NCBI GenBank assembly: GCA_965228895.1
Contig: OZ245842.1
Location: 4,576,001 to 4,640,000, forward strand
From: Alphaproteobacteria bacterium
Lineage (GTDB): Bacteria > Pseudomonadota > Alphaproteobacteria > SP197
Reading direction: 5' to 3'
Length of the DNA: 64,000 nucleotides
Shown: piece by piece, positions 1 through 64,000 of the stretch
Layout: each line of letters opens with the position of its first letter
How positions within the stretch are numbered: position 1 is the stretch's first letter
Made by a program: the position numbers and the translations under genes
The notes under the pieces: generated by a model
Database searches by the model: none
What the model was told of the DNA's origin: nothing
The model's input: only the letters and a program-made list of their open reading frames with translations

Positions 1-234
1 GGCCGCGACCGTCGCCTTGACCGCGTCGAGATCGGTGACGTCGAGCGGGTAGGCATGGATAGCGCCATTCAGGTCCGCGGCTCGCGACGCCAGGTCGACC
101 AGCGCTTTCTCGGTTCTGGCCGACACGGCGACACACCAGCCGTCGGCCGCCATGCGCAAGGCCAACGCATGACCCAGCCCCGAACTTGCGCCGGTTATCC
201 AGGCACAGGGTTTCTTGGTATCAGCCGAGGTCAT
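1..234 (-). CDS. SDR family oxidoreductase (5' part; runs off window start)
   Basis: Manual translation from ATG at 234: MTSADTKKPCAWITGASSGLGHALALRMAADGW...PLDVTD; TGxxxGxG Rossmann motif. Not in ORF track because it is truncated. Confidence 0.9.
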   Translation of the reverse strand, partial: MTSADTKKPCAWITGASSGLGHALALRMAADGWCVAVSARTEKALVDLASRAADLNGAIHAYPLDVTDLDAVKATVAA

Positions 235-910
235 CGCTTGCACGCCGCCGATAGACGACCTCGCCACCACGGCCCTCGAATGTGAACTTCACCCATTCGC
301 CGCTGGCCGTGTACCAAAGCTTGGCGTCCAAGTCGCCCGACACGTCGTAACGCATGGTCTCGACTGTCTGCCCGGCGACAGCGATCGTCTCGCCGCCGAG
401 GTTTGTCACGTCGACCGTGATCAGGCGGCCCGATTGGGTGTCCAGCAACTGCGGTCGGTCGACCAGGGCGATGTTCCAATAGCTGGTCGGAACGACGTTC
501 AACGGCGCGACGTAACTGCCGCTGGAACTCTCGACAAGAAATCCATCATCGCCTGCTTGGCCGCGAAGCCAATGCTTCTCGCCGTTGTCATTGGTCGTTG
601 TCTCGATGGCGACCAACCCCCCGTCACGCCAGATTTCCGTGTTCTCGTGCTCGTAGCGGAAGACCGTGATGAAGGCCACCTTGACCTCCAAGGTAATCGC
701 GATGTCGACTTGCAAATCACCGTCCACTTGTCGAAACGTGACGCTGTGATGGCCAATCGGCTCGCCTTCGCGCAGCACGTCGAACGAAAGGTTCGGGCCC
801 TGGGCATGACCGGTTCCAGGCGCGGCAGCCCAGGCAACCGCAACCATCGTGGCAAACGCCAGCGTGAGAACGACGATGTTGGTTCGCGTCCGACAAATCT
901 GTTCGTTCAT
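221..910 (-). CDS. Exported protein, DUF6134-like
   Basis: Signal peptide, then FDVLREGEPIGHHSVTF ... FRYEHENTEIWRDG ... PTSYWN ... LLDTQSG ... LWY pattern; overlaps the SDR start. Confidence 0.75.
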   Translation of the reverse strand: MNEQICRTRTNIVVLTLAFATMVAVAWAAAPGTGHAQGPNLSFDVLREGEPIGHHSVTFRQVDGDLQVDIAITLEVKVAFITVFRYEHENTEIWRDGGLVAIETTTNDNGEKHWLRGQAGDDGFLVESSSGSYVAPLNVVPTSYWNIALVDRPQLLDTQSGRLITVDVTNLGGETIAVAGQTVETMRYDVSGDLDAKLWYTASGEWVKFTFEGRGGEVVYRRRASDDLG

Positions 911-964
911 GATGGTTTTACGGCAGTTTCCGCGTGCTGGATCGGCAATGATCCGTTCAGGCGA

Positions 965-1393
965 TCACCGCGCCGCCGCCTTCTTGTCGCGATGGTAGGT
1001 CAGCGCCGACGCGATGCAGGAGGCCACGATTTCGGTCGGCAAAGGATCGTTCTTGTCGAAAACGATGGCGCGATTGCCTTCGAACGTCAGGTTATCGCCG
1101 AACTGCGCGCGGAACGTTTCGACCAGGCTGGTGTTGCAGTTGAAATAGAGCGCATAGCGCGTCGGCATCGCCTTTTTCCAGCCGATCCGGATCGTGCTGC
1201 CGCTTTTCGACGCCTCGGTCAGATAGGCCGGCTCGCCCCATTTGAGCGTCTCCGTCAGCGGCCCGACGCCCTCGATGGCGTCGGCGGTCTCAAAAATCAG
1301 TTCGCGTAGGATCAGCATGCCCGGGCGAACGGCCGCGGGCGCGGCACCGAAGGCCGCGGAGACCGATCGTTCGATTGATGGTGCCATGGGCAT
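965..1393 (-). CDS. DUF1801 (YdhG-like) domain protein
   Basis: LRELIFETA...ETLKWGEPAY...GSTIRIGW...FNCNTSLVETF...FEGNRAI. Confidence 0.85.
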   Translation of the reverse strand: MPMAPSIERSVSAAFGAAPAAVRPGMLILRELIFETADAIEGVGPLTETLKWGEPAYLTEASKSGSTIRIGWKKAMPTRYALYFNCNTSLVETFRAQFGDNLTFEGNRAIVFDKNDPLPTEIVASCIASALTYHRDKKAAAR

Positions 1394-1496
1394 CACACGG
1401 TGATCCGTTCAGCGTGGATACCCTAGCACAGGCTAGGCCCTGCTCGCCGCCCCCGGACCGTGCCGAAGGACGGCGCGCAGTCATTGGCGCCTTCTA

Positions 1497-1706
1497 TCAG
1501 TTGCGGTTTCTGCCGCGCCGAACCACAAAGGCAACAAGGGCGACCAGACCGATGACAGCGGCCAGGATCGGCAACGCTTCAATGACGGCGTCGCCAAAAT
1601 GCCAGTGCGGCGCGCCGGCCGCCTCGTGGGCATGGGCGGAGAGTGCGAAAAGGCCCGGCAGAACCATGGCAAGGGTGGCGGCAATCAATCGGTTGAACAA
1701 CGTCAT
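1497..1706 (-). CDS. Small exported/membrane-anchored His-rich peptide
   Basis: Good SD (AAAGGA); signal peptide ending AHA, then HEAAGAPHWH, one hydrophobic helix and a basic tail RRGRNRN; 44 bp downstream of the ureohydrolase. Confidence 0.7.
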   Translation of the reverse strand: MTLFNRLIAATLAMVLPGLFALSAHAHEAAGAPHWHFGDAVIEALPILAAVIGLVALVAFVVRRGRNRN

Positions 1707-1750
1707 CGTGGTCTGTCCTTTCTGTTTCCAGGGGTTGGTAGGGGTTGGGT

Positions 1751-2935
1751 TCAGTCTGACATCACCTGGTCGCGGTGGCCGAGTTTGCCTTCGACGACCA
1801 TGGTGCCGAGGGTATCCAGGATCACCCGGCAGGCGAGCTGGGCGGTGTTGTCGTTAACGTCATAGGGCGGCGATACCTCGACCACCTCCATGCCGCACAG
1901 GCCTTCGCGCGCGATCAATCGCACCATTTCCAAGGCCTCGCGCGGCGTGAAACCGCCTGGCTCCGGCGTGCCCGTTCCCGGTGCGAAACCGGGGTCGATG
2001 GAATCGATGTCGAACGACAGGTAGACCGCCTTGGCGCCTTTCCAGGCGAGCTCCAACGCCATCTCGGCGGCTTTCTTGACGCCCAGTTCCTCCACATCGG
2101 TCATGGTCATGACGCTGGTGCCGCGCTCGTTGGCGACCTCCGAACCGCGCCTGGAGCCGTACCAGCCGCCGATGCCGATCTGCACCAGATTCTTCGGCGG
2201 ACAGTTGGCGAGACCGACGTCGTGCATGTGGGTGTGGGCATGATGGGACGAGCTCTTGTCGACGCTCTCGTGGCCATGGGACGTCCAGTACCAGGGCGTC
2301 GTGTGCATGCGCTCGTCCATATCCATGTCGGCCATGTCGATGTGGCGGTCGAAATGGATGATGCCGACATTGCCGTCGATATGGGGCGCGATGCCGCGCA
2401 CGTTGGGATAGCCGAGCGAATGATCGCCGCCGACCAGGATCGGGAAGGCGCCGGACGTATAGACGTGGGAGACGGCGAGGCTGACCTGATCGAACGTCTT
2501 CTCGATGTTGCCGGGGATGACGAAGATGTCGCCGGCATCGCACATGTCGAGCTCTTCGGGCAGGTCGACGCCGCCGTCGACCGAATAACCGTCATAGACT
2601 GCCGAGATGCGCCTGACCGCCTGCGGCCCGAAGCGGGTGCCCGGGCGATAGGTGGTGCCGGTATCGAACGGCACGCCAACGAAGGCGGCCTCATAGTCGC
2701 CGACCTTCTTGATGTCCTCGCAATAGGTTGACTTCATAAAGGTGTTGATGCCGGCGAAGGCCGGGAGGTGGCCGCGACTGAACAGCGAGATCGTCCGGTC
2801 GTGGATCGAATCCGCGGCTTCCAGGCCCAATTCCAGGGTCCTGGCGATCTCTTCGTCCTGTTTGGTCTGGGAGATCTTGCCCAGGCGCTTCAGGTTGCGG
2901 TTGCCGCGAAACTCTCCCGACTTCGGATCAGGCAT
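1751..2935 (-). CDS. Ureohydrolase (agmatinase family), guanidinase/GdmH-like clade
   Basis: GGDHS, DRHID, SFDIDSID, PGTGTPEPGG, EVSPPYD; N-terminal extension LELGLEAADSIHDRTISLFSRG...FAGINTF; SD GAGGGGG before ATG 2935. Confidence 0.9.
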   Translation of the reverse strand: MPDPKSGEFRGNRNLKRLGKISQTKQDEEIARTLELGLEAADSIHDRTISLFSRGHLPAFAGINTFMKSTYCEDIKKVGDYEAAFVGVPFDTGTTYRPGTRFGPQAVRRISAVYDGYSVDGGVDLPEELDMCDAGDIFVIPGNIEKTFDQVSLAVSHVYTSGAFPILVGGDHSLGYPNVRGIAPHIDGNVGIIHFDRHIDMADMDMDERMHTTPWYWTSHGHESVDKSSSHHAHTHMHDVGLANCPPKNLVQIGIGGWYGSRRGSEVANERGTSVMTMTDVEELGVKKAAEMALELAWKGAKAVYLSFDIDSIDPGFAPGTGTPEPGGFTPREALEMVRLIAREGLCGMEVVEVSPPYDVNDNTAQLACRVILDTLGTMVVEGKLGHRDQVMSD

Positions 2936-2987
2936 GATGCTCCCCCTCATGACGTTATCGTTCTTGGTCCCGCACGCTAGTGTCTGC

Positions 2988-3030
2988 TGGCGATTGCATC
3001 AATCGCCATATGGTCAATGCGGTGCATTGA
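2988..3030. promoter_or_regulatory. Two adjacent palindromes in the divergent promoter region
   Basis: TGGCGATTG-cat-CAATCGCCA (2988-3008) and TCAATGC-ggt-GCATTGA (3014-3030). Confidence 0.5.
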
Positions 3031-3107
3031 TCGCGGACGACATAGCCCTCTGCGGTTCAGTCGACTAGGTTTCCTGGATTGATTGGAACAACGGCCTTTG
3101 AGAAACC

Positions 3108-4523
3108 ATGGGCGTGAAACGTCTCATCCGGAACGCCTGCGTGATCTCCGTCGACCCGGAGATCGGCACCAAGCGTCGCGCCGACATCCTGATCGAAGAT
3201 GACCGCATCGCCGCGGTCGGATCCGATCTTGGTGTCGACGATGCCGAGACGATCGATGCCGGCGGCATGATCGCCATGCCCGGCCTTGTCTGTTGTCACC
3301 GGCATCTTTGGATGACGCTGCTGCGTGGCTTCATCTCCGACGGCACGTGGTCGAGCTATCTGGTCGAGACCTTTTGGGGCCGCCGGCCGCTCTATCGGCC
3401 CGAAGACAACCACATCGCATCCTATGCCGGCGCGCTGGAGGCAATCGATGCGGGCGTCACCACGGTGCTGGATTTCCACGATTGCAGCGTTCGCGAAGGC
3501 CTTGCCGATGCCAGTCTTGACGCTCTCGAAAAAAGCGGCCTGCGCGCCGTCTTTGCCTATGGGCTCGAAGGGCCGCCTGACTTCGGCGGCGCAGGCAGCG
3601 CCGAGGCAATGGCGCCGGCCCTGCCCTGGCACCGTGACGAGGCCAAACGTCTGCGCGGCGAACGGCTTGGCAGCGATGACGCCCTGGTCACCATGGGCAT
3701 CACCGCGCGCAATCTCGAGTTTCTCCCCTTCGCCTGCGCGAAGCACGATCTGGGCCTCGCCCGCGACCTCGGCGTGCGCACCGTGACCACCCATGCCGGT
3801 TCCGGCGCGCTGAGCAAGGGGGCGACCCTTGTCGACAACCTGCGGGACCACGATCTTCTGGGGCCGGACATCCTGTTTTCCCACGGCCAGAGCTTCACCG
3901 ACGACGAGCTCGATATCCTGGCGGCCACGGGCGTGAAGATCGTGGTGTCCGTCGAGAGCGAGCTGGGCCAAGGCGCCGATCCCGTCACCTGGCGCGCCCT
4001 TCAGCATGGTGTCACGGTGAGCCTGGGCGCCGATTCCGTCGGCAGCCTGGCCGGCGACATGTTTCGCCATATGCAGATGACGCTGAAAGTCGGGCGCGGC
4101 TCACGGGCGCGGCTTATGGATCAGCAGGGCATCGCGCCGACGGATGTGGCGCTCACGACCCGCGACATGCTGGAGATCGCCACCATGGGCGGCGCTCGCT
4201 CCCTGCGCCTGGAAGACAGGATCGGCAGCCTGACGCCCGGCAAACAGGCCGACATCATCCTGCTGTCGCGCAAGCGGGTCGGCATGATGTCCGGCGCCGA
4301 TCCCGAACAGATCGCGGTCCTGCAGGCCAACGGCGGCGACGTCGATACGGTGCTGGTGGCCGGGCGGGTGCTGAAGCGCCACGGCGTTCTGCTGGAGGCC
4401 GACCTGGATACCGTTGCGTGCGACCTCGAGGCGTCGCGTGCCTATCTCGACGACGCCTATGAGCGCCTTGATACAGACATCATGTGGGATGCCTATAACG
4501 CCAAGGTGGCCGCGGCATCCTAG
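3108..4523 (+). CDS. Amidohydrolase family protein (SsnA/MTA-deaminase-like)
   Basis: PGLVCCHRHLW (HxH), AGVTTVLD, THAG, SHG, SLGADS, IGSLTPGKQADI. Confidence 0.9.
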   Translation: MGVKRLIRNACVISVDPEIGTKRRADILIEDDRIAAVGSDLGVDDAETIDAGGMIAMPGLVCCHRHLWMTLLRGFISDGTWSSYLVETFWGRRPLYRPEDNHIASYAGALEAIDAGVTTVLDFHDCSVREGLADASLDALEKSGLRAVFAYGLEGPPDFGGAGSAEAMAPALPWHRDEAKRLRGERLGSDDALVTMGITARNLEFLPFACAKHDLGLARDLGVRTVTTHAGSGALSKGATLVDNLRDHDLLGPDILFSHGQSFTDDELDILAATGVKIVVSVESELGQGADPVTWRALQHGVTVSLGADSVGSLAGDMFRHMQMTLKVGRGSRARLMDQQGIAPTDVALTTRDMLEIATMGGARSLRLEDRIGSLTPGKQADIILLSRKRVGMMSGADPEQIAVLQANGGDVDTVLVAGRVLKRHGVLLEADLDTVACDLEASRAYLDDAYERLDTDIMWDAYNAKVAAAS

Positions 4524-4540
4524 ATACAGGGGCCGTTCTG

Positions 4541-5971
4541 TCAGCCAACCTGAACCGGGATGGCGAGCGCTCGTTCGATCAAGGCACGGGCGGCGCCTTC
4601 GCCTTCCTGAAGCGAGCGGCCGAAGGCGAGCAGCTGTTCGTCGGCCCAGGACCGCGCAACAATCTGAACGCAGACCGGTAGCCCGTCCTTGCCGATACCG
4701 ACCGGCACGACGAGGACGGGTGACGCGGTCAACGAGAACGGCGTCGTATAGGCGATCGCCCGCCAAAAGAACGCCTCGTCCAGCGTCTCGCCGTGGCGCG
4801 GCGCCACGGTCGGCGCGGCCGGGCAGACCAGGAAATCATAGGTCTCGAACAGCCGGTTGACGGTCAGGCGGAACGCCTCCCAGCGGCTCATCAGGACAAT
4901 GAAGTCGCTGGCCGGCCGCTCGTCCAGCTTGCCGACGCTCTCAAGCCAGAACGCCATCGAGGGCGACATGGCGTCGAGACCGGTCACAGTGTCGACCGCT
5001 TGGCGCAGAAGATGACCGGCATCGGCGCTGAACAGGCCATAGGCGATGTCACCGCCTTCGGCGAACAGCGCATCGAGATCAGGCGTGTCGACGACATAAG
5101 ACGGCTCTAACGCCGCGCCAAAAGCCTTGATGGCCTCGACGATTTCCGGCTCCGGCGGCGCTGTCGGGCTGCCGGTGGATAAGGCAATTCTGACGCCGCC
5201 CGGGCGTGGTGGCGCCGCGCGCCCGATGATGCCGTCGGTCTTGGGATCGTCGGGGTCGGGACCGCCGATTACCTGAAAGACCAGTTCCAGGTCGCGGACG
5301 CTGCGGGCAAGCGGGGCAATCCGGCACATCTGCCCCTTCATGCCCGAACAGCCGAAGAGGTAACCGGCCGACGAGACCCTGCCCAACGAGGGGCGGTGGG
5401 CGAACAGGCCACAGCAATGGGCGGTGTTGCGGCTGCCGCCGCCGAAATCGCTGCCGATGACGACGGGAAGGGCCCGGGCCTTGACCAAGGCCGCGCCGCC
5501 GCCCGTGCTGCCACCGGGCGATCGGGCGCGATCGATCGGATTGTTGGTGCGCCCGTAGATCAGGTTATCGGTCTCGATCGAGGTGCCGAGTTCCGGCGTG
5601 TTGGTCAGGCCGAGCAGGACACTGCCGGCCGCGTCGAGCCGGTTGACCACCGTGGCGCTGAGCGAGGAGACATGATTGGCATGGCCCATCGTGCCGAAGG
5701 TCGTGATCCAGCCCTCGACCTCCAGACAATCCTTGACCGCATAGGGCAGACCCCAGAACGGACCCGCCGACGGGTTCCGGTCGCGATCCGACGCCACGTC
5801 AAGGGACCAATCGGGCCGCTGCTGCACCATGCCGTTGATCGCCGGCTCCACAGCATCCAAGCGGTCAAGATGGGCGGCAATGACCTCGCGGCTGCTAGCG
5901 TCGCCGCGCGCCAGAAGATCGCCGAGGGCGACAAGATCAAGGTCAAACAGATCCACCGGCGCCTCCGGCAA
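4541..5971 (-). CDS. Amidase signature family protein
   Basis: GLPYAVKD, TNTPE, GRTNNP, SPGGSTGG, GSDFGGGSR, GLPVCVQ. Confidence 0.88.
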   Translation of the reverse strand: MPEAPVDLFDLDLVALGDLLARGDASSREVIAAHLDRLDAVEPAINGMVQQRPDWSLDVASDRDRNPSAGPFWGLPYAVKDCLEVEGWITTFGTMGHANHVSSLSATVVNRLDAAGSVLLGLTNTPELGTSIETDNLIYGRTNNPIDRARSPGGSTGGGAALVKARALPVVIGSDFGGGSRNTAHCCGLFAHRPSLGRVSSAGYLFGCSGMKGQMCRIAPLARSVRDLELVFQVIGGPDPDDPKTDGIIGRAAPPRPGGVRIALSTGSPTAPPEPEIVEAIKAFGAALEPSYVVDTPDLDALFAEGGDIAYGLFSADAGHLLRQAVDTVTGLDAMSPSMAFWLESVGKLDERPASDFIVLMSRWEAFRLTVNRLFETYDFLVCPAAPTVAPRHGETLDEAFFWRAIAYTTPFSLTASPVLVVPVGIGKDGLPVCVQIVARSWADEQLLAFGRSLQEGEGAARALIERALAIPVQVG

Positions 5972-6196
5972 TTCACAGAATCACGTCCGAATCCCAAGGC
6001 GTCCATCCTGCCATCCGCGGCCGACACCTGTCTTGTTTCGCGCGCTCTCGGTCGGTGAACCGGGGCAGAAAAATCTCATTTATATGCACTCCGCATTAAT
6101 AAGAAACAACACTCGTGTCGTGCCTATGTCGTCTGACGGAAGAGCATACGACGGCGGGTTCAAAGGCACGAAAACCTGCTTGCGCCCAACAAAGGA

Positions 6197-6231
6197 ATCT
6201 GTATAGTACGTTTAATACGTACTATACAGAT
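6197..6231. promoter_or_regulatory. Perfect 15-bp inverted repeat (probable operator)
   Basis: ATCTGTATAGTACGT-ttaat-ACGTACTATACAGAT directly upstream of the HTH gene. Confidence 0.75.
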
Positions 6232-6241
6232 GCACACTAGG

Positions 6242-6757
6242 ATGAGTGACACTCAGGTTCGATATCAGCTCTCGGTTAGGGATACCGCCAGCCAGCTGGG
6301 GATCAGCGAGGGCGCTGTACGACAGCGTATACGCCGTGGATCGCTTGAGGCACGGCGCAAAGGCCGGCGCGTTCTGGTGCTGCTGACCGAAGCCGACGTG
6401 GCCGCCGAGGATTATCAAGACGACGACGGACCAGACCATACTGTACGTATTGTACAGGACCTCGATGAGGTCGCCCCGCCGCGCCAGAACGGCGCGGTCA
6501 GCCGCGCCGAACTCGACCAAGCCAACGCCGCCTATGACGACCTGGCGGAGGCCTGGGCACGCGACCTGCGCCGCCAGCTCGAGCGCTTGGAGCAGGAGGT
6601 CGAGCGTCTGCTGAAGGAGCTCAGCGAGACGCGTGAGCGCCACGCCGAGGAGATGCGGCGCAAGGACATTCTGTTGCAGGGCAACCAGGAAGCCCTGATG
6701 ACATCGATCGCGCGGATTGCCGGTCCCGCCGCCCAGACGCCGCCTGAGTCAGAGTAA
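6242..6757 (+). CDS. HTH (excisionase/MerR-like) plus coiled-coil protein
   Basis: LSVRDTASQLGISEGAVRQRIRRGSL; acidic linker; heptad region LRRQLERLEQEVERLLKEL. Alternative start at 6230. Confidence 0.8.
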   Translation: MSDTQVRYQLSVRDTASQLGISEGAVRQRIRRGSLEARRKGRRVLVLLTEADVAAEDYQDDDGPDHTVRIVQDLDEVAPPRQNGAVSRAELDQANAAYDDLAEAWARDLRRQLERLEQEVERLLKELSETRERHAEEMRRKDILLQGNQEALMTSIARIAGPAAQTPPESE

Positions 6758-6820
6758 CCGAACGGTCAAACGCCAAGGCAACGCTTGCGCCAACTTCGAC
6801 CGCACGCCAAGCTCGCCCCT

Positions 6821-7255
6821 ATGAGCGGTTACATCGAGACTTATCGCGGCATGGTCACCGCCTGGAACTGTGACCACCAGGGCCACATGAACACGGTGCA
6901 GTACTACGCCATGTTCGATCAGGCGGGCTGGCACATGCTGACCCGCGCCGGCTATGGCGCCGAGCGGCTGCGCGCCGAAAAGCGCGGTTTTGTCGACGTG
7001 CATGCGGAACTCGCCTTTATCGACGAGATGATCGTCAACGATCCCGTGGTCATCATCAGCGGCGTGCGCAAAATAGGGGCATCATCGCTGACCTATCACT
7101 CGCGCATGAATCGCGGCGACGGCGGTGATCTGGTCGCCACGGCGACCACGACCACCGTCCACTTCGACCTGGAGGCCCGGGCCAAAACGCCCATCCCCGA
7201 CGACATCCGGCCGCACTTCGAGGCGCTCCTCGTGGATGACGACTTGCTGGGTTGA
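6821..7255 (+). CDS. Acyl-CoA thioesterase (4HBT/hotdog fold)
   Basis: CDHQGHMNTVQYYAMFD; KIGASSLTY. Confidence 0.85.
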   Translation: MSGYIETYRGMVTAWNCDHQGHMNTVQYYAMFDQAGWHMLTRAGYGAERLRAEKRGFVDVHAELAFIDEMIVNDPVVIISGVRKIGASSLTYHSRMNRGDGGDLVATATTTTVHFDLEARAKTPIPDDIRPHFEALLVDDDLLG

Positions 7256-7345
7256 CCGGCCTGATTGGGTCGTCGCGGAAAAGCCAACACTACCACTTAC
7301 GTTCTAGTTCCGTTCCCACCTGCCTCGGTGTAGAACCGGCCCACC

Positions 7346-8341
7346 ATGCACGGACTGGTGATCGGCAAGTTCCTCCCACCGCACAACGGGCACAAGCTGC
7401 TCGTCGACATGGCCAGCGCCATGGCCGACGAGCTCACCGTGGTCGTCTGCGCGATCGATTCCGAACCGATTGCCGGTCATCTGCGCTATGACTGGATGCG
7501 CCAGACCTGCCCAAAGGCCCATGTGCTGTTGCAGGATTGGCCCATCCCGCAGGAACCGCACGAGCATCCGGACTTCTGGAGTATCTGGCGCGACACCCTG
7601 AGACTCCATGCGCCCGCCGGCATCGATCTCGTATTCGGCTCGGACCCCTATGTCGCCCGGCTGGCCGAGGAGCTTGACGCCCGTCACGTCCCGGTCGACC
7701 CGGAACGGACCCTGGTCCCGGTCTCAGGCTCGGCGATCCGGGACGATCCGATGACCAACTGGGACTATCTGGTACCCGCCGCGCGCGCCCATTTTGCCAA
7801 GCGCGTCTGTATCTTCGGCCCGGAATCGACCGGCAAGACGACGCTGGCCCGCCAGTTGGCCCGGCACTTCGACACGGTTTGGGTGCATGAATATGGCCGT
7901 GTTTTTCTCGACACCGTGGATCGCGACTGCACCCTCGACGATATCCGTCTGTTTGCGCGTGCCCAGCCGGCCACGGAAGACGCCTTGGCGCACCAGGCGA
8001 ACCGGGTCTTGTTCTGCGATACCGATCCCTTGACCACCGTCATCTGGTCACGCGCCTTGCTCGGCACATGCCCTGACGAGGTTCTTGGTGCCGCCGCGCA
8101 GCGCCGCTATGATCTGACCCTGCTGCTCGACGACGACGTCCCGTTTGTGCCGGACTCCCAGCGCTATCTGCCGGATCGCAGGCAAGTCGACCTCGCAACC
8201 TTCCGCGAGGCGCTGGATGCTCACGCCCGCCCCTATTGTCTGATTTCCGGTGATTGGGATCAGCGTTTTCGTCGCGCCGTTCTGGCCGTCGAGGATCTGG
8301 TACGGCCGAAACGCCCCGATCCGGTCGATGTGACGCTCTGA
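7346..8341 (+). CDS. nadR: NadR-like NMN adenylyltransferase / ribosylnicotinamide kinase (no HTH)
   Basis: GKFLPPHNGH (HxGH), VSGSAIR, P-loop GPESTGKTT, EYGR, FCDTD. Confidence 0.85.
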   Translation: MHGLVIGKFLPPHNGHKLLVDMASAMADELTVVVCAIDSEPIAGHLRYDWMRQTCPKAHVLLQDWPIPQEPHEHPDFWSIWRDTLRLHAPAGIDLVFGSDPYVARLAEELDARHVPVDPERTLVPVSGSAIRDDPMTNWDYLVPAARAHFAKRVCIFGPESTGKTTLARQLARHFDTVWVHEYGRVFLDTVDRDCTLDDIRLFARAQPATEDALAHQANRVLFCDTDPLTTVIWSRALLGTCPDEVLGAAAQRRYDLTLLLDDDVPFVPDSQRYLPDRRQVDLATFREALDAHARPYCLISGDWDQRFRRAVLAVEDLVRPKRPDPVDVTL

Positions 8342-8352
8342 TCTGGGCCGCA

Positions 8353-8604
8353 TCAACCGGTTGACGCGTTCGCCCTGGCGTCCTCCTGCTTGGCGCGCAC
8401 GCCGGCATAGGTCGCGACGCCATAGGGCACGCAAAAGGTCAGGCACAGTTTGAACCAGTTGATGGGATCGCCGTCGATGATCGCGTCGCCCTGGTTGATG
8501 GCGACCAGCACGGTACCGATGACAAGCGCGACCTTCAGCGACCGCGCGACAATCTCGCGCGACCGGGCGATCGCGAAAAAGTCGGTTTGGCCGTCCGCCC
8601 TCAG
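8353..8604 (-). CDS. nrtS: NrtS-like small nitrate/nitrite transporter (83 aa, apparent CTG start)
   Basis: Manual translation: RADGQTDFFAIARSREIVARSLKVALVIGTVLVAINQGDAIIDGDPINWFKLCLTFCVPYGVATYAGVRAK; absent from ORF track. Confidence 0.75.
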   Translation of the reverse strand: MRADGQTDFFAIARSREIVARSLKVALVIGTVLVAINQGDAIIDGDPINWFKLCLTFCVPYGVATYAGVRAKQEDARANASTG

Positions 8605-9119
8605 TAAAGCGAATCCAACGGGATGGAATAGTTCACCGTCAACGTCTCCATGCCCGGATTGTTGTCGTAAATGCTGGCGTTGGAGATATGGGTGAACTCG
8701 ACACCCAGCCTCGACCGGTCGTCAAAACGCCAATCCAGCGCGACCGCGGAGCGGAACTCCAGCACACCGCCCAGATCCTTGCCGCTGCCGTCTTCATAGG
8801 CGCCGACGGCAAAACTGGGCCGGAACACCACCCGCTTGCCGAAGAAGAAATCGACATAAACGCCGCCATAGCCATAGACCGAGCCGTCGGTGTTCACAAA
8901 ACCACCGACCATGGGCGTCAAAATGAGGTCTTTGAAGTCCGACCGGTATTCGACGCCAAACATGGCTGCCGTATGATCGTCGAAGATGTCGGAAGCGCCA
9001 CCATAGAGCGCCAGAAAGGGCGGATCGTCCTCGGCATCGGCGGGCACAGTCCATACTGCCGCCATTGCAAGCGCACAAACGGCCGCTAAAAACCGCATAA
9101 CCCTGCCCCTTTTTGACAT
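8601..9119 (-). CDS. Acyloxyacyl hydrolase / lipid A 3-O-deacylase-like outer-membrane beta-barrel
   Basis: Signal peptide, GKDLGGVLEFRS, HISNA, NPG; SD GAAGGGGG before ATG 9119. Confidence 0.85.
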   Translation of the reverse strand: MSKRGRVMRFLAAVCALAMAAVWTVPADAEDDPPFLALYGGASDIFDDHTAAMFGVEYRSDFKDLILTPMVGGFVNTDGSVYGYGGVYVDFFFGKRVVFRPSFAVGAYEDGSGKDLGGVLEFRSAVALDWRFDDRSRLGVEFTHISNASIYDNNPGMETLTVNYSIPLDSLY

Positions 9120-9242
9120 TCCCCCTTCTAGTGCCCCGATCCGTCCGCGACCAGTTGATCCCGGGCGGAAAGGCCCTAGCGGCCGCATCCTACAGATTAG
9201 GGCGTAGGCGTCAAAGCCCCAAGGACGTATAGAATAGCGGTT

Positions 9243-10034
9243 ATGGAACAGGTGTTTGTGAGAAGCCTGATCGGGATTATTGCGCTTTTTGCCGTCTCGC
9301 AAGCGGCAGCGCAGGTCGATCCGCGTCTTCAGGAAGGCCAGACGGCGACCGTCGTCGAGGTCATTGACGGTGATACCGTGGTGTTGGATGACGGCAGCCA
9401 GGTTCGTCTGGTCACCATCCAAACGCCGAAACTGGCGCTGGGCCGCGAAAACTTCGTCGAACAGCCGCTGGCACACGAGGCCAAGGCGGCCTTGGAGGAG
9501 GTTGTCCTGGACCGGCAGGTCACCCTCGCTTTCGACCAGACGCAAAAGGACCGCCACGGCCGCTGGCTGGCCCACCTCTACCGCGACGATGGCCTGTGGC
9601 TTCAAGGTCACATGGTCGACATCGCCCTGGCGCGCGTCTACAGCTTCCCCGACAACCGCACCATGGCAAGCGAGTTGCTGGCGCGAGAAGCGGACGCCAG
9701 GGCGCTCGATGCCGGCATCTGGGCGTTATCGTTCTATGCGGTGCGCGAAGCCGGTGAACCCGACGCGGTGCCGGTCGACAGCTATGAGCTGATCGAAGGT
9801 CGCGTTGTCGACGCCGCCGAGGTTAACGGGCGGATCTTTCTTAACTTCGGAGACGATTGGAAAACCGACATGACGGCGACGGTGTCGCCCGAAGATGCGC
9901 GCCTGTTCGATGCCGAGGCGATTGACCTGCTGTCGCTCGATGGGCAAAGGATCAGGGTGCGCGGATGGGTGAACTGGCACAACGGACCGTCGATCAGTGT
10001 CAGCCATCCCGAACAGATCGAGGTTTTGGAATGA
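9243..10034 (+). CDS. Thermonuclease (SNase) family protein with C-terminal OB-like domain
   Basis: VIDGDT, VRLVTIQTPK, DRHGRWLAH, LARVY, AGIW; C-terminal FLNFGDDWKTD...IRVRGW. Confidence 0.85.
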   Translation: MEQVFVRSLIGIIALFAVSQAAAQVDPRLQEGQTATVVEVIDGDTVVLDDGSQVRLVTIQTPKLALGRENFVEQPLAHEAKAALEEVVLDRQVTLAFDQTQKDRHGRWLAHLYRDDGLWLQGHMVDIALARVYSFPDNRTMASELLAREADARALDAGIWALSFYAVREAGEPDAVPVDSYELIEGRVVDAAEVNGRIFLNFGDDWKTDMTATVSPEDARLFDAEAIDLLSLDGQRIRVRGWVNWHNGPSISVSHPEQIEVLE

Positions 10035-11497
10035 CATTGCTGAAACGCTGCCGCTTGGCGCTTGCTGCCGGCGCCCTGGCCGTCGCCACCGCACTTGCGG
10101 CCTGTACGACGAACCCGGCGACCGGCCAGCAGGAGTTCACCTTGATGTCGCCGTCCGACGAGGTACGGGTCGGCCAACAGGAACATCCCAAGATCCTGAA
10201 CGAGTTCGGCGTCTATCAGGAGATGCCGGAACTGAACGCCTATGTCGCGACACTCGGCGGGCGCCTGCACAGCGTCTCGGAGCTCTCCCAGCAATCCTTC
10301 ACGTTCACCCTGCTGGATAGCGACATGGTCAATGCCTTCGCACTGCCCGGGGGTTATGTCTATGTCACCCGCGGCCTGATGGCGCTGGCCAACAGCGAGG
10401 CGGAGCTGGCGGGTGTTGTCGGCCATGAAATCGGTCATGTCACGGCGCGGCACTCCGCCCAGCGTGTCACCCAGCAGACCCTCGCCGGGATCGGCGCGGT
10501 GGCGCTGGGTGCGGTGGTGGGCGACCCGCAATTGACCGAGATGGCGGGCCTGGGCGCGCTCGCCTGGGTCCAGGGCTATAGCCGCGCCCATGAGTTCGAG
10601 GCCGATCAACTGGGCATCCGCTACATGAGCCGTGCGGGCTACGACCCGATCGCCATGTCGACCTTCCTGAACAGCCTGGGCGAGAACAGCAACCTGTCGC
10701 GCCAGCTGATGTTCCAGGACGGCGAGGCGCAGATCGACTGGTTCTCGACCCATCCGCGCACGCCCGACCGGGTTGCGGCGGCCGCCCAATCGGCCGGCGG
10801 CGGAAACCCCAACTGGGTTCACGGCCGCAACGAATACCTCGGACGCATCGACGGCATGATCTTCGGCGACAGTCCCGAACAAGGGTTCATCCGCGGCCGC
10901 ACGTTCTCGCATCCGATCATGCGCATGACCTTCGTGGTGCCGGAAGGTTTCCGCATGCTGAACTCGCCTGATGCCGTTCTGGCACTCAACAAAGACGGCG
11001 CGTTCGTACGCTTCGACGGCGCCCAGGCGCAGCAGAACGTGCCGATGACGACCTATCTGACCCAGCAATGGGCGCGCGGGCGCGAGGTCAACGAACTCGA
11101 AAAAATCGACATGGACGGCATGGAGGCCGCGACCGGCTGGCTGCAGGTCCAGGGCAACAGCGGCCCGATCAACCTGCGCCTGGTCGCCCTGCGCTGGGAC
11201 GCCACCACCATCTACCGCTTCATGATCGTCAGCCCGGCGCAATACACCGCCGCCCTGGAAATGCCCATGCGCCGCATGCTGGGCAGCTTCCGGCAGTTGT
11301 CACAGGCCGAGGCCGCCGCGCTTCGACCGCTGCGCCTGCGCGTCGTCGAGGTGCGCAGCGGCGACACGATCGACAGTCTTGCCCGGCGCATGGCGTTCGA
11401 CGACTTCCGGCGCGAGCGCTTCATGGTCCTGAACGGCATCACCTCGAACAGCCAGCTTCAGCCCGGCATGCTGGTCAAGATCGTGACCGAGAGCTGA
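10031..11497 (+). CDS. M48 family metalloprotease lipoprotein with C-terminal LysM
   Basis: Lipobox LAAC, NAFALPGG, HEIGH, EFEAD, STHP, VRSGDTIDSLA; ATGA overlap with the nuclease. Confidence 0.92.
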   Translation: MTLLKRCRLALAAGALAVATALAACTTNPATGQQEFTLMSPSDEVRVGQQEHPKILNEFGVYQEMPELNAYVATLGGRLHSVSELSQQSFTFTLLDSDMVNAFALPGGYVYVTRGLMALANSEAELAGVVGHEIGHVTARHSAQRVTQQTLAGIGAVALGAVVGDPQLTEMAGLGALAWVQGYSRAHEFEADQLGIRYMSRAGYDPIAMSTFLNSLGENSNLSRQLMFQDGEAQIDWFSTHPRTPDRVAAAAQSAGGGNPNWVHGRNEYLGRIDGMIFGDSPEQGFIRGRTFSHPIMRMTFVVPEGFRMLNSPDAVLALNKDGAFVRFDGAQAQQNVPMTTYLTQQWARGREVNELEKIDMDGMEAATGWLQVQGNSGPINLRLVALRWDATTIYRFMIVSPAQYTAALEMPMRRMLGSFRQLSQAEAAALRPLRLRVVEVRSGDTIDSLARRMAFDDFRRERFMVLNGITSNSQLQPGMLVKIVTES

Positions 11498-11517
11498 CAC
11501 ACAAGATCCGACCTCGC

Positions 11518-11606
11518 GTCCCGGCCGGAGAGCCGGGACCCATGAACACGGTCGGTGCCAATTCAGGCGAGCCCGGTGTTCCTGGGTCCCGGATCAAGTC
11601 CGGGAC
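11518..11606. repeat. REP-like palindromic element between convergent genes
   Basis: GTCCCGGC-cggaga-GCCGGGAC and GTCCCGGA-tcaag-TCCGGGAC hairpins linked by a GGGACCCATGAACAC / GTGTTCCTGGGTCCC stem. Confidence 0.75.
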
Positions 11607-11639
11607 TTCACCGATGGATTGTTGGCGGAGCGCATGCCT

Positions 11640-12890
11640 CTAAGACGACGCGCGCTCCAGCATGGCGTGCAGCAGGACGTTGCAGCCGGCCTCCAGATCG
11701 TCCTTCGCCGCGTTCTCGATCTCATTGTGGCTGATACCGCCTTCGCAGGGCACGAAGATCATCGCGGTCGGCGCGACCCGGCTGACATAGACGGCGTCGT
11801 GACCGGCGCCCGAAACCATGTCCATGTGGTCATAGCCCAGCAGGCGCGCCGCGCCACGCACCGCATCGACACAGCCGGTGTCGAAGGCGACCGGCGGTGA
11901 CACCCAGATCTCGTCGATCTCGATCGTCACGCCGCGCTCGGCCGCGATAGCCTCGGCGGTCGCGCGCATGTCACGGTCAAGGCCTGCGAACGCTTCGGCG
12001 TCGGGGTGGCGGATGTCGACGGACATCAGGACTTCGCCGGCAATGGTGTTGCGCGTGTGCTCGGGGTTGCAGTGGTTGATCTTGACCGTGGTGCGGCCGT
12101 GGGGGCCGGCGGCGCGTGCGTTCGCATCGAGCTTGGTGATCAGCTCAGCGCTGGCGACGAGCGCATCCTTGCGCATGGTCATCGGCGTTGGACCCGCATG
12201 GGCTTCCATGCCGGTGACGGCGACATCGTACCAACGGATACCCTGGACGCCGGTGACGACGCCGACCGGCTTTTTCTCCGCCTCCAGGATCGGGCCCTGT
12301 TCTATGTGCGCCTCGAAGTGGTGGCCGAGCGCATGGCCACCGGGCTCCTCCGGCCCCAGATAGCCGATGCGTTCGAGCTCGCCGCCCATGGTCTTGCCGT
12401 CGGTGTCTTCCTGCGCGTGGGCATAGTCGAGCGCGAACTCGCCGGCAAAGACGCCGGAGCCAATCATGGCGGGCGCGAACCGGGCGCCTTCTTCGTTGGT
12501 CCAGCAGATCACCTCCATCGGCGCTTCGGTTTCGATGCCGGCATCGTTCAGCGTACGGACGACCTCGAGCCCCGCAAGCACGCCATAGACGCCGTCGAAC
12601 TTGCCGCCGGTCGGCTGGGTATCCAGGTGGCTGCCGGTCGAGACCGGCTTGGCATCGCCGTCGCGCCCCGGACGGCGGGCGAAGATGTTGCCCATCTTGT
12701 CGACCGTGCAGGTCATGCCGGCCTCCTCGCACCAGCGGACAAAAAGGTCGCGGCCCTCCTTATCGTCATCGGACAGCGCCAGTCGGCAATTGCCGCCCTT
12801 TTCCGTCGCGGCGATCTTCGCCATCTCCATGATGCTCGCCCAGAGCCGGTCGGCGTTGGCGGCGAGGCCTTCGTTGGTCTTGCTGTTCAC
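11640..12890 (-). CDS. Zn-dependent hydrolase (N-carbamoyl-amino acid/beta-ureidopropionase, M20 family)
   Basis: GSHLDTQPTGGKFDG, WTNEEGARF, EAHIEQGP, HAGPTPM, SGAGHDA, GISHNEIE; GTG 12890 with SD AAGGAG. Confidence 0.93.
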   Translation of the reverse strand: MNSKTNEGLAANADRLWASIMEMAKIAATEKGGNCRLALSDDDKEGRDLFVRWCEEAGMTCTVDKMGNIFARRPGRDGDAKPVSTGSHLDTQPTGGKFDGVYGVLAGLEVVRTLNDAGIETEAPMEVICWTNEEGARFAPAMIGSGVFAGEFALDYAHAQEDTDGKTMGGELERIGYLGPEEPGGHALGHHFEAHIEQGPILEAEKKPVGVVTGVQGIRWYDVAVTGMEAHAGPTPMTMRKDALVASAELITKLDANARAAGPHGRTTVKINHCNPEHTRNTIAGEVLMSVDIRHPDAEAFAGLDRDMRATAEAIAAERGVTIEIDEIWVSPPVAFDTGCVDAVRGAARLLGYDHMDMVSGAGHDAVYVSRVAPTAMIFVPCEGGISHNEIENAAKDDLEAGCNVLLHAMLERASS

Positions 12891-13777
12891 GGTGTCTCCT
12901 TGGTTGTCGATCCACGGCGGGTTCGGCTCATTGTGATGATCAGGATGCAGGCCACAACCACCAAGACCGCGCCCAGGGTGGTCCAGCCTGTCGGCAAGCG
13001 GTCGAATACCAACCAATCGAGCAGGGCGGAAAAGACGACGGCCGAATAACCGAGCGGTGCCACCACATAGGCCGGGGCAAAGTTGAAGGCGTACAGAAGG
13101 CAGGTCGTGGACGCCAGAAGTAGCACCCCGACGAGGGCCAGATGAAACCAGGTCTCGGGCGGCATGGGCCGCCACTGCAGCGCCGCAGGTACGGCCATCA
13201 AGACGACGCCGGTGGCGAAGATGTAACAGAGGGTCCTGAGGACCGGTTCGCCCGCCTGGTCGACGCGGCGCGACAGGATACTCTGAAAGGCAAAAAGGAT
13301 ACCGGCGGCGATCCCGAACAGATAGCCGATCTCGAACGTCGTGTAACCGGGATGCAGGACCAGTGCCATACCGATAAACCCAAGGACGATGCCGATCCAT
13401 AGGCGGTTCGGCATCGTCTCCTTCCAAAACAGCACCAGCAGAACCGGGATCCACAGTGGCGCGGCATCGCGCAAGAGAATGCCGTCGACAAGCGAGATGG
13501 TTTGCAGGGCGATGAACAGCGAGACGACCTGGACAATTCCCACCACCGACCGGACGACCAACAAGCCGGTGTTGGTTGATGCCAGGAACCGCCTGCCACG
13601 GGTAAGCGCGATCGGGACGATGACAGCGGCGGGAAAGGCAAAACTCAAGAACGAGATCACAAACTCGCCGGCGTTTTTCGACGCAAGCTGCACGAACAGG
13701 CCGGCGCCGGCGAAACAAGCGCCGGCAACGGTCACCAGCAGCGCACCGGCGACGATGTCGTCTCGAGGAGCCGTCAC
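12887..13777 (-). CDS. DMT/EamA family transporter
   Basis: About 10 TM helices; VVAPLGYSAVVFSALLDW; overlaps the hydrolase start. Confidence 0.88.
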   Translation of the reverse strand: MTAPRDDIVAGALLVTVAGACFAGAGLFVQLASKNAGEFVISFLSFAFPAAVIVPIALTRGRRFLASTNTGLLVVRSVVGIVQVVSLFIALQTISLVDGILLRDAAPLWIPVLLVLFWKETMPNRLWIGIVLGFIGMALVLHPGYTTFEIGYLFGIAAGILFAFQSILSRRVDQAGEPVLRTLCYIFATGVVLMAVPAALQWRPMPPETWFHLALVGVLLLASTTCLLYAFNFAPAYVVAPLGYSAVVFSALLDWLVFDRLPTGWTTLGAVLVVVACILIITMSRTRRGSTTKETP

Positions 13778-13877
13778 GGCGCGTGTCCTCCCAAACAGGA
13801 CCGCCGGCGTCGGCGCCAGCGGGTGCGCAGACTAGTGCGGAATTGCAGCCCAACAAACCGTCACAGACAGGCAAGGG

Positions 13878-15215
13878 ATGGTCGTCTATCGTCCGGCCAT
13901 GCCTGCTCCCGCCTCGGCCGACGCTGCCCGGCCGACCGTACCCAGTTTTTCCCGCGCCCTCCGCTTCTGGCTCAAGCTGGGGCTGATCAGCTTTGGCGGA
14001 CCGGCGGGGCAGATCGCCATCCTGCATGACGAGCTGGTCGAACGCCGGCGCTGGATCGCCGAAGGACCGTTCCTGCACGCGCTCAATTTCTGCATGCTGC
14101 TGCCCGGCCCCGAAGCCCAACAGCTCGTGACCTACATCGGCTGGCGGCTGCACGGGATTGCCGGGGCGCTTGCCGCAGGTGGTCTGTTCGTCCTGCCCGG
14201 CGCCGTCATCATGCTGGTGCTGGCCTGGGTCGCGGCGGCCCATGGCGACTGGCAACCGGTCGCGGCGGTGTTCTACGGCATCAAGCCGATCGTGATCGCC
14301 ATCATCGTGCACGCCGTCTGGCGCATCGGCCGGCGCGCGCTGACCGGGCCGGCCGCCGTCGTGCTCGCGGTCCTGGCTTTCGTCGGGATCTTTTTCCTGG
14401 GCGTGCCGTTCCCGGTCATCGTACTCGCCGCCGCGCTGATCGGTGTGGCCGCCAGCCGGATGACGCGCGATCCCTTCGCGCCGGAGATCCCGGTCTCGGA
14501 TGAACCAAATGCAAAATCGGAGACTGTGGCCCCCGGCGGCGCGTGGCGTGTCCTTCGCTTGATTGCCATATTCGCCGTGCTCTGGGCGGTGCCCGTCTTG
14601 GCGGTCGTGGCGGTCTGGGGCGCCGACCCCTTCACCGATGTCGCCACGCTCTTTACCAAGGCGGCGTTCGTCACCTTCGGTGGCGCCTATGCGGTGCTAC
14701 CCTATATCGCCGACGCCGCGGTCTACGACTACGCCTGGCTCGACCCCGGCGAAATGGCGAACGGTCTGGCGCTAGCGGAATCGACGCCGGGACCGCTTAT
14801 TCTGGTTACCCAGTATGTCGGTTTCTTTGCCGGCTGGACGGGCGTCACGGGATCACTGGCCTCGGCGGTCATCGCCGCAGCGCTGACAACCTATGTGACG
14901 TTCCTGCCCTGCTTTCTCTTCATCCTGGCCGGCGCGCCCTATATCGAGCGCCTGCACGGCAACCGTCTGGCGGCAAGCGCGCTGGGCGCGATCACCGCGG
15001 CGGTGGTTGGTGTCATCGCCAATCTCGGCGTTTTTCTGGGGTTGGTGGTGCTGTTCCCGGGCGGGACCATCGACTGGACATCGCTGGTCCTGACCGCGGT
15101 CGCGACGCTGGTGTTGTTCGTACGCCCCGTCGCCACCCACTGGATGGTCCTTGTCGGCGCGGCGGTGGGTCTGGCGGTTTGGTATGGCGGTTTGGCCGGG
15201 ATGGGCGGCGGTTAG
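13878..15215 (+). CDS. chrA: Chromate efflux transporter
   Basis: LKLGLISFGGPAGQIA, LNFCMLLPGPEAQQL, FVTFGGAYAVL, ESTPGPLI. Confidence 0.93.
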   Translation: MVVYRPAMPAPASADAARPTVPSFSRALRFWLKLGLISFGGPAGQIAILHDELVERRRWIAEGPFLHALNFCMLLPGPEAQQLVTYIGWRLHGIAGALAAGGLFVLPGAVIMLVLAWVAAAHGDWQPVAAVFYGIKPIVIAIIVHAVWRIGRRALTGPAAVVLAVLAFVGIFFLGVPFPVIVLAAALIGVAASRMTRDPFAPEIPVSDEPNAKSETVAPGGAWRVLRLIAIFAVLWAVPVLAVVAVWGADPFTDVATLFTKAAFVTFGGAYAVLPYIADAAVYDYAWLDPGEMANGLALAESTPGPLILVTQYVGFFAGWTGVTGSLASAVIAAALTTYVTFLPCFLFILAGAPYIERLHGNRLAASALGAITAAVVGVIANLGVFLGLVVLFPGGTIDWTSLVLTAVATLVLFVRPVATHWMVLVGAAVGLAVWYGGLAGMGGG

Positions 15216-16012
15216 GCCTCGAGCTGCTCGACCACGGTGGCGTCGCGGTCCAGGCAAACGGCGAACAACGGACCGCCACCGCCGCAACCGGCATCGAGGG
15301 TCATCGTGTGGTCGCCCAGCACGACGCCGCCGCCATCGGGATCGAAACCCCGCACGACCATGCGGAAGCCACCGAACGGCTCTTGGATCGCGGCAAAGCC
15401 GCCGGGGTTCCACCAGAAGGCGTCCCGTTGGGTCTCCAGCGGGCGCGTCGGATCGAGCCCGGCGTGAACGAAAAGGATCGAGCCGTCTTCGGTCACCGCC
15501 GCACGCCGCAGCTGCGTCATCAACGCGCCGTGGCCAGGAAAGCTGCGCTGGACATCACGCAGAGCGGTGGTCCAGCGAGTCAGCGCCGCGGCGCCGGCGC
15601 GCGCCGCCATCATGCCGGTGTCGGGATCGATGCCATAGGCGGCGATGGTCGCGGTGACGCCGCGCTGCATCATCCAGTTCAAAACTTCGTGCGGGCTCAG
15701 CGCCAGCTGCAGCTGCAGCAGCTTTTGCCACATCTCTTCCTGGGCGCCGCGCAGGAAGACGATGTCCTGGGGCATCATGCCGGGAACCGCCAGGACTTCG
15801 CGGCGGAACGTGATCAGTTCGTCCAGCGTTTCACGGATCGCCGGCCCGTAACCCAGATAGTTACCGAGATAGACCAGGCGGTCGCGCGGCTGGAAATGGC
15901 GGGCGATCTGGTGATGCAGACGGCCCAACCGCTCGGCCTCGCCATGAATGGCGGGCACGGCCCAGACCCGGTTCCAACCGGTCAGTGTTCCAAATTTTGT
16001 ACGGTCAAGCAT
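15212..16012 (-). CDS. Metallophosphoesterase-fold protein with degenerate metal motifs
   Basis: PAIHGE, YLGNYLGYG, LRGAQEE, FVHAG, VVRGF, LDAGCG align with PPP/ApaH motifs. Confidence 0.8.
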   Translation of the reverse strand: MLDRTKFGTLTGWNRVWAVPAIHGEAERLGRLHHQIARHFQPRDRLVYLGNYLGYGPAIRETLDELITFRREVLAVPGMMPQDIVFLRGAQEEMWQKLLQLQLALSPHEVLNWMMQRGVTATIAAYGIDPDTGMMAARAGAAALTRWTTALRDVQRSFPGHGALMTQLRRAAVTEDGSILFVHAGLDPTRPLETQRDAFWWNPGGFAAIQEPFGGFRMVVRGFDPDGGGVVLGDHTMTLDAGCGGGGPLFAVCLDRDATVVEQLEA

Positions 16013-16021
16013 GAAACGCCA

Positions 16022-16051
16022 TCGCCCCGCCGGCTACTGATGACGGGGCGA
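16022..16051 (-). terminator. GC-rich stem-loop after carD
   Basis: TCGCCCCG...CGGGGCGA; no U-tract, so possibly an mRNA stabiliser. Confidence 0.35.
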
Positions 16052-16067
16052 CAGCGTAACCGGGAGA

Positions 16068-16568
16068 TCAAGCGGCTTCGAGAACCTTTTCGATCTTCGT
16101 CGTCGCCTGATCGGGTTCGACTCCCTCGACCGCCGCAAGCTCGCGCGACAAACGGTCAAGCGCGGCTTCATAAAGCTGGCGTTCGCTATAGGACTGGTCG
16201 GCCTGGCCGACACGGGTGTGCAAATCGCGCACGACCTCGGCAATCGAGACGGGATCGCCGGAGTTGATCTTGGCTTCATACTCCTGGGCACGCCGGCTCC
16301 ACATGGTGCGGCGCACGCGGGCGCGGCCCTTCAGTGTCGTCAACGCGCTCTTCATCACGTCCTTGGTCGACAGCTTGCGCATGCCCGACGTCGCGATCTT
16401 GTGGACGGGAACGCGCAGGACCATCTTCTCCTGCTCGAAATTCACGACCACCATGTTGAGCTTGGCTTCACCGATGGTCTGCTCCTCGAGAGACTGAACG
16501 AGGCCGACTCCATGAGTCGGATAAACCACGTAATCACCAACGCTTAGTTTGATGTCCTGGGATGGCAT
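16068..16568 (-). CDS. carD: CarD/CdnL family transcription factor
   Basis: GDYVVYPTHGVG, WSRRAQEYEAKINSGD, QSYSERQLYE. Confidence 0.96.
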   Translation of the reverse strand: MPSQDIKLSVGDYVVYPTHGVGLVQSLEEQTIGEAKLNMVVVNFEQEKMVLRVPVHKIATSGMRKLSTKDVMKSALTTLKGRARVRRTMWSRRAQEYEAKINSGDPVSIAEVVRDLHTRVGQADQSYSERQLYEAALDRLSRELAAVEGVEPDQATTKIEKVLEAA

Positions 16569-16905
16569 ATGTTTCTCACCTGTTCACGCAATGGTTTTGT
16601 TATGCACCGGTCGCTTTTCGCGAACTCGTTGTCACGCGAACCTCCCGAGTCCGCGCCCGATCAACCGTTCGAACCGCGCGATGCCTGCCTGCAGACGCCA
16701 ACCGCGTCACACAGAGACGGGCCAGCCCTGAAGCTGACCCGTTTATCCGCGCTCCGATCGCTTAATCAGAGACTTAGAATAACACAAAATGTGGCTATTC
16801 GGAAGCTGGAGACGGCAAAACCCTATGATTTCCGTGGGTTAGCACCATTCTGGCGGTCCTGTCAGGCAATCCGCCAATGGCCGGCCTGAAACGACTCGAC
16901 GCCGC

Positions 16906-17235
16906 TCAACCACCCGGATTCGGGCTGAAATGCTCTTTTTTGTCCTTCACATCGCGCCAATCGTCGGAGTCGGGCAGTGGATCTTTCTGCCGGGTGATGT
17001 TCGGCCACTCCTCGGCATACTTGCGGTTCAGCTCCAGCCAGTCGGCCAGGCCGTCATCGGTATCCGGCTTGATGGCATCGATCGGACATTCCGGCTCGCA
17101 CACGCCACAGTCGATACATTCATCGGGGTGAATGACCAGCATGTTCTCGCCCTCGTAAAAGCAGTCGACGGGGCAGACCTCGACACAGTCGGTTAACTTG
17201 CACTTGATGCATGCTTCGACGACGACATAGGTCAT
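16906..17235 (-). CDS. fdxA: 7Fe ferredoxin
   Basis: [29 protein letters not shown]...[12 protein letters not shown]; SD GGAGG. Confidence 0.96.
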
Positions 17236-17308
17236 CGGCACCTCCACAATGAACACAAGGCCGGCGGCGACAATCGGCCAGCGCTATCTAGGCAATTAAC
17301 GGACGAGG

Positions 17309-17776
17309 TCAAGCGGGTTCCGCATCGAGCGCAGCCTGAGCACGCCGTTTGGCAATCGCGCGATCACGGTCCGTGACGTGCAGAAGAGCGGCGATGCGGC
17401 GGGCCAGCGAGTCCTCATAGGCATCGAGCGTGCCGTCGACCAGCAGGACCTGCCAAAGCATCTGCATCAGGCCAATACGCTCATCGGCGTCGAACTGGTT
17501 CTTGATCACTCTGGTGAAACGCTCGTAGTCCGCCGCATCTTCTGCGATCGGGCGCGCCTTCTCGACGAGATCGGCGGCGCGTTCGTCGGTCAGGTCAAAA
17601 CGGTCGGCGATCAAGGTCTGGACTTCGCTGATCTCCAGATCGTCGGCGAAACCATCGACAAGCGCGGCTTCGACCAGAATCACCGCGGCGGCGTGCCGCA
17701 GTTCCTCTTTGGGATCCGTCGGCTCGCCGGCGACCGCCTCGTCCAATCCAAAAAGTGCTCGTACGCGACCTATCAT
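17309..17776 (-). CDS. TerB family protein
   Basis: AAAVILVEAALVDG, LWQVLLVDG...E...RRIAALL. Confidence 0.85.
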   Translation of the reverse strand: MIGRVRALFGLDEAVAGEPTDPKEELRHAAAVILVEAALVDGFADDLEISEVQTLIADRFDLTDERAADLVEKARPIAEDAADYERFTRVIKNQFDADERIGLMQMLWQVLLVDGTLDAYEDSLARRIAALLHVTDRDRAIAKRRAQAALDAEPA

Positions 17777-17861
17777 GGGCGCGGGTTATGTCAGACGCAC
17801 CGCGCCCTTTCAACCACAGGCTTCTTAAGGGTTTCTGTAGTGTTACCGGTCTGATTGGCAT

Positions 17862-17934
17862 CACCGGCCCACGCCCCCGCCCGGCCACCCCGAGGATGCT
17901 GCCATGGGTCGCCGGGCGGGGGCGTGGGCCGGTG
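17862..17934. repeat. Long GC-rich hairpin (29-bp stem, 1 mismatch, 15-nt loop)
   Basis: CACCGGCCCACGCCCCCGCCCGGCCACCC-cgaggatgctgccat-GGGTCGCCGGGCGGGGGCGTGGGCCGGTG. Confidence 0.85.
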
Positions 17935-17961
17935 CCGATCCCGCGTCAGCGGGAAAAAGAT

Positions 17962-18351
17962 CTAGCCGCCGTCGACGCGACGCTTCAGCGCGTCGAGTGC
18001 GCGGCGCTCCTGTTTGGTCGGCCGCCCGGCGCCGCGTTCGCGCCGGCCGGCAGGTGCCGGACGTTCATCGGGCGTTGGTGGTGTCGGAGGTGCCAGGTCC
18101 TCGTAGAGTTCGCGGGCTTCAGGCGCTGGTCCACGCCGTTCGCCCAGGGTCACGACGCGAATGACGCGAATGTCGCGGCCGTGGGGGAAGGTCAGGACGT
18201 CGCCCGGCTTGACGGAACCGTGGGTCTTCAGCACCCGCTCGCTGTTGACACGAATACGGCCGGCCGCCACCGCGCGCGATGCCAGCGTGCGGCTCTTGAA
18301 GAACCGTGCATACCAGAGCCATTTGTCGATGCGGATGGTGTCCGTGCTCAA
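17962..18351 (-). CDS. hslR: S4-domain RNA-binding protein (Hsp15)
   Basis: RIDKWLWYARFFKSRTLA, RRGPAPEA, GRPTKQERR. Confidence 0.92.
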   Translation of the reverse strand: MSTDTIRIDKWLWYARFFKSRTLASRAVAAGRIRVNSERVLKTHGSVKPGDVLTFPHGRDIRVIRVVTLGERRGPAPEARELYEDLAPPTPPTPDERPAPAGRRERGAGRPTKQERRALDALKRRVDGG

Positions 18352-20846
18352 CGGGCGTTCTCCAATTCCAGGAGTTTGGCAAAGGGCGAGGCAAGATCGG
18401 TCGCGCTCGGCTGGCGCCGTTTGCGCGGACGCCGCCCGCCGGATGCGGCCGCGATCGTCAGGCCGTTCTTGTCGTCGATGACGTGGAAGCCGAGTGCGGC
18501 CATCACCGCGGGAAACTGCTCACGCGACGACGCGGCGAGCGACATGAGCGCCGGCGTGACCGGCACCCGTCCCTTGCGCACCGCTTTGCGCGCCTGCGCC
18601 GCCAACCGCTCGACCATGTCGACACGAAGGGCGCGTGGACCCAAGCGTTGATAGCCGATGGCGCCATAGAAGTTTGCCGGCAGGCGCGGATCGGCGTCGA
18701 TCGCGACCTCGCCCTTGACCGGCACGTCGGGCACCTGACTGTCGCCCCGCTGGGCCGCCCAAAGCAGGGCGCGCAGATCGAGATGGCGTGATGACATGAA
18801 GGGTTTGAGGTAGACCGCATGAAGACCGAGCCGCACACCGAGCCGCGCCAAACCCTGACGCGCGTCGCGGTCGAGGTCAGCGATCAGCGCGGCGACATCC
18901 GGCGTCGCCACGACACCCAGGTTTTCGACCAGCTGATAAATGAGGCCGCGAGCCGGGCCCTTGAGATCGGCGCCACGGATGCGCAAGAGCGGCCGGCAGG
19001 TCTCCGCGACACGGCGGTCGAGCCAGTCGCGCAAACGCGCGGCAATGCGGTCCTTCAATGCCTTGTCCAGGAACTCGCTGCGCAGAACGTCGATGCGCGG
19101 CATCAGCACGTCATTGCCGGCTTCCAATCGCGCGACCCGGGCACCGCGCCACATGAGGTAGAGACGGGCGTCGATCTCGAAGGCCGTATCGTCATCGGCT
19201 TCGCAGGCGGCGACCCGGCGCGCGATTTCGGGACGCAGGGCGCGGCGGGCTGCGGTCCATAAGGTCCGACCATCGCCGTGGCTGGCCGCCTTGTCAGCGA
19301 CAAACCGGAAACCTTCGAGGTGGCCGACCTCCTCGCCCTCGACCGCCACCGCGCCATCGGCGGCAACGTGGGAGGCAAGCGAGCCGTCACCCTTGAGACG
19401 GCGCGCGATGGTCGCGGCGCGCCGGTCGACAAAACGCTGGGTCAGGCGATCGTGCAGCGCGTCGGAAAGACGGTCCTCGATGGCGCGGGTGCGCTCCTGC
19501 AACTCGCCGTGGTCGCCGACCCAGTCGTTGCGGTGGGCGACATAAGTCCAGGTGCGGATGTGGGCGATACGGTTCATCAGTGTATCGATGTCGCCGTCGG
19601 TGCGGTCGATCCGCTCGACGCTGCGCGCGACCCAATCGTCACCCAAGCGATGACCGGGTCCCATCAGGCTGCGGTAGATATGCGCCAGCAGGCGCACATG
19701 ATGGTCGGCCAGTACCTTGCGGAAGTCGGGGATCTGGCAGACCTCCCATAGAAGCTTCACGGCATCGCGGTTGGTCGCGAGTTCCGTGATCGCCTTGTCA
19801 TGGGCGAGCGCAGCCAGCGCCATGTGATCGTCGGCCTGACGTGCGCGAATCAAACCTGGGTTCTCAGGACGCGCCTCAAGGCTTCTGAGCAGCGCCTTGA
19901 CGGAACGCATGTCCAGGTCCGCGTTTCGCCACATGAAAGTCTTGAGATCGGGGAAGGTATGGCTCTCGATCGCCTGGACATCGACATCGGGCAGCTCCTG
20001 CACCGCGCCGGTCAGGCCGAACGTGCCGTCGTTCATGTGACGGCCGGCGCGCCCGGCGATCTGGGCGAGCTCGGCGGCCGTCAATTGACGTGGCCTGGCG
20101 CCGTCGAACTTCCGCGTCGCGGCAAAGGCGACGTGGCGTACGTCCATGTTGAGACCCATACCGATGGCGTCGGTGGCGATGATGTAGTCGACTTCGCCAT
20201 CCTGATACATGGCGACCTGGGCGTTGCGCGCGCGCGGGCTGAGCGCGCCCAGCACCACCGCGCACCCGCCGCGCTGGCGGCGCATGGTCTCGGCGAGTTC
20301 GTAGACGTCGGCGGCGGAGAACGCGACCACCGCGCTTCTGGGCGGCAGGCGCGTCAGTTTCTTGGCGCCGGCGAAGCTGAGCTTCGAGAATCGCGGCCTG
20401 ACGACGAACTCCGCGCCGGGCACCAGTTTCTTGATCAGCGGCCGCGCGGTCGCCGCGCCCATGACCATGGTCTCATCGCGGCCCCGGGCTCTCAGCAGGC
20501 GGTCGGTGAAGACATGGCCGCGTTCGGGGTCCGCGGCGAGTTGGATTTCGTCGATCGCCAGGAAACCGACCGGCATATCCAGCGGCATCGATTCGGTGGT
20601 GCAGACATAGTAACGCGCCGTTTTCGGCACGATCCGCTCCTCGCCGGTGATCAGCGCGACGCAGCCGCGACCGCGCATGGCGACAATGCGGTCATAAATC
20701 TCGCGGGCCAGAAGACGTAAGGGGAGCCCGATCATCCCGGTGCGGTGACCCAGCATACGTTCGACAGCCAAATGGGTCTTGCCCGTGTTGGTCGGGCCCA
20801 GAACTGCGGTCAAACGCGGGGGCTCAGTACGGAGCTCCATAAGCAT
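18348..20846 (-). CDS. mgpS: SUV3/MgpS-like ATP-dependent helicase
   Basis: GPTNTGKT, PLRLLARE, DEIQ, ATDAIGMGLN, QIAGRAGR. Confidence 0.92.
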   Translation of the reverse strand: MLMELRTEPPRLTAVLGPTNTGKTHLAVERMLGHRTGMIGLPLRLLAREIYDRIVAMRGRGCVALITGEERIVPKTARYYVCTTESMPLDMPVGFLAIDEIQLAADPERGHVFTDRLLRARGRDETMVMGAATARPLIKKLVPGAEFVVRPRFSKLSFAGAKKLTRLPPRSAVVAFSAADVYELAETMRRQRGGCAVVLGALSPRARNAQVAMYQDGEVDYIIATDAIGMGLNMDVRHVAFAATRKFDGARPRQLTAAELAQIAGRAGRHMNDGTFGLTGAVQELPDVDVQAIESHTFPDLKTFMWRNADLDMRSVKALLRSLEARPENPGLIRARQADDHMALAALAHDKAITELATNRDAVKLLWEVCQIPDFRKVLADHHVRLLAHIYRSLMGPGHRLGDDWVARSVERIDRTDGDIDTLMNRIAHIRTWTYVAHRNDWVGDHGELQERTRAIEDRLSDALHDRLTQRFVDRRAATIARRLKGDGSLASHVAADGAVAVEGEEVGHLEGFRFVADKAASHGDGRTLWTAARRALRPEIARRVAACEADDDTAFEIDARLYLMWRGARVARLEAGNDVLMPRIDVLRSEFLDKALKDRIAARLRDWLDRRVAETCRPLLRIRGADLKGPARGLIYQLVENLGVVATPDVAALIADLDRDARQGLARLGVRLGLHAVYLKPFMSSRHLDLRALLWAAQRGDSQVPDVPVKGEVAIDADPRLPANFYGAIGYQRLGPRALRVDMVERLAAQARKAVRKGRVPVTPALMSLAASSREQFPAVMAALGFHVIDDKNGLTIAAASGGRRPRKRRQPSATDLASPFAKLLELENAR

Positions 20847-20956
20847 AGGATCGTCAGGGAACGTGTCATTTGCAAGTCAAAGCACAACAAAATGTGTGCC
20901 TTGAATCTCAACCACCAGGGATGGTGGCACTTAGAGCAGGATTGTTCCGAAACGAA

Positions 20957-21319
20957 TCAGTTTGAGACGAGATCCGGGCTCTGGCCGTGATTTCGCCGCC
21001 GCAACCAACCGGCAATGGCACCGCTGATCGCCATGGGCAGCGCCAGGACCAGAAACAGCAGCAGCGTTACCGGAAAAAGACTGGTAATCGCACCGGCAAG
21101 GACAAAGGTCATGAGGCACTGGCCCAGGGCGACGGCCAAGCCATAGGACCAAGCCCGCTGGGGCCAGCGCCAGGCAAAGACCGCCGCCATCGCCATACCG
21201 GCCGGCACCCCGGCCACGAAGAAAAAGCCCGTATCAAGCAGCTCACGACCGCCCGCGAAGGGTGCGAGAACCGCGATGATCAGGCCGCCGCAGACAACGG
21301 CTAGGGAGAAAGGTGACAT
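20957..21319 (-). CDS. Hypothetical membrane protein (about 4 TM)
   Basis: Hydrophobic 120-aa ORF filling the gap between genes. Confidence 0.65.
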   Translation of the reverse strand: MSPFSLAVVCGGLIIAVLAPFAGGRELLDTGFFFVAGVPAGMAMAAVFAWRWPQRAWSYGLAVALGQCLMTFVLAGAITSLFPVTLLLFLVLALPMAISGAIAGWLRRRNHGQSPDLVSN

Positions 21320-21435
21320 GGGCGCAAGTTTACGGAAATCAGGCGCAGGAATCGGTGATTTCCATCACGCCAAGGGCCGTCATAGCGCCAAGATGGCCCT
21401 TGGCGGGCGCTGCGCCCTGGCCTAAAGACGGGATC

Positions 21436-21921
21436 ATGACAGCCGCCAAACGCGATCCGGTGACCGGCCTGATGCTGCTCGCAGCCTTGATTCTCCTTGG
21501 ATTCGGGCTCTTCATGCCGGCCGTGACGGTCGAAAAGTTCTATATCTTCGACAACACCAAATCGATCGCCGGCAGCATCGAGGCGCTGTTCTTGGAGGGC
21601 CATGTGCTGCTCGGCATCATCGTCGCGGCCTTTTCCCTGGTTTTTCCGCTGGTTAAGCTTGTCCTGTCGTTCCGCATTTGGACAGCATCGAATCCGGCGT
21701 CACCGGGCGTCCAGCGCGCCATCCGCTGGACCGTCATGCTCGGAAAGTGGTCGATGCTGGACGTTTTCATGGCCGCCCTGGTCGTCGCTATCCTGACGTT
21801 GGGCATGGTGGCCAGCGTCGAGGTTCATGTCGGCCTTTACCTCTTCGGCGGCGCCATCGTCTTGGCCATGCTGGGTTCCCATCGTCTCGAGGCGAGCCTG
21901 GCGCAAAAGGACGGCGCGTAG
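21436..21921 (+). CDS. Paraquat-inducible protein A family (single domain)
   Basis: FSLVFPLVKL, LGKWSMLDVF, GLYLF. Confidence 0.85.
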   Translation: MTAAKRDPVTGLMLLAALILLGFGLFMPAVTVEKFYIFDNTKSIAGSIEALFLEGHVLLGIIVAAFSLVFPLVKLVLSFRIWTASNPASPGVQRAIRWTVMLGKWSMLDVFMAALVVAILTLGMVASVEVHVGLYLFGGAIVLAMLGSHRLEASLAQKDGA

Positions 21922-21966
21922 TGCGGTGCCAGCGACACATATAGCGAGGCGCTAGCCGAGCGCCCG

Positions 21967-21994
21967 CTTGACGCAGACGGCAAGTTTCCTACAT
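21967..21994 (+). promoter_or_regulatory. RpoH (sigma32)-type promoter of htpG
   Basis: CTTG-N17-CCTACAT matches the alphaproteobacterial RpoH consensus CTTG-N17/18-CYTATNT with one mismatch. Confidence 0.7.
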
Positions 21995-22032
21995 AGCGCT
22001 CAGCATCCTCACCCTCTTTAAGGAGATCCGGC

Positions 22033-23940
22033 ATGGCCGATAGTGAAGCGGCCGAGCGCCACGATTTTCAGGCCGAAGTCGCCCGTGTCCTCGATATCGT
22101 CGTCAACTCGCTCTATTCGAAACGTGAGATCTTTCTGCGCGAACTGATCTCCAACGCGTCGGACGCCTGCGACAAGCTGCGCTACGAAGCCCAGTTGGAT
22201 AGCGCGCTGCTCAAGGACGATCCGGACCTCACGATCACCATCGCAACCGACGCCAAGGCCAAGCGGCTGACGATCACCGATAACGGCATCGGCATGTCGC
22301 GCCAGGAGTTGATCGACAATCTCGGCACCATCGCCGGCTCCGGCACCGCCAAGTTCGCGGCCACACTGGCAGAGGCCGAAAAGGACAAGGCCAAGAAGGA
22401 GAAGTCGGACGTCAACCTGATCGGCCAGTTCGGCGTCGGCTTCTATGCCGCCTTCATGGTCGCCGACAAGGTCGTCGTCACGAGCCGCCACGCAGGCGCC
22501 GACGAAGCCTGGACGTGGACCTCCGACGGCCACGGCAGTTTTGAGATCGAGGCTGCGCCGGCCGAGACGCCGCGCGGCACGACGATCGAACTGCATCTGA
22601 AGAAAGACGCCAAGGAGTTCGCCGACTCAAGCCGCGTGCGCCATATCGTCACCACCTATTCCGACCATATCGGCCTGCCGGTCTGGCTCCACGACGGCGA
22701 CAAGTCCGAGCAGATCAACGAGGCGGCGGCGCTCTGGACACGGCCCAAGAAGGACATCACCGACGATCAGTACAAAGAGTTCTACCGCCATGTCGGTCAT
22801 GCCTTCGACGAACCGTGGCTGACGCTGCACAACCGGATCGAAGGTGTCGTCGCCTATACCAACCTGCTCTTTGTTCCTGAGCGACCGCCGTTCGATCTGT
22901 TCGACCCGGCCCGGCGTCACGGCGTCAAACTCTATGTCCACAAGGTCTTCATCACCGACGAGTGCGAAGGTCTGGTGCCGCCTTGGCTGCGCTTCCTGAA
23001 AGGCGTGGTTGATTCGGAAGACCTGCCGCTCAATGTCAGCCGCGAGATGCTGCAGGCCAGCCCGGTGGTCGCCAAGATCAGCAAGGGCCTGGTCAAACGC
23101 GTCCTCGGCGAACTGCAGAAGAAGGCCGACAAGGCGCCCGATGACTACACGGCGTTCTGGGAAGCCTTCGGCCAGGTCCTCAAGGAAGGCGTCTACGAAG
23201 ACCCCGACCAGCGCGACGCGCTCTTGAAGCTCGCCCGCTTCCGTTCGACCGCCGTCGATGGCTGGTCCAGCCTGGACGACTATGTCGGGCGCATGAAGGA
23301 AGGCCAGACGCAGATCTTCACCATCACCGGCGACGACCCGGCTTCGCTCAAGGCGAGCCCGCAGATCGAGGCGTTCCGCGCGCGCGATATCGAGGTGCTG
23401 CTTTTGACCGACCCGGTCGACGAGTTCTGGCCGATGTCGGCGACCGATTTCGACGGTAAGCCGTTCACTAGCGCGACCCGCGGCGACATCGATCTCGACG
23501 CGATCGCCGGCACCAAGACCGACGAGAGCGAAGACGACAAGAAAGACGAGACGCCGTCCGGCGATCTCGGTGCCTTGATCGCCATGGTCAAGCTGGCGCT
23601 GGGCGACAAGGTGAAGGACGTGCGCGAATCCAAGCGGCTCACCGACAGCGCCTGTTGTCTGGTCGCCGACGAGGGCGATCTCGACATGCGCCTGCAGAAA
23701 ATGCTGCAGGCGGCCGGCCAGGCGCCGGGCGATGCCGCGCGTATCCTGGAGATCAATGCCAAGCACCGGCTGATCCGCGCCATGGCGGAGAAGGCGCGCC
23801 AGGACGGCAGCGCGAAAGACGTCGAGGAAATGGCGTTCCTGCTGCTCGACCAGGCCCGCATCATCGAGGGCGAACCACCGCTCGACGGCGCCGCCTTCGC
23901 CAAACGCATGGCCGACACCATGGCGCGGGCGTTGGCATAG
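22033..23940 (+). CDS. htpG: Hsp90 chaperone
   Basis: EIFLRELISNASDA, DNGIGM, IGQFGVGFY, DSEDLPLNVSRE. Confidence 0.98.
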   Translation: MADSEAAERHDFQAEVARVLDIVVNSLYSKREIFLRELISNASDACDKLRYEAQLDSALLKDDPDLTITIATDAKAKRLTITDNGIGMSRQELIDNLGTIAGSGTAKFAATLAEAEKDKAKKEKSDVNLIGQFGVGFYAAFMVADKVVVTSRHAGADEAWTWTSDGHGSFEIEAAPAETPRGTTIELHLKKDAKEFADSSRVRHIVTTYSDHIGLPVWLHDGDKSEQINEAAALWTRPKKDITDDQYKEFYRHVGHAFDEPWLTLHNRIEGVVAYTNLLFVPERPPFDLFDPARRHGVKLYVHKVFITDECEGLVPPWLRFLKGVVDSEDLPLNVSREMLQASPVVAKISKGLVKRVLGELQKKADKAPDDYTAFWEAFGQVLKEGVYEDPDQRDALLKLARFRSTAVDGWSSLDDYVGRMKEGQTQIFTITGDDPASLKASPQIEAFRARDIEVLLLTDPVDEFWPMSATDFDGKPFTSATRGDIDLDAIAGTKTDESEDDKKDETPSGDLGALIAMVKLALGDKVKDVRESKRLTDSACCLVADEGDLDMRLQKMLQAAGQAPGDAARILEINAKHRLIRAMAEKARQDGSAKDVEEMAFLLLDQARIIEGEPPLDGAAFAKRMADTMARALA

Positions 23941-24118
23941 GCTGAGTCGTTGTTACCGGGAAACGTGCCGATTTAGGACATAACGCTCGCCGAAATGGCA
24001 ATTTTCCACAGGTTTTCCGGGTTTTTTGCCTATTTTGCTTCAGGAACGGCGCAGTTTGGCCGTACTTCTGCCCTTGCATGGGGTTGCATCCATGAACCGC
24101 AGGAGGGGAATTGAAGCA

Positions 24119-24292
24119 ATGAGCAGATTCGAAGAGATTCGAGACATGGTGTTGAGCCTGGAGTCCGATTTCGAGGCGTTCTACGAAAAAGGCAACAAGG
24201 CCGCCGGCGTGCGCGTGCGCAAGGGCATGCAGGATCTGAAAGCGCTGGCGCAGGACATCCGCGTCGACGTCCAGACCAGAAAGAACGCCTAG
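24119..24292 (+). CDS. Short histone H1-like (Hc1-family) protein
   Basis: MSRFEEIRDMVLSLESDFEAFYEKGNKAAGVRVRKGMQDLKALAQDIR; SD AGGAGG. Confidence 0.85.
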   Translation: MSRFEEIRDMVLSLESDFEAFYEKGNKAAGVRVRKGMQDLKALAQDIRVDVQTRKNA

Positions 24293-24422
24293 GCGCAACA
24301 AGACACCCGTCGTCTCGATCCAGAGTGAGGGCCGCTTCCCGCGGCCTGAGCGTTATCTGCTCGACGTCGGCTGACGTTACCCTAGACTCGAACGTCCCGT
24401 TCATGGCTGCCCGAAAGCATTG

Positions 24423-26141
24423 ATGGGACGCACCCACCTTGCCGCCGGCTTGGTTGTCGCCGCGCTGGTCGCCCTGTCTGTTCCGAGCTTGGCCGAGGTC
24501 GAGCGTCCGGGTGCAATTCGCGATCGCCTGACCGTCGACGAACTGTCGTCAGACATGTCGAGCGTGATAGGCCCGATCCATAACGACTACTTCATGCCGT
24601 TCGCTGACGCGCAGCCCGCGCTGCATGACTTCTCCGGCGTCGTCGGCTTTGTCGGATCGGACTTCCTGGCTGGCGACGGCGCCTTCCCGAGCTTCTGGGC
24701 AGAGTTCATCACCACCGACGGTTATCTGGTGCCCGTCGTTCGCGACATCATTCTGACCGCGTCCGGCGATTGGGACATCATCCTGTCGCCCGGCCGGGTC
24801 TGGTCGGAACCTGGCGACGGCGGCTGGTCGCGTGCGTCGTTTCCGTTCACCCTGGTCGGGCGCACATGGAATGTCAGCCGCAACGGACTTGCGACCTTTC
24901 TCTATAACGACACCGAGATTTCCGATCTCACACTGCAGATCGTCCAGGAATCCGCTCACTGGTCGCGTTTCGATGCGTGGGCCCATCTGGATTTGATCTA
25001 CCGTCCCGGCCCTGTCGCGAACGCCGACCAAGTCGCCGCCGCGTTTGCCGCGGAACTATCCGATCGCCTGCCCACCGCACCGCTTCAGGCGCTCGACGCG
25101 CCGGACGATCTGATTGCCGGCATGGAACGCGATCGCGAATACCTGACGGCGACGGCCCTTCTCAGCGACGGCGTGCTTTATCATGGACCCTGTCATACCC
25201 GCTTTGGCGACTACCCGTATTGCGACGACATGCGTCATGGCGTGTTTTCCGTCACCAAGTCGGCGGCGGCGGCACTCAGCCTGCTTTGGCTCGCCGAGCG
25301 CTACGGACCGTCCGTCCTTGATCTCGAAATCGCCGACTACGTCGATGTTACCGCCGACCATAACGGCTGGACGGGCGTGACCTTTCGCGATGCCATCAAC
25401 ATGACGACCGGCGCCGGATCGCTTAAGCCTGATCCGACCGTCGAACATTATGCGGAGTCCGACGCGTCGCTGGCGGCGTTCGGCAACGCGCCGGATGCAC
25501 GCGCCAAGCTGGATGTTGTCTTCGCCGAAGGCGACTACGCGTGGGGACCGGGCGAACGGGTGCGCTACAACAGCATGCACGCCTTCGTGCTGGCAGCCGC
25601 CATGGATGCCTACCTTAAGAGCGTCGAGGGCCCCGACGCCCATCTGTGGCAACGGGTCAGCGATGAGGTGCTTGCACCCATCGGCGTTCACCACGCGCCC
25701 CTGATGCACAGCCGGGAAGCCGACGGTTCGCGCGGCATCCCGATCATGGGATGGGGTTTCTTTCCAACCCTCGACGACCTCGCCAAGATCGGCCAACTGA
25801 TCCAGGATCGTGGCGTCTTCGAGGGCCGGCAGTTGCTTCATCGCGATACCATCGACGCCCTGCTCGATGAAGGCGGCGAACACGGCCTGCCGGTTGCCTT
25901 GTCGTCAGAGGCCGGTCCCTACCGCTACGGTTTTTCGTTCTGGTATGGCCCGCATCGCGGCAAGGACGGCTGCCTGGTTCACATCCCCGAAATGCACGGC
26001 TTCAGCGACAACCTCGTGATGCTGATGCCCAACGGCATGACCGCCATCCGGTTCGCCGATGTCGACGCGCGCGCGCGCGACAAATGGGACGGCGCCGCCA
26101 TGGTCGCATTGGCGGACAATCTGCGTTCAATCTGTCCCTAG
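24423..26141 (+). CDS. Exported serine hydrolase (beta-lactamase-like)
   Basis: Signal peptide, FSVTKS (SxxK), PGERVRYNS, DLAKIG. Confidence 0.85.
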   Translation: MGRTHLAAGLVVAALVALSVPSLAEVERPGAIRDRLTVDELSSDMSSVIGPIHNDYFMPFADAQPALHDFSGVVGFVGSDFLAGDGAFPSFWAEFITTDGYLVPVVRDIILTASGDWDIILSPGRVWSEPGDGGWSRASFPFTLVGRTWNVSRNGLATFLYNDTEISDLTLQIVQESAHWSRFDAWAHLDLIYRPGPVANADQVAAAFAAELSDRLPTAPLQALDAPDDLIAGMERDREYLTATALLSDGVLYHGPCHTRFGDYPYCDDMRHGVFSVTKSAAAALSLLWLAERYGPSVLDLEIADYVDVTADHNGWTGVTFRDAINMTTGAGSLKPDPTVEHYAESDASLAAFGNAPDARAKLDVVFAEGDYAWGPGERVRYNSMHAFVLAAAMDAYLKSVEGPDAHLWQRVSDEVLAPIGVHHAPLMHSREADGSRGIPIMGWGFFPTLDDLAKIGQLIQDRGVFEGRQLLHRDTIDALLDEGGEHGLPVALSSEAGPYRYGFSFWYGPHRGKDGCLVHIPEMHGFSDNLVMLMPNGMTAIRFADVDARARDKWDGAAMVALADNLRSICP

Positions 26142-26171
26142 CTCGTGCACTGGCGCCACGCCGAAACCATG

Positions 26172-26311
26172 CTAGAGCGGGTCGTGGTTAGGTGGAACCG
26201 ATGAACGGTTCCACCTAACCACGTGAATCCGCTCTTTATCCATGGTTAGAGCAGATTCACCCGGTTTGATGGCTTCGCAGGGCGATTCCATCAAACCGGG
26301 ATCTGCTCTAG
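26172..26311. repeat. 140-bp twin-hairpin MITE/RIME-like element, copy 1
   Basis: CTAGAGC...GCTCTAG ends, two long palindromes; inverted homolog at 47852-47991. Confidence 0.9.
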
Positions 26312-26321
26312 CGTCGCCGCC

Positions 26322-27200
26322 ATGGCGACGCTCGACATCAAACCCATGGCCGCGACGTTCGGCGCAGCAATTCATGGTCTCGACGTGCGCGACCTCGACG
26401 ACGAAAGCGAGGTGGCCGTCAAGCAGGCGATGGATGAAAACCGTGTGCTCGTGTTTCGCGATCAGACTCTCACACCAGACGATCAGAAGCGTTTCTCAGC
26501 GCGGTTTGGACCGCTGATCCAGGTCCCCTACGTCAGGCCGCTGGCTGATCACCCGGAGGTCATCGCGGTCTTGAAGGAGGCCGACGAGGTCAACGTCTCG
26601 ACCTTCGGCAGCTGGTGGCATTCGGACTTCAGCTATCTCGAGGAACCGCCGACCTATTCGATCCTGCACGCGTTAGAGCTGCCGCCCGCTGGCGGCGATA
26701 CCCTGTTCGCCGACATGATCGCAGCCTACGAGGCCCTGTCGGACGGTATGAAGCACATGCTTGATCCGCTCAACGTCATGCATAGTGGTCACATCTATGG
26801 CGCCAAACTGGCCGACACCGGGACGCAAGGCCGCATGCGCAGCGTGGAAGTGGCCACCGGTAATCCAGAGGCCGATGTCGAACGCGCCCATCCGCTGGTG
26901 CGCCTGCACAAACCGACCGGCCGCCGCGCGCTCAATTGCAGTCCGACCTATACGACCGCGCTTGCCGGCATGACCGTAGACGAGAGCAAGGGACTGCTCG
27001 ACTTCCTCTATGCCCACGCAACACAGCCGCGCTTCACCCTGCGGCAGGTCTGGCAGCCGGGCGACCTGCTGATGTGGGACAACCGCGCCGTCCTGCATCT
27101 GGCGGTCAACGACTACGACGGATACCGCCGCCTCCTGCACCGCACGACGGCTGGATCCGAGATCCCGGTCGCCGACCATATCGAACGAGGCCAGGCATGA
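26322..27200 (+). CDS. TauD/TfdA family Fe(II)/2-oxoglutarate dioxygenase
   Basis: WHSDFSY, GGDTLF, WDNRAVLH, LHRTT. Confidence 0.93.
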   Translation: MATLDIKPMAATFGAAIHGLDVRDLDDESEVAVKQAMDENRVLVFRDQTLTPDDQKRFSARFGPLIQVPYVRPLADHPEVIAVLKEADEVNVSTFGSWWHSDFSYLEEPPTYSILHALELPPAGGDTLFADMIAAYEALSDGMKHMLDPLNVMHSGHIYGAKLADTGTQGRMRSVEVATGNPEADVERAHPLVRLHKPTGRRALNCSPTYTTALAGMTVDESKGLLDFLYAHATQPRFTLRQVWQPGDLLMWDNRAVLHLAVNDYDGYRRLLHRTTAGSEIPVADHIERGQA

Positions 27201-28141
27201 GCACACGGCACCTTCTCGACCCCGAGCTGTTGGCGCTGGTCGACAGTTTTCCCGACCTTTCGTTCAGCCCGGACAAGCTGCTGGAAACACGCGCTCTGCT
27301 GAATGAGGCGATGGCGAAACAGGCCCCGCTGCCCGATGGCGTCATGCGCGAAGAACGGTGGATCCCGGGCCTGGACGGCGCGCCCGACGTTCGATGTCTG
27401 ATCTACCGCCACGACGCGACGGCGGACGGCGCGCCCGCCTACCTGCATATGCACGGCGGCGGTTATGTCTCCGGCTCACCGGACGGTGTCGAACCGCGCA
27501 ACGCGCGGATCGCCGCAGAGTGCGGTTGCCTTGTCGTCTCGATCGACTATCGGTTGGCGCCCGAACACCCGTTCCCCGCGGCGCGTGATGATGCCTATGC
27601 GGTGCTGGCCTGGCTGAACCAAGACGCCGCCGCGCTCCGCATTGATCCCGCGCGCATCGGTGTCGGTGGCGAAAGCGCGGGCGGCGGATTGGCGGCCTGC
27701 CTTGCCCTGACAGCGCGCGACCGTGGCGACTATCCGATCGCCCTGCAGGTCCTGGTCAATGCCATGCTCGACGAGAGAAGCGGCGGGCCGGAATCTCCCG
27801 GCGATCCGCTTCTTGGCGAGTTCGTCTGGCGCCGCCGGGATAATCAGGACGCCTGGTCAGCCTATCTGGGCGGCGCGCCCGCCACAGCACCGGCCGTACC
27901 GGCGCGCGCCGACGACTTGGCCGGGCTGCCACCAACCTGGGTTTCGACCGCCGCGCTGGATCTTTTCCTCGACGAGGACATCGCCTACGCGCGGCGTTTG
28001 CTTGCCGCCGGCGTGACGACCGAACTGCGTGTCTATCCCGCCGCCTGCCACAGCTATTCGCTGGCCCGCGAATCCGCCGTCGCCAGGCGTTTCGAAAACG
28101 ACTACCTGGATGCGATCAGACGCGGGCTCTGCACGGTCTGA
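27197..28141 (+). CDS. Alpha/beta hydrolase (HSL-type esterase)
   Basis: HGGGY, DYRLAPEHPFP, GESAGG; ATGA overlap with the dioxygenase. Confidence 0.92.
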   Translation: MSTRHLLDPELLALVDSFPDLSFSPDKLLETRALLNEAMAKQAPLPDGVMREERWIPGLDGAPDVRCLIYRHDATADGAPAYLHMHGGGYVSGSPDGVEPRNARIAAECGCLVVSIDYRLAPEHPFPAARDDAYAVLAWLNQDAAALRIDPARIGVGGESAGGGLAACLALTARDRGDYPIALQVLVNAMLDERSGGPESPGDPLLGEFVWRRRDNQDAWSAYLGGAPATAPAVPARADDLAGLPPTWVSTAALDLFLDEDIAYARRLLAAGVTTELRVYPAACHSYSLARESAVARRFENDYLDAIRRGLCTV

Positions 28142-28142
28142 G

Positions 28143-29393
28143 ATGGACGAACTGCGTCAAAGCCTTGCCGATCAGATCGATCACGACGGTGAGAACCTCG
28201 TCGGTTTTCTCGCCGACTTCGTGCGCGCCAAAAGCCCGAACCCGCCCGGCGACACGCGTGACGCCGCCGGCGTGCTCACACGATTTCTGGAAGCGGCAGG
28301 CATCGACTATGAGGTCATCGCGCCGCAGCCGGACATGCCGAACATCGTCGCCAGTTTCGAGGGCGGCGCGGGGCCCGGCCGGCATCTGGTGCTGAACGGC
28401 CATATCGATGTCTTCCCGGTCGAAGATGCCAGCGTGTGGGCGCGCGATCCCTGGTCGGGCGATATCGATGACGGCCGGATCTGGGGCCGGGGCGTTATCG
28501 ACATGAAATGCGGCACCGCCGCCATCACCCGCACGTTCGCTTACCTGCACGATGTCGCCGATCAACTGAAAGGCCGGCTGACCCTGACCTGCGTATCCGA
28601 TGAAGAGACCGTCGGTCCCTGGGGCGCGCGCTGGCTGGTCGACAACCACCGCGAAGCCGTGCTGGGCGATTGTCTACTGTCGGCCGAGGCGACGGGACCG
28701 CACGCCATCTACTTCGCCGAGCGCGGTGTCTTCTGGCTGACCATCACGATCAAGACGCCCGGCAACCATGGCGCCTATGGCCATACGACCCCCAGCGCCA
28801 GCCGTCTCGGCGCCGACCTGATCCGCGACCTCGCCGAAATCGAGACGATCGAGGGCGCGCTCTCCGACAACGTCGCTGCGATCCTGGACCGCGCCCAGGC
28901 AAGCATCGATGTCAGCCACGGCGCGGGCGCGTCGGATATCCTGAACAAGGTGACGCTCAACGTCGCCCAGGTGAACGCCGGCGTTAAGAACAACATGATC
29001 CCCGCGCGCTGCGAGATCGTTCTCGACGTGCGCCTGCCGATCGGTCTGACCAAGGCCGATGTCATGCCGGCGATCGAGGCGATCGTCGCGCGCTATCCCG
29101 ACGCCAGCATCGACCATGGCGAGACGCTTGATCCCAACTGGTGCGACCCCGACCATCCGCTGGTTGCGATCCTGCGGAAGAACGCGCAAGCGCTGACCGG
29201 CATCCGGCCCGACCCCATCGTCTGCCTGGGTATGACCGACGCGCGCCTGTGGCGTTACGCGGGCGTGCCGGCGTTTACCTATGGCTCGACGACCGAGGGC
29301 ACGGCGGGCATCGATGAGAACGTGACGATTGATGATTACCTGCATGTGGTGAAGGCGCATACGTTGTCAGCCTTCGACTACCTGACCTCGTGA
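28143..29393 (+). CDS. M20 ArgE/DapE family deacylase
   Basis: LNGHIDV, GRGVIDMKCG, SDEE, TDAR; the usual C-terminal His before DE is not evident. Confidence 0.9.
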   Translation: MDELRQSLADQIDHDGENLVGFLADFVRAKSPNPPGDTRDAAGVLTRFLEAAGIDYEVIAPQPDMPNIVASFEGGAGPGRHLVLNGHIDVFPVEDASVWARDPWSGDIDDGRIWGRGVIDMKCGTAAITRTFAYLHDVADQLKGRLTLTCVSDEETVGPWGARWLVDNHREAVLGDCLLSAEATGPHAIYFAERGVFWLTITIKTPGNHGAYGHTTPSASRLGADLIRDLAEIETIEGALSDNVAAILDRAQASIDVSHGAGASDILNKVTLNVAQVNAGVKNNMIPARCEIVLDVRLPIGLTKADVMPAIEAIVARYPDASIDHGETLDPNWCDPDHPLVAILRKNAQALTGIRPDPIVCLGMTDARLWRYAGVPAFTYGSTTEGTAGIDENVTIDDYLHVVKAHTLSAFDYLTS

Positions 29394-29468
29394 CGTTTGC
29401 GCCGTTGACAAAACCCAAAAATTTGAGGTCATAGTCCTGTCGCGCTTCACACAAAAAGGATTCGCGAC

Positions 29469-30359
29469 ATGACGACAACACCGACGATCAACACCCTGCA
29501 CAGCGCGACGACCGACCCCGGCCGGCACGCGCCTCTGCTTGCTGCTTTGTCCGACGATCCGGCAAACATGCCCGAAATCGTTTCCGGCTTTGTGCTGCAT
29601 CCCTGGCTGGCCGGCCAGCGCGACGTCACCATGACGGCCGAGCACGATGCCGACCGTCAAAGCCGTACGATGTCGGTGTTGCTCGATCGCTTGTTGGCGC
29701 GCGACGATCGGCCGCTGAATCAACGCCGGGCAGCAGGTGACCGGTTCTTTGGCACCTGCCGCGACTACGCCCTCGTGACATGTTCGATCCTGCGTGAACA
29801 CGGCCACAACGCGCGGATACGCTGCGGTTTTGCTGACTACTTCACACCCGGCTTTCAGGAAGACCACTGGGTTGCCGAAGTGTGGACCTTCGACGGCTGG
29901 CGGCTGGTCGACGCCGAGCTCGACGCGGTGACCGCGGCGGATATGGGCACAACGTTTCCAGCCGACGACGTGCCACGCGATCGTTTCCTGACCGCGCCAC
30001 AGGCGTGGCGCGATGCGCGCGCCAGCAAACTCGATCCCGACAAAATGGGCGTCTCGTTCATCGGTATGTCCGGCCTTTGGTTCGCCGCCGCCAGCGTGTG
30101 CCGCGATCTCTCGTCGCTTTATGGCGTCGAACTCTTGCCGTGGGATTATTGGGATGAAGCGGAGCGGTTCATGCTCGACCCGAGGTTCCTGGACACGCAT
30201 CTCCACAAGCTTGATGCGCTTGCCGATGCCGCCTTAGCCGCCGCGGCAACGCCATGGATGCCGCCGAACGAGACCCTGTGGCCGACATGGCTGTCATGGC
30301 CGAGAACCGTGTCGAGCTACCGCGGCGACCAGACGGTAAAGGTCGACCTGCCGATCTGA
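29469..30359 (+). CDS. Transglutaminase-like domain protein
   Basis: GTCRDYA, ARIRCGFADYF, DHWVAE, WRLVDA, ELLPWD. Confidence 0.85.
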   Translation: MTTTPTINTLHSATTDPGRHAPLLAALSDDPANMPEIVSGFVLHPWLAGQRDVTMTAEHDADRQSRTMSVLLDRLLARDDRPLNQRRAAGDRFFGTCRDYALVTCSILREHGHNARIRCGFADYFTPGFQEDHWVAEVWTFDGWRLVDAELDAVTAADMGTTFPADDVPRDRFLTAPQAWRDARASKLDPDKMGVSFIGMSGLWFAAASVCRDLSSLYGVELLPWDYWDEAERFMLDPRFLDTHLHKLDALADAALAAAATPWMPPNETLWPTWLSWPRTVSSYRGDQTVKVDLPI

Positions 30360-30363
30360 TCGG

Positions 30364-31257
30364 TCAGCCGCCGATCTGACCGCCCTGTGCAGACCACCAG
30401 TCTGACCAGGCATCGTGGTCTTTGCCGAAGTTCTGGCCGGTGATCTCTCGAAGCGACCAGGACGAGAACCAGCGGACGTCGTCGGAGGGATCCTTCAAAG
30501 CTTCGATCAAGGCATCGATCGCGTTCTGGTCACCCAATCGGCCCAACGACCACGCGGCCTCGCGCCGGACCCTTTCGCTGTCATCGAGTTCCAGCACATC
30601 GATGAGTTCCGGCACCACAGCGGAATCGCCGAGATCACCGAGCAGGCTTGCAATCTCGGCACGCACCGACACGTCGGCGACATGCACGCTGGGAACGACG
30701 GATTCAACACCCCAGGCCGAGACCATGACTTCGGCAAGTGCCCTGGCAAAACCGTTGGGCCGCTCGAACGCATCGTTGAACGGTGCGTTCTGTGGTTTGT
30801 CATAGCCAAGGTTGACGGTCGCCAGAGAGAACGGCATCGGCGTAACGTTCTGGAATTCCTGATAGTAGGAATTGCCGCCCGGGTCCTTCAACAGAACTGC
30901 GCCATTGATCGACGCACCGGTATAAAGATAGGTGCCTTCGACCTCGAAATAGGTTCGGCCCAACGCCCGGCCCTCAAGCCAGATTTCGATGGTGTAGGCG
31001 GCTGCGTCCCCGGCGTCACTGTCGGCAAGATCGAAACCCGCCTCGAAAACCATGTCCTCGGCGGTTTCAAGAACTGGCAACTCAAAGTTCTCGAGCTGAT
31101 GGAAACCCTGCTCGGGCGGGATGCGGTAGTCATAGGACTGGTTGATCACGAGCAACACGTCGTTGGCACGCGCGTTCGCGGTCAGGATGACCAACAAGAC
31201 GATGCCCACGATCGCTGCCGCGCTGCCTGCGCGGCACAATCCACATACCGGCTTCAT
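30364..31257 (-). CDS. Exported HEAT-repeat protein (paralog 2)
   Basis: Signal peptide; VRREAAWSLGRLGD...LIEALKD...VRW. Confidence 0.85.
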   Translation of the reverse strand: MKPVCGLCRAGSAAAIVGIVLLVILTANARANDVLLVINQSYDYRIPPEQGFHQLENFELPVLETAEDMVFEAGFDLADSDAGDAAAYTIEIWLEGRALGRTYFEVEGTYLYTGASINGAVLLKDPGGNSYYQEFQNVTPMPFSLATVNLGYDKPQNAPFNDAFERPNGFARALAEVMVSAWGVESVVPSVHVADVSVRAEIASLLGDLGDSAVVPELIDVLELDDSERVRREAAWSLGRLGDQNAIDALIEALKDPSDDVRWFSSWSLREITGQNFGKDHDAWSDWWSAQGGQIGG

Positions 31258-31315
31258 GCCATAAGAATACTGCAGAAATCGGCGGGTTTGTATCGCCAGG
31301 CGTAACGTGCCTCAA

Positions 31316-32206
31316 TCAGCCTTCGGCGGCGACATCCCGGCTGGCCCACCATTGCGTCCACGTTTCATAATCGGGACCGAAATTTTCACCGGTGAGAGCG
31401 CGCAGCGACCACGACGAAAACCATCGGACGTCGTCCGAACTATCCTGCAATGCCTCGATCAGGGACGGAATTGCCTGTTCGTCACCCAGGCGACCGAGTG
31501 ACCATGCGGCTTCCCAGCGTGCCCGTTCGTCGTCGTCATAGGTCAGGACCTCGATCAGGTTCGGGGTCACCGACGGATCGCCGACATCGCCGAGATACTT
31601 TGCGACACTGGAGCGGATCACCGGCTCGTGCTCATAGAGTGACGGCACAAGCGCCTCCATGCCCCAGGTCTGATGGAAGACGCGCGCCAGGGAATCAACC
31701 AGACCGCCAGACTGTTCAAGCGTCTTGATGAACGGAGCGTTGCGCGGGTCCTCGTAACCCAGATTAATCGTCAGTTCGAACAGCCGCTGTGTTTCGCTCA
31801 AGAAGTTCGAGCGGACCATTTCTCCGCCGCCTGATGTCAGCTTGACCGTACCGTCCAACTGCGCACCGGTATAGAGATACGCCTTGACCGGTTCGAAATA
31901 GCTGCTGCCCAGCGCGCGTCCACGGATCGTGATCTCCAGCCGCGCGTCATAGGGGCCGTCATCATCGGAGTAGGCAACGTCCATCCCGGCGGCGAACAAC
32001 ATGTCCTCCGCCAGCGCCAGGGCCGGCAGGTCAAAGCCATCAATCGCCGAATAGGTGATCTGCGATGGTTCCCGGTATTCATAGACCTGATCGATGACAA
32101 TCAAGACCGTTTCCGCCTTGGCGCGCGACCAGCCGGCCACCGCAAGCACGGTGACCACGGCGAACACGGTTCGCGCCAAGAAAAGGGGCCGATTCGATCG
32201 TTTCAT
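31316..32206 (-). CDS. Exported HEAT-repeat protein (paralog 1)
   Basis: Signal peptide; RWEAAWSLGRLGD...LIEALQD...VRW; colinear with 30364-31257. Confidence 0.85.
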   Translation of the reverse strand: MKRSNRPLFLARTVFAVVTVLAVAGWSRAKAETVLIVIDQVYEYREPSQITYSAIDGFDLPALALAEDMLFAAGMDVAYSDDDGPYDARLEITIRGRALGSSYFEPVKAYLYTGAQLDGTVKLTSGGGEMVRSNFLSETQRLFELTINLGYEDPRNAPFIKTLEQSGGLVDSLARVFHQTWGMEALVPSLYEHEPVIRSSVAKYLGDVGDPSVTPNLIEVLTYDDDERARWEAAWSLGRLGDEQAIPSLIEALQDSSDDVRWFSSWSLRALTGENFGPDYETWTQWWASRDVAAEG

Positions 32207-32298
32207 GCGGCCATTCTAGCGGGAATCCGGCCCAATTTCGCCTGTCCGGCGGCGGTCTGGCGTCACACGCTCGTGAGACCGCCCAAAGCGGTGTTGTT

Positions 32299-32886
32299 TT
32301 AAGGTTGGTGGTGGTCGCGCCAGGCCGCGATCAGTGTCTCGCCCTCGGCAATCTCATCGTCAGACAGGGTGTCGAGGAAAGAGGCGAGATTGGCCGCCGC
32401 GAAAGCGTCACCGCCATCCGCAGCCAGGCTGAGCCACTGATAAGCCTCGGCGCGGCGGGTATCGTCACCGCGCGCAAGCAGATAGCCAAGCAGCGACTGT
32501 GCCGCCGTATCACCGGCTTCGGCGACCGGGAACAGACTGTTTTCCGCGCCCGCCACGTCGACCGGGCCGCCGCGGCCCTCGATCTGCATCAAGGCCAGGC
32601 GATACCCCGCACGTCCATGACCTTGTTCCGCCGCCTTCGCGTACCACGACCGCGCCGCCACCAGATCGGCGGCATCGTGGACGCCGTGCTCCAGCGCGAA
32701 GGCGAGCAGGTATTGTGCTTCGGCATCGCCGGCTTCTGCCTGCTCGCCGTACCACGACAGAGCATCGCTGTAGCCGGCAGCCGCGTCAGAGGAAACGGCA
32801 AGTCCGGCAATCAGCACGAAGGCGCAGCCAAGTGCTGCACCGATGTTGCCGATACGGCGCAGCGCGTTGCCACATAGAACCATCAT
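32299..32886 (-). CDS. Exported Sel1-repeat protein
   Basis: AEAGDAEAQYLL, WYAKAAEQGH, AYQWLSLAA. Confidence 0.85.
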   Translation of the reverse strand: MMVLCGNALRRIGNIGAALGCAFVLIAGLAVSSDAAAGYSDALSWYGEQAEAGDAEAQYLLAFALEHGVHDAADLVAARSWYAKAAEQGHGRAGYRLALMQIEGRGGPVDVAGAENSLFPVAEAGDTAAQSLLGYLLARGDDTRRAEAYQWLSLAADGGDAFAAANLASFLDTLSDDEIAEGETLIAAWRDHHQP

Positions 32887-32948
32887 GGCGATGGCATGTC
32901 CCCCAGTGTCCCCCCTGTCGGCCGGAGATTAGCCGCGACACACGCCCG

Positions 32949-33914
32949 TCACAATGGCCCGTCGCGTTCCTTTGTAAGGTGATGCAGCAACCCGCCTACC
33001 GCCTCATCGAAGGCGAGATCACCGGAAAGCACACGGTCGCACAATGCCCCGAGCGCATCGGGTCCCAGGTCATGGGCCCGGTCGCGGGCCAGATCGGCGA
33101 CCGCTGCGATCAGTAGCTGACCCATGCGCCGGCGCGCACCGTCGACGCCCGATGCCGCCTTGCGCGCACCGAGTTCCATCATTGTGTCGACGAGCGCTTC
33201 AACACCATCGCCCCTGACCGCGATCGTCTTGAGCACGACCGGCCGGCGGTCTTCCGGTAAATAGGATGACGCGCCCTTCAGTGCGGCTTCGGTCTGCACG
33301 GCCTGGGGCAAATCCGACTTGTTGACGACCAGAACGTCGGCAATTTCCAGGATGCCGGCTTTGGCGGCCTGGACCTCGTCGCCGGCGCCCGGCGCCCAGA
33401 CGACGACGCGAATATCGGCCAAGCCGGCGATCTCGATCTCCGACTGGCCGACGCCGACGGTTTCGACCAGGACAACGTCCTTGCCGCCGGCGTCCATCAC
33501 GTCGACCAGCCGCGCGGTGTTGCGCGACAGGCCGCCCAGGTGGCCACGCGAAGCGACCGAGCGCACGAAGACATCGGGGTCGCCGGCATGGTCAAGCATA
33601 CGCACACGGTCACCGAGCAGCGCGCCGCCGGTAAAGGGGCTGGACGGATCGACCGCCAGGACGCCGACCGTCCGGGATCGCGCGCGAAGATCGCGAATGA
33701 CCGCCGACACCAAGGTCGACTTGCCCGCACCCGGCGCACCGGTGATCCCGACCACAAGCGCACGGCCGGTTCTGCCATGGGCGGCACGCAGCACGACTGC
33801 TGCTTCGTCGGTATCGTTCTCCACCGCGGTGATCGCGCGCGCAAGCGCGGCACGGTCGCCTTCGAACAGGCGATCGATCCAGGTTGCGGTCGAAGTTGGG
33901 GAAGACGCAGACAT
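32949..33914 (-). CDS. meaB: MeaB/ArgK G3E GTPase
   Basis: GITGAPGAGKST, AVDPSSPFTGGALLGDRVRM, ETVGVGQSE, VNKSD. Confidence 0.95.
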   Translation of the reverse strand: MSASSPTSTATWIDRLFEGDRAALARAITAVENDTDEAAVVLRAAHGRTGRALVVGITGAPGAGKSTLVSAVIRDLRARSRTVGVLAVDPSSPFTGGALLGDRVRMLDHAGDPDVFVRSVASRGHLGGLSRNTARLVDVMDAGGKDVVLVETVGVGQSEIEIAGLADIRVVVWAPGAGDEVQAAKAGILEIADVLVVNKSDLPQAVQTEAALKGASSYLPEDRRPVVLKTIAVRGDGVEALVDTMMELGARKAASGVDGARRRMGQLLIAAVADLARDRAHDLGPDALGALCDRVLSGDLAFDEAVGGLLHHLTKERDGPL

Positions 33915-34002
33915 TCTGGCGGCGCAGTCTACGCGTGTGGCCGATCAGTCGGAAGCCCGACGCCACATTGCGTCTCCGCGCGTTTTGACGCAGGTTTTCG
34001 GG

Positions 34003-35070
34003 ATGACCACGAACAACAAACTGGAATTGATGTCGGTGACCGGCGCCGACGGCGGCTGCACGCCGGTCGACGGTGTTTCTCTGCATGTTGAACCGGGCGA
34101 GACCCTTGCCATCCTTGGTCCCGAGCGCGCCGGCAAGTCGTCACTTATTCGTTTGATCGCCGGGTTCGGCGAGGTCGTGGGCGGTCACATTTCGTTCAAC
34201 GGCCATAACCTCGCCAAGGTTGCGCCGCGTCGACGACCGTTCGCCCTGCTCGGCGAACGCGATGCCCTGTTTCCCCATCTGACGGTGCGCAAGAACATCG
34301 CCTATGGCTTGAAGGCACACCGCCTTGACCCGCGCGACATCGAGGAGCGCATTCACGAGAACCTCGCCTACTTCGAGATCACCGCGCTGCTGAACGACTA
34401 TCCAGATGGCTTGAGCCGTTCGGATCGCCACAAGGTGGCGCTGGCTCGCGCGCTTGCGACCCGTCCGCTGGTGGTGCTGATGGATCAGCCATTTGACGCG
34501 CTCGATCCCATGCTGGCCGGCCAATTGATGTTCACCCTGCGCGACCTGCAGCGTCACGCCGGTTTCAGCGTGGTCATGGCGACCCGAGACAGCGAGGCGG
34601 CACTTGCCGTTTCCGACCGAATCGCCGTGATGAGCGAAGGTCGGCTGTTGCAAGTGGGAACGCCCGATGCACTTTTCGATCGGCCGGAACACGCCCTGGT
34701 CGCGACACTGACCGGCCCGGTCAACCTGATTTACGGGACAGCCCACGGCAACGCGATCGAGGTTTCCGGATTGGGAGCGTTGCCCGCAAACGCGAGCGCG
34801 CTGCCTGCCGGCACGCCGGCGGTCTTGTGCCTGCGGCCGGATTTGCTCGAGCTTTCGCTCTATCCGCCCGAAAGCGCGGAGATCGCCGTGCAGTTCGAGG
34901 TGCGCGACGTCACCTATGCCGGCGGCGGTTTGCGCGTGCGACTGGAGAACGGTTCCCATCGGCTGGCGGCGCGCCTGGACGGCCGGCGCCTGACATCTGG
35001 CGACTTGCCAGCGGGACGCCAGATATGGTGTACCTGGGACCGCGATGCCGCCCACGTCCTGGGCGCGTGA
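34003..35070 (+). CDS. PotA-like ABC ATP-binding protein with TOBE domain, degenerate motifs
   Basis: GPERAGKS, ALFPHLTVRKNIAYGL, LSRSDRH, LMDQPF, ATRDSEAA. Confidence 0.85.
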   Translation: MTTNNKLELMSVTGADGGCTPVDGVSLHVEPGETLAILGPERAGKSSLIRLIAGFGEVVGGHISFNGHNLAKVAPRRRPFALLGERDALFPHLTVRKNIAYGLKAHRLDPRDIEERIHENLAYFEITALLNDYPDGLSRSDRHKVALARALATRPLVVLMDQPFDALDPMLAGQLMFTLRDLQRHAGFSVVMATRDSEAALAVSDRIAVMSEGRLLQVGTPDALFDRPEHALVATLTGPVNLIYGTAHGNAIEVSGLGALPANASALPAGTPAVLCLRPDLLELSLYPPESAEIAVQFEVRDVTYAGGGLRVRLENGSHRLAARLDGRRLTSGDLPAGRQIWCTWDRDAAHVLGA

Positions 35071-35106
35071 AACAACAATCGATACCTAAGGATTCAGGGG
35101 GACTTC

Positions 35107-36399
35107 ATGAGTGACGGCAAGACCATCGTGTTCTTTCCAGAGGCCGCGTTCGGCCCGGCGCTAAACTCCGTCGGCATCGCGCAGGTCTGCCGTGACATGG
35201 GGCACAACTGCGTGTTCGTGGCCGATGTCGGCTTCGAAGGCGTGTTCGCCGGATACGGTTTCGAGGAACGGCTGATCCACATGTCCGAGCCGATGGATGC
35301 AGAGGCCTCGGCGCAGTATTGGGTCGACTTCATCAACGGCCATTTGCCGAACTTCCGCACCCCGCCGATCGACCAGATCTCGACCTACATCAAGGGCTGC
35401 TGGGAAGCGATCCTGGAGACCTCGGTGTGGGCGGAAAAGGAACTGCCTGAGACGCTTGCCGACATCAAACCCGACCTGATCTGCGTCGACAACGTGATCT
35501 TGTTCCCGGCGACCAAACAATATGGTGTGCCTTGGGTACGCATCATCTCGTGCAGCGAAAACGAGATAGAGGATCCGAATATTCCGCCTCATCTCTCCGG
35601 CTGTTTTGCCGATGATAAGGCCTGCTTCACCGCCTTCCGCGAAAAGTTCGAGCGCGAGATCAAACCGATCCACGACAATTTCAATGCCTTCCTGGCCGAA
35701 TGTGGTGAAGACCCGTATCCCCTCGGCCAGTTCTTCGAGGCCTCGCCATGGCTCAACCTGCTGCATTATCCCAAGCCGCTCGCCTATGAGCGCCTTCACC
35801 CGCTGGATCCCGAGAAGTTCCAGTACCTCGAAGGCTGCATTCGCGCCGAAGAGAGTTATGAAGTCCCGACGTTCAAGGAGAACAACGACAAGCCGCTGAT
35901 CTATGTCAGCTTCGGCAGCTTGGGGTCATCCGACACCGACCTGATGAAACGCCTGATCGCGACGCTCGGCAAGCTGCCCTATCGCGTGCTGGTGAATGTC
36001 GGCGACTACGGCGATGCCTATGAATCGGTCCCCGACAACTGTCATGTCGAGAGCTGGTACCCCCAACCATCGGTCATCGCCCAGGTCGATGCGGTCATCC
36101 ACCACGGTGGCAACAACAGCTTCAACGAGTGCCTGTTCTTCGGCAAACCAGCGCTGATCATGCCCTATTGCTGGGACGGCCACGACAATGCGTCGCGTAT
36201 TCAGGAGACCGGCTACGGCCTGAAGCTGGAGCGCTATACCTGGTCAGACAGCGATATCGAAAATGCCATGAACACCATGATGACGGACGGAGCCATGGCA
36301 ACGCGTCTCGCTGACCTGTCGCGCCACATGCAGGCCCAGGATGGGCGCCGCAAGGGTGCGGAGGCGCTGGATGCTCTTCTAAAGGCCACCGCATCGTGA
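35107..36399 (+). CDS. GT1 (MGT/UDPGT-like) glycosyltransferase
   Basis: IYVSFGSLG, WYPQPSVI...HHGGNNSFNE, WDGHDNA. Confidence 0.9.
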   Translation: MSDGKTIVFFPEAAFGPALNSVGIAQVCRDMGHNCVFVADVGFEGVFAGYGFEERLIHMSEPMDAEASAQYWVDFINGHLPNFRTPPIDQISTYIKGCWEAILETSVWAEKELPETLADIKPDLICVDNVILFPATKQYGVPWVRIISCSENEIEDPNIPPHLSGCFADDKACFTAFREKFEREIKPIHDNFNAFLAECGEDPYPLGQFFEASPWLNLLHYPKPLAYERLHPLDPEKFQYLEGCIRAEESYEVPTFKENNDKPLIYVSFGSLGSSDTDLMKRLIATLGKLPYRVLVNVGDYGDAYESVPDNCHVESWYPQPSVIAQVDAVIHHGGNNSFNECLFFGKPALIMPYCWDGHDNASRIQETGYGLKLERYTWSDSDIENAMNTMMTDGAMATRLADLSRHMQAQDGRRKGAEALDALLKATAS

Positions 36400-36758
36400 G
36401 CGACACGACGGTTCCACGACTGCCCGACGTCGCCAACCTGAACGAGAGCGACCTCGCCGACTGGGGTGATGTTCCCGAGCCGCTCAGCGAGGCCGTGTCG
36501 CACACGTCCGGCAAGGTCATCGTGGGCGGCGGCGGAACCTTTCCGGAGGCTGGCTATTGGCGCTGCACGCCGGGAAGCTGGCGCTGCGAGGTCGAGCGCG
36601 ACGAGTTCTGCCATTTTTTGGAAGGCACGTGTCTCTACACCCATGACAACGGCGAGGAGATCGCGATCAAGGGCGGCGATACCGCCTGGTTTCCGGCCGG
36701 CTGGCGTGGGCGTTGCGATGTCCGGGACACCGTCGCCAAGGTCTACCTGATCCGATAA
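36396..36758 (+). CDS. Cupin (DUF861/EutQ-like)
   Basis: GYWRCTPGSW, EFCHFLEG, GDTAWFPAGWRG. Confidence 0.9.
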   Translation: MSDTTVPRLPDVANLNESDLADWGDVPEPLSEAVSHTSGKVIVGGGGTFPEAGYWRCTPGSWRCEVERDEFCHFLEGTCLYTHDNGEEIAIKGGDTAWFPAGWRGRCDVRDTVAKVYLIR

Positions 36759-36759
36759 C

Positions 36760-36959
36760 GGTTTGTTCTTGGGGGACAGGGTTGCCGGTCCCTGTTGCGC
36801 GGCCTAGATCGGTGGAGAGCATCTGCCCTGGGGGGACCCCGACCTTAGCGGCGCGCAACGGGACCGGCTACTTCCCTGAGGAAGCCCGAAGACCGGGCTA
36901 TGCCGGTATCCGGTTGAGCCTCGGCATCGCCGGCCATGAACGGTGATGCCAGAGCTGTG
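36760..36959 (-). ncRNA. Candidate structured small RNA (family unrecognised; strand inferred)
   Basis: Four consecutive hairpins, including a ~115-nt stem (GCCGGTCCC-t-GTTGCGCG / CGCGCAACGGGACCGGC); upstream CRP-type box. Confidence 0.45.
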
Positions 36960-36992
36960 AGGAGTCATATAAATCGGATATCGGCTAGAGTT

Positions 36993-37008
36993 TGTGACCG
37001 GCATCACT
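36993..37008. promoter_or_regulatory. CRP-family binding site
   Basis: TGTGA-CCGGCA-TCACT (9/10 match to TGTGA-N6-TCACA). Confidence 0.55.
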
Positions 37009-37122
37009 CGTCATGGCTTCGTTCGCCGGATTGGTAATGGTAATCACTGTCTTGCCGGCCCGCGGCCTTCCGAAGCGCCGCTGGTCGTGATGTCGCAGCA
37101 TCGCAGTCGCCAAGGGATCGCA

Positions 37123-39186
37123 ATGAAACATCTGCTCGCTACCGTCAGCCTCGCCCTCACCGCAACCGTCTCGCTCGGCGCGTTTGCCGGCATGGACGAA
37201 GCCAAGAACGCCTACGACACCGGCCAGTACGAATCGGCCTATCAGGAATTCGAAATCCTCTATGGCGAGGGCGACGCCGAGGCAGCGTACTACCTGGGCC
37301 GTATGCATCACTTTGGCGAGGGCGTATCGCAGAACTATTCGCAGGCGCTGAACTGGTACCGCACGGCGGCCGATGGCGGCCATGCGGAGGCCTACTTCGT
37401 GATGGGCCAGATGTACGAAAAGGGCCAGGGCTCGCCGCAGGATTTCACCCGCGCCTTTGAGGCCTATCGGGCCGCATCCGATCTCGACCACATGGCCTCG
37501 CGCAAGCGCCTGGCGATGATGCACGCGGAAGGCCTGGGCACGCCGGTCGACTATGGCGAAGCCGCCCGGTTGATGCAGACCGTCGCCGACACCGGCGATG
37601 CGGAGGCCCAGCAGTTGCTCGCCTATCTGATGGAGAGCGGCCAGGTGCCCAAGGATGTGGCTTCCGGCTCCAGCGAGCCCACGGTTGCGGCGATGCCGGC
37701 GGAGCCGCTCACGCCCGCCGAACAAATGCGCGCGCGGTTTGAACGCGCGCTGCATAGCGTCGACATGGGCCAGCAGCCTGACGCCGAAGCCGACCTGCTC
37801 TGGGAGCTCGATGTCACCGAAGCCGACGACGGCACCATTACCCTGGATCTTCTTGGCCTTAACCTGGTCGGCGAGGACGCTGCCTGGGAGATCGGCGATG
37901 CGCGCACCGTCATGACGCCGGTCGGCGATGCCATCTACGACACCACTGTCGAACTGCCCCAGGAGACCGTGTTCCTGGATGAAAAAGACCAGGCCATCGG
38001 CGGCACGACGTTCGCCAGCCAAAGTTTTGAAGGCATCTACCACCTGGATTTCGGTCAGTTCGTCACGCTGGACGCGGCCTATGACGATATCCGGGTCAAG
38101 GCCGAACCCGCCGGCGAGCCGGCGTTCGAAGTCTCGATTGCGCGTGTGGCCGCCCTTATGAACTTGGAGGAGACGGCGCCGGGCAAATGGTCGGGACCCT
38201 ATACCGGCGGTTTGGAATCGCTTGCCATCGACATCGCGGGCGAAGGCGGCATGACCGCTGACCGCATCTGGTTCGATACGGATACGCAGGGCGCCGATCT
38301 CGCGTTCTTCTCCACCCTTCAGCAGAACATGGAGCGCATGCAGTACGAGATGGCGGAGGATCCCGCCAGCGTCGACCAGAAGGCGATAGGCCAGATGATG
38401 CAGCAAGCCTTCGCCGAGTTCCGCACCCTGCTGGTTGAGCACCAGCCGTTGATCCAAAGCGTCGACTTCGCGCTGGGCGCCAACGGCACCCGCGTGGTCG
38501 ACGGTGACGGCGCGGTTCAGTTCGCCGCCGACGAGATCGGCTACGGCATTGGATTGACCAATCTGGACCAGCCGCTATCAACCATGTCGATCAACTACGG
38601 TCACACCGGCCTTGAAGCCGCCACGGACGAGGAGGTGCCGGACGCCTATCTGCCGACTGAGATGGAAGTCGCGTTTGAGTTCGACCGCCTGCCGCTCGAA
38701 CAAGCCATGACCATGATGGTGGAGATGATGGAAGGCGCGGCCGCCGACCCGGCGAGCTTTGAGGAGCAGATGGAAATGTCGCTGATGTTCCTGGGACTGG
38801 GCATGCAGCAGCAGTTCGTCAGCTCCGGCAGCGTGTTCCGCATCAAGGCGTTCAACTACGACAGCGAGGCGCTCGACGCCACCATGGCCGGCGAGGTCAC
38901 GGCGTCGGCCGAGTCACCCTATGGCGCCGTCGGCGCGATCGATCTGCAGATCGTCGGTTTGGACCAGGCCGTACAGGACCTGTCGGCCAACGCGGGCAAG
39001 GATCCCGATGCCCAAGACATGGTGGCGACCTTGACCATGCTGCAGTCCATGGGCGCGCGTACCGAAGCCGAAGGCCGTTCGATCCACGACTACGCCTTCA
39101 ACTTCACGCCCGACGGCCAGATCCTGCTGAACGGCAACGATATGGGGCCGATGATTGGCGGCATGATGGGCGAAGGTCAGCCCTGA
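37123..39186 (+). CDS. Exported Sel1-repeat protein with large acidic beta-rich C-terminal region (DUF2125/DUF945-like end)
   Basis: Signal peptide MKHLLATV...AFA; 3-4 Sel1 repeats; C-terminal FTPDGQILLNGND. Confidence 0.82.
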   Translation: MKHLLATVSLALTATVSLGAFAGMDEAKNAYDTGQYESAYQEFEILYGEGDAEAAYYLGRMHHFGEGVSQNYSQALNWYRTAADGGHAEAYFVMGQMYEKGQGSPQDFTRAFEAYRAASDLDHMASRKRLAMMHAEGLGTPVDYGEAARLMQTVADTGDAEAQQLLAYLMESGQVPKDVASGSSEPTVAAMPAEPLTPAEQMRARFERALHSVDMGQQPDAEADLLWELDVTEADDGTITLDLLGLNLVGEDAAWEIGDARTVMTPVGDAIYDTTVELPQETVFLDEKDQAIGGTTFASQSFEGIYHLDFGQFVTLDAAYDDIRVKAEPAGEPAFEVSIARVAALMNLEETAPGKWSGPYTGGLESLAIDIAGEGGMTADRIWFDTDTQGADLAFFSTLQQNMERMQYEMAEDPASVDQKAIGQMMQQAFAEFRTLLVEHQPLIQSVDFALGANGTRVVDGDGAVQFAADEIGYGIGLTNLDQPLSTMSINYGHTGLEAATDEEVPDAYLPTEMEVAFEFDRLPLEQAMTMMVEMMEGAAADPASFEEQMEMSLMFLGLGMQQQFVSSGSVFRIKAFNYDSEALDATMAGEVTASAESPYGAVGAIDLQIVGLDQAVQDLSANAGKDPDAQDMVATLTMLQSMGARTEAEGRSIHDYAFNFTPDGQILLNGNDMGPMIGGMMGEGQP

Positions 39187-40056
39187 TCACGGTCCGCTCT
39201 GGCGGCGAAGCATGGACTCGCGGCGGAAAACATAGATGCCGGCGCAGGCGATGACGGCCGCGCCGGTCAGCGTCAGGGCGTCCGGGAAGTTGCCGAAGAA
39301 GATCAGCCCGAAGATCACCGCCAGCACCATGTGCAGGAACGTGAAAGGCGCCAGCAGCGATACCGGCGCGTATCGATAGGCCAGGATCAAGCTGAAATGG
39401 CCGCCGGTGCCAAAGACACCGGCGGCGGCAAGAAGTAGCCAGTCCAGCGGCGCCGGCGTTTGCCAAACGAACGGCACGGCAATGCTGAGCGCCACGGCAC
39501 CGACGATGGCGGTATAGAAGAGCGTCGTATCCGAACCGTCATGGCGCGCCAGGATACGCGTCAGAATGGCGAAGATGGCCATGCATATCGCTGTGCCGAT
39601 GGGAAGAAAGTAAGCCCAGTGGCGAAACTCAAGGCCCGGGCGCATGATGATGAGCGCGCCGATTAACCCGATAACAATCGCCGCCCAGCGGCGTGGCCCG
39701 ACCTTTTCGCCGAGCAACGGTATCGCCAGCGCCGTCGTCAGGAGCGGCGCGATGAAGCCGATCGCCACGGCATCGGCCAGCGGGATGTATTTGACGGTCA
39801 GAAAGAACAGATAGGTGGTCACGGCCAGCAGCAACGACCTTAGGAGCTGCATGCCCGGCCGTGTCGTGCGCGCGGCCTGCATCATCCGCCGGGGCGGCAG
39901 GATCAGCGGCAGGATTGCCAGGGCGAAGATATAGCGGCCCCAGGCCACCTCGATCGGCGAATAGATCTGCGATAGGTGTTTCGCGACCGTGTCGAGCGAC
40001 ACGAAGAAGATCAGCGACAGCAGGAAATAGCCGATACCGCGAGGGATGTTGTCCAA
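39187..40056 (-). CDS. DMT/EamA transporter
   Basis: PLADAVAIGFIAP, LLGEKVGPRRW, APVSLLAPF. Confidence 0.92.
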   Translation of the reverse strand: MDNIPRGIGYFLLSLIFFVSLDTVAKHLSQIYSPIEVAWGRYIFALAILPLILPPRRMMQAARTTRPGMQLLRSLLLAVTTYLFFLTVKYIPLADAVAIGFIAPLLTTALAIPLLGEKVGPRRWAAIVIGLIGALIIMRPGLEFRHWAYFLPIGTAICMAIFAILTRILARHDGSDTTLFYTAIVGAVALSIAVPFVWQTPAPLDWLLLAAAGVFGTGGHFSLILAYRYAPVSLLAPFTFLHMVLAVIFGLIFFGNFPDALTLTGAAVIACAGIYVFRRESMLRRQSGP

Positions 40057-40189
40057 GGATGATCTGCCCGCGCCGGGATGGCGCTGGGGCCCTGCTTAGC
40101 ACGCAAAACAACCGCACGACATACTTGGCAATCGACGGTCAAACCAAGCTAGAGTGCGCGCCCGCAAGGTCTTTGGGGGAGTTTCAGCG

Positions 40190-41818
40190 GTGGACAACGA
40201 CATCGACGTGCTGGTCGTGGGCGCGGGGCCGGTTGGTCTCTTCATGACATGCGAGCTGATTCGCCATGGCGCGCGGGTGCGCCTTGTCGAAATCGCCGAT
40301 GCCCCGACGACACTGTCCAAGGCAATCGGCGTTCATGCCCGGACCATGGAGGTTTTCCAGGACATCGGTGTTGTCCAGGCCGCGCTTGCCAAAGGCAAGG
40401 TGATGCACGGCGCCAACATTTTTTCCGACGGCAAACGCATCGCCCACCTGTCGTTGGACGAGCTCGACAGCCCCTATCCCTTCCTTCTCGACCTGGAACA
40501 GAGCCGGACCGAAGAGATTCTGATCGACCACTTGGCCGGCCTCGGCGGCGGTGCCGAACGCGGCACCACCATGACCGGTTTCGAACAGGACGATACCGGC
40601 GTTACCGCGACCCTGCGCCGGGGCGACACCGAGGAGACAATAAGCGCCTCCTGGCTGGTCGGCTGCGACGGCGCGCACAGCACGACACGCCACACCCTGG
40701 GCCTGGAGTTCCAGGGCGATGCCCTTCCCCAGAACATGCTTCTGGCCGATGTCCGGCTGGACTGGGGTCAAGTCGATGACGAACTGACGGCAAGCCTGAA
40801 TGATCAGGGCCTATTGTTCGTGGCGCCCTTGGTCGGCGGACGCGCACGCGTCATCGCCGACGTACCCGATGACGTGAAAGAGGTCACGCTCGCCGACGTA
40901 CAACAGGTCATCGACGAACGAGGACCTGGTGGCGGCAAGGTGAGCGACCCGGTCTGGCTGACGACGTTTCGTATCAGCGAGCGCCAGGTCGAGCGCTACC
41001 GTGTCGGCCGCGTGTTCCTGGCCGGCGACGCGGCCCACGTGCACAGCCCTGCCGGCGGTCAGGGCATGAACACCGGCATTCAGGACGCCTATAACCTGGC
41101 GTGGAAACTAGGCTTCGCCATCCGGGGCCAAGCGAGCGAGGCGCTGATCGACAGCTACAATGGCGAACGCCACCCGGTCGGTCATGCGGTGCTGCGCGGC
41201 ACAAGCCTTGCGACCCGCGCCATCACGCTACGCAATCCGCTGGCGCGCCATCTGCGCGACAAGCTCGCCGGCTTCCTGACCAACATCGAGGTGGTTCAAG
41301 AACGCATGCGTACCAATGCCTCGCAGCTGGCCGTGGGCTATCGCGACAGCACGATCGTTGGCGAACACCGCGGACCCGGCCCGGGCGCTCGCGCCTTCAG
41401 CCACGGACCCTTACCGGGTCAGCGAGCGCCGGACGGGGACCTGATGGATCCGCAGGACGGCAGTATGGTCACCCTGTTCGATCTGCTTCGCGGGCCCGCA
41501 CACACCATGGTGTTTTTTGCCGGCACGATCTTGGACGACGGCGATGAAGGGGCGCGCGGCGCGGTCTTGGCGGCGTTGCCTGTTGAACTAGTTGGCGAGC
41601 TGCGCCTGATCTTGATCACGACCGGCGATGAACCTCTGCCGACGACCTGGGACGGCATCCGGGTCGTCGATACCGATGCCGCGTTGCACCACCGTTACGG
41701 CGCGGACAGCGCCTGCGTCTATCTGATCCGCCCCGACGGCTACATCGGCTATCGTGCACAGCCGATGGATGCTGCCTCGCTCCGCGCCTATTTCGATACG
41801 ATCACGGTGCAAGCCTGA
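40190..41818 (+). CDS. FAD-dependent monooxygenase (PHBH/UbiH-like)
   Basis: VVGAGPVGL, VGCDGAHS, LAGDAAHVHSPAGGQGMNTGIQDA, LIRPDGYI. Confidence 0.94.
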   Translation: MDNDIDVLVVGAGPVGLFMTCELIRHGARVRLVEIADAPTTLSKAIGVHARTMEVFQDIGVVQAALAKGKVMHGANIFSDGKRIAHLSLDELDSPYPFLLDLEQSRTEEILIDHLAGLGGGAERGTTMTGFEQDDTGVTATLRRGDTEETISASWLVGCDGAHSTTRHTLGLEFQGDALPQNMLLADVRLDWGQVDDELTASLNDQGLLFVAPLVGGRARVIADVPDDVKEVTLADVQQVIDERGPGGGKVSDPVWLTTFRISERQVERYRVGRVFLAGDAAHVHSPAGGQGMNTGIQDAYNLAWKLGFAIRGQASEALIDSYNGERHPVGHAVLRGTSLATRAITLRNPLARHLRDKLAGFLTNIEVVQERMRTNASQLAVGYRDSTIVGEHRGPGPGARAFSHGPLPGQRAPDGDLMDPQDGSMVTLFDLLRGPAHTMVFFAGTILDDGDEGARGAVLAALPVELVGELRLILITTGDEPLPTTWDGIRVVDTDAALHHRYGADSACVYLIRPDGYIGYRAQPMDAASLRAYFDTITVQA

Positions 41819-41820
41819 AC

Positions 41821-42327
41821 ATGCCAACAACGGCCCCGGCCCTTGTCGCCCACGACAACCTCGACATTCGGGTGAAACCCGAGTGGATCGATTTCAACGG
41901 GCACATGAATATCGCCTGTTACGTCACCGCGTTTGACCTGGCGACCGACAACCTGTTCCTGCTCGTCACACCACAGGTCTGGCGGGATGGTCATTTCACG
42001 GAAGGTTTCTTCATCGTCGAAATGCATGTGACCTACGAGCGCGAACTCTACGAAGATGATCCGCTGAGATTTGATAGCCAAATGCTGGGCGTCGACGACA
42101 AACGCCTGCACTACCTGCACCGCATGTACCATGCCGAGAAGGGATATCTGGCCGCGACCAACGAGATCATGTTCTTGTCGGTCGACACCGAGACGCGCAA
42201 GGTCGCGCCCATGCGCGAGGACATTCGCGACGCCTTTGCCAAGGTGATGGAGGAGCACGCCGGTCTGCCGCGGCCGCCGCAAGCCGGCCGCGTCATGTCG
42301 GTCAAGGCGCGAAAGCCCGGCCGATGA
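41821..42327 (+). CDS. Thioesterase family protein (hotdog fold)
   Basis: EWIDFNGHMN, VEMHVTYEREL, DKRLH. Confidence 0.88.
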   Translation: MPTTAPALVAHDNLDIRVKPEWIDFNGHMNIACYVTAFDLATDNLFLLVTPQVWRDGHFTEGFFIVEMHVTYERELYEDDPLRFDSQMLGVDDKRLHYLHRMYHAEKGYLAATNEIMFLSVDTETRKVAPMREDIRDAFAKVMEEHAGLPRPPQAGRVMSVKARKPGR

Positions 42328-43538
42328 GCGAGGGCCGCTTCGACATTGCGATCGAGCGCGAGCCCGAAGGGCCGAGTCCCATGTCGAAGGGCGACCGCTA
42401 CCGCAGTTTGGCGGCGGTGATCGCCAGTGCCTTTGCCGCATCGCTGACGTTTTCGATTTGCATGCCGCTCTTGGCGCTGATCCTTGAGCGGCGGGGCACA
42501 GACACCGTCCTTATCGGGCTCAACACGGCATCAGCATCGGCGGGCCTGTTGATCTTCACCTTGGCGGCGCCGCTTATCGTCAACCGCTACGGCACGATGC
42601 GCACGCTCTATCTGGGCTTCGTCTTGATGATCTTCTCGATCGCCCTGTTGCCCGTGTTCGACAATGTGTGGGCGTGGTTTCCGCTGCGCTTCATCATGGG
42701 CATCGGCATCGCCATTCACTGGGTCACCAGCGAAACCTGGATCAACACCATCGTCGAAGACCGTATTCGCGGCCGGGTCATGGGGATCTACGTCACCGCG
42801 TTGTCGGGCGGCTACCTCGCCGGACTCCCGGTGCTCTACTTTGTCGGCTCTGAAGGTTACCTGCCGTTCTTTATCATCTGCGCCACCATGGCGGTCGCCG
42901 TCTTTCCCTTGGTCTTCGCGCACAACCTGGCGCCGGGCATCAAAACGACCGAAGGATTCGGCGTGTTGAGCGCCATCCGCCGCGCGCCCGCCACCATGAG
43001 CGCGGCGTTGACCGATGGTTTTGTCTTGGGCGGACTGTTCGCGTTTTTCCTGATTTACGTGCAGCGTTTGGGTTTCGACGAACAGTCGGCGATTGTCATG
43101 CTGATCGTCATGTCGCTCGGCAACGTCGTGATGCAGTACCCAATCGGATTCCTGGTCGACCTCGTCAACCGTCGTCTGCTGCTGATCATCTTTGCGATTC
43201 TGGTCGCGCTGGGCACCATTGCGCTGCCCTTTGTCATCGATCACGAGATCTTGCGATGGGTCCTTTTGTTCGCCTGGGGCGGTGTCATGGGCGGCATCTA
43301 CACCTGCGGGTTGGCGCTTGTCGGTCAACGTTTCAAGAAAGACGAACTGGCCGGCGCCAACGCGACGTTCATCTTCACCTATGAGCTGGGAACGCTGGCG
43401 GGTCCTATTGTCGGCGGCCTTGCCATCAGTTTGTGGAATCCGAATGGTTTGCTCGCCGTGACGGTGAGTGCCGGGGTCCTGTTCGCGCTGTTTACAACCG
43501 CCCGTCATCTGACGGCGAGAGGTAAGGCGTTGGAATAG
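42324..43538 (+). CDS. MFS transporter
   Basis: About 12 TM; LRFIMG, SETWIN...RGRVMGIY, QYPIGFLVD. Confidence 0.9.
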   Translation: MSEGRFDIAIEREPEGPSPMSKGDRYRSLAAVIASAFAASLTFSICMPLLALILERRGTDTVLIGLNTASASAGLLIFTLAAPLIVNRYGTMRTLYLGFVLMIFSIALLPVFDNVWAWFPLRFIMGIGIAIHWVTSETWINTIVEDRIRGRVMGIYVTALSGGYLAGLPVLYFVGSEGYLPFFIICATMAVAVFPLVFAHNLAPGIKTTEGFGVLSAIRRAPATMSAALTDGFVLGGLFAFFLIYVQRLGFDEQSAIVMLIVMSLGNVVMQYPIGFLVDLVNRRLLLIIFAILVALGTIALPFVIDHEILRWVLLFAWGGVMGGIYTCGLALVGQRFKKDELAGANATFIFTYELGTLAGPIVGGLAISLWNPNGLLAVTVSAGVLFALFTTARHLTARGKALE

Positions 43539-43671
43539 CGGAAGAAAATTGGAAGGATTCAAAGCTTAGAAAGTGGTGGACCTCGCGCAAAAGGCACGCC
43601 TATGCTGGCGTGAAGCGGCTGAACAAGAAACAAGGAGCCGCGTGGTTTGGGGTGCAACTGGGGAGACAACA

Positions 43672-44691
43672 ATGACCTCATTGAAGATTCTGGGACTAGC
43701 AACCGCGGCCGTTATGGCAGCGAGCCAGGCATTTGCCGGCGCGACCGTCGACCAAATCAAATCGCAAGATGTCGTGCGCTGCGGCGTCAGCACGGGCCTT
43801 GCCGGTTTCTCGATCGCCGACAGCCAAGGCAACTGGACCGGCCTTGATGCCGATTTCTGCCGCGTTGTCGCGGCCGCCACTCTTGGCGACGCGACGAAGG
43901 TCGAATTTGTGCCGCTTTCCGCGCAACAGCGCTTCACCGCCCTGCAATCGGGCGAGGTCGATCTTCTGTCGCGTAACACGACGTGGACCTTGACCCGCGA
44001 TACGACGCTGGGCCTCGATTTCGTCGGCGTCACCTTCTATGACGGCCAAGGCTTCATGGTACCGGCCGACCTGGGTGTCTCCTCGGCGATGGAGTTGGAT
44101 GGCGCCGCCGTCTGCGTGCAGACCGGCACGACAACCGAGAAGAACCTGACCGACTTCTTCCGCGCGACCGGCATGTCGTTCGAGCCGGTGGTGTTCGAGG
44201 GTCTTGAAGAATCCAAGACCGCGTTCTTCGAAGGCCGCTGCGATGCCTATACGACGGACGCGTCGGGCCTGGCCTCGATCCGCGCCACCGATGCGCCGAA
44301 CCCGGATGACTATGTCATTCTGCCGGAGATCATCTCCAAGGAGCCCTTGGGTCCGGCCGTGCGTAACGACGACAGCGAATGGTTCGACATCGTCAGGTGG
44401 TCGGTCTTCGCGACCCTGCAGGCCGAAGAATTGGGCATCAATTCCGGCAACATCGACGACATGATGAACAGCGAAGACCCCAACGTGCAGCGCGTGACCG
44501 GCGCTGCCGCGGGCATGGGCGAAGCGCTGGGTCTTGACGAGGCCTGGGCCTATAACATCGTTACTCAGGTCGGTAACTACGGCGAGATCTTCGAAGCCAA
44601 TGTCGGCGCCGAAACGCCGCTTGGCTTCCAGCGCGGTATCAACGCGTTGTGGAAGGATGGCGGCCTGATGTACGCGCCGCCGCTGCGCTAA
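43672..44691 (+). CDS. aapJ: General L-amino acid ABC transporter substrate-binding protein
   Basis: CGVSTGLAGFS, RFTALQSGEVDLLSRNTTWT, ISKEPLGP, VGNYGEIF, GLMYAPPLR. Confidence 0.95.
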   Translation: MTSLKILGLATAAVMAASQAFAGATVDQIKSQDVVRCGVSTGLAGFSIADSQGNWTGLDADFCRVVAAATLGDATKVEFVPLSAQQRFTALQSGEVDLLSRNTTWTLTRDTTLGLDFVGVTFYDGQGFMVPADLGVSSAMELDGAAVCVQTGTTTEKNLTDFFRATGMSFEPVVFEGLEESKTAFFEGRCDAYTTDASGLASIRATDAPNPDDYVILPEIISKEPLGPAVRNDDSEWFDIVRWSVFATLQAEELGINSGNIDDMMNSEDPNVQRVTGAAAGMGEALGLDEAWAYNIVTQVGNYGEIFEANVGAETPLGFQRGINALWKDGGLMYAPPLR

Positions 44692-44705
44692 CCGAATAAA
44701 GCCTA

Positions 44706-44738
44706 GCCGCCGCCCTGCCGTAACGCAGGGCGGCGGTG
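44706..44738 (+). terminator. Stem-loop between aapJ and aapQ (mRNA stabiliser/attenuator)
   Basis: GCCGCCGCCCTGC-cgtaac-GCAGGGCGGCGGT. Confidence 0.6.
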
Positions 44739-44751
44739 ACGCTTTAGCGCC

Positions 44752-45946
44752 ATGTCTAGCTATTCGGGCGATCCCGGGGACGTCAAACCGTCGCGTCCTG
44801 CCTTCTGGAACGACCCCGTCATCCGCGGGATCTTCTGGCAAATCGTCGTGGTCGGCGGCGTTGTGCTGTTGGCCGCGTTCCTAGTCTCCAACACGCTCTC
44901 CAATCTGGCGCGCCAAAACATCGCCAGCGGCTTCGGCTTCTTTAACGCTGAGTCAGGGTTTGCCATCGGCGAAGCGATCGTTCCCTTTGCGCCGACCGAT
45001 ACCTACCTGAGAGCCCTCATTGTCGGCCTGTTGAACACGATCAAGGTCGCCGTCGTCGGCGTCTTTTTTGCGACGATCATCGGCACGATCGTCGGGGTCA
45101 TGCGGCTGTCGCATAACTGGCTGATTGCCAAAATCGCCTCGGTCTATGTCGAAGTTCTGCGCAACATCCCGCTGCTGCTTCAGCTGTTCTTCTGGTACTC
45201 GCTGATCGTCTCGACCTTGCCGCGGGCCAAGGATGCACTGGGACCGTTCCTGGGGTTCCATCTGTCCAACCGCGGGCTGAACATACCGGTGCCCGACGAC
45301 TGGGCCTATCTCGGACCGATAGTCGGCATCCTGTTGGCCGCCGTGGTCACGTGGATCCTGCTGAAACGCAGCAAACGTATCCACGACGCAACCGGCGAGA
45401 CCAAACCGGTGCTGTGGCCGTCCGTCGGCATCTTCATCATGTTCATCTTCCTGGGCTGGGCCTCGACCGGATTCCCGACCTCGATCGATGCGCCGTCGGT
45501 CGCTACAGGGCTTCTCATTCCAGGGCGGCGTCGACGTTTCGTCGGAGTTTCTTGCCCTTTGGCTTGGTCTGACGCTCTATACCGCCTCGTTCATCGCCGA
45601 GATCGTCAGAAGCGGCATTCTTGCGGTCAACAAGGGCCAATGGGAAGCGGCCGGTGCGTTGGGGCTAAGGCGCGGCCAGATCTTGCGGTTCATCGCCCTG
45701 CCCCAGGCCATGCGCGTCATCATCCCGCCGATGACCAGCCAGTATCTCAATCTCACCAAGAACAGCTCTCTGGCGGTCGCCATCGGCTATCCCGACATCG
45801 TGTCGGTCGCCGGCACGACCATCAACCAGACCGGTCAGGCGATCGAGGGAATCGCCGTGATCATGGCGGTTTACCTGACCTTGAGCCTGTCGATCTCGCT
45901 GTTCATGAACTGGTACAACAAGCGCATTGCGCTGGTGGAGCGCTGA
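44752..45946 (+). pseudogene. aapQ: Amino acid ABC permease, frameshifted near 45495-45502
   Basis: N-terminal part (RNIPLLLQL) is in one frame; C-terminal part (LQGFSFQGG...AEIVRSGI...LTKNSSLA) is in another; GTCG tandem duplication at the junction. Confidence 0.88.
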
Positions 45947-45947
45947 C

Positions 45948-47048
45948 GTGTCAGATTCGGCCTTAGAAAGTCCCGAAATGGTACGCCCGCCGCGGCAGTC
46001 GGTCGGCGCTGTCGGCTGGCTTCGGGCGCACCTGTTCAGCTCCTGGTTCAACACGATTTTGACCGGCATTGCCGTCTGGATCATCATCGAGACCATACCC
46101 GGCATCATCATGTGGGCCTTTGTCGATTCGGTCTGGGGTGATGCCTCGCCGGAGACCTGCAAGGCGGCGGATGGCGCCTGCTGGGCCTTCATCTACGAGA
46201 AGTACCGCTTCATCCTGTTCGGTGTTTACCCCTGGGAGGAGCACTACCGGCCGCTGCTGGCCATGATCATCTTCCTGACCCTGGTGCTGACCAGCTGTTT
46301 CCGGCGCGCCTGGGGCCGGCCGCTGATTGCCGGCTGGATCATCGGCCTGGCCGCGGTGGCGGTGCTGATGTGGGGCGGTGTCCTGGGCCTGACCTATGTC
46401 GATCAGAGCCAGTGGGGCGGCCTTCCGTTGACCCTGTTCCTGGCTACCTTCGGCATCGCCGGCGCGTTTCCGATCTCGATCCTGCTGGCGCTGGGCCGAC
46501 GTTCGAAAATGCCCGCTATTAAGGCGCTATGTATCGGATACATTGAGCTTATTCGCGGCGTCCCCTTGATCAGCATCCTGTTCATGGCATCCGTCATGTT
46601 CCCGCTGTTCCTGCCACAGGGCATCAGCATCGATAAGCTGCTGCGTGCGCAGGTCGGTATCATCCTGTTCTCCGCGGCCTATCTGGCGGAAGTGATCCGC
46701 GGCGGTCTGCAGGCCATCCCCAAGGGCCAGTACGAGGCTGCCGATGCTCTGGGGCTCACCTATTGGCAGTCGATGCGCAAGATCATCCTGCCGCAGGCGC
46801 TTCGCATCACCATTCCGCCGATGGTCAACACCTTCATCGGCGGCTTCAAGGACACCTCGCTGGTCGTCATCATCGGCCTCTTTGACCTCTTGATGACCAC
46901 CCGTGTCGCCTTCCAGGACATCGAATGGCGGCCGTTTTTTGTCGAGGGCTACGTGTTCTGCGCCCTCATCTATTTCTGTTTCTGTTTCTTCATGTCCAAA
47001 TACAGCCAGTGGCTGGAGCGCGATCTGACGCGCGGCCACTCGCACTGA
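45948..47048 (+). CDS. aapM: Amino acid ABC permease
   Basis: WGGLPLT, IELIRGVPLI, AEVIRGGLQAIPKGQYEAA, FKDTSLV. Confidence 0.95.
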   Translation: MSDSALESPEMVRPPRQSVGAVGWLRAHLFSSWFNTILTGIAVWIIIETIPGIIMWAFVDSVWGDASPETCKAADGACWAFIYEKYRFILFGVYPWEEHYRPLLAMIIFLTLVLTSCFRRAWGRPLIAGWIIGLAAVAVLMWGGVLGLTYVDQSQWGGLPLTLFLATFGIAGAFPISILLALGRRSKMPAIKALCIGYIELIRGVPLISILFMASVMFPLFLPQGISIDKLLRAQVGIILFSAAYLAEVIRGGLQAIPKGQYEAADALGLTYWQSMRKIILPQALRITIPPMVNTFIGGFKDTSLVVIIGLFDLLMTTRVAFQDIEWRPFFVEGYVFCALIYFCFCFFMSKYSQWLERDLTRGHSH

Positions 47049-47061
47049 CGGAGAGGTTGTT

Positions 47062-47826
47062 ATGGCGGTTGCGGAAGAACGTCCCAATTTGGGTCACGCT
47101 GTCGAATTGCGGCACGTCCATAAATGGTACGGCGAGTTCCACGTGCTCAAGGATATCAACCTGGAGGTGCGCCAGGGCGAGCGGGTCGTTGTCTGTGGAC
47201 CCTCGGGTTCCGGCAAATCGACCATGATTCGCTGCATCAACCGGCTGGAGGAGCACCAGCGGGGCCATATTCTGGTCGAAGGCACCGAATTGACCAACGA
47301 TTTGAAGAATATCGACACAATCCGGCGCGAAGTCGGCATGGTTTTCCAGCATTTCAACCTGTTTCCGCACCTGACCGTGCTGGAAAACCTGACCTTGGGG
47401 CCCACCTGGGTGCGCAAGGTTGCCAAGAAAGAGGCCGATGACACGGCGATGATGTACCTGGAACGGGTCAAAATCCCCGAACAGGCCCACAAGTACCCCG
47501 GCCAGCTCTCCGGCGGCCAGCAACAGCGCGTCGCCATCGCCCGCTCGCTGTGCATGAAACCCCAGATCATGCTGTTCGACGAGCCGACATCGGCCCTTGA
47601 CCCCGAAATGATCAAGGAAGTGCTGGATGTCATGATCGAACTGGCCGAAGAGGGCATGACCATGATCTGCGTGACCCATGAAATGGGTTTTGCCCGCACC
47701 GTCGGCGACACCATGGTCTTTATGGACGAGGGCGAAATCGTCGAAATGGCGCCGCCCAGCGAGTTCTTCGCCAACCCGAAGAACGAGCGGACCCGGCTGT
47801 TCCTGAGCCAGATTCTGTCCCACTGA
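47062..47826 (+). CDS. aapP: Amino acid ABC ATPase
   Basis: GPSGSGKST, LSGGQQQR, LFDEPTSALDPE, VTHEMGF. Confidence 0.96.
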   Translation: MAVAEERPNLGHAVELRHVHKWYGEFHVLKDINLEVRQGERVVVCGPSGSGKSTMIRCINRLEEHQRGHILVEGTELTNDLKNIDTIRREVGMVFQHFNLFPHLTVLENLTLGPTWVRKVAKKEADDTAMMYLERVKIPEQAHKYPGQLSGGQQQRVAIARSLCMKPQIMLFDEPTSALDPEMIKEVLDVMIELAEEGMTMICVTHEMGFARTVGDTMVFMDEGEIVEMAPPSEFFANPKNERTRLFLSQILSH

Positions 47827-47851
47827 CGACCTGGCGGGCCGAATTGGCCCG

Positions 47852-47991
47852 CTAGAGCAGATCCTGTTTTGATGGAATCGCTTCGCGATGACATCAAGAC
47901 AGGTGAATCTGCTCTACTCATCGATAAAGAGCGGATTCACATGGTTAGTTGGGACCGTCAAGCGGTTCCATCTAACCATGATCCGCTCTAG
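47852..47991. repeat. 140-bp twin-hairpin MITE/RIME-like element, copy 2 (inverted)
   Basis: Reverse complement aligns end to end with 26172-26311. Confidence 0.9.
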
Positions 47992-48110
47992 GCCCGAAAC
48001 CGGACGCCGGACAGCCATAGCGTCCCGCTTTGAATCAGATTTGCGCCTGAATCCCCCTCCAACCCTGGCATAGCTCTTGCATCCTATGGGCCGGGTTTGG
48101 AGTTATTATC

Positions 48111-48656
48111 ATGATGGTCACGTCGTTGATGCCGCGGGCGCGATATCACCAATGGGCCAATGTCCAATTGACCGATTTCCTTCTGGAGGCGGAGCAAACA
48201 GGCGCGTTTGACCGTCACGAAGACATGCGGTCGAGGGTCCATGACGTCCTGTGCCGGACCATGGCGGTCGATTGCCGATGGCTCGACCGGCTGGAAGGCC
48301 GTGAATTCGACAACTATGCCTCGCGGTTCGAGGGCATGGACTTCGCCGTTCTGCTAAAGGCTCGTTCGCTGTTGGACGCCCGTTTGATGGCGGCCGTCAA
48401 CCGGCTTGGCACGGCGGCCTCCGATGAGACGGTTCCTGCCTCGAACGGCATCAAGATCAGCCTGCCGGCGGTTGTGCGCTTCATGCTGGCACGCAACCAA
48501 CGGCAACGCTCGCATGTTGCCGGCATCTTATCCGAGCTTGAGCTGATGCCGCCGCTGATGGGCGAGCGCCTCTTCGAGGCGCGCACCCGCCGACGTGGCG
48601 AGCAGACAGAAATTTCAAACAGTGTTGATTCGCCCGCCTTGGCTGCCGTGGGATAG
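48111..48656 (+). CDS. DinB/YfiT-like four-helix protein lacking the His triad
   Basis: ARYHQWAN, VDCRWLDRLEG, R..LD..L, RSHVAGILSEL...PP. Confidence 0.65.
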   Translation: MMVTSLMPRARYHQWANVQLTDFLLEAEQTGAFDRHEDMRSRVHDVLCRTMAVDCRWLDRLEGREFDNYASRFEGMDFAVLLKARSLLDARLMAAVNRLGTAASDETVPASNGIKISLPAVVRFMLARNQRQRSHVAGILSELELMPPLMGERLFEARTRRRGEQTEISNSVDSPALAAVG

Positions 48657-48697
48657 TCAGGGCACAACGCAGCAACAAGAACAAGGGAGTTTCGTCT

Positions 48698-49081
48698 ATG
48701 CCCTGGGCGCGTTTGGGGATCGCTTTGTGCGTTCTATTCGTTGTGGCCGTGGGGCCGGTCAAAGCCACCGAAACGGAAGTCAGCGGCGACGAGCTACGTG
48801 AGCTTCTGACCGGCAATTCGATTGATGGCGTGTGGGGCGACACCCACTATATCCAATACTTCTCCGATACCGGCCGAACGCTCTACAAGGCAGACAACAG
48901 TCCCGGTGATTGGGGCACATGGCGCATCAACGACGCCGGCTACTATTGCTCGACCTGGCGCGGCGGTGCCGAGAACTGCTACAGCGTGGTCGACATGGAC
49001 GGTACCTTGTACTGGAAGTCCGAGAGCGGCAGCGTGACCTACCCCTTCACCATCATCGAAGGCAACGCGACCGAAGAATAG
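48698..49081 (+). CDS. Exported hypothetical protein (DUF995-like)
   Basis: Signal peptide; SGDELRELLTGNS, GTWRI...YCSTW...CY. Confidence 0.75.
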   Translation: MPWARLGIALCVLFVVAVGPVKATETEVSGDELRELLTGNSIDGVWGDTHYIQYFSDTGRTLYKADNSPGDWGTWRINDAGYYCSTWRGGAENCYSVVDMDGTLYWKSESGSVTYPFTIIEGNATEE

Positions 49082-49190
49082 TCTTCGGGCGTCGCATTTC
49101 GTCGCTTCATCCGTGGACGTGGAGTCCGGCTTACCGTTACGATTCCGACTGGGACCTAAGTCAGTTCTTAGGTCGTGACGGGAGACGGCG

Positions 49191-50786
49191 ATGCGAATGG
49201 CGTTCGGCAGATGTGTTGCAGCGGCGTTAGCGCTTCTTGTGCTGCTGCCCGCCTGGGCATTCGCCGCCGCCATCCATATCGGCAACGGCGCCGAGCCCGA
49301 GAGCCTCGACATCCATCGCTCGTCCGGCGTGTCCGAAGCCAACATCCAGCGCGATCTTTTTGAAGGCTTGGTCACGCTCGGCGCTGACGCGAGCCTGCTG
49401 CCCGGCGCCGCCGAGAGCTGGACGGTCAGCGAAGACGGATTGACCTATACGTTCGTGCTGCGCCCCGATGCGCGGTGGTCGAACGAGGACCCCGTCACCG
49501 CGCACGACTTCGTCTACGCGATCCGCCGCGGGCTGGCGCCTGAGACCGCCGCCGACTACGCCTTCATCCTCTATCCGATCAACAATGCCGAGGCGATCAC
49601 GCGCGGCGAGATCGACGACATGGATGAATTGGGCGTGCGCGCCATCGATGATCTGACACTCGAGATCACCCTGAAGGCGCCGACGCCCTATTTTCTCGAC
49701 ATGCTGACGCATCAGATGGCGTTCCCGCTGCATCAAGAAAGCGTCGAGAGCCATGGCGACCAGTGGACCAAACCGGGCAACATGGTCTCCAACGGAGCCT
49801 ACAGTCTGGAAGAGTGGGTACCGCAGGATCGTATCAAACTGAGCAAAAACGACGCGTTCCATGCCGCCGACGACGTGCAGATCGACACGGTCTACTACTA
49901 CCCGACCGAAGATGTCGGCCAGGAGTTGAAACGCTACCGGGCTGACGAACTCGATATCACCTATGACGTTCCTGCCGATCAGGTCGCCTGGCTCGTCGAC
50001 AACCTGGCCGACGAGTTCGAGAACTTTCCCTATCTCGGCACCTACTATTACGCGATCAACACGACCGCGGCCCCCTTCGACGGCAACCCGGCTCTGCGTC
50101 AGGCGCTAAGCCTGGCTATCGACCGCGACCTCTTGACCGAGAAGATCACGCGGGCGGGTGAGGTGCCGGCCTATGCCTTCGTGCCGCCGGGGGTCATGAA
50201 CTACACCCATCAGACACGCGACGAGGCCGCTCTTTCAAAGCAGGAACGCGAGGCCAGGGCACAGGCACTCTACGCGGAAGCCGGCTATTCACAGGACAAT
50301 CCGCTTGATGTGGAGATCCTCTACAACACCAGCGACAACCACAAAAAGATCGCCATCGCGATCGCCGCGATGTGGAAACAGGTGCTGGGCGTTCAAGCAA
50401 CGCTGCGTAACGAGGAATGGAAGGTCTACCTGGCGTCACGCGATGAAAAGAGCTTCGAGGTCGCACGCGCCTCGTGGATCGGCGACTACAACGACGCCAA
50501 CACGTTCCTGGAACTGCTCCTGTCCGACGCCGGGCCGATGAACACGACGGGCTTCGCCGATCCCGAGTTCGACGAGCTTGTGCGCGCGGCAGCTTTCCAG
50601 CCCGATCTCGAGGAGCGTGCGGCCATGCTGGCACAAGCCGAGAACCTGCTGCTGGACGCGGCCGCCTTGATCCCGATCTACCACTACACGACCCAGCACA
50701 TGGTCAAACCGCATGTCGGTGGCTGGATGAACAACGTCAAGGACGTCCATCCGACACGTTTTTTGTGGATCGACGAGGAGTCTTGA
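49191..50786 (+). CDS. oppA: Oligopeptide ABC transporter substrate-binding protein
   Basis: EPESLD, DLFEGLV, PGAAESW, WSN..PVTAHDFVY, SNGAY, WIGDY. Confidence 0.93.
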   Translation: MRMAFGRCVAAALALLVLLPAWAFAAAIHIGNGAEPESLDIHRSSGVSEANIQRDLFEGLVTLGADASLLPGAAESWTVSEDGLTYTFVLRPDARWSNEDPVTAHDFVYAIRRGLAPETAADYAFILYPINNAEAITRGEIDDMDELGVRAIDDLTLEITLKAPTPYFLDMLTHQMAFPLHQESVESHGDQWTKPGNMVSNGAYSLEEWVPQDRIKLSKNDAFHAADDVQIDTVYYYPTEDVGQELKRYRADELDITYDVPADQVAWLVDNLADEFENFPYLGTYYYAINTTAAPFDGNPALRQALSLAIDRDLLTEKITRAGEVPAYAFVPPGVMNYTHQTRDEAALSKQEREARAQALYAEAGYSQDNPLDVEILYNTSDNHKKIAIAIAAMWKQVLGVQATLRNEEWKVYLASRDEKSFEVARASWIGDYNDANTFLELLLSDAGPMNTTGFADPEFDELVRAAAFQPDLEERAAMLAQAENLLLDAAALIPIYHYTTQHMVKPHVGGWMNNVKDVHPTRFLWIDEES

Positions 50787-50817
50787 GCCAGCCCCGCAAC
50801 CACGCGGCCGGCTGAGC

Positions 50818-51735
50818 GTGTACGCCTATTCCATCCGCCGCCTGATCGGCGCCATACCCACTCTGCTGGCGGTGATTGTGATCGCGTTTGTCATGATCCG
50901 CCTGGCGCCCGGCGGCCCGTTTGATAGCGAACGCAGTGTGCCGCCCGAGATCGCCGCCAACCTGGAAGCCGCCTACCGGTTGGATGCGCCGCTCGGCGAA
51001 CAGTTCCTGAGCTATCTGGGCGATCTTCTGCGCGGCGACTTCGGTCCGTCGTTCCGCTACAAGGACTTTACCGTCACCGAACTCCTGTGGTCCGCCTTCC
51101 CGGTCTCCGCGCAACTCGGTCTCGCCGCCATCATTCTGGCGGTCATCGCCGGCACCGCCGCCGGTGCCTATGCGGCGATGCGCCGCAACTCCATGCTCGA
51201 CGCCGGTGTCATGACGCTCGCCATGACTGGTATCGCGCTACCCAACTTTGTTGTCGCGCCGCTGCTGACCCTGGTGCTCGGTGTTTACTTGAGCTGGCTG
51301 CCGGTCGGCGGCTGGGGCGGTTTCTCCCATGCCCTGCTGCCGATCATCGCGCTGGCGCTGCCTCAGATTGCCTACGTCGCTCGGTTGACGCGCGGCAGCA
51401 TGCTTGAGGTGCTACGCGCCGACTTCATCCGCACCGCGCGCGCCAAGGGCATGAGCGATGGCCGCCTGGTCGCCCACCATGCGCTGAAAGCCGCTGCACT
51501 GCCGGTCGTCTCCTACCTCGGCCCGGCGACGGCGGCGATTATCACCGGTTCCGTCGTGATTGAGCAGATCTTCGGCATTCCAGGCTTGGGCCGTTACTTC
51601 GTACAGGGCGCGTTGAACCGCGATTACACCCTCGTCATGGGTGTGGTGATTTTCTATGCCGTCCTGATCGTGATCTTGAATCTGATCGTCGATCTCCTCT
51701 ACCCGCTGCTTGATCCCAGGGTGCGTTATGACTGA
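50818..51735 (+). CDS. oppB: Oligopeptide ABC permease
   Basis: RLAPGGPF, DFGPSF, FIRTARAKG, NRDYTLVMG. Confidence 0.94.
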   Translation: MYAYSIRRLIGAIPTLLAVIVIAFVMIRLAPGGPFDSERSVPPEIAANLEAAYRLDAPLGEQFLSYLGDLLRGDFGPSFRYKDFTVTELLWSAFPVSAQLGLAAIILAVIAGTAAGAYAAMRRNSMLDAGVMTLAMTGIALPNFVVAPLLTLVLGVYLSWLPVGGWGGFSHALLPIIALALPQIAYVARLTRGSMLEVLRADFIRTARAKGMSDGRLVAHHALKAAALPVVSYLGPATAAIITGSVVIEQIFGIPGLGRYFVQGALNRDYTLVMGVVIFYAVLIVILNLIVDLLYPLLDPRVRYD

Positions 51736-52600
51736 CGCCCTGCTTCAACAGACGATCAGAACGCCGGCCGGTCATGCTTGGGCCCGGTTACGGCGTAACC
51801 GAACGGCCATGCTGGCTGCTGTCGTTCTCTTGCTCATTGCGCTCGCCTGCATCATTGGGCCGTGGTTCAGCCCGTTCGCGCTGGATGACGTGGACTGGGA
51901 CAATCTGCAGACCCCGCCGGATTTCGGCGCCGGCCATCCGTTCGGGACCGACGCCAACGGGCGCGATCTTCTGGTGCGTATCCTGATCGGCGGCCGGGTG
52001 TCGCTCGCAGTTGGTCTTGCCGCCAGTCTTGTCGCCGTCTTGATCGGCGTCACCTGGGGTGCGATCGCCGGTTATGCCGGCGGGCGCACGGACGCCATGA
52101 TGATGCGCGCCGTCGACGTGCTCTATGCGCTGCCCTTCATGTTCTTCGTCATCCTGCTGATGGTCTTCTTCGGGCGCGACATCTACCTGCTGTTCATCGC
52201 GCTGGGCGCCGTCTCATGGCTCGACATGGCGCGCATCGTGCGCGGTCAGACCTTAAGCCTTAAGGAAAAGGACTTTGTCCGCGCCGCCCGCGCGCTGGGC
52301 ACACCGCCACTGCGTATCCTCATCCACCACATCGTGCCCAACGCGCTTGGACCGGTTGTCGTCTTCGCGACACTCACGGTGCCGCAGGTCATCCTCTTCG
52401 AATCGTTTCTGAGTTTTCTCGGCCTCGGCGTCCAGGAACCGATGACAAGCTGGGGCGTCCTGATCAGCGAAGGTGCTGATGTCATGGAGACGGCGCCATG
52501 GATGCTGATCGTTCCGGCTCTGTTTCTGACGACCACACTGTTCTGCCTGAACTTCCTGGGCGATGGGCTACGCGACGCGCTCGACCCGCGCGACAGTTAG
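51728..52600 (+). CDS. oppC: Oligopeptide ABC permease
   Basis: FGTDANGRDL, ARIVRGQTL, ESFLSFLGLG, GDGLRDALDP. Confidence 0.94.
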   Translation: MTDALLQQTIRTPAGHAWARLRRNRTAMLAAVVLLLIALACIIGPWFSPFALDDVDWDNLQTPPDFGAGHPFGTDANGRDLLVRILIGGRVSLAVGLAASLVAVLIGVTWGAIAGYAGGRTDAMMMRAVDVLYALPFMFFVILLMVFFGRDIYLLFIALGAVSWLDMARIVRGQTLSLKEKDFVRAARALGTPPLRILIHHIVPNALGPVVVFATLTVPQVILFESFLSFLGLGVQEPMTSWGVLISEGADVMETAPWMLIVPALFLTTTLFCLNFLGDGLRDALDPRDS

Positions 52601-52688
52601 AGCGTTCATGGCTTAGCAGGCCGGCACCGGTAACGCGCAAGCGAGTCATGCGCTAGACGAGACCCTGCTGATCGCGCATCATTGCGCC

Positions 52689-53297
52689 ATGACACAAACA
52701 TCAAGATCCGTCGGTATCTTCGTCTTCGATGGTGTCGAGCCGTTGGATACGGTCGGTCCCTTTGAAGCATTCCTTTGCGCCGAAAACGCCGACGAGGAAG
52801 CGCTGTTCGACGTCTTTCTGTTTGCCGAAACCCGGGCGCCGGTGACGGCAACCGGCGGCCTCATCATGACACCGCGGCATGGTTTCGGCGATCTGCCATC
52901 GATCGACATCCTGCTTGTCCCCGGCGGAAACGGCACGCGCACCCTTACCAAGCGCAACGACATCACGTCGTGGGTCGAACAGCGGCACGACGACAGCGAC
53001 CTCACACTGTCCGTCTGCACCGGCGCCCAGGTTCTCGCCGCGGCGGGCCTCTTGAAGAATCAGAAGGCGACGACCCACTGGGCGACTTACGACTGGCTGC
53101 GCTCGATCGAACCCGATGTCGACGTGCAGGAGGGCGCGCGTTATGTCGACAACGGCGACATCGTCTGCTCGTCCGGCGTCTCTGCCGGCATCGATATGGC
53201 GCTGCACGTGATCGAACGCCTGCACGGGGCCGATGTCGCGGCGCGTGCCGCCCGCAACATGGAGTACGAGTATTGGCCGCAAGGTCGCGTCGCTTAG
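52689..53297 (+). CDS. DJ-1/PfpI family protein
   Basis: EPLDTVGPFEAF, VPGG, SVCTGA, ATTHW, SGVSAGID. Confidence 0.92.
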   Translation: MTQTSRSVGIFVFDGVEPLDTVGPFEAFLCAENADEEALFDVFLFAETRAPVTATGGLIMTPRHGFGDLPSIDILLVPGGNGTRTLTKRNDITSWVEQRHDDSDLTLSVCTGAQVLAAAGLLKNQKATTHWATYDWLRSIEPDVDVQEGARYVDNGDIVCSSGVSAGIDMALHVIERLHGADVAARAARNMEYEYWPQGRVA

Positions 53298-53698
53298 CCG
53301 CGCTCGCCATCTTCAGCTTGTTGCCGGCGCTCCCTGCAATGGGGCACGCCAGCGAGATCGTGTTTGCCTGCATCGACCGCGACACCGCCATCGAGGTCGC
53401 CGATGTCACCAACGAGTATCACCTGCATGTTCTCGAAGTCGGACGGGTCACGATCGCCGAACGGCATGGCTACGGCAATTTGAAACGCCGCGCCAAACAT
53501 CGCACCGAGGTGGCCCGGACTTCGGGCGCATGCGCCTTTGTGCCGGCCTTTCCGCACCGATTGGTGTCCACGATCAGCGAGGGGCCCGAAAACCTGGCAG
53601 CCGCCGGACTGTTGCGACGGGTTTATGAAGTCGTCGCGTTAGAAAGCGGCGAGACGTTTTATCTGATTGGCATGGAGCAGCGGCCCGCTCAGCCCTGA
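53273..53698 (+). CDS. Exported hypothetical protein
   Basis: TTG 53273 with GGAG upstream; signal peptide-like MAARSRRLAALAIFSLLPALPAMGHA; fills the gap before uup. Confidence 0.55.
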   Translation: MAARSRRLAALAIFSLLPALPAMGHASEIVFACIDRDTAIEVADVTNEYHLHVLEVGRVTIAERHGYGNLKRRAKHRTEVARTSGACAFVPAFPHRLVSTISEGPENLAAAGLLRRVYEVVALESGETFYLIGMEQRPAQP

Positions 53699-55509
53699 GT
53701 CCCGGCGGTCGCCAACGCCTCGCGCTGGCTTTCCAGCTCCAGCCAGCGTTCTTCGGCAGCCCCGAGCTCATCACGACAGCGCACCAGTTCGGCACTGACC
53801 GCCTCAAACCCGGCGGGGTCACGCTGATAAAATTCGGCGTCCGCGAGTTCGGTTTCGCAACGGGCGATCTGGTCTTCAAGATCGCTGATACGGCCAGGCA
53901 ATTGATCGAGCTCCCGTTGATCGTTGTAGGTCAGCCGCTGCCGGACGACGGCGCGTCGGGACGATGTCGCCGCTGAATTCTGGCGGGCCGCCGCCTCCGG
54001 CTGTTCGGCGCGCGCGCGTGTGGCGCGTTGTGCCAGGTAGTCGTCGTAACCGCCGGGGTATTCATCGACCCGGCCACCACCTTCCAACACCAAAGTCGAC
54101 GTCACCAGTCGATCAAGGAAGTCACGGTCATGGCTGACAAGCAGCACGGTTCCCGGAAAGTCGCTCAAGACTTCCTGCAGCAGATCAAGGGTCTCCATGT
54201 CCAGGTCGTTGGTCGGCTCGTCCATGACAAGAAGATCACTCGTCTGCGCAAACAGCCGCGCCAGCAACAAGCGGCTTCGTTCGCCGCCGGAAAGGGTACG
54301 AATCGGCTGGCGCGCCTGTGCCTCGGCAAACAGGAAGTCCTTGAGGTAAGCAACGACATGGCGCGACTGGCCACGCACCATCAGGTGATCGCCGCCGCCC
54401 GGCTGCAGTACCTGCCACGGCGTGAGCTCGGGGTCGAGCTGTTGGCGGCGCTGGTCGAAATAGGTGACGTTCAACCCCTTCGCCAAGCGTAGCTGGCCGG
54501 AATCCGGCGCAAGATCGCCGGTCAGCAATCGGATCAGCGTGGTCTTGCCGGCACCGTTGGGGCCCAACACACCGACCCGGTCGCCGCGCAGGATCCGCGT
54601 TGAAAAGTGATCGATGATGGTCAGGTCGCCATAACTCTTGGTCAGATCGACGGCTTCGATCACCAGCCGGCTCTTGGAACTGCCGGCTTCGACATCGATC
54701 TTGGCGGTGGCCTCCACATTACGCGCGCGTTCGGCGCGTAACTGGCGCAGGTCCGCGAGTGCGGCGACCCTGCGTTGATTGCGTTTGCGGCGAGCGGTGA
54801 CGCCACGTTCGTGATAGCGCTCTTCCTCTGCGATTCGCCGCTCAATCCTGGCATCTTCGACGGTTTCGGCCTCGGCAACCTCGTCGGTCCAGGCCTCGAA
54901 GTGCGAGAAACCCTGATTGCGCTGGCGCAACGTGCCGCGATCGAGCCACAGCATGCTCGTTGACACGCGCCGCAGAAAGGCCCGGTCATGGCTGACCGTG
55001 ACGACGGCGCCGGGGAAGCCGTCCAGGAAACCTTCCAGCCAGGTGATGGCGCGGATATCCAGATGGTTTGTCGGCTCGTCAAGCAGCAGAACGTCCGGCT
55101 CGCTGACCAGCGCGCGCGCCAGAAAGGCGCGCCGTTGTTCGCCGCCCGACAACGTTGCCATGTCACGATCACCGGCCAGATCCAGCCTATCGAGAACAGC
55201 ATCGGCGCGATGCGCGGCGGCTTCGCCGTCCGGGCTACCGACAACGAATTGCGCGACCGTGCCCGTGAGAGGCTCGACCGCTTCCTGATCGACCAACGCC
55301 ACACGCGTGCCCGGTTGTAGAAATCGCTCACCACGATCAGCTTCGACACGGCCGGCCAGAATCTTGAGCAGGGACGACTTGCCGCTGCCGTTACGTCCAA
55401 CCAGGCACAGACGCGCGCCAGGCTCGACGCCAAAACTCACCCGTTCGAAGAGTGGTTTGTGATCAACAATAAGCGCGGCATCGCGCAGGGCAAGAATCGG
55501 AGCAACCAT
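53689..55509 (-). CDS. uup: ABC-F family ATPase (Uup-like)
   Basis: Two NBDs ([21 protein letters not shown]; [21 protein letters not shown]), ARRKRNQRR linker, C-terminal coiled coil ending RWLELE. Confidence 0.93.
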
Positions 55510-55695
55510 GGCGCGACGGCATAGCACAATGAACCACCACGCCCCAACAGCCGACCGCCGCTGCGCACCCTTGCCGCTTCTTCAAGCCGATGACAGGATG
55601 CCGCCAAGGGGGCGCCAATGATCGAACAGACACGTGGATTGACCACCGCCGATAACGTGGCGGCCTGACATGGTGCCCAATCCGGTAGGACTCGG

Positions 55696-56643
55696 TTGAG
55701 CCGGGAAGATGCGGTCGCGCGATCCAGTCTGCGCCACGTTTTGTGGAGCCGGCTGTGGATCTACTTCGCGCTGGTCTTCTGCGGCGGCATTTGGGGACTG
55801 GTGCCGACACTGGCCAAGACGGCGGTGTCGGACGGCGCCCATCCCTTTGGCTTGACCTGGTGGCAGGCCGTCGGCGGCGGCACCATGGTGCTTCTCATAT
55901 CGCTTGCGCGCGGCAAGCGGCTGCCGCTGAACCGACAACACATCGGCTTCTATGCCTTCTGCGGCGTCGCCGGCACCATCATGCCGACACTCGCGCTGTT
56001 CTATTCGGCGTCTCACATTTCCGCCGGCATCGTCGCCGTTCTGATGGCATCGGTCGCGATCGCCGCCTACCCCTTGTCGATCGTCTTTCGCATCGACCGG
56101 CTGCAGCCCATGCGGGTGCTGGGTTTGTGTTTGGGCCTCGCCGGCGTCGCGATGCTGATCCTGCCCGGCGCCGGCATCGGCGGCGCCAGCGACCCCATGT
56201 GGATCATGATCGCGCTCCTGATCCCGTTCGGCTATGCGGCCGAGAACGTCTTCGTCGCCATCAAGAGCCCGCGCCAGACTGACACGACGACGCTGGTCGC
56301 CGGCATGCTGCTGATGGGCGGCGTTATGATCACGCCGGTCGTGGTCGCCACCGACACCTGGTACGCGATAACCTGGCCGCTGAGTGATGCCGAACTATCG
56401 GTGATCGGTATCTTCGTGATCAACGTGCTGAGTTATGTGCTGTTTCTGGCGCTCATCTACGCGGCCGGGCCGGTCTTTGCGTCGATGTCCGGATACTTCT
56501 CGGTGCTGACCGGGATTGTCTGGGGCATGGTGCTGCTGGGTGAAGGCCACGGCGCCTGGTTCTGGGCAGCGCTTTTGAGCATGTTGGCCGGCATGGCGCT
56601 GGTCAGAGAACGCGCCGCCCACCGCCGGATCGAGAAGCCGTGA
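55696..56643 (+). CDS. DMT/EamA transporter
   Basis: About 10 TM; AGPVFAS...GIVWGMVLLGE. Confidence 0.88.
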   Translation: MSREDAVARSSLRHVLWSRLWIYFALVFCGGIWGLVPTLAKTAVSDGAHPFGLTWWQAVGGGTMVLLISLARGKRLPLNRQHIGFYAFCGVAGTIMPTLALFYSASHISAGIVAVLMASVAIAAYPLSIVFRIDRLQPMRVLGLCLGLAGVAMLILPGAGIGGASDPMWIMIALLIPFGYAAENVFVAIKSPRQTDTTTLVAGMLLMGGVMITPVVVATDTWYAITWPLSDAELSVIGIFVINVLSYVLFLALIYAAGPVFASMSGYFSVLTGIVWGMVLLGEGHGAWFWAALLSMLAGMALVRERAAHRRIEKP

Positions 56644-57557
56644 GCGCACCAGGAACGGCAACTGCCGGCTCCAAACGCCTGTGGTTCATTTTCCTGATCT
56701 TGCTGAGCGGCGGTTCCTGGAGCCTGGTCTTCTCGCTCGGCAAGATCGCCGGCGAAGGCATCCACGACTCCTTAGGTCTGGCCTTCTGGCAAGGCGTCGG
56801 CGGTGGTCTGATGTTGCTTACCTATGCCGCCTTCCGCCGAAAGCGACTCCCGCTCGACAGACGCAGCCTCGGTTTCTATCTGATCTGTGGCGTCTTCGGT
56901 ACCGCGCTGCCGACAACCTTGATCTTCGAGATCGCGCCGGTCGTCGGGGCCGGCACGCTGGCCATCACCATGGCGCTGGTACCGCTGATAACCTATGGCG
57001 CCGCCATCGTGCTTGGCATCGACCGTGGCGCCGCCTTACGCATCACAGGACTAAGCCTGGGCTTCATTGCCGTCTTGCTGCTCATGCTGCCCACGGCGCT
57101 GGACGAAAGCATGGTGGGCCTGCTTTGGCTGCTTTTCGCGCTCGCCATTCCTGCCAGTTTTTCGACCGAGAACCTGCTTCTGGCCCTGCGCGGCCCGAAG
57201 GGGATCGATGCGATCGCGCTGGTCGGCGCGTTTCAGATCGCCGGCGCCGCGTTGCTTCTGCCCATTACCCTGGCGACCGGCACGTTCACCTGGATGGACG
57301 GTCCCTGGGGCGATCCGGAATGGGCGGCGCTTATCATGTTGCTGATCAACGCGCCGAGCTACACGCTCTTTCTTTACGTGCTCCAACGCACCGGGCCTGT
57401 GTTCGCTTCCCAGACCACCTATGTCGTCACGGTGCTGGGTGTCGTCTGGGGCATGGTCTTGTTTGGCGAAGCGCACTCCGCCTGGTTCTGGGGGGCGCTC
57501 ATGGTGATGATGGCGGGCATCGCACTTGTTCAGGAACGCAAGGTCGAACGCTTCTAG
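56640..57557 (+). CDS. DMT/EamA transporter (tandem paralog)
   Basis: TGPVFASQ...GVVWGMVLFGE; GTGA overlap with previous gene. Confidence 0.88.
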   Translation: MSAPGTATAGSKRLWFIFLILLSGGSWSLVFSLGKIAGEGIHDSLGLAFWQGVGGGLMLLTYAAFRRKRLPLDRRSLGFYLICGVFGTALPTTLIFEIAPVVGAGTLAITMALVPLITYGAAIVLGIDRGAALRITGLSLGFIAVLLLMLPTALDESMVGLLWLLFALAIPASFSTENLLLALRGPKGIDAIALVGAFQIAGAALLLPITLATGTFTWMDGPWGDPEWAALIMLLINAPSYTLFLYVLQRTGPVFASQTTYVVTVLGVVWGMVLFGEAHSAWFWGALMVMMAGIALVQERKVERF

Positions 57558-58123
57558 CTGCCGGCGCAATCCTCGAGAAGCTCGTCCAACGCGTCTTCGT
57601 CTTCCGCCTCGATTACCGCGCGCGCGATCTCGATGCCGAACCCCTTGCGCGCCAGCGACGCCAGGTCGCGTTGACGGCGCTCTTCACGCGCGGCCGGGTC
57701 ACGATAAGGGCCCAAGCGGCGGCGCCGAGCATAAGCGGCAGCGGCAATCCAATCGTCGTTCTCCTGTTCGACCTGCGCCAGCGCGGCGGCGATGGTGTCG
57801 GTATCGACGCCCTTGGCGGCAAGTTTCATGCGGATCGAGCGGGCGGATTCGCCGGAGCGCCTCAACGACATCACACGCATGTCGGCATAAGCTCGGTCAT
57901 CCAGCATGCCCGCGCGTTCAAGCTTCGCGACGGTCTCGTCAATCCACCGTTCGGCTTGTTCTTGATCGATCTCGGTCTCACGTGCCGCGCGCCACACTTT
58001 CCTGCGCAGCACCGCCTTCACGTTCTCCGATGAGCTGCTATAGCGCTCGAGATAGTAGACCGCCGCGTTATGCAGATACTCGGGCGTGATGCGGCGCGGA
58101 CGGCGGCGGCGGCGTTCGGCCAT
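57554..58123 (-). CDS. recX: RecX family regulator
   Basis: AAVYYLERYSSS, LDDRAYA, KLAAKGV, YARRRRLGP, LARKGF. Confidence 0.9.
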   Translation of the reverse strand: MAERRRRRPRRITPEYLHNAAVYYLERYSSSSENVKAVLRRKVWRAARETEIDQEQAERWIDETVAKLERAGMLDDRAYADMRVMSLRRSGESARSIRMKLAAKGVDTDTIAAALAQVEQENDDWIAAAAYARRRRLGPYRDPAAREERRQRDLASLARKGFGIEIARAVIEAEDEDALDELLEDCAGS

Positions 58124-58124
58124 G

Positions 58125-59378
58125 TCAGGTAACGACGGGCAGCTTCGCCGGCGTATGCTGCAGAAATTCGGCGCCGTCTTCGGTGAACACCATCATGTCG
58201 ATGAACATCGACATGCCGGCCAGGTTCGGCAGGTAGAAGTTGGCTTCGTAGTTCGTTGTCATGCCGGGCTCGAACACCTCGTCGCCGGGATCGGTGTGGA
58301 CGTCGTAGTACCACGGCCCGACCCAGTCAGGCGGAAACGACATGCCGAGATCGTAACCGCCGACCCAGCATTGATCATCCCAAATACCGGTCTCGCGGTA
58401 ATACGTCTCGATAGTATCGAGCAGCTCGCGCACCGGGAGGTTGGGCCGGATGACATCGCTAAGCATCGCCTTGACGCCGGTGATCGCGTCGAGATAGCGG
58501 TCGACCTCCGGGTGCGGTTCGCCGATGCAGAACGTGCGCGCCATGTTGGTGTGGTAGCGGTTGTAGACACCGCATAGATCGATGTTGACGACGTCGCCGG
58601 CCATGATCTTGCGCCTTGATGCCAGCGCATGCATGCACGCGCTCTTGGCACCCGACGAGACCGGCATGGTGATCGACGGGTTTTCGCCGCCAGCCTGCGC
58701 CATAGCGCGCACCATCTCGCCATAGACGTCCAGTTCCGTGACGCCGGCGCGGATCGTATCGCGCGCGGCTTGCATGCCGATATCGCCGATACGCGCGGCC
58801 GTGCGGGTATAGGCGATTTCCTGAGGCGACTTGATCTTGCGCACACCGCCGACGATGTCCGTGCCGTCGACGACGGTCGCGCCCTTGCCTTCGAGCAGGG
58901 CCTGTAACATTTCGCTGACGCCGCGATTGGGGCGATAGCTGAACATCTCCAGCCCGACCCGGCCCTTCAGCCAGCCTTCGTCCGCCAGATTGTCGACGAT
59001 GAAGTCCAGCATGGAGTCCATCGGCTGGGCATCGCCGCCGAAGATGCGGAGGTCGCGCGAGATCGCGGTGAAGCCGGCCAGGACCTGCTCGTTCTGCACC
59101 TCGAAATGGATGAAGTCGTCGGCGTCGACGTTCACCGCCACACCGCTGACCGGCATCCACGATGTCGGCCCTTGGGCCTGATACCACTCGGCCCGGAAGC
59201 CGGAGAGATAACAGATGGCTTCCGGCGAGGTCAGGTAGAGCGTGTCGACCGAGGCCGCCGCCATCGCCGCGCGCACGCGCTCCAGCCGGCCGCGATACTC
59301 CTCCAAAGAAAACACCGTTTCCATCTCTGGCCGGATGAAACGAAGCGTCCGTTCCTTGTGGCTCATCGTTTGCGGCAC
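58125..59378 (-). CDS. M24 family creatinase/ectoine-hydrolase-like protein
   Basis: FSLEEYRGRL, YLSGF, RKIKSPQEI, MHA, YHTNMART, GYDLG..FPPDW. Confidence 0.85.
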   Translation of the reverse strand: MPQTMSHKERTLRFIRPEMETVFSLEEYRGRLERVRAAMAAASVDTLYLTSPEAICYLSGFRAEWYQAQGPTSWMPVSGVAVNVDADDFIHFEVQNEQVLAGFTAISRDLRIFGGDAQPMDSMLDFIVDNLADEGWLKGRVGLEMFSYRPNRGVSEMLQALLEGKGATVVDGTDIVGGVRKIKSPQEIAYTRTAARIGDIGMQAARDTIRAGVTELDVYGEMVRAMAQAGGENPSITMPVSSGAKSACMHALASRRKIMAGDVVNIDLCGVYNRYHTNMARTFCIGEPHPEVDRYLDAITGVKAMLSDVIRPNLPVRELLDTIETYYRETGIWDDQCWVGGYDLGMSFPPDWVGPWYYDVHTDPGDEVFEPGMTTNYEANFYLPNLAGMSMFIDMMVFTEDGAEFLQHTPAKLPVVT

Positions 59379-59504
59379 CTGGTCCTCCCGTCGCGTCCCC
59401 GGGTCATCCTAAGGGCCTGAATAGGCAGCAACAAACGCTCGATTCCGGGAACGGATTTCGTCATAGTTCGCCGCTTCCGCCGACCCCGTCTCCGGAGAAA
59501 CCAC

Positions 59505-61499
59505 GTGGCGCTTACCCTCGGCATCGATACCGGTGGCACCTACACGGATGCCGTGTTGTTCGACACGGCCAGCGGCACCGTCATGGCGAAGGCCAAGTCG
59601 CTGACCACCAAGCACGACCTGACGGAAGGCGTGCGTGGCGCGGTCGAGCAGGTGATTGGGACGAGCGGCGCGGACATCGGCCTGGTGTCGATCTCGACCA
59701 CGCTGGCCACCAACGCCATTGTCGAAGGGCAAGGCAGTCCCGCCGCCTTGGTGTTGATCGGCCATCAGCCGCGCGATCTCGAACGCCCGGATATCGCGAG
59801 TGCGCTGGCGCAGGACCCCTCTGTCCTGACCGCCGGCGGTCACGACGCGACCGGCGATGAAACGGCCCCGCTGGACCTCGACACCGTGCGTGAGTTCGCC
59901 CAGGACCAGCAGGGCCGCGTTGCCGCCTTCGCGGTCTCGGCCATGTTCGCCGTACGCAACCCCGCCCACGAGATTGCCGCCCGCGATTTGATCCGCGCGG
60001 AGACCGGGCTGCCGGTGACCTGCGCCCATGAGCTGAGCTCCAACCTGGACGCGCCGCGGCGTGCGCTGACCGCGTTGTTGAACGCGCGCCTAATCCCTTT
60101 GATCCAGGACCTCATCTTGGCGGTACGGGGCCTGATGCAAGGCTACGGCATCGCGGCGCCCCTGATGGTGGTGAAGGGCGACGGCTCGTTGATCGATGCT
60201 GATGTGGCGCTTGTCTCGCCGGTCGAGACCATCATGTCAGGGCCGGCGGCCAGTGTCGTCGGTGCGCGTCAACTGGCCGAGCTCGACAACGCCTTCGTTT
60301 CGGATATCGGCGGCACCACGACCGATGTCGCGCTGGTGACCGAGGGCATGCCGCAATTGAGCCGCGACGGCGCGGAGGTCGGCGACTTCCGCACCATGGT
60401 CGAGGCGGTCTCGGTCCATACCAGCGGTTTGGGCGGCGACAGCGAGTTGAACCTGGACGACCGTGGCCGTTTGGTCGCCGGACCGCGCCGCGCGGTACCG
60501 CTGAGCCTTCTGGCCAGCAGCCACCCGATGGTCCTGCGCGAGCTGGAACGCCAGGTCGAACGCGGTTACGCCAACCAGTGGGACGGTCAATTCGCCCTGC
60601 GCCAACGCGCCCTCGACACGTCGCTCGACACCATGTCGTCATCTCAGAAGCGGCTGTGGGAGCGCCTGGAGAAAGGTCCGGTATCGCTCGCCGCGCTCTA
60701 CCAAGACGAGACGCCAACGCTGGCGCTGCGCCGCCTGACCGGCCGGGGCCTGGTCATCCTGTCGCGCCTGACACCCAGCGACGCGGCTCATCTGCGCGGC
60801 CTGCAGGCGACCTGGGATCCGCGTGGCGCCGAACTGGGCGCGGCCTTGTGGCTGCGTCAGTGGCAGGCCAGCGGCCACCATGCGCCCGACGACATCGAAA
60901 GTTTCTGTGAGGCCATCTTCGAGACGGTCAGGACCCAGTCGGCACGCGCCCTGCTCGCCGCGGCCGTCGCCGAGGAGTACGGGCAGAGCCTGCCCGCCGG
61001 GCGCGCTGCGGATCTGTTTATCGACCGGCCGCTTTCCGGTGAGACCGGGCGCCTGTTCGCCATGAAGCTGGAGCTGCATCATCCGATCGTCGCGATCGGC
61101 GCGCCGGCGGCCGCCTATTACCCGCCGGTCGGTGAGCGCCTGGGGACCCGCGTCGTCGTGCCCGAACACGCGGAAGTCTGCAACGCCGTCGGCGCCGTCG
61201 CCGGCGGCGTGACCCAACGAGTCGACGCGCTGATCACCGCCCCTTCCGAGGGCCTCTACCGGTGCCACCTGCCCGACAACGTTGCCGACTTTCAGGACCT
61301 GGAAAAGGCCGCCGACCACGGCCTAAGGGTCATCACCGAGGCCGCGGCGCAAATGGCCGAGGCCGCCGGCGCCGTTGATGTGACCTTGTCGAGCCAGCGC
61401 GACGACAACGTGGTGCGCGGCGGCGATGGGCTTGAGACCTTCATCGAGAGCCGGTTGCGCGCGACCGCCACCGGCCGCCCAAGATTGAGCAAAACCTGA
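59505..61499 (+). CDS. Hydantoinase/oxoprolinase A-like protein
   Basis: LGIDTGGTYTD, STTLATNA, RNPAHE, SGPAAS, DIGGTTTD, GLGGDS, NAVGA. Confidence 0.9.
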   Translation: MALTLGIDTGGTYTDAVLFDTASGTVMAKAKSLTTKHDLTEGVRGAVEQVIGTSGADIGLVSISTTLATNAIVEGQGSPAALVLIGHQPRDLERPDIASALAQDPSVLTAGGHDATGDETAPLDLDTVREFAQDQQGRVAAFAVSAMFAVRNPAHEIAARDLIRAETGLPVTCAHELSSNLDAPRRALTALLNARLIPLIQDLILAVRGLMQGYGIAAPLMVVKGDGSLIDADVALVSPVETIMSGPAASVVGARQLAELDNAFVSDIGGTTTDVALVTEGMPQLSRDGAEVGDFRTMVEAVSVHTSGLGGDSELNLDDRGRLVAGPRRAVPLSLLASSHPMVLRELERQVERGYANQWDGQFALRQRALDTSLDTMSSSQKRLWERLEKGPVSLAALYQDETPTLALRRLTGRGLVILSRLTPSDAAHLRGLQATWDPRGAELGAALWLRQWQASGHHAPDDIESFCEAIFETVRTQSARALLAAAVAEEYGQSLPAGRAADLFIDRPLSGETGRLFAMKLELHHPIVAIGAPAAAYYPPVGERLGTRVVVPEHAEVCNAVGAVAGGVTQRVDALITAPSEGLYRCHLPDNVADFQDLEKAADHGLRVITEAAAQMAEAAGAVDVTLSSQRDDNVVRGGDGLETFIESRLRATATGRPRLSKT

Positions 61500-61529
61500 G
61501 AAACACTAGGGTTTTGCGGGATTTCCAGC

Positions 61530-61582
61530 TTGACAGGTCCGTGTCTTTCGCCCAGATAAACAGGACTGATTTGGTTCTATAT
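61530..61582 (+). promoter_or_regulatory. suf operon promoter with probable Rrf2 operator
   Basis: TTGACA at 61530; imperfect dyad AGGAC-tgatttg-GTTCT with AT-rich flanks. Confidence 0.5.
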
Positions 61583-61601
61583 AGATTCGGGTACGAAAAC
61601 G

Positions 61602-62060
61602 ATGATCCGCTTGAGCCGCATGGCGGACTACGGGGTGGTGGTGATGACCTACATGGCCCATTGCCGCGACCAGACCATGAGCGCCCATCAGGTGGCCGAA
61701 GGCACCGGTTTGCCGGAACCTGCCGTGGGCAAGCTCCTGAAGATGCTGAGCCGTGGCGATCTTCTGGATTCTCATCGCGGCGCACGGGGCGGCTATGCCC
61801 TGACCAGCGCGCCGGAGGACATCTCCGTCGCCGACATCGTGACCGCCGTCGAGGGTCCGATCGCGCTCACGCTGTGTGTCGACGACCACCCGGGCAACTG
61901 CGATGTCGAGTCCCTGTGCCCCATGCGCGGCGGCTGGAACCAGATCAACACGGCGCTGCGTGAGGCGCTGGATAGCGTGACCTTGGCCACCATGGCCTAT
62001 CCGGTGCCGCCGGTCTTGGCCGGCGCGACGCCAAACAACGCGTCAGTCGGCGCGCGCTGA
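61602..62060 (+). CDS. SUF system Rrf2-family regulator
   Basis: MIRLSRMADYG, SHRGARGGYAL, EGPIALTLC...C...C. Confidence 0.93.
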   Translation: MIRLSRMADYGVVVMTYMAHCRDQTMSAHQVAEGTGLPEPAVGKLLKMLSRGDLLDSHRGARGGYALTSAPEDISVADIVTAVEGPIALTLCVDDHPGNCDVESLCPMRGGWNQINTALREALDSVTLATMAYPVPPVLAGATPNNASVGAR

Positions 62061-62080
62061 ACAGGGTTTGAGGAGAAACC

Positions 62081-63541
<1,461 letters not shown>

Positions 63542-63574
63542 CCCGATGCGGAACAGAGGACAAGACGCAAGAGC

Positions 63575-64000
63575 ATGAACATTCTTTCGATCAAAGACCT
63601 GCACGCCACCGTCGACGGCAAGGCGATCCTGAACGGCATCGACCTGGAGATTAATGCCGGCGAGTTGCACGCGATCATGGGCCCTAACGGCTCCGGCAAG
63701 TCGACGCTGTCTTATGTGCTCTCCGGGCGCAGCGGCTACGAGGTGACCGAGGGCGAGGTGCTCTACAAGGGCGAGGACCTGCTTGCTATGGAGCCGGAGG
63801 AGCGCGCCCAGCAGGGCGTCTTCCTCGCCTTCCAGTATCCCGTCGAGATTCCCGGCGTGCCGACGACCTCGTTCCTGAAGCAGTCGATCAACGCGGTCAG
63901 GAAAGCGCGCGGCGAAGATCCGCTTGATGCCATGGAGTTCCTGAAGCTGGTGCGAGCCAAGCTGAAGGAGCTTGGCGTCGGCGAGGACATGATCAAGCGC
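63575..64000 (+). CDS. sufC: Fe-S cluster assembly ATPase SufC (partial)
   Basis: MNILSIKDLHA...AIMGPNGSGKSTL...FLAFQYPVEIPGV; runs off window end. Confidence 0.96.
   Translation, partial: MNILSIKDLHATVDGKAILNGIDLEINAGELHAIMGPNGSGKSTLSYVLSGRSGYEVTEGEVLYKGEDLLAMEPEERAQQGVFLAFQYPVEIPGVPTTSFLKQSINAVRKARGEDPLDAMEFLKLVRAKLKELGVGEDMIKR

Follow-up and report, generated by a model that had tools for sequence, protein, structure and literature searches.

By sequence and predicted structure, the gene at 1751..2935 (minus strand) of the window, as we call the whole 64-kb stretch of DNA analyzed, encodes an enzyme whose clade, large and uncharacterised, is sister to the Ni-dependent guanidine hydrolases, such as GdmH and the Nitrospira guanidinase. 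A His-rich insert is common to all 201 relatives examined and the Trp of guanidine specificity is replaced in all 200 readable ones, which points to a large sister clade that probably acts on a substituted guanidine rather than on plain guanidine. A nickel connection of the enzyme is supported by comparative genomics and homology, and the 69-aa ORF directly downstream is, judging by its conservation, a real, selected gene.

The frame of the enzyme spans 1751..2950 on the minus strand, since an upstream in-frame ATG extends it to 2950; the ATG at 2935, which follows a GGGGGAG run and is where the N-termini of relatives begin, is the likely start and gives 394 aa. A Pfam scan assigned the product to the arginase family of ureohydrolases (PF00491, E 9e-79). 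Its best PDB sequence matches in HMMER were the guanidinase of N. inopinata (9fek, E 7e-133) and GdmH of Synechocystis (7esr/7oi1, E 2e-131), and the AF2 model (pLDDT 81.7) agreed with 9fek at a TM score of 0.85–0.90 and 53–54% identity, the range for the two solved guanidinases together being 51–54% identity at the same TM scores. These values bear out the likeness to GdmH that a sequence-only reading of this locus had proposed. In the alignments to these enzymes, the equivalents of the six metal ligands of the N. inopinata enzyme (H182, D207, H209, D211, D299, and D301) were conserved, with the segments GGDHS, HFDRHID, and SFDIDSID kept, as were those of T105, H222, and E344, with GTTYR and ERMH kept; the list of ligands and active-site residues is that given in PMC11410670.

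The His-rich insert comprises 21 residues (2225..2287, minus strand; ORF residues 222–242), six of them His, between the ERMHTTPWY segment and HDVGL. These residues were left unmatched in HMMER alignments to 9fek and 7esr/7oi1, both solved guanidinases being without the insert, which confirmed the His-rich segment of ~20 residues previously claimed at ~2215–2285. The insert was present in 201 of 201 relatives, where the segment is 18–32 residues long with 3–10 His. Its first half varies in length and sequence, yet stays rich in His and acidic residues, while H-x-x-H-x-H-M-H-D stands at the segment end in 199 of the 201; this nonamer consists of the near-invariant end of the insert plus the His and Asp that follow it. 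As the insert starts 8 residues past the catalytic His, it would border the active site at its rim; in the AF2 model it is disordered (pLDDT <50 over residues 221–239). Phylogenetic analysis grouped 78 insert-bearing sequences into one clade (SH-aLRT 99) beside W-type homologues that lack the insert. The clade yielded 363 matches among species-representative genomes, and MAG labels place it in several phyla; among metagenomic proteins, the best 120 were all 85–92% identical. We found no description of this clade in the accessible parts of the literature on methylguanidine and nickel ureohydrolases, and nothing pertinent in the literature on ureohydrolases with histidine-rich segments.

The second hallmark of the clade is a Thr codon (1967..1969, minus strand) at the position that W313 holds in the enzyme of N. 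inopinata and W305 in that of Synechocystis, so that the window enzyme reads GTGTPE versus GTGWPE in the solved guanidinases and falls outside a guanidinase definition based on Trp. According to PMC11410670, this Trp is required for guanidine specificity in both enzymes, and T97/W305 of GdmH are described there as well. Among the 201 relatives, the position held Thr in 167 and Ser in 33, with one sequence unreadable. Insert and Thr/Ser thus co-occurred in 200 of 200 readable sequences, and because the insert always travels with this replacement in our sample, it could itself serve substrate specificity. The ABC substrate-binding protein beside clade relatives is also of a different type from that beside a W-type homologue, scoring 32.9 bits on TIGR03427 against 523.7.

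These observations, together with the short distance from the catalytic His, would suit another role for the insert: a lid over the substrate or a loop for specificity, possibly with a fixed structural metal, which coevolved with the Trp-to-Thr/Ser change to accommodate a larger guanidine compound and has no part in Ni delivery; the near-invariance of the last nine segment positions agrees with a fixed site, structural or catalytic, no less than with a loose metal-catching tail, or even better. We consider this explanation unlikely, albeit a serious contender. The variable first half of the insert that remains His- and acid-rich throughout speaks against it, as does the model, in which no ordered lid appears, and a homologue from Embleya has Thr at the Trp position without any insert. 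Moreover, His-rich parts also occur elsewhere in this enzyme family and look modular. A His-rich tail at the N-terminus was seen in 14 of 25 short-insert sequences versus none of 54 long-insert ones, a pattern that amounts to one or two evolutionary events, as it is confined to one subclade. In three of the six insert-lacking homologues compared, all three of W type, the enzyme gene is directly followed by one for a separate, extremely His-rich protein of 149–179 aa, as in Sinorhizobium and Limimaricola; neither the window nor any of the 80 insert-bearing loci has this protein. This complementary pattern fits a His module that, in the insert-bearing clade, may have been built into the enzyme.

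The nickel connection comes from the neighbors of related genes. A Ni permease lies directly downstream on the same strand, 5–106 bp away, in 33 of 80 related loci: HupE in 15, NiCoT-like permeases (RcnA/NicO-like, ~230 aa) in 16, including one fragment (L047) and one partial copy (L043), and HoxN/NixA in two. The downstream slot holds no Ni permease in 47 of the 80. HypB adjoins the enzyme in four loci, where DmgH-like tandem genes are found too, and the HypB proteins of three of the related loci (L052, L053, and L057) show N-terminal stretches rich in His, Asp, and Glu. One might suppose, as had been suggested, that the insert goes with the absence of hypAB; instead, it is also found beside HypB in these four loci, being kept at L048 even with HypB in the same operon, and beside Ni permeases. 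Since every clade member examined has the insert regardless of its neighbors, its presence is not predicted by missing Ni genes nearby, and we rejected that idea; since it is also present where permeases or HypB adjoin, it does not simply replace them. Nor is an insert needed to do without HypAB, because the N. inopinata guanidinase has neither: it lacks the insert, and its genome contains no known chaperones, for which reason its authors call the loading mechanism unclear (PMC11410670).

Within the window, the absence of an adjacent hypA or hypB held up at a wider scale. Neither a Pfam scan of 54 ORFs nor a search of 1155 stop-to-stop ORFs with HupE, NiCoT, HoxN, and HypB profiles found a hypA/hypB-like gene in the 64 kb, where the only weak echo of the G3E family was a MeaB gene (32949–33914); the HupE, NiCoT, and HoxN profiles likewise detected no Ni permease. 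No Rfam family reached its gathering score in the window, nor did a search of 1300–3300 at E up to 1 reveal a guanidine riboswitch. On the far side of the enzyme gene lie a divergent amidohydrolase of the PRK08204 type (3108..4523, plus strand; PF01979; NF006056, 427 bits where the cut-off is 391), which is also the neighbor in locus L001, and an amidase-signature enzyme (4541..5971, minus strand; PF01425, E 7e-80); the amidase cluster was present in five sources, the window included. A DUF1801 gene (965..1396, minus strand; PF08818, E 3.5e-9) follows the small ORF after 100 bp, and a homologue holds the same place in L001. We know of no nickel link for DUF1801.

The 69-aa ORF (1497..1706, minus strand) follows the enzyme stop after a spacer of 44 bp (1707..1750, minus strand), on the same strand and with the length and distance reported earlier, and sits in the slot where many related loci hold a Ni permease. 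An AAGGA resembling a Shine-Dalgarno sequence lies 9 nt before its ATG, and a promoter and terminator scan over 900–3300 detected nothing on the minus strand, including between the two genes. The sequence reads as a signal-peptide-like helix ending in A-H-A and the segment HEAAGAPHWHFGD, after which come a single TM helix and a tail of basic residues. Read by eye, the cleavage-type site A-H-A is succeeded by HEAAGAPHWH and then one hydrophobic helix, so that the first residues past it would be H-E; the AF2 model consists of two helices (2–30 and 37–68). By the usual topology rules the His segment should face the periplasm, and as the enzyme is cytoplasmic, this suggests that the peptide acts at most in capture or uptake rather than in loading the enzyme. 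A four-copy complex prediction of the mature peptide (residues 27–69) scored 0.05, the mark being 0.42, and so speaks neither for nor against an assembly.

A word-indexed search recovered only seven homologues of the ORF, at 77–84% identity, and all eight members are exactly 69 aa long. Against locus L001, dN/dS amounts to 0.16; among the homologues, conservation is highest in the His segment and the TM helix. No Pfam or NCBIfam family was assigned to the ORF, with Pfam taken to E up to 10. An exhaustive profile search of 1.84 billion representatives retrieved only the peptide's own cluster, apart from a repetitive 821-aa protein that we judged spurious. A separate search for longer forms gave none, which is weak evidence; the ESM Atlas offered unnamed clusters of 64–69 aa at 0.88–0.89, below the trusted level. 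The ORF gave no match to the HupE/UreJ profile PF04955 and, with two predicted helices, is not a polytopic protein of ~190–210 aa. Tests of whether it is a HupE fragment were negative for the window and for L001: an HMM of eight HupE proteins from related loci gave 0.5 bits, and hhalign against the same number of HupE proteins gave a probability of 0.4%. Neither the window ORF nor its seven homologues matched DUF6732 (PF20506), a family for which we found no literature.

Six further loci carry unrelated-looking peptides of the same build in the slot, four of which resemble the HupE N-terminus. This build (signal peptide, A-H, more His, TM helix) was found in 7 of 43 slot ORFs of 45–95 aa versus 3 of 5765 elsewhere, the pattern having been defined after these ORFs had been seen. 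Four of these seven match a HupE profile over its initial ~60 positions at 15–22 bits, and the short ORF of L078 matches HupE residues 4–65 at 37.5% identity; those of L041, L078, and L082 gave sub-threshold DUF6732 scores of 14–18 bits (cut-off 27). The analogy to HupE drawn for the window peptide is apt, given that HupE occupies the slot in 15 loci and that four slot ORFs align to its N-terminus.

It could still be that the 69-aa ORF is an unrelated small membrane protein or the translated relic of a lost transporter, without any role in Ni handling and placed after the enzyme by an accident of gene loss. The ORF is an orphan known from its own cluster, with no longer forms, and belongs to a family seen in the window and only 1 of the 80 related loci; the nearest relatives (L002 and L010) have an empty slot. 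This distribution also overturns the expectation that insert and peptide co-occur, the insert being present in all 201 relatives. The lack of similarity to HupE or other permeases, the absence of permease remnants by tblastn in the 1.5 kb downstream in both the window and L001, and the decayed permease genes that do occur in this slot (the L047 fragment and the L043 partial copy) would suit such an accident as well. Against this reading stand the low dN/dS, the preferential conservation of the His segment and TM helix, and the uniform length of all members; in addition, slot ORFs of the same build arise at at least four separate places on the enzyme tree, with an annotated 54-aa ORF of this build also following an insert-lacking homologue in Limimaricola. 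We regard this reading as unlikely.

A conventional Mn-dependent enzyme, either an agmatinase or a hydrolase of guanidino acids, with a neutral His decoration is very improbable here: relatives are named "agmatinase" or "agmatinase family protein" in databases, Thr is typical of agmatinase-type enzymes, and the guanidinobutyrase alignment likewise reads GTGTPE, but the enzyme stays below the SpeB equivalog threshold (TIGR01230, 170.3 bits against 174.3) and below PRK02190 (202.9 against the 302 required), matches the Ni guanidinases (E 1e-131 to 1e-133) much better than it does agmatinase and GbuA (E 1e-33 to 1e-45), has Ni permeases in the downstream slot of 33 of 80 related loci, and retains its insert in every relative.

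The explanation that we tentatively favor combines a Ni-type enzyme of the sister clade, a Ni-handling loop, and a peptide that aids Ni capture or import. The enzyme, which retains the catalytic His along with the binuclear metal site and has Thr in place of the Trp that confines the pocket to plain guanidine, would most likely hydrolyze a small substituted guanidine to urea and an amine, using nickel. The most likely task of the insert would be to capture Ni(II) and either hand it to the binuclear center or hold it nearby, so that the enzyme itself would carry what separate Ni chaperones have in their His-rich tails. The 69-aa ORF would be co-transcribed with the enzyme, and its product would most likely display a short periplasmic His motif on one membrane helix, possibly with a free N-terminal His after cleavage; it would aid Ni capture or import and would not load the cytoplasmic enzyme directly. 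The self-contained Ni module first proposed for this locus is supported in part: the likeness to GdmH, the lack of an adjacent hypAB, and the nickel connection hold up, while the peptide would not serve as a loader and the insert does not simply substitute for chaperones; the tasks given here to insert and peptide are putative.

More broadly, and with decidedly less confidence, Ni ureohydrolases may have evolved a chaperone-free Ni supply line in interchangeable parts. The His module, binding Ni and feeding the binuclear site, could then be a loop at the active-site rim, an N-terminal tail, or a free-standing His-rich protein from a new family, and the downstream entry device could range from full permeases (HupE, NicO-like, and HoxN) to single-helix peptides with an N-terminal His. 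The first helix of HupE may have given rise to these peptides repeatedly, and they may still act as minimal periplasmic Ni catchers. The window, with loop and peptide, would be the most reduced version. Should such peptides prove functional, no smaller relative or mimic of a Ni permease would be known. Surveys that recognize guanidinases by the Trp pass over this clade, which may constitute a sizeable marine sink for some guanidine compound. As the clade carries a conserved candidate metal-handling loop in the enzyme itself, a single protein with a handful of mutants would suffice to test the question of Ni supply.

The Ni chaperones HypB, UreE, and SlyD bear flexible stretches rich in His, Asp, and Glu that are tied to Ni delivery. 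These stretches are on separate proteins, whereas the window insert forms a loop inside the very enzyme that would receive the metal. With GdmH (Synechocystis Sll1077, 7esr/7oi1) and the N. inopinata guanidinase (9fek), the window enzyme shares the arginase fold and a long N-terminal extension, and differs from both in its 21-residue His-rich insert, in having Thr for Trp, and in lacking a guanidine riboswitch. The genes ghaA and ghaB commonly, though not universally, accompany GdmH in cyanobacteria (PMC12704784), while the window lacks them throughout its 64 kb; in having no adjoining chaperone genes, the window enzyme resembles the N. inopinata guanidinase (PMC11410670). GdmH, DmgH, and MefH were activated with HypA/HypB-like proteins (PMC12704784, PMC11399263). 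DmgH, MefH, and MfmAB are Ni-dependent enzymes acting on substituted guanidines, with hypA, hypB, and a hupE homologue downstream in the operon, and their activation depended on co-expressed HypAB (PMC11399263). Each is a heteromer that pairs an active subunit with a degenerate one; they are only 25–28% identical to the window enzyme and lack the insert.

For the peptide, the closest parallels lie among Ni permeases. HupE/UreJ (PF04955), found in the slot of 15 of 80 loci, resembles the build predicted for the 69-aa ORF in having a signal peptide followed directly by His, and differs in being ~190–210 aa long against 69 aa with two helices; the window peptide has no sequence or profile similarity to it. 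According to PMC12537917, an N-terminal His bared by signal-peptide cleavage is a metal-binding device on HupE/UreJ-2 permeases. The "anglerases" Ang-1 and Ang-2, as outlined in the same paper, are periplasmic, membrane-tethered metal catchers whose key ligand is a His exposed by cleavage, a build like that predicted for the peptide; they are folded domains of ~175–180 residues fused to a permease, whereas the window peptide would present a segment of ~15 residues on a lone helix.

The enzyme gene is an arginase-family ORF at 1751..2950 on the minus strand of the window (PF00491, E = 9e-79). The ATG at 2935 is the likelier start, giving 394 aa; it is preceded by a GGGGGAG run, and the N-termini of relatives begin at that point. 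Against all PDB sequences, the top match was the Nitrospira inopinata guanidinase 9fek (E = 7e-133), with the Synechocystis guanidine hydrolase GdmH (7esr/7oi1) at E = 2e-131; guanidinobutyrase (5.5e-45) and metformin hydrolase subunits (1e-29 to 1e-36) ranked next. An AF2 model of the enzyme (mean pLDDT 81.7) superposed on 9fek and 7esr with TM 0.85–0.90 at 51–54% identity, and the score against the NCBI agmatinase model fell just under its cut-off (170.3 vs 174.3 bits). The sequence-only reading, which had described a guanidinase-like enzyme with a His-rich insert and a small downstream ORF, was correct in its observation and in its coordinates.

According to PMC11410670, guanidinases are classified by Thr105, His222 and Trp313 (N. 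inopinata numbering), and the guanidine specificity of GdmH depends on Thr97 and Trp305. The alignment showed that the Thr, the His, Glu344 and the six metal ligands are all kept in the enzyme, and that the specificity Trp is absent, with Thr in its place (GTGTPE vs GTGWPE). We surveyed this position in 201 sequences. A protein search gave 7970 matches with E no higher than 1e-20, and the top 120 of these are 85–92% identical and 394–416 aa long; a one-genome-per-species scan gave 363 relatives, and the 80 best (74–98% identity) were fetched with 10-kb flanks (loci L001–L080); the window completes the set. The Trp position holds Thr in 167 sequences and Ser in 33, and is unreadable in one fragment. 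Judged by these residues, the enzyme departs from the standard guanidinase type.

A quick maximum-likelihood tree was built from 88 rows, with the insert columns retained and without L021 and L028 (both fragments) and L032 (which contains N). In it, the 78 insert-bearing sequences formed one clade (SH-aLRT 99), with long branches flagged at the base of the tree. Five insert-lacking homologues with the specificity Trp (W-type) sit beside this clade, and an actinobacterial homologue from Embleya, which has Thr and no insert, falls outside it. The enzyme is a member of a large, uncharacterised sister clade of the guanidine hydrolases that is probably Ni-dependent; it has a His-rich loop that is conserved and a substrate pocket that is opened. 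Enzymes 85–86% identical to that of the window occur in MAGs labelled Chloroflexota and Acidobacteriota (L025, L045 and L036) and also in many Alpha- and Gammaproteobacteria; this cross-phylum spread reflects either horizontal gene transfer or wrong binning.

The genes near the enzyme in its relatives suggest that the substrate is a small nitrogen compound. Of the 80 loci, about 30 have a NitT/TauT-type ABC system beside the enzyme gene, 29 a LysR regulator, 19 a glutamine-synthetase-like enzyme and a few N-methylglutamate-pathway-like genes. The ABC binding protein is not of the TIGR03427 type (32.9 bits, vs 523.7 beside a W-type homologue); GimABC, such a transporter, imports guanidine in cyanobacteria (PMC12704784). 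Directly upstream of the enzyme in six of the 80 loci lies a close homologue of the trimethylamine-N-oxide permease (850 bits, cut-off 690), which hints at a small methylated nitrogen substrate. These APC-family permeases, assigned by the NCBI model, occur in L016, L017, L020, L067 (7923-9578), L073 and L080, loci of Mesorhizobium, Aminobacter, Pseudaminobacter, Ancylobacter and Hyphomicrobium type. We take a substituted guanidine to be the probable substrate; methylated guanidines would be candidates. The window itself carries creatinase/M24-type, hydantoinase/oxoprolinase-type and M20 amidohydrolase genes (58125-61499 and 11640-12899), so that enzymes acting on small nitrogen compounds are plentiful in this region.

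The insert comprises ORF residues 222-242 (window 2225-2287, minus strand), flanked by ERMHTTPWY and HDVGL. These 21 residues, unpartnered in the alignments to both 9fek and 7esr/7oi1, are the His-rich segment singled out earlier from the sequence alone. All 201 sequences carry a segment of 18–32 residues with 3–10 His at this site, and in 199 it ends in H-x-x-H-x-H-M-H-D; its first half varies in length and sequence, yet remains His/Asp/Glu-rich. Residues 221-239 have pLDDT below 50 in the AF2 model, which therefore gives no basis for the geometry of the insert. The insert starts 8 residues past the His equivalent to N. inopinata H222, which we take to be the counterpart of the arginase proton-shuttle His, and the loop should therefore lie at the active-site rim. 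The end of the insert, which hardly varies, may just as well gate the substrate or form a fixed metal site.

The link to nickel comes from the surrounding genes. We classed the 1.3-kb stretch that follows the enzyme gene in the 80 loci by tblastn, using proteins from the loci themselves as queries. HupE/UreJ was found in 15 loci (PF04955, E = 5e-56 for a representative), a HoxN/NixA-family transporter in two (428 bits, cut-off 333) and a membrane protein of ~230 aa with a central His-rich loop in 16, including a 39-aa fragment in L047 and a partial copy in L043. In total, 33 of 80 loci have a Ni permease directly downstream, on the same strand and starting 5–106 bp past the enzyme stop; two of the 47 others end within about 400 bp of the enzyme gene. 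The ~230-aa proteins (L014:11231-11920, L051:11274-11978 and 14 further loci) share an N-terminal H-A-L-E-A-D-H motif and, because they have only weak NicO, DsbD_2 and RcnA-type matches (17–27 bits), would form a poorly covered, putative Ni/Co transporter family.

Four of the 80 loci have a true HypB (408 bits, cut-off 385) close to the enzyme; in each it stands directly upstream of a tandem ureohydrolase pair resembling the DmgH/MefH heteromer (L048:6593-9908; L052:12209-15657; L053:12154-15616; L057:3690-7065). One member of the pair has a degenerate metal site. The pair stands beside the insert-bearing enzyme, whose gene in L048 follows HypB and the pair in the same direction. Published DmgH/MefH operons contain hypA, hypB and a hupE homologue (PMC11399263), and the HypB–tandem arrangement adjoining the insert-bearing enzyme in these four loci is alike. 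Given the downstream permeases and HypB neighbors, the predicted Ni dependence of the clade is well supported by association. No HypA, HypB, HupE or NiCoT gene was found within the 64-kb window, in agreement with the earlier remark that hypA/hypB are not adjacent.

His-rich parts recur elsewhere in the family and seem interchangeable. An N-terminal His-rich tail, defined as at least 5 His within 50 residues ahead of the conserved core, is present in 14 of 25 short-insert sequences (L016, L017, L020, L064, L065, L067, L069, L070, L072, L073, L074, L077, L078 and L080) vs 0 of 54 long-insert ones. The tails hold 6–12 His and are probably translated, since they are conserved across genera; they are confined to the one subclade with the shortest insert and therefore represent one or two events, not 14. 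The Hyphomicrobium MAG of L080 carries a second insert-bearing copy with such a tail (19690-21153), ~8.5 kb downstream of the first.

A tblastn search of plasmid records gave 11 homologues (53–61% identity), and the insert was absent from all six that were fetched. Three of these six, in Limimaricola, Rhodobacteraceae SC52 and Sinorhizobium fredii NGR234, are W-type and are followed within a few bases by a His-rich protein of 149–179 aa (L082:8157-8672; L083:8157-8606; L084:7136-7675; further, insert-lacking loci). Its N-terminus is extremely His-rich, its C-terminal part is conserved and it matches no Pfam or NCBIfam family; next comes HupE in Sinorhizobium and a 54-aa ORF in Limimaricola. 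No such protein was found in two Rubrobacter plasmids or Embleya, nor, by tblastn at E up to 0.1, in the window or the 80 insert-bearing loci. It is a candidate new nickel chaperone, and the complementarity of insert and separate protein, seen in three lineages, fits a His-rich module that is either separate or built in.

The small ORF (1497..1706, minus strand, 69 aa) starts 44 bp past the enzyme stop, with AAGGA 9 nt upstream. Seven homologues, each 69 aa, are 77–84% identical and keep S-A-H-A-H...A-G-x-P-H-W-H-x-G-D and much of the second helix invariant. Against L001, the ORF has 24.5 synonymous and 14.5 non-synonymous differences (dN/dS 0.16; 0.023 for the enzyme gene). It is a real gene and an orphan: it matches no Pfam or NCBIfam family, a search for longer forms found none, and a profile search run exhaustively over 1.84 billion representatives returned its own cluster and, beyond that, only a single repeat protein judged spurious. 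Among the 80 loci its family occurs in L001 only. The AF2 model has two helices joined by G-A-P-H-W-H, with one Arg near the N-terminus and an R-R-G-R-N-R-N tail; the sequence offers a potential cleavage site after the first helix (A-H-A, then H-E). By the positive-inside rule, the His segment would face the periplasm whether the peptide is cleaved or a hairpin, and from there it could not hand metal to a cytoplasmic enzyme.

These results bear on the proposal that insert and peptide form a self-contained Ni-loading module in place of HypA/HypB-like chaperones, a proposal that is supported in part. The comparative data are consistent with nickel and with His-rich segments acting in metal handling. 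Three points speak against this version of the module: the two parts are not co-inherited (insert in 201 of 201 sequences vs the small-ORF family in L001 alone of 80 loci), the nearly invariant insert end has other possible uses, and the peptide, by its predicted topology, would act on the periplasmic side alone.

Short ORFs of the same build occupy the place directly downstream of the enzyme in L037, L041, L061, L066, L076 and L078, making seven loci with L001. The build consists of a signal-peptide-like start that ends in A-H, further His over the next 20 or so residues, and then a single hydrophobic helix. This pattern fits 7 of 43 ORFs of 45–95 aa in that place vs 3 of 5765 in the rest of the same DNA, a partly circular test as the pattern was written after sight of these ORFs. 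A 76-aa ORF of like build lies outside it, ~1.5 kb upstream of the enzyme (L045:1042-1272, minus strand). A HupE profile matches four of the short ORFs over its first ~60 positions (L078, 21.7; L041, 18.7; L076, 16.6; L037, 15.4 bits), and these four also give sub-threshold Pfam matches to HupE_UreJ or DUF6732; L078 corresponds to HupE residues 4-65 (37.5% identity) with no further HupE sequence beyond, and in L075 similarity to the HupE N-terminus was seen by tblastn alone. On the enzyme tree, the short ORFs are spread over at least four separate places, and several are nested among loci that carry HupE. Some are therefore truncated HupE genes, cut to the signal peptide, N-terminal His and first helix.

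The window peptide shares the position and build of these short ORFs and has no detectable sequence similarity to HupE (0.5 bits against the HupE profile; hhalign probability 0.4%), and no permease remnant was found downstream; its link to HupE is one of analogy. The closest described principle, in the recent study PMC12537917, is that of domains tethered to HupE/UreJ-2 permeases, in which the His that signal-peptide cleavage exposes serves as a metal ligand and which are proposed to fish for metal ions.
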